A DNA stretch of 17,940 nt from Abditibacteriaceae bacterium (lineage in GTDB: Bacteria > Armatimonadota > Abditibacteriia > Abditibacteriales > Abditibacteriaceae), in contig JANPJS010000184.1 of NCBI GenBank assembly GCA_031425655.1, positions 1 to 17,940 of the forward strand. The letters are read 5' to 3'. The position numbers were made by a program, and so were the translations under genes. The notes beneath the pieces are model-generated. The model saw only the letters and a program-made list of their open reading frames with translations. It made no database searches and had not been told where the DNA came from. Shown in pieces: positions 1 through 17,940 of the stretch (position 1 is its first letter; every line of letters starts with the position of its first letter).

Positions 1-114
1 AATGGAACACGGAGCTTCGCTACACGGAAACGACACCGATTTTCACGGATTTTTCTTTGAATTAAGCCGCGTAAATCCGTGTCGTTTCCGTGTAGCGAAG
101 CTCCGTGTTCCATT
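1..114. repeat. Long inverted repeat (REP/MITE-like hairpin), possibly truncated by the window edge
   Basis: 1-36 (aatggaacacggagcttcgctacacggaaacgacac) is the exact reverse complement of 79-114. Pairing extends to 1-42/73-114 with one mismatch. It lies just downstream of the dehydratase stop. Confidence 0.9.
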
Positions 115-143
115 TAAAAGTTGTGGGTTGAGGAAAACAAATT

Positions 144-1346
144 CTAAGGTGTAAACGGCGTGCCGTCGGGCAGGCGAGTTTGCGTCCATTCGGGCACGCC
201 GGGTTCGCAGGGAAAGCGCGCCGCGAGTGCTTCGTCAATATCCACACCTAAGCCGGGCTTGTCGTTGATGTAGGCGTAGCCGGCGCGCAATTGCGGGCAG
301 CCGGGAAAAACTTCGTGTTCGGTTTCGCTAAAGCCGGCCCATTCCTGAATGCCGAAGTTGCGCGAATTCAAATCGAGGTGCAAATTGGCGGCGTGTCCAA
401 TCGGCGACACATCGCCCGGCCCGTGCCAGGCGGTGCGCACGCCGAACGCCTCGCACAGCGTGGCTAATTTTCGCGCCGGAGTCAGGCCGCCGATGGCGCT
501 GATATGACAGCGAATAAAGTCAATCAATCGTTCGCTGATTAACGGCAGCCATTCGACGGGATGCACGAACAATTCGCCCATCGCCAGCGGCGTGGAACAC
601 TGCTGACGAATAATGCGAAACCATTCGATATGCTCCGGCGGCAAGGCGTCTTCCAAGAAAAATAGGCGAAACGGCTCCAATTGTTTGGCTAATCGCACGG
701 CTTCGATAGGCACTAATCGCTCGTGAATGTCGTGCAGCAATTCGACCTCGAAGCCGAGTTCTTCGCGCAGATGCGTGAACATTTTGGGCACGCTGCGCGC
801 GTAGGCGTCCGGGTCGTAATACGCGCCGGGCAAGGCGCCTTCGGGCCGGCGTTCGGCGGTCGAGCGGCCTCCGTAGCCGCCCATCTGGCAGCGAATATAA
901 TGAAATCCTTGTTCCATCAAGGCACGCACGTTGTCGGCGACTTCCTGCGGGTCGCGCCCGTCGGCGTGGCGATAAACGGCGACTCCATCGCGGCATTTTC
1001 CGCCCAAAAGCTGATAAACCGGCATTCCGGCCAGCTTGCCTTTGATGTCCCACAACGCCATATCCACGCCCGACAGCGCGTTGTTGAGAACCGGGCCGTT
1101 GCGCCAGTAAGAATTGACCCACGCCGTTTGCCAGATGTCTTCGATGCGCTGCGGGTCGCGGCCAACAAGCAGAGGCTTCAGAAATTCTTCGACGGCGACG
1201 GCCACAGCGCTATGACGCTGCGTGAAAGTCGCACAGCCGACGCCGTAGAGTCCCGGTTCGGAAGTTTCGACTTTCACTACGATCAAGCGGATGCCGCGCG
1301 GCGCGGTGAGAATCACGCGCACGTCGCGGATGGTAATTTCAGACAT
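144..1346 (-). CDS. Enolase-superfamily (mandelate racemase/MLE) acid-sugar dehydratase, RspA/D-mannonate dehydratase-like, 400 aa
   Basis: Motifs YWRNGPVLNNALSGVDMALWDIKGK, LLHDIHER, FFLED, LAMGE, AWHGPGD and NFGIQE. Start set at MSEITIRDV (ATG at 1346), preceded by an AAAGG SD-like sequence. Confidence 0.9.
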   Translation of the reverse strand: MSEITIRDVRVILTAPRGIRLIVVKVETSEPGLYGVGCATFTQRHSAVAVAVEEFLKPLLVGRDPQRIEDIWQTAWVNSYWRNGPVLNNALSGVDMALWDIKGKLAGMPVYQLLGGKCRDGVAVYRHADGRDPQEVADNVRALMEQGFHYIRCQMGGYGGRSTAERRPEGALPGAYYDPDAYARSVPKMFTHLREELGFEVELLHDIHERLVPIEAVRLAKQLEPFRLFFLEDALPPEHIEWFRIIRQQCSTPLAMGELFVHPVEWLPLISERLIDFIRCHISAIGGLTPARKLATLCEAFGVRTAWHGPGDVSPIGHAANLHLDLNSRNFGIQEWAGFSETEHEVFPGCPQLRAGYAYINDKPGLGVDIDEALAARFPCEPGVPEWTQTRLPDGTPFTP

Positions 1347-1417
1347 GGAATGGCCTTTCAAAAGATGCACGGCTGCGCCCAAGTAAAACCAAGCCGGGCC
1401 GTTCTGTCACAGCATTG

Positions 1418-1463
1418 GAAAGCGCAATGCGAAAGCGCAATGCGAAAGCGCAACGCGAAAGCG
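1418..1463. repeat. 13-bp direct tandem repeat GAAAGCGCAA(T/C)GC x3.5
   Basis: Units at 1418-1430, 1431-1443, 1444-1456 and a partial unit at 1457-1463, in the divergent intergenic region about 70 bp upstream of the dehydratase start. Confidence 0.85.
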
Positions 1464-1822
1464 GGGTAATTGGCAACGCCGATAGTCTTGGCGAAAGCTG
1501 TGCTAAAGCCGGCGCGTCTCCAACACAGCAAAGGAAAATTCCATGAACCACTTTCAAAACCTCGTCCTGATTTTTCGTCGGGGAATTCGTTTCGCTCCAA
1601 GAGCGGCCCGCCGCGCGTGGCGTCGTCGCGCCATCAATCAGTTCAAGGCGCGGCATTTAATGCAGGACAGCTTCCAATCGGCGCGGCGCTAAGCCGCCAA
1701 ATGCCTCGAACCATCGCTTTCGTGAACACTTTTCGAGAATTCCGCAAAGCCGCTGCGAGTTGAAACAGCAGGCGCGCTGTCAAAGCTGCGCGTTGTTGAA
1801 ATTGACTTGAGGAATTGAAATT

Positions 1823-2767
1823 ATGAAGTTCACAGAAAAAGGCAAACACGCCGTTTTTGCGTATCGCAAACAAATGGCGCTCTGGCTGATTTTGCTGGCG
1901 GTCTCGCTGCGCGTGACGGCGCAGCCCGCGACGCCGCTCGTAGAAAAAGATGTCGTTTACGGCGAAGTCGGCGAGCAAAAGCTGAAGTTGGACGTGTATC
2001 GCAAAGCCGCGCCCGAAGCCGGGCAAGCGTTGCCGGCAGTCATCGCCGTGCATGGCGGCGGCTGGAGCGGCGGCAGCAAAAATGATTTCGCCGATTTGTG
2101 CCGTGTTTTGGCCAACGAAGGCTACGTCGCGTTTTCGGTAAATTATCGTTTGGTGACGGCAGCCGGCAACAAATTTCCGGCGCAAATTGACGATGTGCAG
2201 CGCGCCGTGCGCTGGGTGCGCTCCCGTGCCGCGCAATATGGCATTGACCCCAATCGCATCGGTGCCGTTGGCGCGTCGGCGGGCGGCCATTTGGTTTCGT
2301 TATTGGGCACGATGGAAACGCGCGACAACAGCGATGTCGCGCTGGCGAATTATTCCAGCCGCGTCAATTGCGTCATTGATTTGTTTGGCCCCAGCGACCT
2401 GACTGTCCCGACGCTAAAAAACCAATGGCCGACCGAGGGCATGATGGCCATTGCAATGGCCTTAGTTACTAATTTCTTAGGCAAAAAGCCCGACGAAGCG
2501 CCCGAAATCTACCGGGAGGCTTCGCCGATTACGCACATTGACAAGAAAACGGTGCCGTTTCTGATTTTCCACGGCACCGCCGACCCGTTGGTGCCGCTTG
2601 ACCAATCGCAGCGATTTTACGACGCGCTCAAAAAAGCCGGCATCGAAGCGCAATTTATCAAGTTCGAGGGCGAAGGACACGGCTTCCAAAAGCCGGAAAA
2701 CATTCAGACTTTGATGGAAACCTCGCGCGCGTTTCTTCAGAAAAACTTAGCCAAACCAGCGAATTAG
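1823..2767 (+). CDS. Secreted alpha/beta-hydrolase esterase (HSL/BD-FAE-like)
   Basis: HGGGW oxyanion motif, GASAG nucleophile elbow, HGTADPLV (Asp) and EGHGF (His). N-terminal signal-peptide-like segment; the true start may be the second Met (MALWLILLAVSLRVTAQ). Confidence 0.9.
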   Translation: MKFTEKGKHAVFAYRKQMALWLILLAVSLRVTAQPATPLVEKDVVYGEVGEQKLKLDVYRKAAPEAGQALPAVIAVHGGGWSGGSKNDFADLCRVLANEGYVAFSVNYRLVTAAGNKFPAQIDDVQRAVRWVRSRAAQYGIDPNRIGAVGASAGGHLVSLLGTMETRDNSDVALANYSSRVNCVIDLFGPSDLTVPTLKNQWPTEGMMAIAMALVTNFLGKKPDEAPEIYREASPITHIDKKTVPFLIFHGTADPLVPLDQSQRFYDALKKAGIEAQFIKFEGEGHGFQKPENIQTLMETSRAFLQKNLAKPAN

Positions 2768-2782
2768 GACTTGCTTCGCAGA

Positions 2783-2816
2783 AAAGGGCCATCCGGCAAT
2801 TGCCGGATGGCCCTTT
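2783..2816. terminator. Perfect 34-bp palindrome downstream of the esterase; probable intrinsic terminator or REP-like hairpin
   Basis: aaagggccatccggcaattgccggatggcccttt is fully self-complementary with no spacer and begins 15 bp after the stop codon. Confidence 0.65.
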
Positions 2817-2990
2817 CAACGACATCACTATTTGGCATGGCATCTGCTTATGGGTGCCACGCCGATTCCTCACAATTTACGGAGTTATTTCGAGTTAAAC
2901 TATCCGACCAGCAACGAACGCCGTGGTTGGACTAAGTTTGTGGCAAAACCAAGCCGAATAAGCGCAAAATCCACGCAGTAGGAGGGCAGC

Positions 2991-3398
2991 ATGAAGAGCG
3001 TCAGAGAAATTCTTACCGACTTTAGCGAAATGGGTTCGCAGCATTATTTTCAAATGCACAGCGGGCACGAGTGTGAAGGCTGGATTGTTTCGGTCGAAGA
3101 CGATCATGTTCTCTTCGTGGATTGCGACCCTCTGGCGGGAAAAGAAGAAGCCAAAGTGCGTTTTGGCGCCATTGCTTTGGGCACTTTAGCCTATCGTGAT
3201 GAAGATCAGAAGAGCTGGGTCAACGTGCGTTGGGATGATGCTGCGGCAAAATGGACGCAAACGATTATTGTGCCCGATGAACCGCCAATTGAGCCGGTCG
3301 AGCCGGTGAATACTTCGTTTTGGGACAAATTCAAGCGTCCTAAAAACTCCGCAGATGTCCGTGCTGCAACGCCTCTCTCCAAGCCCGGCAACCGTTGA
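2991..3398 (+). CDS. Hypothetical protein, 135 aa
   Basis: Strong SD (AGGAGG) 5 nt before ATG, protein-like composition, and it fills the gap without overlapping neighbours. Confidence 0.8.
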   Translation: MKSVREILTDFSEMGSQHYFQMHSGHECEGWIVSVEDDHVLFVDCDPLAGKEEAKVRFGAIALGTLAYRDEDQKSWVNVRWDDAAAKWTQTIIVPDEPPIEPVEPVNTSFWDKFKRPKNSADVRAATPLSKPGNR

Positions 3399-3405
3399 GC
3401 TTTTC

Positions 3406-5253
3406 TTAATCGCGCCGCGCGATCAGATGCCGATCCGCGAAATCCATAAAGCATTTCCAATCGTATTCGGTCAAACCGTGCTTGCCGGTTCTCAGGTGAT
3501 AACCGATACGCCCGTCGTGCATTGGCGCTTCCGCCTTAGGAAAGACGTCCGACGCTAAGCCTTTTAAACCAAAAAGCCGATAAACCGGGCCGGCTTCGAT
3601 TCCGGCTAAAAACTCAGCTTTCGGATCGGCCCATGTGTCGTCCGAGGCGCTGGTAATGTAAAGCAGACGCGGCGCAATCAGGGCGGCCAACTGGTGCTGA
3701 TCTACGGGAAGTTCGTTTTCGCGGTCGTTGAACTTCTTATAATTGGCGTTAAACCAGTGCGGAAAATTCGTGTTGATGTCCTTGATTTTCTCGCCCTGCT
3801 TGCCGCGCGCGATGGCCGCGCCGCTACTGCCCGAATTGTTGCTGACTGTCATTGCGAATCGCTCGTCTTCGGCCCCGGCCCACAGCGCCGCTTTGCCGCC
3901 GCGCGAATGGCCCACGACGGCAACGCGCGTGGCGTCAATAGCAGCATCTGTTTGCAAATAATCCATGACGCGGCTGGCGCCCCACGCCCACGCCGCGATG
4001 GCGCCCCAGGCGTCGGGTGCGCGCTTTCCGGGCACGTCGAATAATGCCGGAGCGCCCTCGTAAAACTTTATTTTGTCGTCGGCGGCCACGTCCGCGTTGA
4101 GAAAAACCGCCGCCGCGTAACCGCGCGCCACAATTTGCTCCGCCGGCCAAAACGGGCTTGGTTTAGCGCGCGTTGCGTCCATATGTTCGGCGCCGCGATT
4201 GTTAATAAACACGAAGCACGGCACCGGCTTATCGCTTTTGGGAACGAACATCAAAAGTTGAATCGCGCCCTTGCCGCCGCGCCCTTCGTAGGAAATTTCG
4301 ACGTGCTTGCGCGTGGCTTTGCCGTCCATCACGTCCGGCGTGGGCGTAATGTGGAACTTCATGGCCGGCGGGCGGCTAACCGGCGCACGTCCGTAGATGT
4401 TTTCGCGGAACAATTCAAGCAGTTCGGGGCGCCGCCGGGCTTTCCAATCGGCAGCAGAAGTCACTTTTGTGCCGTCGCGCAGTGTCAAAGCGTCGGGCAG
4501 TTCGATTTTCGCGTCGTGCAAAGTCACGCTTGTCAGCATTATTAATCCCATCGCGTATTGATTCATGGTCAGTCTGGTTTGAGGTGCAGATTGGCAGTGT
4601 GTTTCGCCGCGCGTTTGCCGGCACAGACGCCAAGCCAATCGCAGCACATCGTCGGCGTCGTCCACGTCGTCCCATTGCGGCACGAGTTGGAACGATAAAC
4701 CGAGGCGTCCGGCGTTGTCAAGCGTGCGTTCGAGCGTTTCCGGCGCGCTCCACGGCACGTTGTCGAAAAGGGATGGCGGCAGCGTGCGCGAGGCTCCGAT
4801 GAGATAAAAACCGCCGTCGCGCGCCGGGCCGAAGACTAAATCGGCTTCGCGCAGCGCCGCGAAAGTCTGCGCGATGAATTCCGGCGGTAAATCGGGGCTG
4901 TCCGAGCCGAGCAGCACGATTTTTTCGGCGCCGCGCGCGAACAAATCTTCAAACGCGCCGCGCATTTTTAGGCCTAAATCGCCGTCGCTTTGCGGCATTC
5001 GTTCGCCGTTCCAAAAGGCCGTTAGCGAATGCGGGCCGGGCGCGAAAGCGTCGGCGGGCGTGAAGGCAACGCAGACTTGGCAAGCTTCAATTTCGCGGGC
5101 GGCAGTTTGCGCGAGGGCAAGGCAATCGTGCAGCATCGCGCGATAAAGTGCAGTCGCCGCTTCGGTGCCGAAATGTGCGACCAAGCGCGTTTTGACTGTG
5201 CCCGGACGGGGCGCACGCGCGAAAACAACGATGTAATTCACCTTACGCACCAT
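3406..5253 (-). CDS. In-frame fusion: N-terminal TIGR04282/DUF2064-like (CofC-like GT-A) transferase + C-terminal CE15 glucuronoyl-esterase-like alpha/beta hydrolase
   Basis: N-part motifs FARAPRPGTVKTRL, QSDGDLG, LLGSDSPDL, GPARDGGFYLIG and WDDVDD. C-part motifs WKARRRPELLELFRENIYG, WGAIAAWAWGASRVMDYL, GHSRGGKAALWAGA, LPVDQHQLAALIAPR and GKHGLT. There is no stop between them. Start is uncertain (5262, 5253 or a nearby GTG). Confidence 0.85.
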   Translation of the reverse strand: MVRKVNYIVVFARAPRPGTVKTRLVAHFGTEAATALYRAMLHDCLALAQTAAREIEACQVCVAFTPADAFAPGPHSLTAFWNGERMPQSDGDLGLKMRGAFEDLFARGAEKIVLLGSDSPDLPPEFIAQTFAALREADLVFGPARDGGFYLIGASRTLPPSLFDNVPWSAPETLERTLDNAGRLGLSFQLVPQWDDVDDADDVLRLAWRLCRQTRGETHCQSAPQTRLTMNQYAMGLIMLTSVTLHDAKIELPDALTLRDGTKVTSAADWKARRRPELLELFRENIYGRAPVSRPPAMKFHITPTPDVMDGKATRKHVEISYEGRGGKGAIQLLMFVPKSDKPVPCFVFINNRGAEHMDATRAKPSPFWPAEQIVARGYAAAVFLNADVAADDKIKFYEGAPALFDVPGKRAPDAWGAIAAWAWGASRVMDYLQTDAAIDATRVAVVGHSRGGKAALWAGAEDERFAMTVSNNSGSSGAAIARGKQGEKIKDINTNFPHWFNANYKKFNDRENELPVDQHQLAALIAPRLLYITSASDDTWADPKAEFLAGIEAGPVYRLFGLKGLASDVFPKAEAPMHDGRIGYHLRTGKHGLTEYDWKCFMDFADRHLIARRD

Positions 5254-5268
5254 GCTGTGCATCCGTGT

Positions 5269-5458
5269 TTTTTAACGGGAAGGCGGTAAGAACGGGAAGG
5301 CGAGAAGAGATTTGAGTGTTTTGGACGGGCAGGCATCCCATTCTCGGTTGGGTTTGCGCTTAGATATTGTGTTCGGTCTAGGTTCAAGCCGCATTTGCGC
5401 CTCGTCAACTCTTTCAAGACTTCCCGTCTTCTCGTTCTTTCCGTCCTCCCGTTAAAAA
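5269..5458. repeat. ~190-bp element with imperfect 39-bp terminal inverted repeats (MITE/REP-like)
   Basis: 5269-5307 versus the reverse complement of 5420-5458 shows 6 mismatches, 5 of them A/G transitions. The arms have an internal ~9-nt periodicity (CGGGAAGG/CGAGAAGA). Confidence 0.8.
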
Positions 5459-5494
5459 CGGCGAAACCGCGTAAGATGAGGATGTAATTCGCCG

Positions 5495-6148
5495 TCACAC
5501 TGATGCGCTCCGCGCCGCTGCGATAAAAGCCGCGACTTTGGCGTGATCTTTCAAGCCTTTCCGCGCTTCAACGCCGCTGACGGCATCCACAGCCCACGGA
5601 CGCACGCGGCCAATGGCTTCCGCGACGTTTTCAGGCGTCAGGCCGCCGGCCAAAATCACGCGGGCGCCGCTTTCGGCCAAGTCGCGCGCTAAATTCCAAT
5701 CACTGAGCTTTCCGGTTCCGCCGTAAATCGTGCCGGTTTGCGAAGTCGCGCGGGCGTCCACTAAAAGCGCATCGGCTCCGGCGTTTAGCATCGAATCGGC
5801 GCGCGTGGCGTCGTGAATCGCCGTCCAAATTGTCAGGCCGTCGCTTTTGAGTTGGGCTACCAATTCGGGCGATTCGTCGCCGTGCAATTGCAAAACGTCG
5901 GGCTGTAATTCGTCGCGCAAGCGGCGAATGTGGTCAAGCGGAAGGTTGACGGATAGCAGCACGAAAGCGATGTTCGCTTCGTGCGCGGCGGCGCGCAAGT
6001 CACGCGCGGTTTCAAGCGTCACGTTGCGCGGCGACGGCGGGAAATCTACGATCACGCCGATGAAATCGGCGCCATTTCGCGCTGCGACGAACAAATCGTC
6101 GCGGTTGGTGGTGCCGCAAATTTTGATGAAAGGCGGCGCGGTTTGCAT
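5495..6148 (-). CDS. trpF: Phosphoribosylanthranilate isomerase
   Basis: IKICGTT, LQLHGDES, GGTGK..DW, ILAGGLTPENV, VDAVSGVE and KDHAKV motifs. Confidence 0.95.
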   Translation of the reverse strand: MQTAPPFIKICGTTNRDDLFVAARNGADFIGVIVDFPPSPRNVTLETARDLRAAAHEANIAFVLLSVNLPLDHIRRLRDELQPDVLQLHGDESPELVAQLKSDGLTIWTAIHDATRADSMLNAGADALLVDARATSQTGTIYGGTGKLSDWNLARDLAESGARVILAGGLTPENVAEAIGRVRPWAVDAVSGVEARKGLKDHAKVAAFIAAARSASV

Positions 6149-6158
6149 AACGGAGCGT

Positions 6159-6596
6159 TCAACTGCTGGCTTTGGCGTGCGCCGCTTTGAGAAATTCGAG
6201 TGTGAATTCGGGGTTCCGATAGCCGCTCGTGAACAAAGCGGGTTGGCCCTGCGAATTCAGCACGAGCAGCATCGGCAGCGAAGACGCGCGGTATTTCGCG
6301 GCGATTTCGGGCTGTTTGTCTACGTCAATGGCCAACAAAACCCAGCGCGAGGCTTCCGGCTTGAAAATTGGCGCCTCGAAAACCTGTTCGCGCATCATGT
6401 GGCAGGGGCCGCACCAATCGGCCTGAAAATCAATGAGGATCGGTTTACCGGTTTCGCGCGCGGTTTTTAGCGCTTCTTCAAGCGAAGTCAGCCAGACTGC
6501 GGGCTGCGTTTGGCCGGTGCTTTCGCGCAATCGTGGCAGCAAGAGGAAGCCGATTAACAACAGGCCGAGCGCCCATTTCATCAGAGATTTCTTCAT
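6159..6596 (-). CDS. Exported/membrane-anchored thioredoxin-family protein
   Basis: KPILIDFQADWCGPC active site, cis-Pro loop (SLPM), N-terminal hydrophobic signal/anchor. Confidence 0.9.
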   Translation of the reverse strand: MKKSLMKWALGLLLIGFLLLPRLRESTGQTQPAVWLTSLEEALKTARETGKPILIDFQADWCGPCHMMREQVFEAPIFKPEASRWVLLAIDVDKQPEIAAKYRASSLPMLLVLNSQGQPALFTSGYRNPEFTLEFLKAAHAKASS

Positions 6597-6609
6597 AGCG
6601 GGCTGCGCG

Positions 6610-7062
6610 TCACGCCTTCTTTTTGGCTTTGGTGTAGGCGGTTTTTATAAATTTCAAAGTCGCCGCCGGGCCGCCGTAGCCGACCTGCTGGCTCACGATT
6701 TTACCGCGTGAATTGAGAACGAGAAGCGTCGGGAAGCCCTGCACGCCGTAGAAAGAGGCCAGTTCAGCGTGCTTGTCGCCATCGAGATCGAGCAGCACCC
6801 AGCGCGAGGCTTCTTTGGCGAACGGCGGCTTTTGAAATACTTCCTTTTTCATCAGCAGGCAGGGGCCGCACCAACTGGTATTAACATCAACCAGAATGGG
6901 TTTGCCGGTTTTTTTCGCTTGCGCCAGGGCATCTTTGCGCGAGTGAAACCAGACGGGTTTGGCAGCAGCTTTGGTCGCCGAGCGCGCGTGCGCCGGCAGC
7001 GAAATGACGCTCGGCAAACCGAGAAAAGTGCAAACGACGGCGAGTTTTAGGGTGGTTTTCAT
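6610..7062 (-). CDS. Exported thioredoxin-family protein (paralog of neighbour), 150 aa
   Basis: KPILVDVNTSWCGPC, GFPT loop, signal peptide ending in AHA. Start MKTTLK overlaps the pth stop (ATGA). Confidence 0.9.
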   Translation of the reverse strand: MKTTLKLAVVCTFLGLPSVISLPAHARSATKAAAKPVWFHSRKDALAQAKKTGKPILVDVNTSWCGPCLLMKKEVFQKPPFAKEASRWVLLDLDGDKHAELASFYGVQGFPTLLVLNSRGKIVSQQVGYGGPAATLKFIKTAYTKAKKKA

Positions 7063-7661
7063 GGTGTGGGTGAGGTTTCCGTGGACGGCGGCGCGTTGAA
7101 GCGGTTCATGGCGATTTCCAAGCCTTCGCGGACGAAAGTTTCCACACAATCCGCCGCGCGATTGATGCTTTCCGCGACCAGCGCCGCTTCGTCCGGCAAA
7201 AACGGGCGAAGGACGTAATCGGCGGTGCCTCGTTCCTGACGCTCCTCGCTGGCCGGCTCGCCGACACCGAAGCGCAATCGCGCGAAATTGTTGTCGCCAA
7301 GATGCTGCGCGATGGATTTTAGCCCGTTTTGCCCGCCGTGACTGCCGTTTGCGCGCAGTCGCAGGCGCCCGGTGGCGAGATTTAAGTCGTCGGTGAGAAT
7401 CAGCAGTCGCTCGCGCGGCGTGTTGTGATAACGCAGCAGCGCGGCCACGCTGCGCCCCGACAAATTCATGAAGGTTTGCGGCTTGGCCAACATCGCGCGC
7501 TGCTCGCCGATTAAGCCGCTGCCGATTTTGGCCTCGCAGTTGGTGCGTCCGAATTCGACGCTGTGACGCCGCGCAACTTCAGCCAAAATCATCCAGCCGA
7601 TGTTGTGTCGCGTGCGCGCATATTGCGCCCCCGGATTGCCCAATCCCACGATTAAGTGCAT
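7059..7661 (-). CDS. pth: Peptidyl-tRNA hydrolase, 200 aa
   Basis: MHLIVGLGNPG..YARTRHNIG, KPQTFMNLSG, DDL, HGGQNGLKSI and RLRFGVG motifs. Canonical position after rplY. Confidence 0.96.
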   Translation of the reverse strand: MHLIVGLGNPGAQYARTRHNIGWMILAEVARRHSVEFGRTNCEAKIGSGLIGEQRAMLAKPQTFMNLSGRSVAALLRYHNTPRERLLILTDDLNLATGRLRLRANGSHGGQNGLKSIAQHLGDNNFARLRFGVGEPASEERQERGTADYVLRPFLPDEAALVAESINRAADCVETFVREGLEIAMNRFNAPPSTETSPTP

Positions 7662-7673
7662 ATTTTCGACTTT

Positions 7674-7819
7674 CCGGGGCAATAAATGCTCCGGCAGACT
7701 CAAAAGTGGCCTCACGGCCACCGGAAAAACCACAAATTCAGGCAACTTCGCCGTCAAGTTTAAGCTCTGATACGGTCGCGAGACCGTTTTTTGAGCTGCC
7801 GGGGCATTTATTGCCCCGG
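7674..7819. repeat. REPIN-like element: two inverted REP-like palindromes, each with an adjacent inner hairpin
   Basis: ccggggcaataaatgctccggcagactcaaaa (7674-7705) versus the reverse complement of 7789-7819 (ccggggcaataaatgccccggcagctcaaaa). Inner hairpins at 7706-7721 and 7772-7787. Confidence 0.85.
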
Positions 7820-7873
7820 TTAGCAACCTCGCACCGCTGTTTATAGCTCTCCGAGTCGTCTACACGGCTCCCA

Positions 7874-8125
7874 GAGTGCTGGAAATGCCTCTCCGAGTGC
7901 TGGAAATGCCTCTCCGAGTGCTGGAAATGCCTCTCCGAGTGCCGGAAATGGCTCGCCAAGTGCTGGAAATGCCTCTCCGAGTGCTGGAAATGCCTCTCCG
8001 AGTGCCGGAAATGCCTCTCCGAGTGCCGGAAATGCCTCTCCGAGTGCCGGAAATGCCTCTCCGAGTGCTGAAAATGCCTATCCGAGTGCTGAAAATGCCT
8101 CTCCGAGTGCCCACAATGGCTCTCT
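7874..8125. repeat. 21-bp tandem repeat, 11 full units plus 1 degenerate (consensus GAGTGCYGGAAATGCCTCTCC)
   Basis: Units start at 7874, 7895, 7916, 7937, 7958, 7979, 8000, 8021, 8042, 8063, 8084 and 8105, with no spacers. Confidence 0.97.
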
Positions 8126-8181
8126 GGGTCGTTATTACGACAAGGCAAGCCTTGTCGCTACGAGGGCGGGGCGCGTTTTAC

Positions 8182-8222
8182 AAAAAAACACCGGCACGAA
8201 TGAAGACATTCGTGCCGGTGTT
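8182..8222 (-). terminator. Rho-independent terminator after rplY
   Basis: 16-bp stem (8187-8202/8207-8222) with a 4-nt loop, running into a 7-U tract on the minus strand, 15 bp after the rplY stop. Confidence 0.85.
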
Positions 8223-8237
8223 GAAGCGCAAAACGGG

Positions 8238-8897
8238 TTATTTGCCGTCTTTGTCTTTGTCCTGCTCTTCGGCGGCGTCGGCGGCTTGTTCGATGGCTTC
8301 CACATCAGCCGGGTCCATCGGTTCTTCGACAATCGGCTCGACATCCGGCGCGTTGACCACGGCGACCGATTCTTCGGGGTCGGTCACAGCCGTGATGCCT
8401 TCGGGCATAACAATCTGGCCGACGTGAATCGGGGCGCCGTTGAGAATCAATTCCGAAACGTCCACTTCGATGGATTCGGGCAGGTTGCCGGGCAAAGCGC
8501 GAATGTGTAACTCGTGCATCGCCTGCACCAAAATGCCGCCTTCCTTGACGCCAATCGGGTCGCCTTTGAGGACAATCGGAATCGTGGCTTCGATCTCTTC
8601 GGTCAGCGAAACGCGCATGAAATCAATGGATTGCGGCTTGTGCGAAACCGGGTGGCGCTGCACCGATTTAATGATGACGGGCAGGGCGGTGCCGTCCTCG
8701 AACTTGAGGCTGAGCAAGCCGCGCGAGTGATGATGGGCCATCATATCCCAGACATCTTTGGCGCCGACCGTGAGGGAAACCGGCGCTTCTTTGCGGCCAT
8801 AAGCCACGGCGGGCACTTTTCCGGCGGTTCGCAGCGTGCGTGCGGCGCTTTTGCCGGTCGTGCTGCGTTTTTCTGCGTTTAAATCGTAAGCTGACAT
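8238..8897 (-). CDS. rplY: 50S ribosomal protein bL25 / general stress protein Ctc (long form, acidic tail)
   Basis: GKSAARTLR..GKVPAVAYG, VQRHPV....IDF, GVKEGG and LPESIEVDVS motifs. AGGAG SD. Follows prs. Confidence 0.95.
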   Translation of the reverse strand: MSAYDLNAEKRSTTGKSAARTLRTAGKVPAVAYGRKEAPVSLTVGAKDVWDMMAHHHSRGLLSLKFEDGTALPVIIKSVQRHPVSHKPQSIDFMRVSLTEEIEATIPIVLKGDPIGVKEGGILVQAMHELHIRALPGNLPESIEVDVSELILNGAPIHVGQIVMPEGITAVTDPEESVAVVNAPDVEPIVEEPMDPADVEAIEQAADAAEEQDKDKDGK

Positions 8898-8929
8898 CGT
8901 TTTCTCCTGTTTAACCTGCCGTGCAGGTT

Positions 8930-9916
8930 CTATCCACTGCCATCGAACATGGTGCTGACCGAATCATCGGTATAAATGCGGCGAATCGCATCGGCGCAAA
9001 CCTCGGCGACTGTTAGCACAGTAAGCTTATCAGTCATGCGGTGGGCTTCGATGGGAATCGTATCGGTGACGATCAATTCCTCAATCGCGGAATCCTGAAT
9101 GCGCTGAATCGCCTCGCCGCTGAGAACTCCGTGCGTGGCGCAAGCATAAATCGCTTTGGCGCCGCGCTGCGTCAGTTCCTGCGCCGCCGCGACGAAAGTG
9201 CCGCCGGAATCAATTAAATCGTCGGTGAGGACGCAAATCTGGCCTTTGATGTCGCCTATTACATCAATGACCTTCACTTTTCCCGGCTCCGGGCGCCGCT
9301 TGGCGACAATCGCCAGATGCGCGCCCAATCGTTCGGCCATCAGCGTGGCGCGCTGCACGCCGCCAACGTCCGGCGAAACCACGGTCACGCCGCCGTCGCA
9401 GATGCCTTTTGCCTTCAAGTAGCTCGAAATAATCGGCTGCGCCGGCAAATGATCCACGGGGCGGTCGAAAAAGCCTTGAATCTGCCCGGCGTGCAGGTCA
9501 ATGGCGAAAATGCGGTCGGCGCCCGCCACGGTAATCATGTCGGCGACCAACTTGGCGGTAATCGGTTCGCGCGGACGCACTTTTTTATCTTGCCGCGCAT
9601 AGCCGAAATACGGCATGATCGGCACGATGCGCCGCGCGCTGGCTCGCTTGAAGGCATCGCACATGATGAGCAATTCCATCAAAGTGTCGTTGGCCGGAGC
9701 GCAGGTCGGCTGGATGATGAACACGTCGCAGCCGCGAATGCTTTCGTCTATCGCGCAACGCATTTCGCCATCCATGAAGCGCGTGATGAGCATATCGCCG
9801 AGAGGATGCCCCAGACAATCGGCGATGTCGCGCGCGAGTTTCGGGTTGGCGCTCCCGGTGAAAATCTTCAAGCCGTGCGTCGGCTGAAGCGGCGCGCTAT
9901 GACTGGGAATCTGCAT
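8930..9916 (-). CDS. prs: Ribose-phosphate pyrophosphokinase
   Basis: FMDGE, PYFGYARQDKK, DLHAGQIQGFF, VVSPDVGG, DDLIDSGGT and ATHGVLSG motifs. Confidence 0.97.
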   Translation of the reverse strand: MQIPSHSAPLQPTHGLKIFTGSANPKLARDIADCLGHPLGDMLITRFMDGEMRCAIDESIRGCDVFIIQPTCAPANDTLMELLIMCDAFKRASARRIVPIMPYFGYARQDKKVRPREPITAKLVADMITVAGADRIFAIDLHAGQIQGFFDRPVDHLPAQPIISSYLKAKGICDGGVTVVSPDVGGVQRATLMAERLGAHLAIVAKRRPEPGKVKVIDVIGDIKGQICVLTDDLIDSGGTFVAAAQELTQRGAKAIYACATHGVLSGEAIQRIQDSAIEELIVTDTIPIEAHRMTDKLTVLTVAEVCADAIRRIYTDDSVSTMFDGSG

Positions 9917-10682
9917 CCGAGGCCGTTCCTTCGGCTGTTACGCATTTGCCTTCGCTCCGCAACTGCGCTTCAAGTTCAAGCAATTGTTCGCGCGTATTGA
10001 TGCCGATCATTTCGCGCTCTTCGATAAACACGGCGTCCACGCGCTGACCATCGTTGGCCAAAAAGCCAACCACGTCGGTCAGATAAAATTCGCCCGCCTT
10101 ATTATTGCTGGTCAGCTTCGCCAGTTGCGGCCACAAAGCCTTGCTGTCGAAGCAATAAGTGCCGGCGTTGACGTTGCGAACCGCCAAAACTTCCGGCGAA
10201 GCGTCTTTGGCCTCGACGATTTGCAGCACACGATTGTCGTCGTCGCACAGCACGCGCCCGTAACTGGCGGGATTCTCGATTTGCGCGACGAGCATCGAAG
10301 CCGCGCTGCCATTATCGCGGCGCGTTTGAATCAAGCGGCGCAGCGTTTCGGATGTCAGCAGCGGCACATCGCCGCAGGTCACGATGACATCGCCCTCGAA
10401 GCCTTGCAAAGCCGGCACCGCGCGGCGCACAGCATCGCCGGTGCCGAGCATTTCGCTTTGCAACACAAATTCGATATTGGGAAAAGTGGCGTTGACCGTC
10501 GCTTCGACGGCTTCGGCCTGATGACCGACCACAACAAGCGTGCGATCAGGCTGCAAAGCCAGCACAGTTTCCAGCGCCCACGCGACGAGCGGCTTGTCGC
10601 ACAAAGGATGCAGCACTTTGGCAAGCTCGCTTTTCATGCGAGTGCCTTTGCCGGCGGCTAAAATGACGATTGCAAGTGACAT
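9897..10682 (-). CDS. glmU: GlmU-like uridyltransferase, N-terminal nucleotidyltransferase domain only (261 aa)
   Basis: ILAAGKGTRMKS, LGTGDAV, GDVPLL, YGRV, IVEAKDA, NAGTYCF, GEFYLTD and GINTR motifs. The ORF ends before any hexapeptide acetyltransferase domain and overlaps the prs start. Confidence 0.85.
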   Translation of the reverse strand: MSLAIVILAAGKGTRMKSELAKVLHPLCDKPLVAWALETVLALQPDRTLVVVGHQAEAVEATVNATFPNIEFVLQSEMLGTGDAVRRAVPALQGFEGDVIVTCGDVPLLTSETLRRLIQTRRDNGSAASMLVAQIENPASYGRVLCDDDNRVLQIVEAKDASPEVLAVRNVNAGTYCFDSKALWPQLAKLTSNNKAGEFYLTDVVGFLANDGQRVDAVFIEEREMIGINTREQLLELEAQLRSEGKCVTAEGTASDADSQS

Positions 10683-10690
10683 AAAAACAA

Positions 10691-10764
10691 AAAGTTTTGA
10701 GTTTTACGTTTTGAGTTTTAAGTTGTACTCAACTCAAAACTCAAAACTTAAAACTCAAAACTTT
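10691..10764. repeat. Inverted array of heptamer repeats (GTTTTGA)n ... (TCAAAAC)n
   Basis: Left arm 10691-10725 pairs with right arm 10730-10764. Same family as 13073-13143. Confidence 0.9.
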
Positions 10765-10768
10765 GTTA

Positions 10769-10840
10769 CTGGGCCGGGAGGATTCGAACCTCCGAATGCC
10801 GGATCCAAAGACCGGTGCCTTACCACTTGGCGACGGCCCA
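10769..10840 (-). tRNA. tRNA-Gln (anticodon UUG), CCA not encoded
   Basis: Minus strand reads TGGGCCG TC GCCAAGTGGTAAGGC A CCGGT-CTTTGGA-TCCGG CATTC GGAGG-TTCGAAT-CCTCC CGGCCCA G: full cloverleaf with the U1-A72 pair typical of Gln. Confidence 0.96.
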
Positions 10841-10883
10841 AAAACCGCTGTGATGCGCGGGTGAAACACTCGGCGCCCTAAAA

Positions 10884-10912
10884 ATTCTACAACGCGCGGC
10901 GCCGCGCGGCAA
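10884..10912 (-). promoter_or_regulatory. Putative sigma70-type promoter for tRNA-Gln/glmU-prs-rplY
   Basis: Minus strand TTGCCG - 17 bp - TAGAAT, ending about 43 bp upstream of the tRNA. Confidence 0.6.
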
Positions 10913-10940
10913 CACCCGCAAACGTAAGTCCTCTCAGGAA

Positions 10941-10969
10941 TTGCCGAAAAAGGCGATTTTTGGTAAAAT
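10941..10969 (+). promoter_or_regulatory. Putative sigma70-type promoter (extended -10) for the HEAT-repeat gene/smpB
   Basis: TTGCCG (10941-10946) - 17 bp - TAAAAT (10964-10969), preceded by TGn. Confidence 0.65.
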
Positions 10970-11017
10970 TCAAGTCCGTTAACCGGCATAGTTTGCCACC
11001 CTCAGGAGCTGTTTGAA

Positions 11018-12520
11018 ATGCCTTCGGCCAAAATCCCCGCCCCCCCATTAGAAAAAAGCGACAAAGTCCTCACTGCCAAAGAATCCCGCCTTCAGGAACT
11101 ATTAGTTGAACTCGAAGGCAAAAGTGAAACCACGCAGCGCCCGATCATTGACGAAATCGTGCTCATGGGCGCGCCCGTCATCAAAACGCTGTCCAGAGCG
11201 CTCAACGCCGGCTCGACTTTTCAAGTGCGCATGGCTTCGGCCACGGCGCTTGGCGAATTGGGCAACGAAAAATGCGTTATGCCGCTGGTGACCGCTTTAG
11301 CCGATTCGTCGCTGAACGTGCAGCGCGCTGCGGCTCATTCGCTTTCGCTTTTGGGCGAACCGGCCATTGATCCGTTGCTGGAATCGCTGAAATCGCCGGA
11401 AGACAGCGTGCGCCGCTGGGCTTCGGAAGTGTTGGGCAAACTCGGTCGCCGCTCGGTGGCCGACGAACTCATCGAGCGTTTGCCGACCGAAGCCATTGAC
11501 GTGCAAAAAGCCATCGTCATCGCGCTGGGCGAACTCGGCTCGGTCAAAGCGACCGTGCCGCTGATTGGCTTTTTGAATAACGAAAACATTGATTTGGTGC
11601 GCTTCGCCGCCGAATCGCTGGGCAAACTGCGCGACAAACGCAGTATTGACCGCCTGATTGAGTGCCTCGATTCGCCTTCGATTGATGTGCGAAAAGCCTC
11701 CGCTGACGCCCTTGTGCAAATCGGCCCGCCTGCGGTTCCCGCGCTGACGGAATCGCTCAAGCATTCCAATCACAACGTGCGCCGCTGGGTGGCCGAATCG
11801 TTGGGCGCCATTGCCGACAAGCGCGCTATTGACCCGCTGGTTGAAGCATTGTCGGATGAAAACGTGCGCGTGCGCCGCTATGCCGCGTTGGCTTTGGGCC
11901 AAATCGGCGACGCGCGAGCCGCGAAGCATTTGCAATCGCTGCTCAGCGATCCGATTCAGGACGTGCGTTATTCGGCGGTCAAAGCCGTTGCCGGCATCGG
12001 TGGCGCCGCGAGTCTTGGCCCTTTGACGACGGCACTCAGCGATCCCGATTGGGTGGTGCGTTTGGCCGCCGCGCAAGGTTTGGGTTCGCTCGCCGACCGC
12101 AAAGCGGTGCCGGCTTTGTGCGATGCGCTCAAAGACCGCGAGTGGAGCGTGCGCTATCACGCCGCGCTGTCGCTGGGCGACATCGGCGACTTGGAATCCG
12201 TCATTCCGCTGATCAAAGCGCTCACCGACGAGCGCGAATCGGTGCGGCGCGGCGTTGTCGAAACGCTGGGACGTTTGGGCGACAAACGCGCGGTTCCGGC
12301 TCTTGAGCGCCAGCGCAAATTGGACGAACATTTGGTCACGGCGATGATTGATTCGGTTTTGCCGTCGCTGCGCCGGGGCCGCAAAGTGGAGCCACGCCCG
12401 GAAAATCGCTATATGCCGCAGCCAATTATCAACGGCGCGACGATCAAGCCCAAAGCCGCAATTCAAGCCGCCAAAGTCGCCGCCGCGCACAACATCGCGC
12501 ATCAAGCCGAGCAAGGGTAA
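11018..12520 (+). CDS. HEAT-repeat (PBS lyase HEAT-like) protein, 500 aa
   Basis: About 13-14 repeats, mostly ~31 aa, of type L..AL.D....VR..AA.ALG.IGD..A. AGGAG SD upstream. Confidence 0.93.
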   Translation: MPSAKIPAPPLEKSDKVLTAKESRLQELLVELEGKSETTQRPIIDEIVLMGAPVIKTLSRALNAGSTFQVRMASATALGELGNEKCVMPLVTALADSSLNVQRAAAHSLSLLGEPAIDPLLESLKSPEDSVRRWASEVLGKLGRRSVADELIERLPTEAIDVQKAIVIALGELGSVKATVPLIGFLNNENIDLVRFAAESLGKLRDKRSIDRLIECLDSPSIDVRKASADALVQIGPPAVPALTESLKHSNHNVRRWVAESLGAIADKRAIDPLVEALSDENVRVRRYAALALGQIGDARAAKHLQSLLSDPIQDVRYSAVKAVAGIGGAASLGPLTTALSDPDWVVRLAAAQGLGSLADRKAVPALCDALKDREWSVRYHAALSLGDIGDLESVIPLIKALTDERESVRRGVVETLGRLGDKRAVPALERQRKLDEHLVTAMIDSVLPSLRRGRKVEPRPENRYMPQPIINGATIKPKAAIQAAKVAAAHNIAHQAEQG

Positions 12521-12522
12521 TT

Positions 12523-12593
12523 CGAGTGACGAATGACGAGTGACGAGTGCGGAGTGAAAACTACTCGTCATTCGTCACTCGTCACTCGTCACT
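12523..12593. repeat. Inverted array of heptamer repeats (GAGTGAC)n ... (GTCACTC)n
   Basis: cgagtgacgaatgacgagtgacgagt ... actcgtcattcgtcactcgtcactcgtcact fills the gap between the HEAT gene and smpB. Confidence 0.9.
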
Positions 12594-12597
12594 TTAA

Positions 12598-13074
12598 ATG
12601 TCTGACAAAAAGCCAAAATTAGGTGACGAAACCGTCGCGGTCAACCGGCGCGGGCGTTTTAACTACGAAATCGAGGACTCGGTCGAAGCCGGCTTGGTGC
12701 TGACAGGCACGGAAGTCAAAAGCCTGCGACAAGGTCAGGCGCAAATCGCCGAAGCGTATGCGTCCATCGAAAAAGGCCCGCAAAACCGGCCCGAAGTCTG
12801 GCTGGTCGGGATGCACGTTCCGCACTACGAGCAAGGCAATTCGTTCAACGTCGAGCCGCGCCGCAAACGCAAATTGCTGCTGCGCCGCGAGCAAATCGAG
12901 CGATTGCAAAGCCGCGTGCAGCAAAAAGGCTATACGTTGGTGCCGCTCAAGCTTTATTTCACGCGCGGACGCGCCAAACTCGAACTCGGCGTCGGCAAAG
13001 GCCGCAAATCGCACGACAAACGCGAAGCCATCACCGCCAGAGAAATCAAACGCGACCTGCGGCGCGAGTTATAA
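12598..13074 (+). CDS. smpB: SsrA-binding protein
   Basis: [44 protein letters not shown] and [11 protein letters not shown] motifs. Confidence 0.97.
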
Positions 13075-13143
13075 GTTTTGAATTTTAAGTTTTGAGTTGG
13101 ACAATCCGTTAACTCAAAACTCAAAACTCAAAACTCAAAACTT
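13073..13143. repeat. Inverted heptamer array (GTTTTGA)n ... (CTCAAAA)n, second copy
   Basis: aagttttgaattttaagttttgagtt ... aactcaaaactcaaaactcaaaactcaaaactt fills the gap between smpB and the DUF58 gene. Confidence 0.9.
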
Positions 13144-13145
13144 TT

Positions 13146-14597
13146 ATGATTACTTCGCGCGCTTATCTGGTGGGCGTGATGGGGTTTTGTTTTTACCTCA
13201 TTCTGCTTTTCAACACGAATCTGCCCAGCCAGTTTTACGTGCTGTCGTGGCTGTCGGTGGGCGTTTTGGTTTCGTCGCTCGGCGTGGCATTGTTGACGCT
13301 GCTCGGTCTCGAATGCGAGTGGCACATTGCGAAATCGCACGTCGCCGAGGACGTGGAAAAAGCCGATGATGTCGGCGGCGGGCCAACTCTGCAATTCAAA
13401 TTCGCCAACAGCGGCTCGTTCAATAAAACCGATTTGCTGATCGAAGCGCAACTGCTCGCGCCGCGCCGCGATGAAATTATCACGCGCCAATTTCTCATTG
13501 AGGCGCTGCCTTCGCTGTCCAGTTTAATCTGCGAATTGCCATTGACCGATTTGCCGCGCGGACGCTATCGCTTGCAAAGCCTGACGATTCACGGCGGCGA
13601 CGTGTTGGGTTTGTATCGTGTGCGCCGCAAGCTGTCTTTGGCCGGACGCACCGATTTGCAAGATTTGATCGTCGAGCCGGCAGCGGCAGCGTTGCCGCTC
13701 GAAGGCGGCAGCGGAAACACGCACGGCGCGGCGGCGCGGGCGGCGCGCGGACAGGGACACGGCGATGATTTTCGCGGCACGCGGCTTTATGTGCCCGGCG
13801 ACGATTTGCGGACTGTGCATTGGAAATCTACCGCCCGTTTGGGACAGCTCGTGGTCAGGGAATTTCATCACCGCGAACAAGTTCAGCGCCTCATCATCTG
13901 GGACGGCGGCGAAAGCCCGCTCGAAGCGACCGAATTATCGCTGCGGTTGACGATGTCGCTCTGCCGCGCTTTAGCCGAGCGTGGACGCGCGTGCGGCCTT
14001 TTGCGTTTGGATGCGCATCCGCTTTATTTGCCGGCGGCGCGCGGACAAAACGGGGGCAGCCTCAGTCTGGTTGGCGAAGCGTTGGCTGACGCTGACGCTT
14101 CGCGCGAAAGCGAATTAGATGCGGCGTGCGGCGTGTTTTTACGGCATTTGAACGGTGCCGGCGAAGTGATTTTAGTGACGACACAAGCCGGAGATGATGT
14201 GCTGCGCGCCGCGATTTTGCTGCGCTCACACGGCGCGCAGGTGACAATAGCGATGGTTAATGCCGCGTTGGTCGGCGGCGAAGCATCGCTTCCCGCCGAA
14301 CGCGCCGTCGAAGCGTTTTCGCCGATAAAATACGCCTTCAGTGGACGCCGCGAACGCCGTCATTTGGCGCGAGATCGCACTACGCGCCGCACGAAAAGTG
14401 CAGTTCCGACGGATTACGCAGCGCAAGCCCAAGTCTTGCGCCATGCCGGCTTTACGGTCGCGCTGACTCCGAGCGAAGCGCCCGGCGAATGGTCGGGCGC
14501 CACGCAGATGGCGCTCTTACGCGCCGCTGTGCGCGAAGTTGTCGAGCCGCAGCGTCGAACGAGTTCACAGCCGACGAAAAGTGTTAGTCTGCGCTGA
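13146..14597 (+). CDS. DUF58 domain membrane protein
   Basis: Two N-terminal TM helices, RGRYRL...GDVLGL, and the DUF58 core GDDFRGTRLYVPGDDLRTVHWKSTARLGQLVVREF. Confidence 0.9.
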   Translation: MITSRAYLVGVMGFCFYLILLFNTNLPSQFYVLSWLSVGVLVSSLGVALLTLLGLECEWHIAKSHVAEDVEKADDVGGGPTLQFKFANSGSFNKTDLLIEAQLLAPRRDEIITRQFLIEALPSLSSLICELPLTDLPRGRYRLQSLTIHGGDVLGLYRVRRKLSLAGRTDLQDLIVEPAAAALPLEGGSGNTHGAAARAARGQGHGDDFRGTRLYVPGDDLRTVHWKSTARLGQLVVREFHHREQVQRLIIWDGGESPLEATELSLRLTMSLCRALAERGRACGLLRLDAHPLYLPAARGQNGGSLSLVGEALADADASRESELDAACGVFLRHLNGAGEVILVTTQAGDDVLRAAILLRSHGAQVTIAMVNAALVGGEASLPAERAVEAFSPIKYAFSGRRERRHLARDRTTRRTKSAVPTDYAAQAQVLRHAGFTVALTPSEAPGEWSGATQMALLRAAVREVVEPQRRTSSQPTKSVSLR

Positions 14598-14880
14598 CAC
14601 CTTGAGCCGGGAATGGCAACTTTTCAATTATGTCGTTCGCCCGACTTTGAAAAACCCGGCAGGGAGGCCTGCGGCCCAGCGTCCTCAGGACGCATGAGAG
14701 TCTGTAAAGAAAGAGATAGCCAGAAACAGGGCGGATGTCATTCTGAGGGAGCCTTGGCGACTGAAGAATCCCCTTTTGTTTGAGAAAAATCAAGTTTTAG
14801 AGAGCGGACGGCTTCACCAAAATCTAATCGTGGTGGCGCGTTATCAATATACCAACGCTTTGCATTAGGCCCGAAATACT

Positions 14881-15195
14881 TTAAACCCATAATTTCCCCA
14901 TCTCCTTAACTAAATCCCAACACCCGCACTCAACTACTGATACCGCTACTTCTTCGTCTCTTACCTTCCAATTAGTGTAGGAGCTACAGCTACGTATACC
15001 GCCAGCCATTTGCTTTATTAACTTCTCTTTATCTTCATCATTTAATGAAGTATTGGTTAGCTCACAAGCTTTGTTATACATTAAGTTAGCCCACTCTAAT
15101 GCTTTAAATTCTTGAACTGTTTCGTCTATAATCTCGATTTCATCAATCATGTAATCAACGATTCTTTCCACTACTTCTTCTTCTCTTTTGCTCAT
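14881..15195 (-). CDS. Orphan acidic 104-aa protein (MSKREEEVVERIVDYMIDEIEII...CGCWDLVKEMGKLWV), probably leaderless
   Basis: C-terminal part of track ORF 14881..15684, taken from the ATG at 15195. About 37% GC by hand count (116/315) with A/T-ending codons. TATAAT lies 6 nt before the ATG. Confidence 0.75.
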   Translation of the reverse strand: MSKREEEVVERIVDYMIDEIEIIDETVQEFKALEWANLMYNKACELTNTSLNDEDKEKLIKQMAGGIRSCSSYTNWKVRDEEVAVSVVECGCWDLVKEMGKLWV

Positions 15196-15201
15196 ACCTA
15201 T

Positions 15202-15230
15202 ATTATATAAAACAATGGGGGATTCTTCAG
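15202..15230 (-). promoter_or_regulatory. Putative promoter for the cassette ORF
   Basis: Minus strand CTGAAG (weak -35, inside the inner repeat) - 17 bp - perfect TATAAT (15207-15202) - ATAGGT - ATG. Confidence 0.6.
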
Positions 15231-15354
15231 TCGCCAAGGCTCCCTCAGAATGACAAAACTTCACTTTTTGCCTGTGATTCTTTTTTTTTACACACGAGGA
15301 CGCTGGGCCGTAGGCCTCCCTGCCGTGGGGTTTTAACCCCCGGAACCTTCTTTT

Positions 15355-17733
15355 ATGGCAGTCGCTCCTCCCGTTCGCATTGATGTGCGCCGCCGCCCCG
15401 CTCCGCTGCGCGGCGAGGTGTGGATTCGCTACGGCGCCGCCTACTTGTCCACCCTCATCGCCATTGCTGCAGAATCTTCGGCGCCGGGCATGAAAAGCTC
15501 GTTCATCTGGTCGCTGGTCGTGATGGCGACGCTTGGCCTGCCGGTTTCTCTTGCCTTGCGCTTTTCGGGACTGCGCATCGGCAAATACCAAATTCCCCGC
15601 CTTGCCATCGGCACATTCTGGAGCGCGCTGGCCACGCTCGGCATCCTGTTTTTGGTCGTAGACCCGTTGCAACAGCGCGTCCACACCACGATTTTATCGC
15701 CGGATTTCGCGGCGGCGTTTTTCAATCGCCACGACGCCGATGAGGCGATTTCCATCATTTTGCAGGTGTTTTCGATTATCATGGTGTGTCGCAGCTTCGC
15801 CATCATTTTCGACAAAGATACGGTGCTTTCCACAGTGCCGGCTTTTTGCGTTTTAGTGCTGCTGATTGTGGTCGAGCGGAGTGCGGGCGTGGTGTTTTGC
15901 TTCGTGTTATGGGCGGCGATGGCCGCTGTGCTTTTTGCGCTCGATCATCGTCAGGAAACCAGCCGGAGAGTTTCCGTAGTCGTGCCGGCCTTCGTGCCGG
16001 GACAAAACGCCGTGCTTTCGGCGCGCACTTTGGGCGGTTTGATGGCGTTTTCGCTGTTGTGCGCGGCGGTTTTGTCTTACTTCGTGACCAGCCGCATCGA
16101 AAACCGTTCCAGCGCCGAAGGCTGGATTTCCGCGCTCGCCGGTAAACTGACGCAATTTACTTCCGCGCTGCCGGATGTATCCGTGAACGCCGGGCCGGAG
16201 CGCCAGATTGACTTCACCAGCGGCCCGTCTCTGCCGACGCGCTCGACGCTTTGGGTCATTTCCGCCAGAGACCTGAAAACCGGCGCCGTGCTGCAGCCCA
16301 ATTACTGGCGCTTGTTCACCTTAGCCCGTTACACCGGCACCGGTTGGTCGCAGGCGGGCAATAAAGCCGCGAGGATTTCCCCGGAAGTGGTAGGCGATGT
16401 CGGCTTGCGCGGCTTTTTGCCTCGCCCTCCGCTTTCGGGCTTCGTGAGAGAAAGTGTGAAGCGCCGCAAAGGCTACGACGTAGAACGTCATCTGGCTTTC
16501 GGGGCGCCGAAAGGCATCGCTTTTGGTGCGACGACCCGGCGTGTGCGCCTCAAAGTGATCTCAAGGCGCCAGAATCTCGGCTATCTGCCGCATTTGCCCT
16601 CGCCGCTTTATGTGGACGTTCCAAGCGTTCGTTCCGACTTCCGCTCTGATGCGATTTCTGCCTTTCCCGACCGCAGCATAGATGTGCATTTTGTCGAAGC
16701 CGGACAGGTCATCAATATCGTCAGCGCGGTGCCGCCGACCGACGATTACGGCATCGGGGCGGCTCAGCCGCCACTGCGCCGCAGCGAGCGTCCTAATCCC
16801 GCAGCGCGCCTTTCTCCCGAAGAACGGCGCCTTTATTTGCAGTTGCCCGCAGGATTAAACCGAGTGCGCGCCTTAGCCAATAAAGTGACACGAGAAACGC
16901 CCGAAGACGCCGGCGATTTCGTGCGCGCCCGCCGCCTTGCCGAGATTGTAGAAAAAAGCGCGACTTACACCCTGACTCCGCCGCGCTTGCCGCCGGGACG
17001 TGATGCCACTGAGTTCTTTCTATTTGAAGGCCGTCGCGGTTATTGCACCTATTTCGCGGGCGCTTTGGCCGTCGCGTGCCGCAGTGCCGGCATCCCGGCG
17101 CGCGTGGTCAGCGGCTTCACTGCCGGAGAACTGCATCGCAACGGCAGTTTTGAGGTGCGCGAAGCTAACGCTCACGCTTGGACGGAAGTTTGGGTGCCAA
17201 ACTGGGGCTGGGCGACCTTAGATGCCACGCCCGCCGCAGATCGCGGCGACAACGCCGCCGATTGGTGGACAACTTGGGCCGAAAAGCTCACGCGCTTCTT
17301 CGATGCGAGCGTGGCTTGGCTTTCGGGCCATCGCACGCATTTGGCGCTGCTGGGCTTGGCGGTTGTTGTCGGAGGCTTGTCGCTGCTGCGCGAAAAAGCG
17401 CTGCTTCCGGCGCGCCGTCTGACTTCGCTGCGCTTGCGCCGTCGCGTTTCGGATACCGCCGCGCGGGCGCAAATTGACGAAGTTTACGAGCGCGCGGCGC
17501 ACTCTCTGGAAAAACGCTTTCGTGCGCGCCCGTCGTGGGAAACGCCGCACGAATGGCTGGGTGCGGCCCAATCGGCGCTGCAACTGCAAAACCCGGCGCC
17601 GCTGCGCCGCCTGACCGATTTATTCATTCAAGCGCGCTATTCGCCGCGCCCGTTGGGCGCCGAAGAAACCGAAGAAGCGTGGCGAACGCTCGGCGAAGTG
17701 CGCTGGGACAAAGCCAAAAACTCTACCAAATGA
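15355..17733 (+). CDS. Polytopic membrane transglutaminase-like protein (TgpA-like; DUF3488 + transglutaminase core + DUF4129-like C-terminus)
   Basis: Multiple N-terminal TM helices, YWR...Y.G.GW, triad motifs RGYCTYFA / AHAWTEV / LDATP, a C-terminal TM, and ETPHEW...LTDLFIQARYS. Confidence 0.92.
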   Translation: MAVAPPVRIDVRRRPAPLRGEVWIRYGAAYLSTLIAIAAESSAPGMKSSFIWSLVVMATLGLPVSLALRFSGLRIGKYQIPRLAIGTFWSALATLGILFLVVDPLQQRVHTTILSPDFAAAFFNRHDADEAISIILQVFSIIMVCRSFAIIFDKDTVLSTVPAFCVLVLLIVVERSAGVVFCFVLWAAMAAVLFALDHRQETSRRVSVVVPAFVPGQNAVLSARTLGGLMAFSLLCAAVLSYFVTSRIENRSSAEGWISALAGKLTQFTSALPDVSVNAGPERQIDFTSGPSLPTRSTLWVISARDLKTGAVLQPNYWRLFTLARYTGTGWSQAGNKAARISPEVVGDVGLRGFLPRPPLSGFVRESVKRRKGYDVERHLAFGAPKGIAFGATTRRVRLKVISRRQNLGYLPHLPSPLYVDVPSVRSDFRSDAISAFPDRSIDVHFVEAGQVINIVSAVPPTDDYGIGAAQPPLRRSERPNPAARLSPEERRLYLQLPAGLNRVRALANKVTRETPEDAGDFVRARRLAEIVEKSATYTLTPPRLPPGRDATEFFLFEGRRGYCTYFAGALAVACRSAGIPARVVSGFTAGELHRNGSFEVREANAHAWTEVWVPNWGWATLDATPAADRGDNAADWWTTWAEKLTRFFDASVAWLSGHRTHLALLGLAVVVGGLSLLREKALLPARRLTSLRLRRRVSDTAARAQIDEVYERAAHSLEKRFRARPSWETPHEWLGAAQSALQLQNPAPLRRLTDLFIQARYSPRPLGAEETEEAWRTLGEVRWDKAKNSTK

Positions 17734-17741
17734 GCCGTATG

Positions 17742-17776
17742 CATGGAGCGGCGCTCCTTGCTTCCGCCGCTCCATG
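17742..17776. repeat. 12-bp-stem hairpin after the transglutaminase stop (terminator or REP-like)
   Basis: catggagcggcg (17742-17753) pairs with cgccgctccatg (17765-17776). Confidence 0.7.
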
Positions 17777-17839
17777 AATTACTCTTTTTATTAACCCAAG
17801 TTGCTACCTATTGAAGATAAATAATGGAGCCGCACTTTG

Positions 17840-17940
17840 CCCTCACCCAACCTCCCCCGGAGGGGGAGGAGCCGCGTTTTCTCAAGGATTTTTGCCCTGA
17901 AGAGCGCACTCCTCCCCCTCCGGGGGAGGTTGGGTGGGGG
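17840..17940. repeat. Pair of inverted 32-bp C/G-run palindromic repeats (REP doublet), reaching the window edge
   Basis: ccctcacccaacctcccccggagggggaggag (17840-17871) versus the reverse complement of 17909-17940, with one mismatch. Each arm has its own hairpin cctccccc-gga-gggggagg. Confidence 0.9.

Follow-up and report, generated by a model that had tools for sequence, protein, structure and literature searches.

Among the closest described counterparts of the locus reported here is the Ssn/SRM system, where, in the text available from PMC11893778, the cut made by SsnA in single-stranded DNA falls a few bases 5' of the tag, the arm–gene–arm layout is likened by the authors to an insertion sequence, and mobility of the SRM unit is not demonstrated. 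DNA inserted between dimer partners has been described as hiding some REP dimers (PMC3733652), and the REPIN spacers treated in the accessible parts of PMC3337134 and PMC3733652 are short hairpins devoid of genes. Prokaryotic MITEs, as covered in PMC10969869, form nested clusters, insert into one another, flank cargo and can supply promoters. A literature search returned no report of SRM doublets with non-nuclease genes, the supplementary tables of SRM-flanked genes in PMC11893778 lying outside its scope.

The window analysed is a 17,940-nt stretch of an Abditibacteriaceae genome (assembly GCA_031425655.1, contig JANPJS010000184.1; hereafter G000, 97% complete in 327 contigs), in which inverted repeats enclose one small AT-rich reading frame between a DUF58 gene and a transglutaminase-like gene. 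The first-pass annotation proposed that this block is a repeat-bounded slot capturing and expressing interchangeable small foreign genes; its description of a cargo-loaded REP doublet without a recombinase of its own stands. Since no second loaded copy was found, the locus is not evidence of a new gene-cassette system, and the block likely records a single capture event by selfish repeats of kinds already known.

Nested repeat layers at the DUF58–transglutaminase junction

The gap between the two neighbouring genes measures 757 bp in the window, compared with 28, 36 and 41 bp in the three congeners, all of which present the expected empty site at this junction; the block was likewise not seen at 26 other DUF58 loci, for several of which only a short stretch after the stop codon was covered. 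From the short gap in the congeners and the lack of a block at the other loci, the ~750-bp block reads as a lineage-specific insertion. Misassembly is unlikely, because contigs of run X1, which is possibly the source sample and hence not independent, cover the flanks and the cargo at 11–13x and the 38-nt arm at 24.5x with zero differences. A joint between 14668 and 15296 in the same run was considered as an empty allele and rejected: no more than 40 of 46 letters agree in that contig, whose loose ends belong to the paralogous C92 doublet. The 721-nt block folds with a z of -11.9 relative to 20 shuffles. Feature positions are collected in Table 1.

Table 1. Features of the block and of its flanking genes, in window coordinates.
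Feature	Position	Strand	Basis
DUF58 protein gene, 483 aa, left neighbour (host)	13146..14597	+	Pfam PF01882, E 2.8e-13; orthologues of 61–64% identity in 3 congeners
Layer 1 left arm, REP/TIR-like palindromic arm; family flanks Y1 (IS200-like) transposase genes in a relative	14639..14693	+	Alignment and profile scan; empty doublets C54, C92, C119; Y1 arms L161, L165
Layer 2 left end (GAGAGTCTGTAAAGA), likely derived by decay from the MITE-like terminus AGAAxCAGTCTGAAAAGT	14696..14710	+	Aligns with end of G003 empty doublet; strict pattern not matched
Layer 3 left arm, 38-bp CGTC-type (TGTC-tagged) REP, SRM-like	14736..14773	+	Member of 192-copy family found beside small GIY-YIG genes
50-codon frame overlapping the ORF stop and running into the left arm; unsupported as a gene	14738..14890	-	No PHROGs or NCBIfam match
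Remainder of the doublet's original spacer, 13/22 identical to right-end leader	14774..14795	+	Aligns with first 18 nt of G003 empty spacer; shuffle p = 0.013
Cargo ORF P0001, 104 aa, 37% GC, orphan; weak V4R/ATC-hydrolase/DUF6125-like lead	14881..15195	-	ORF call; homologue and profile searches
TATAAT, predicted leaderless -10 box in spacer-derived leader, 6 nt upstream of ATG	15202..15207	-	Sequence; -10-like hexamers peak near this spacing across the host genome
Layer 3 right arm, identical to left arm (38/38)	15218..15255	-	Sequence alignment
Layer 2 right end (GTGTGTAAAA), which has likely been clipped and has decayed further than the left	15286..15295	-	Alignment with G003 ends
Layer 1 right arm, without the inner GCGTCC half-hairpin of empty doublets	15296..15343	-	Alignment and profile scan
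Transglutaminase-like protein gene with DUF4129, 792 aa, right neighbour (host)	15355..17733	+	Pfam PF01841, E 2.1e-24; PF13559, E 3.3e-10

Other repeats were observed at comparable positions. In a genome of the same order another tagged hairpin pair lies at the junction after the DUF58 stop codon (L034), and at L014 a 200-bp palindromic stretch occupies the junction after a DUF58 gene, which suggests that this junction may be a repeated landing site. The window itself holds at least six more hairpin-repeat families at gene junctions (1–114, 5269–5458, 7674–7819, 10690–10764, 12523–12593, 13067–13145 and 17840–17940), several of which match arms enclosing small genes elsewhere in G000. A tandem array of 21-nt units lies at 7794–8171 between genes resembling pth and rplY, and the 318 bp between two arms at the congener locus L140 are made up of similar units.

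The ends of the block had been taken for an undescribed composite terminus; they are better described, from alignment and copy distribution, as three nested layers of separate repeat families, each of which also occurs independently. For the outermost layer, the reported 30-bp repeat holds at 29/30 positions (14657–14686 against 15296–15325), but the true arms are longer, so that the element begins left of 14651 and ends right of 15334. Doublets of these arms without a gene are found in G000 (C54, C92, C119) and at six loci of relatives, and in the relative G005 arms of the same family flank Y1 transposase genes, both as doublets (L161) and as single inward arms (L165), an arrangement of like arms around a Y1 HUH transposase gene that characterises REPINs and TIRtrons. 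A profile of the outer arms, which contained the G005 copies, matched 3 of 35 Y1 loci, one of them weakly, and none of 46 controls. The outer arms were found at none of the six Y1 loci of G000, where (in an assembly of the completeness given above) the nearest proteins are 44–45% identical and lie within other repeats, and no GTAG tag is visible at the outer-arm ends. The Y1 genes between layer 1-family arms in G005 (L165, 1304–2012, and L161) are in themselves candidate units of the TIRtron/REPtron type in this bacterial family.

That no clear short target duplication is present proved to be only partly right. Although a 7-nt direct repeat, AGGACGC (14687–14693 and 15297–15303), bounds the middle layer and may be a target duplication, outer doublets that are empty already contain this word twice; with the adjacent right end clipped as well, a deletion would be the simpler reading. 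The middle layer itself is likely a decayed MITE-like end. Its parent motif, AGAAxCAGTCTGAAAAGT, is present in 52 copies in G000 as against one in a shuffled genome, brackets the inner hairpin family (~30 nt outside the arm) and one unrelated hairpin family, and forms seven pairs of 150–418 bp, none with an ORF; it may resemble the ends of DDE transposons.

The innermost arms are identical as reported (38/38), and with their inward extension the repeat runs to 53 nt at 91%. This exact variant occurs only twice in G000, within a family (GTCATTCTGAG...GAAGAATC) of 192 arms and 67 inverted pairs, 63 of which have spacers below 75 nt; of the 67, the pair in the window is the most widely spaced and the only one to contain an ORF. 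With its TGTC tag, palindromic core, many intergenic copies and inverted dimers, the family shows the features of CGTC-tagged REP dimers (tag CGTC or TGTC), and the inner arm by itself folds weakly (z 0.5). In a 401-genome sample of the phylum the inner-arm variant is confined to this genus (G000, G002 and G003), and the exact 34-mer was found at nine loci of the genome collection, mostly from Planctomycetota, where it forms short-spacer doublets or single arms; at L036 a small GIY-YIG gene lies next to it. The same doublet stands empty in G003 (L045/L191; L039 has the same sequence and was counted once): its arms are identical, the flanks on either side are similar, and its spacer measures 25 nt, of which the first 18 can be aligned with the left spacer remnant of the window. 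The perfect arms had been read as a sign of recent activity; identical arms in 36 of the 67 doublets, the occurrence of the same 34-mer in distant genomes and the decayed ends of the middle layer leave that reading unsupported.

Inner-family arms are associated with small nucleases. GTCATT-type arms lie within ~0.6–0.8 kb of 12 of 13 small GIY-YIG genes found through Pfam and at none of 46 control loci; when L036, which was found via the repeat, is included, the count becomes 13 of 14 (15 short-frame loci, 14 of them scored, with long UvrC-like frames and one 244-aa frame left out). The repeat-linked nucleases match PF01541, have a single domain and are 43–56% identical to each other via L095. 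The linkage of tagged hairpins to small single-domain GIY-YIG genes that defines SRM/Ssn is found for the inner arms as well. G000 encodes one small GIY-YIG gene behind a doublet (L001) and one fragment. Together with the Y1 genes accompanying the outer arms in G005, these nucleases, in trans at L001 and in relatives, bear out the expectation that an enzyme gene would be tied to the same repeats. Neither the window nor any of the 14 scored GIY-YIG loci contains a match to the degenerate search motif published for SRMs; as this motif fails at all of these nuclease loci, it misses this branch, and the arm is filed as SRM-like rather than as canonical SRM. Small GIY-YIG genes adjoining GTCATT...GAAGAATC arms were observed at L088–L097, L115 and L001, and since the published motif misses such arms (0/14), published SRM counts likely understate the system.

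Origin of the loaded inner doublet

The reported TATAAT–6 nt–ATG arrangement is present (15207–15202), and its spacing accords with a host-wide peak: upstream of the ATG of long ORFs in G000, -10-like hexamers number 41, 83 and 41 at 6, 7 and 8 nt, 10–12 at 3–5 nt and 24–37 at 9–13 nt. A consensus scan found no -35 partner for the TATAAT, and transcription of the cargo is predicted to be driven by this -10 box and to yield a leaderless mRNA. The 22-nt leader carrying the box is identical to the left spacer remnant at 13 of 22 positions (shuffle p = 0.013), and the cargo ATG lies 25 nt behind the arm, the nuclease genes of L189 and L036 starting 23 and 22 nt behind theirs; the geometry of a slot, in which the cargo begins where the nuclease gene begins in nuclease-bearing copies, is thereby upheld. 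As an observation on the host, the genome-wide peak of -10-like hexamers 6–8 nt before start codons points to a regular use of leaderless mRNAs in this organism.

The preferred reading, held at a probability of roughly 0.6, is that three non-autonomous doublets are nested at a junction that usually measures 30–40 bp, and that the innermost, an Ssn-type REP doublet, captured ~400 bp of AT-rich foreign DNA once. As neither a donor of the cargo nor a close relative carrying the nested doublets minus the cargo was found, we infer the order of events: a Y1-type doublet would have settled first at the junction, a MITE-bracketed Ssn-type doublet would then have inserted into the centre of the Y1-type doublet, the right junction being clipped, and foreign DNA would have entered the innermost spacer once, probably via repair of a break at the long hairpin, either before or after the arrival of the doublet at the junction. 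The spacer-derived leader is the likely source of the -10 box, which either evolved there or was retained from it. The present mover, if there is any, would be the host Ssn-like GIY-YIG nuclease (L001) acting in trans; because SsnA cuts 5' of the tag, which here would mean the outer edges of layer 3, such a nuclease could in principle release arm, cargo and arm as a unit, but cutting at these edges would not explain the inner junctions. Several points count against a one-off capture: the 25-nt ATG spacing is near the 22–23 nt of the nuclease genes, and random insertion need not give such a spacing; the homology of the leader to the left spacer is apparent at 13 of 22 positions; neither a donor nor a cargo-free close relative came to light; assemblies break at these repeats, so that loaded pairs may have been missed; and the arm departs from the published SRM motif.

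The kept leader and start position would also fit a replacement, in which layer 3 was once an autonomous arm–ssnA–arm unit that lost its nuclease gene in exchange for a foreign segment of about the same length. An Ssn-like gene does follow a near-identical arm variant after 23 nt in G002 (L046/L189), and after 22 nt in L036; the orphan, at 104 aa, is near nuclease size (~95–100 aa), and other arm–gene–arm units in G000 carry cognate genes. This account is nonetheless rather unlikely: the cargo bears no GIY-YIG trace (P0001 scores 0 bits on a profile of 14 nucleases and has no match to PF01541 in Pfam), so that the locus, its product being no nuclease, is not an autonomous NTS–ssnA–NTS unit; most nuclease genes of the family are flanked by whole doublets rather than by single inward arms; and the left spacer remnant and both flanks match the empty doublet.

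Leader homology and the 25-nt start position are also the best support for a dedicated expression slot, in which Ssn-type doublets would routinely capture and express interchangeable small foreign genes from a leaderless promoter supplied by the element. The geometry of the locus would suit this, being equal to that of the nuclease-gene slot, with a promoter in the spacer-derived leader, a leaderless spacing that accords with the host and an ORF that is unlikely by chance, but interchangeable cargos failed to appear. A gene is present in only one of the 67 inner-family pairs of G000; of the 192 arms, 156 are paired over a distance of at most 240 nt, 30 sit at the ends of contigs and six are lone, and among these six only the window's is followed by a low-GC ORF. 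Short-read assemblies break at the common arm variants, as at these 30 contig ends, so loaded pairs may be under-counted, and the searches as a whole are bounded by their exact-match patterns and by assembly breaks at repeats. Three congeners hold 46 further inverted pairs (27 in G003, 5 in G002 and 14 in G001, counted from the positions of all matches in these genomes, with five other genomes of the family left out), none of them with a gene; 45 are short, and the sole long one (318 bp, L140) has other repeats inside. None of the nine genome-collection loci with the exact 34-mer has a foreign gene enclosed by arms, the eight metagenome matches to the arm–TATAAT–ATG pattern comprise two empty doublets and six unrelated sequences, and viral contigs and plasmids gave no match. 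Routine capture by a dedicated slot is held to be very unlikely. The wider proposition, that Ssn-type doublets are gene-capture vehicles whose nuclease slot, mobilised in trans by a GIY-YIG single-strand nuclease, can accept unrelated genes and provide a leaderless promoter for them, is very unlikely too; if it held, non-autonomous cargo cassettes would have a small GIY-YIG nuclease as their mobiliser.

A broader screen of G000 for inverted repeats 180–1500 bp apart gave 140 matches, 13 with a spacer below 46% GC, and four of these 13 contain an ORF: the pair in the window, a stretch on C124, and two in other hairpin families, which, judged from sequence, we take to be cognate genes of those families. 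The C124 stretch (G000:C124:26670–27380, L204) has 43% GC, lies between copies of a different hairpin family and carries an ORF of 134 aa with the first half of an attC at its end; it is read as a piece of an integron cassette that landed in a hairpin repeat, an AT-rich ORF between hairpins from which it follows that hairpins now and then take up stray DNA. An integron integrase is encoded in G000. The likeness of the window's block to an integron cassette did not hold up, as the block is without an attC: neither the strict pattern RYYYAAC..GTTRRRY nor a profile of the attC-like sites of G000 itself, which matched the C124 stretch that forms part of it, has a match in the block. A relaxed 49-nt attC candidate was set aside, the surrounding stretch folding no better than shuffles.

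The cargo reading frame

A low-GC ORF does lie between the repeat ends as reported, running on the minus strand from 15195 to 14881 (104 aa, GC 0.37 against 0.60–0.61 for the DUF58 and transglutaminase genes), and an ATG-started frame of at least 104 codons arose in 31 of 5000 shuffles of the spacer (0.6%). Upstream extensions to 118 aa (P0002) and 267 aa were rejected, as they read through the repeats, as was a frameshifted continuation into the 50-codon frame, which scores 7.9 bits against 11.1 for the ORF alone.

Homologue searches returned one of three similar-length candidates, which is P0001 itself, and none among 127 longer candidates, 200 other genomes of the phylum or 17 viral candidates; of 1.84 billion representatives searched none was accepted, and a repeat-protein match at E 4e-4 was dismissed as compositional. 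Nothing significant was found in Pfam, PHROGs or NCBIfam, no match in Pfam to ATC_hydrolase, DUF6125 or V4R at E<=1, and none in Rfam. The single-sequence fold has a pLDDT of 48.6, and a Foldseek search with it returned nothing. In the Atlas P0001 has a recognition of 2478, and its placement puts an unnamed cluster of 105 aa on top (0.94), with neighbouring clusters of ATC_hydrolase, DUF6125, MetOD1 and V4R at 0.83–0.91, mostly longer than P0001 (the named ones 110–135 aa). On a local 17-member ATC/DUF6125-like profile P0001 scores 11.1 bits, through the motif V.V.EC..W.L.KEMG, above all of 200 shuffles (best 8.0); the hhalign probability to this profile is 2%, and the profile alignment stops short of the C-terminal part of the family. 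As a lead only, P0001 may be a small ligand-binding fold, possibly shortened.

The longer Atlas neighbours, the truncated profile alignment, the lack of a homologue in any search and the low pLDDT would all suit a dead fragment that yields no useful protein, whether it is what remains of the 5' portion of some longer gene of V4R/ATC-hydrolase-like type or stray AT-rich DNA. Against this stand a frame uninterrupted from its ATG to its stop codon, the placing of the -10 box at the spacing preferred by the host, the 0.6% chance of such an ORF and the Atlas recognition with its top cluster of 105 aa, which leave this reading only a slim chance.

Under the preferred reading of a single capture, the locus is one case of REP doublets tied to different enzyme families lying one inside another, able to trap a foreign gene and probably to express it, and the trapping of DNA in REP doublets becomes a plausible minor route of orphan genes into operon junctions. 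The analysis also extends Ssn-linked repeats to a sequence branch missed by the published motif, and the unique arm variant with its traceable cargo offers a convenient substrate for testing SRM mobility.

Comparison with known systems

Integron gene cassettes resemble the block in carrying one small, AT-rich and almost leaderless ORF, and G000 has an integron integrase; the block differs in lacking attC and attI, in having a -10 box of its own and in boundaries that are inverted rather than direct. Layer 2 resembles the short terminal inverted repeat of a non-autonomous element, as in the MITEs of PMC10969869 (to the extent of the text available), but its ends are decayed and the AGGACGC duplication is ambiguous as a target duplication.

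With the REPIN/RAYT and TIRtron/TIRYT systems, in so far as they are set out in the accessible parts of PMC3337134 and PMC3733652, layer 1 shares the inverted doublet, the arms around Y1 HUH genes in a relative (L161, L165) and the occurrence of gene-less doublets, whereas it has no GTAG tag and no cognate transposase among the six Y1 loci of G000. The CGTC-tagged REP dimers of the available portion of PMC3733652 are matched by layer 3 in its TGTC tag variant, head-to-head dimers and intergenic position; the inner doublet differs in a 444-bp spacer with a complete ORF and a predicted promoter, nested in two more layers.

The Ssn/SRM system (GIY-YIG cd10448; PMC11893778, in the text available) is alike in its TGTC/CGTC-tagged hairpin arms, in their genome-wide copies, in the arm–gene–arm layout and in the linkage to small single-domain GIY-YIG genes, seen here at 12 of 13 loci. 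The locus is set apart from that description in two ways: the enclosed gene is no GIY-YIG nuclease, and the arm has a long bulged centre and lies off the published SRM motif, as do the arms at the 14 GIY-YIG loci. The processes that would have built the locus under a single capture have precedents in the available texts, the nesting of repeats being already described in PMC10969869 and insertion between dimer partners in PMC3733652.
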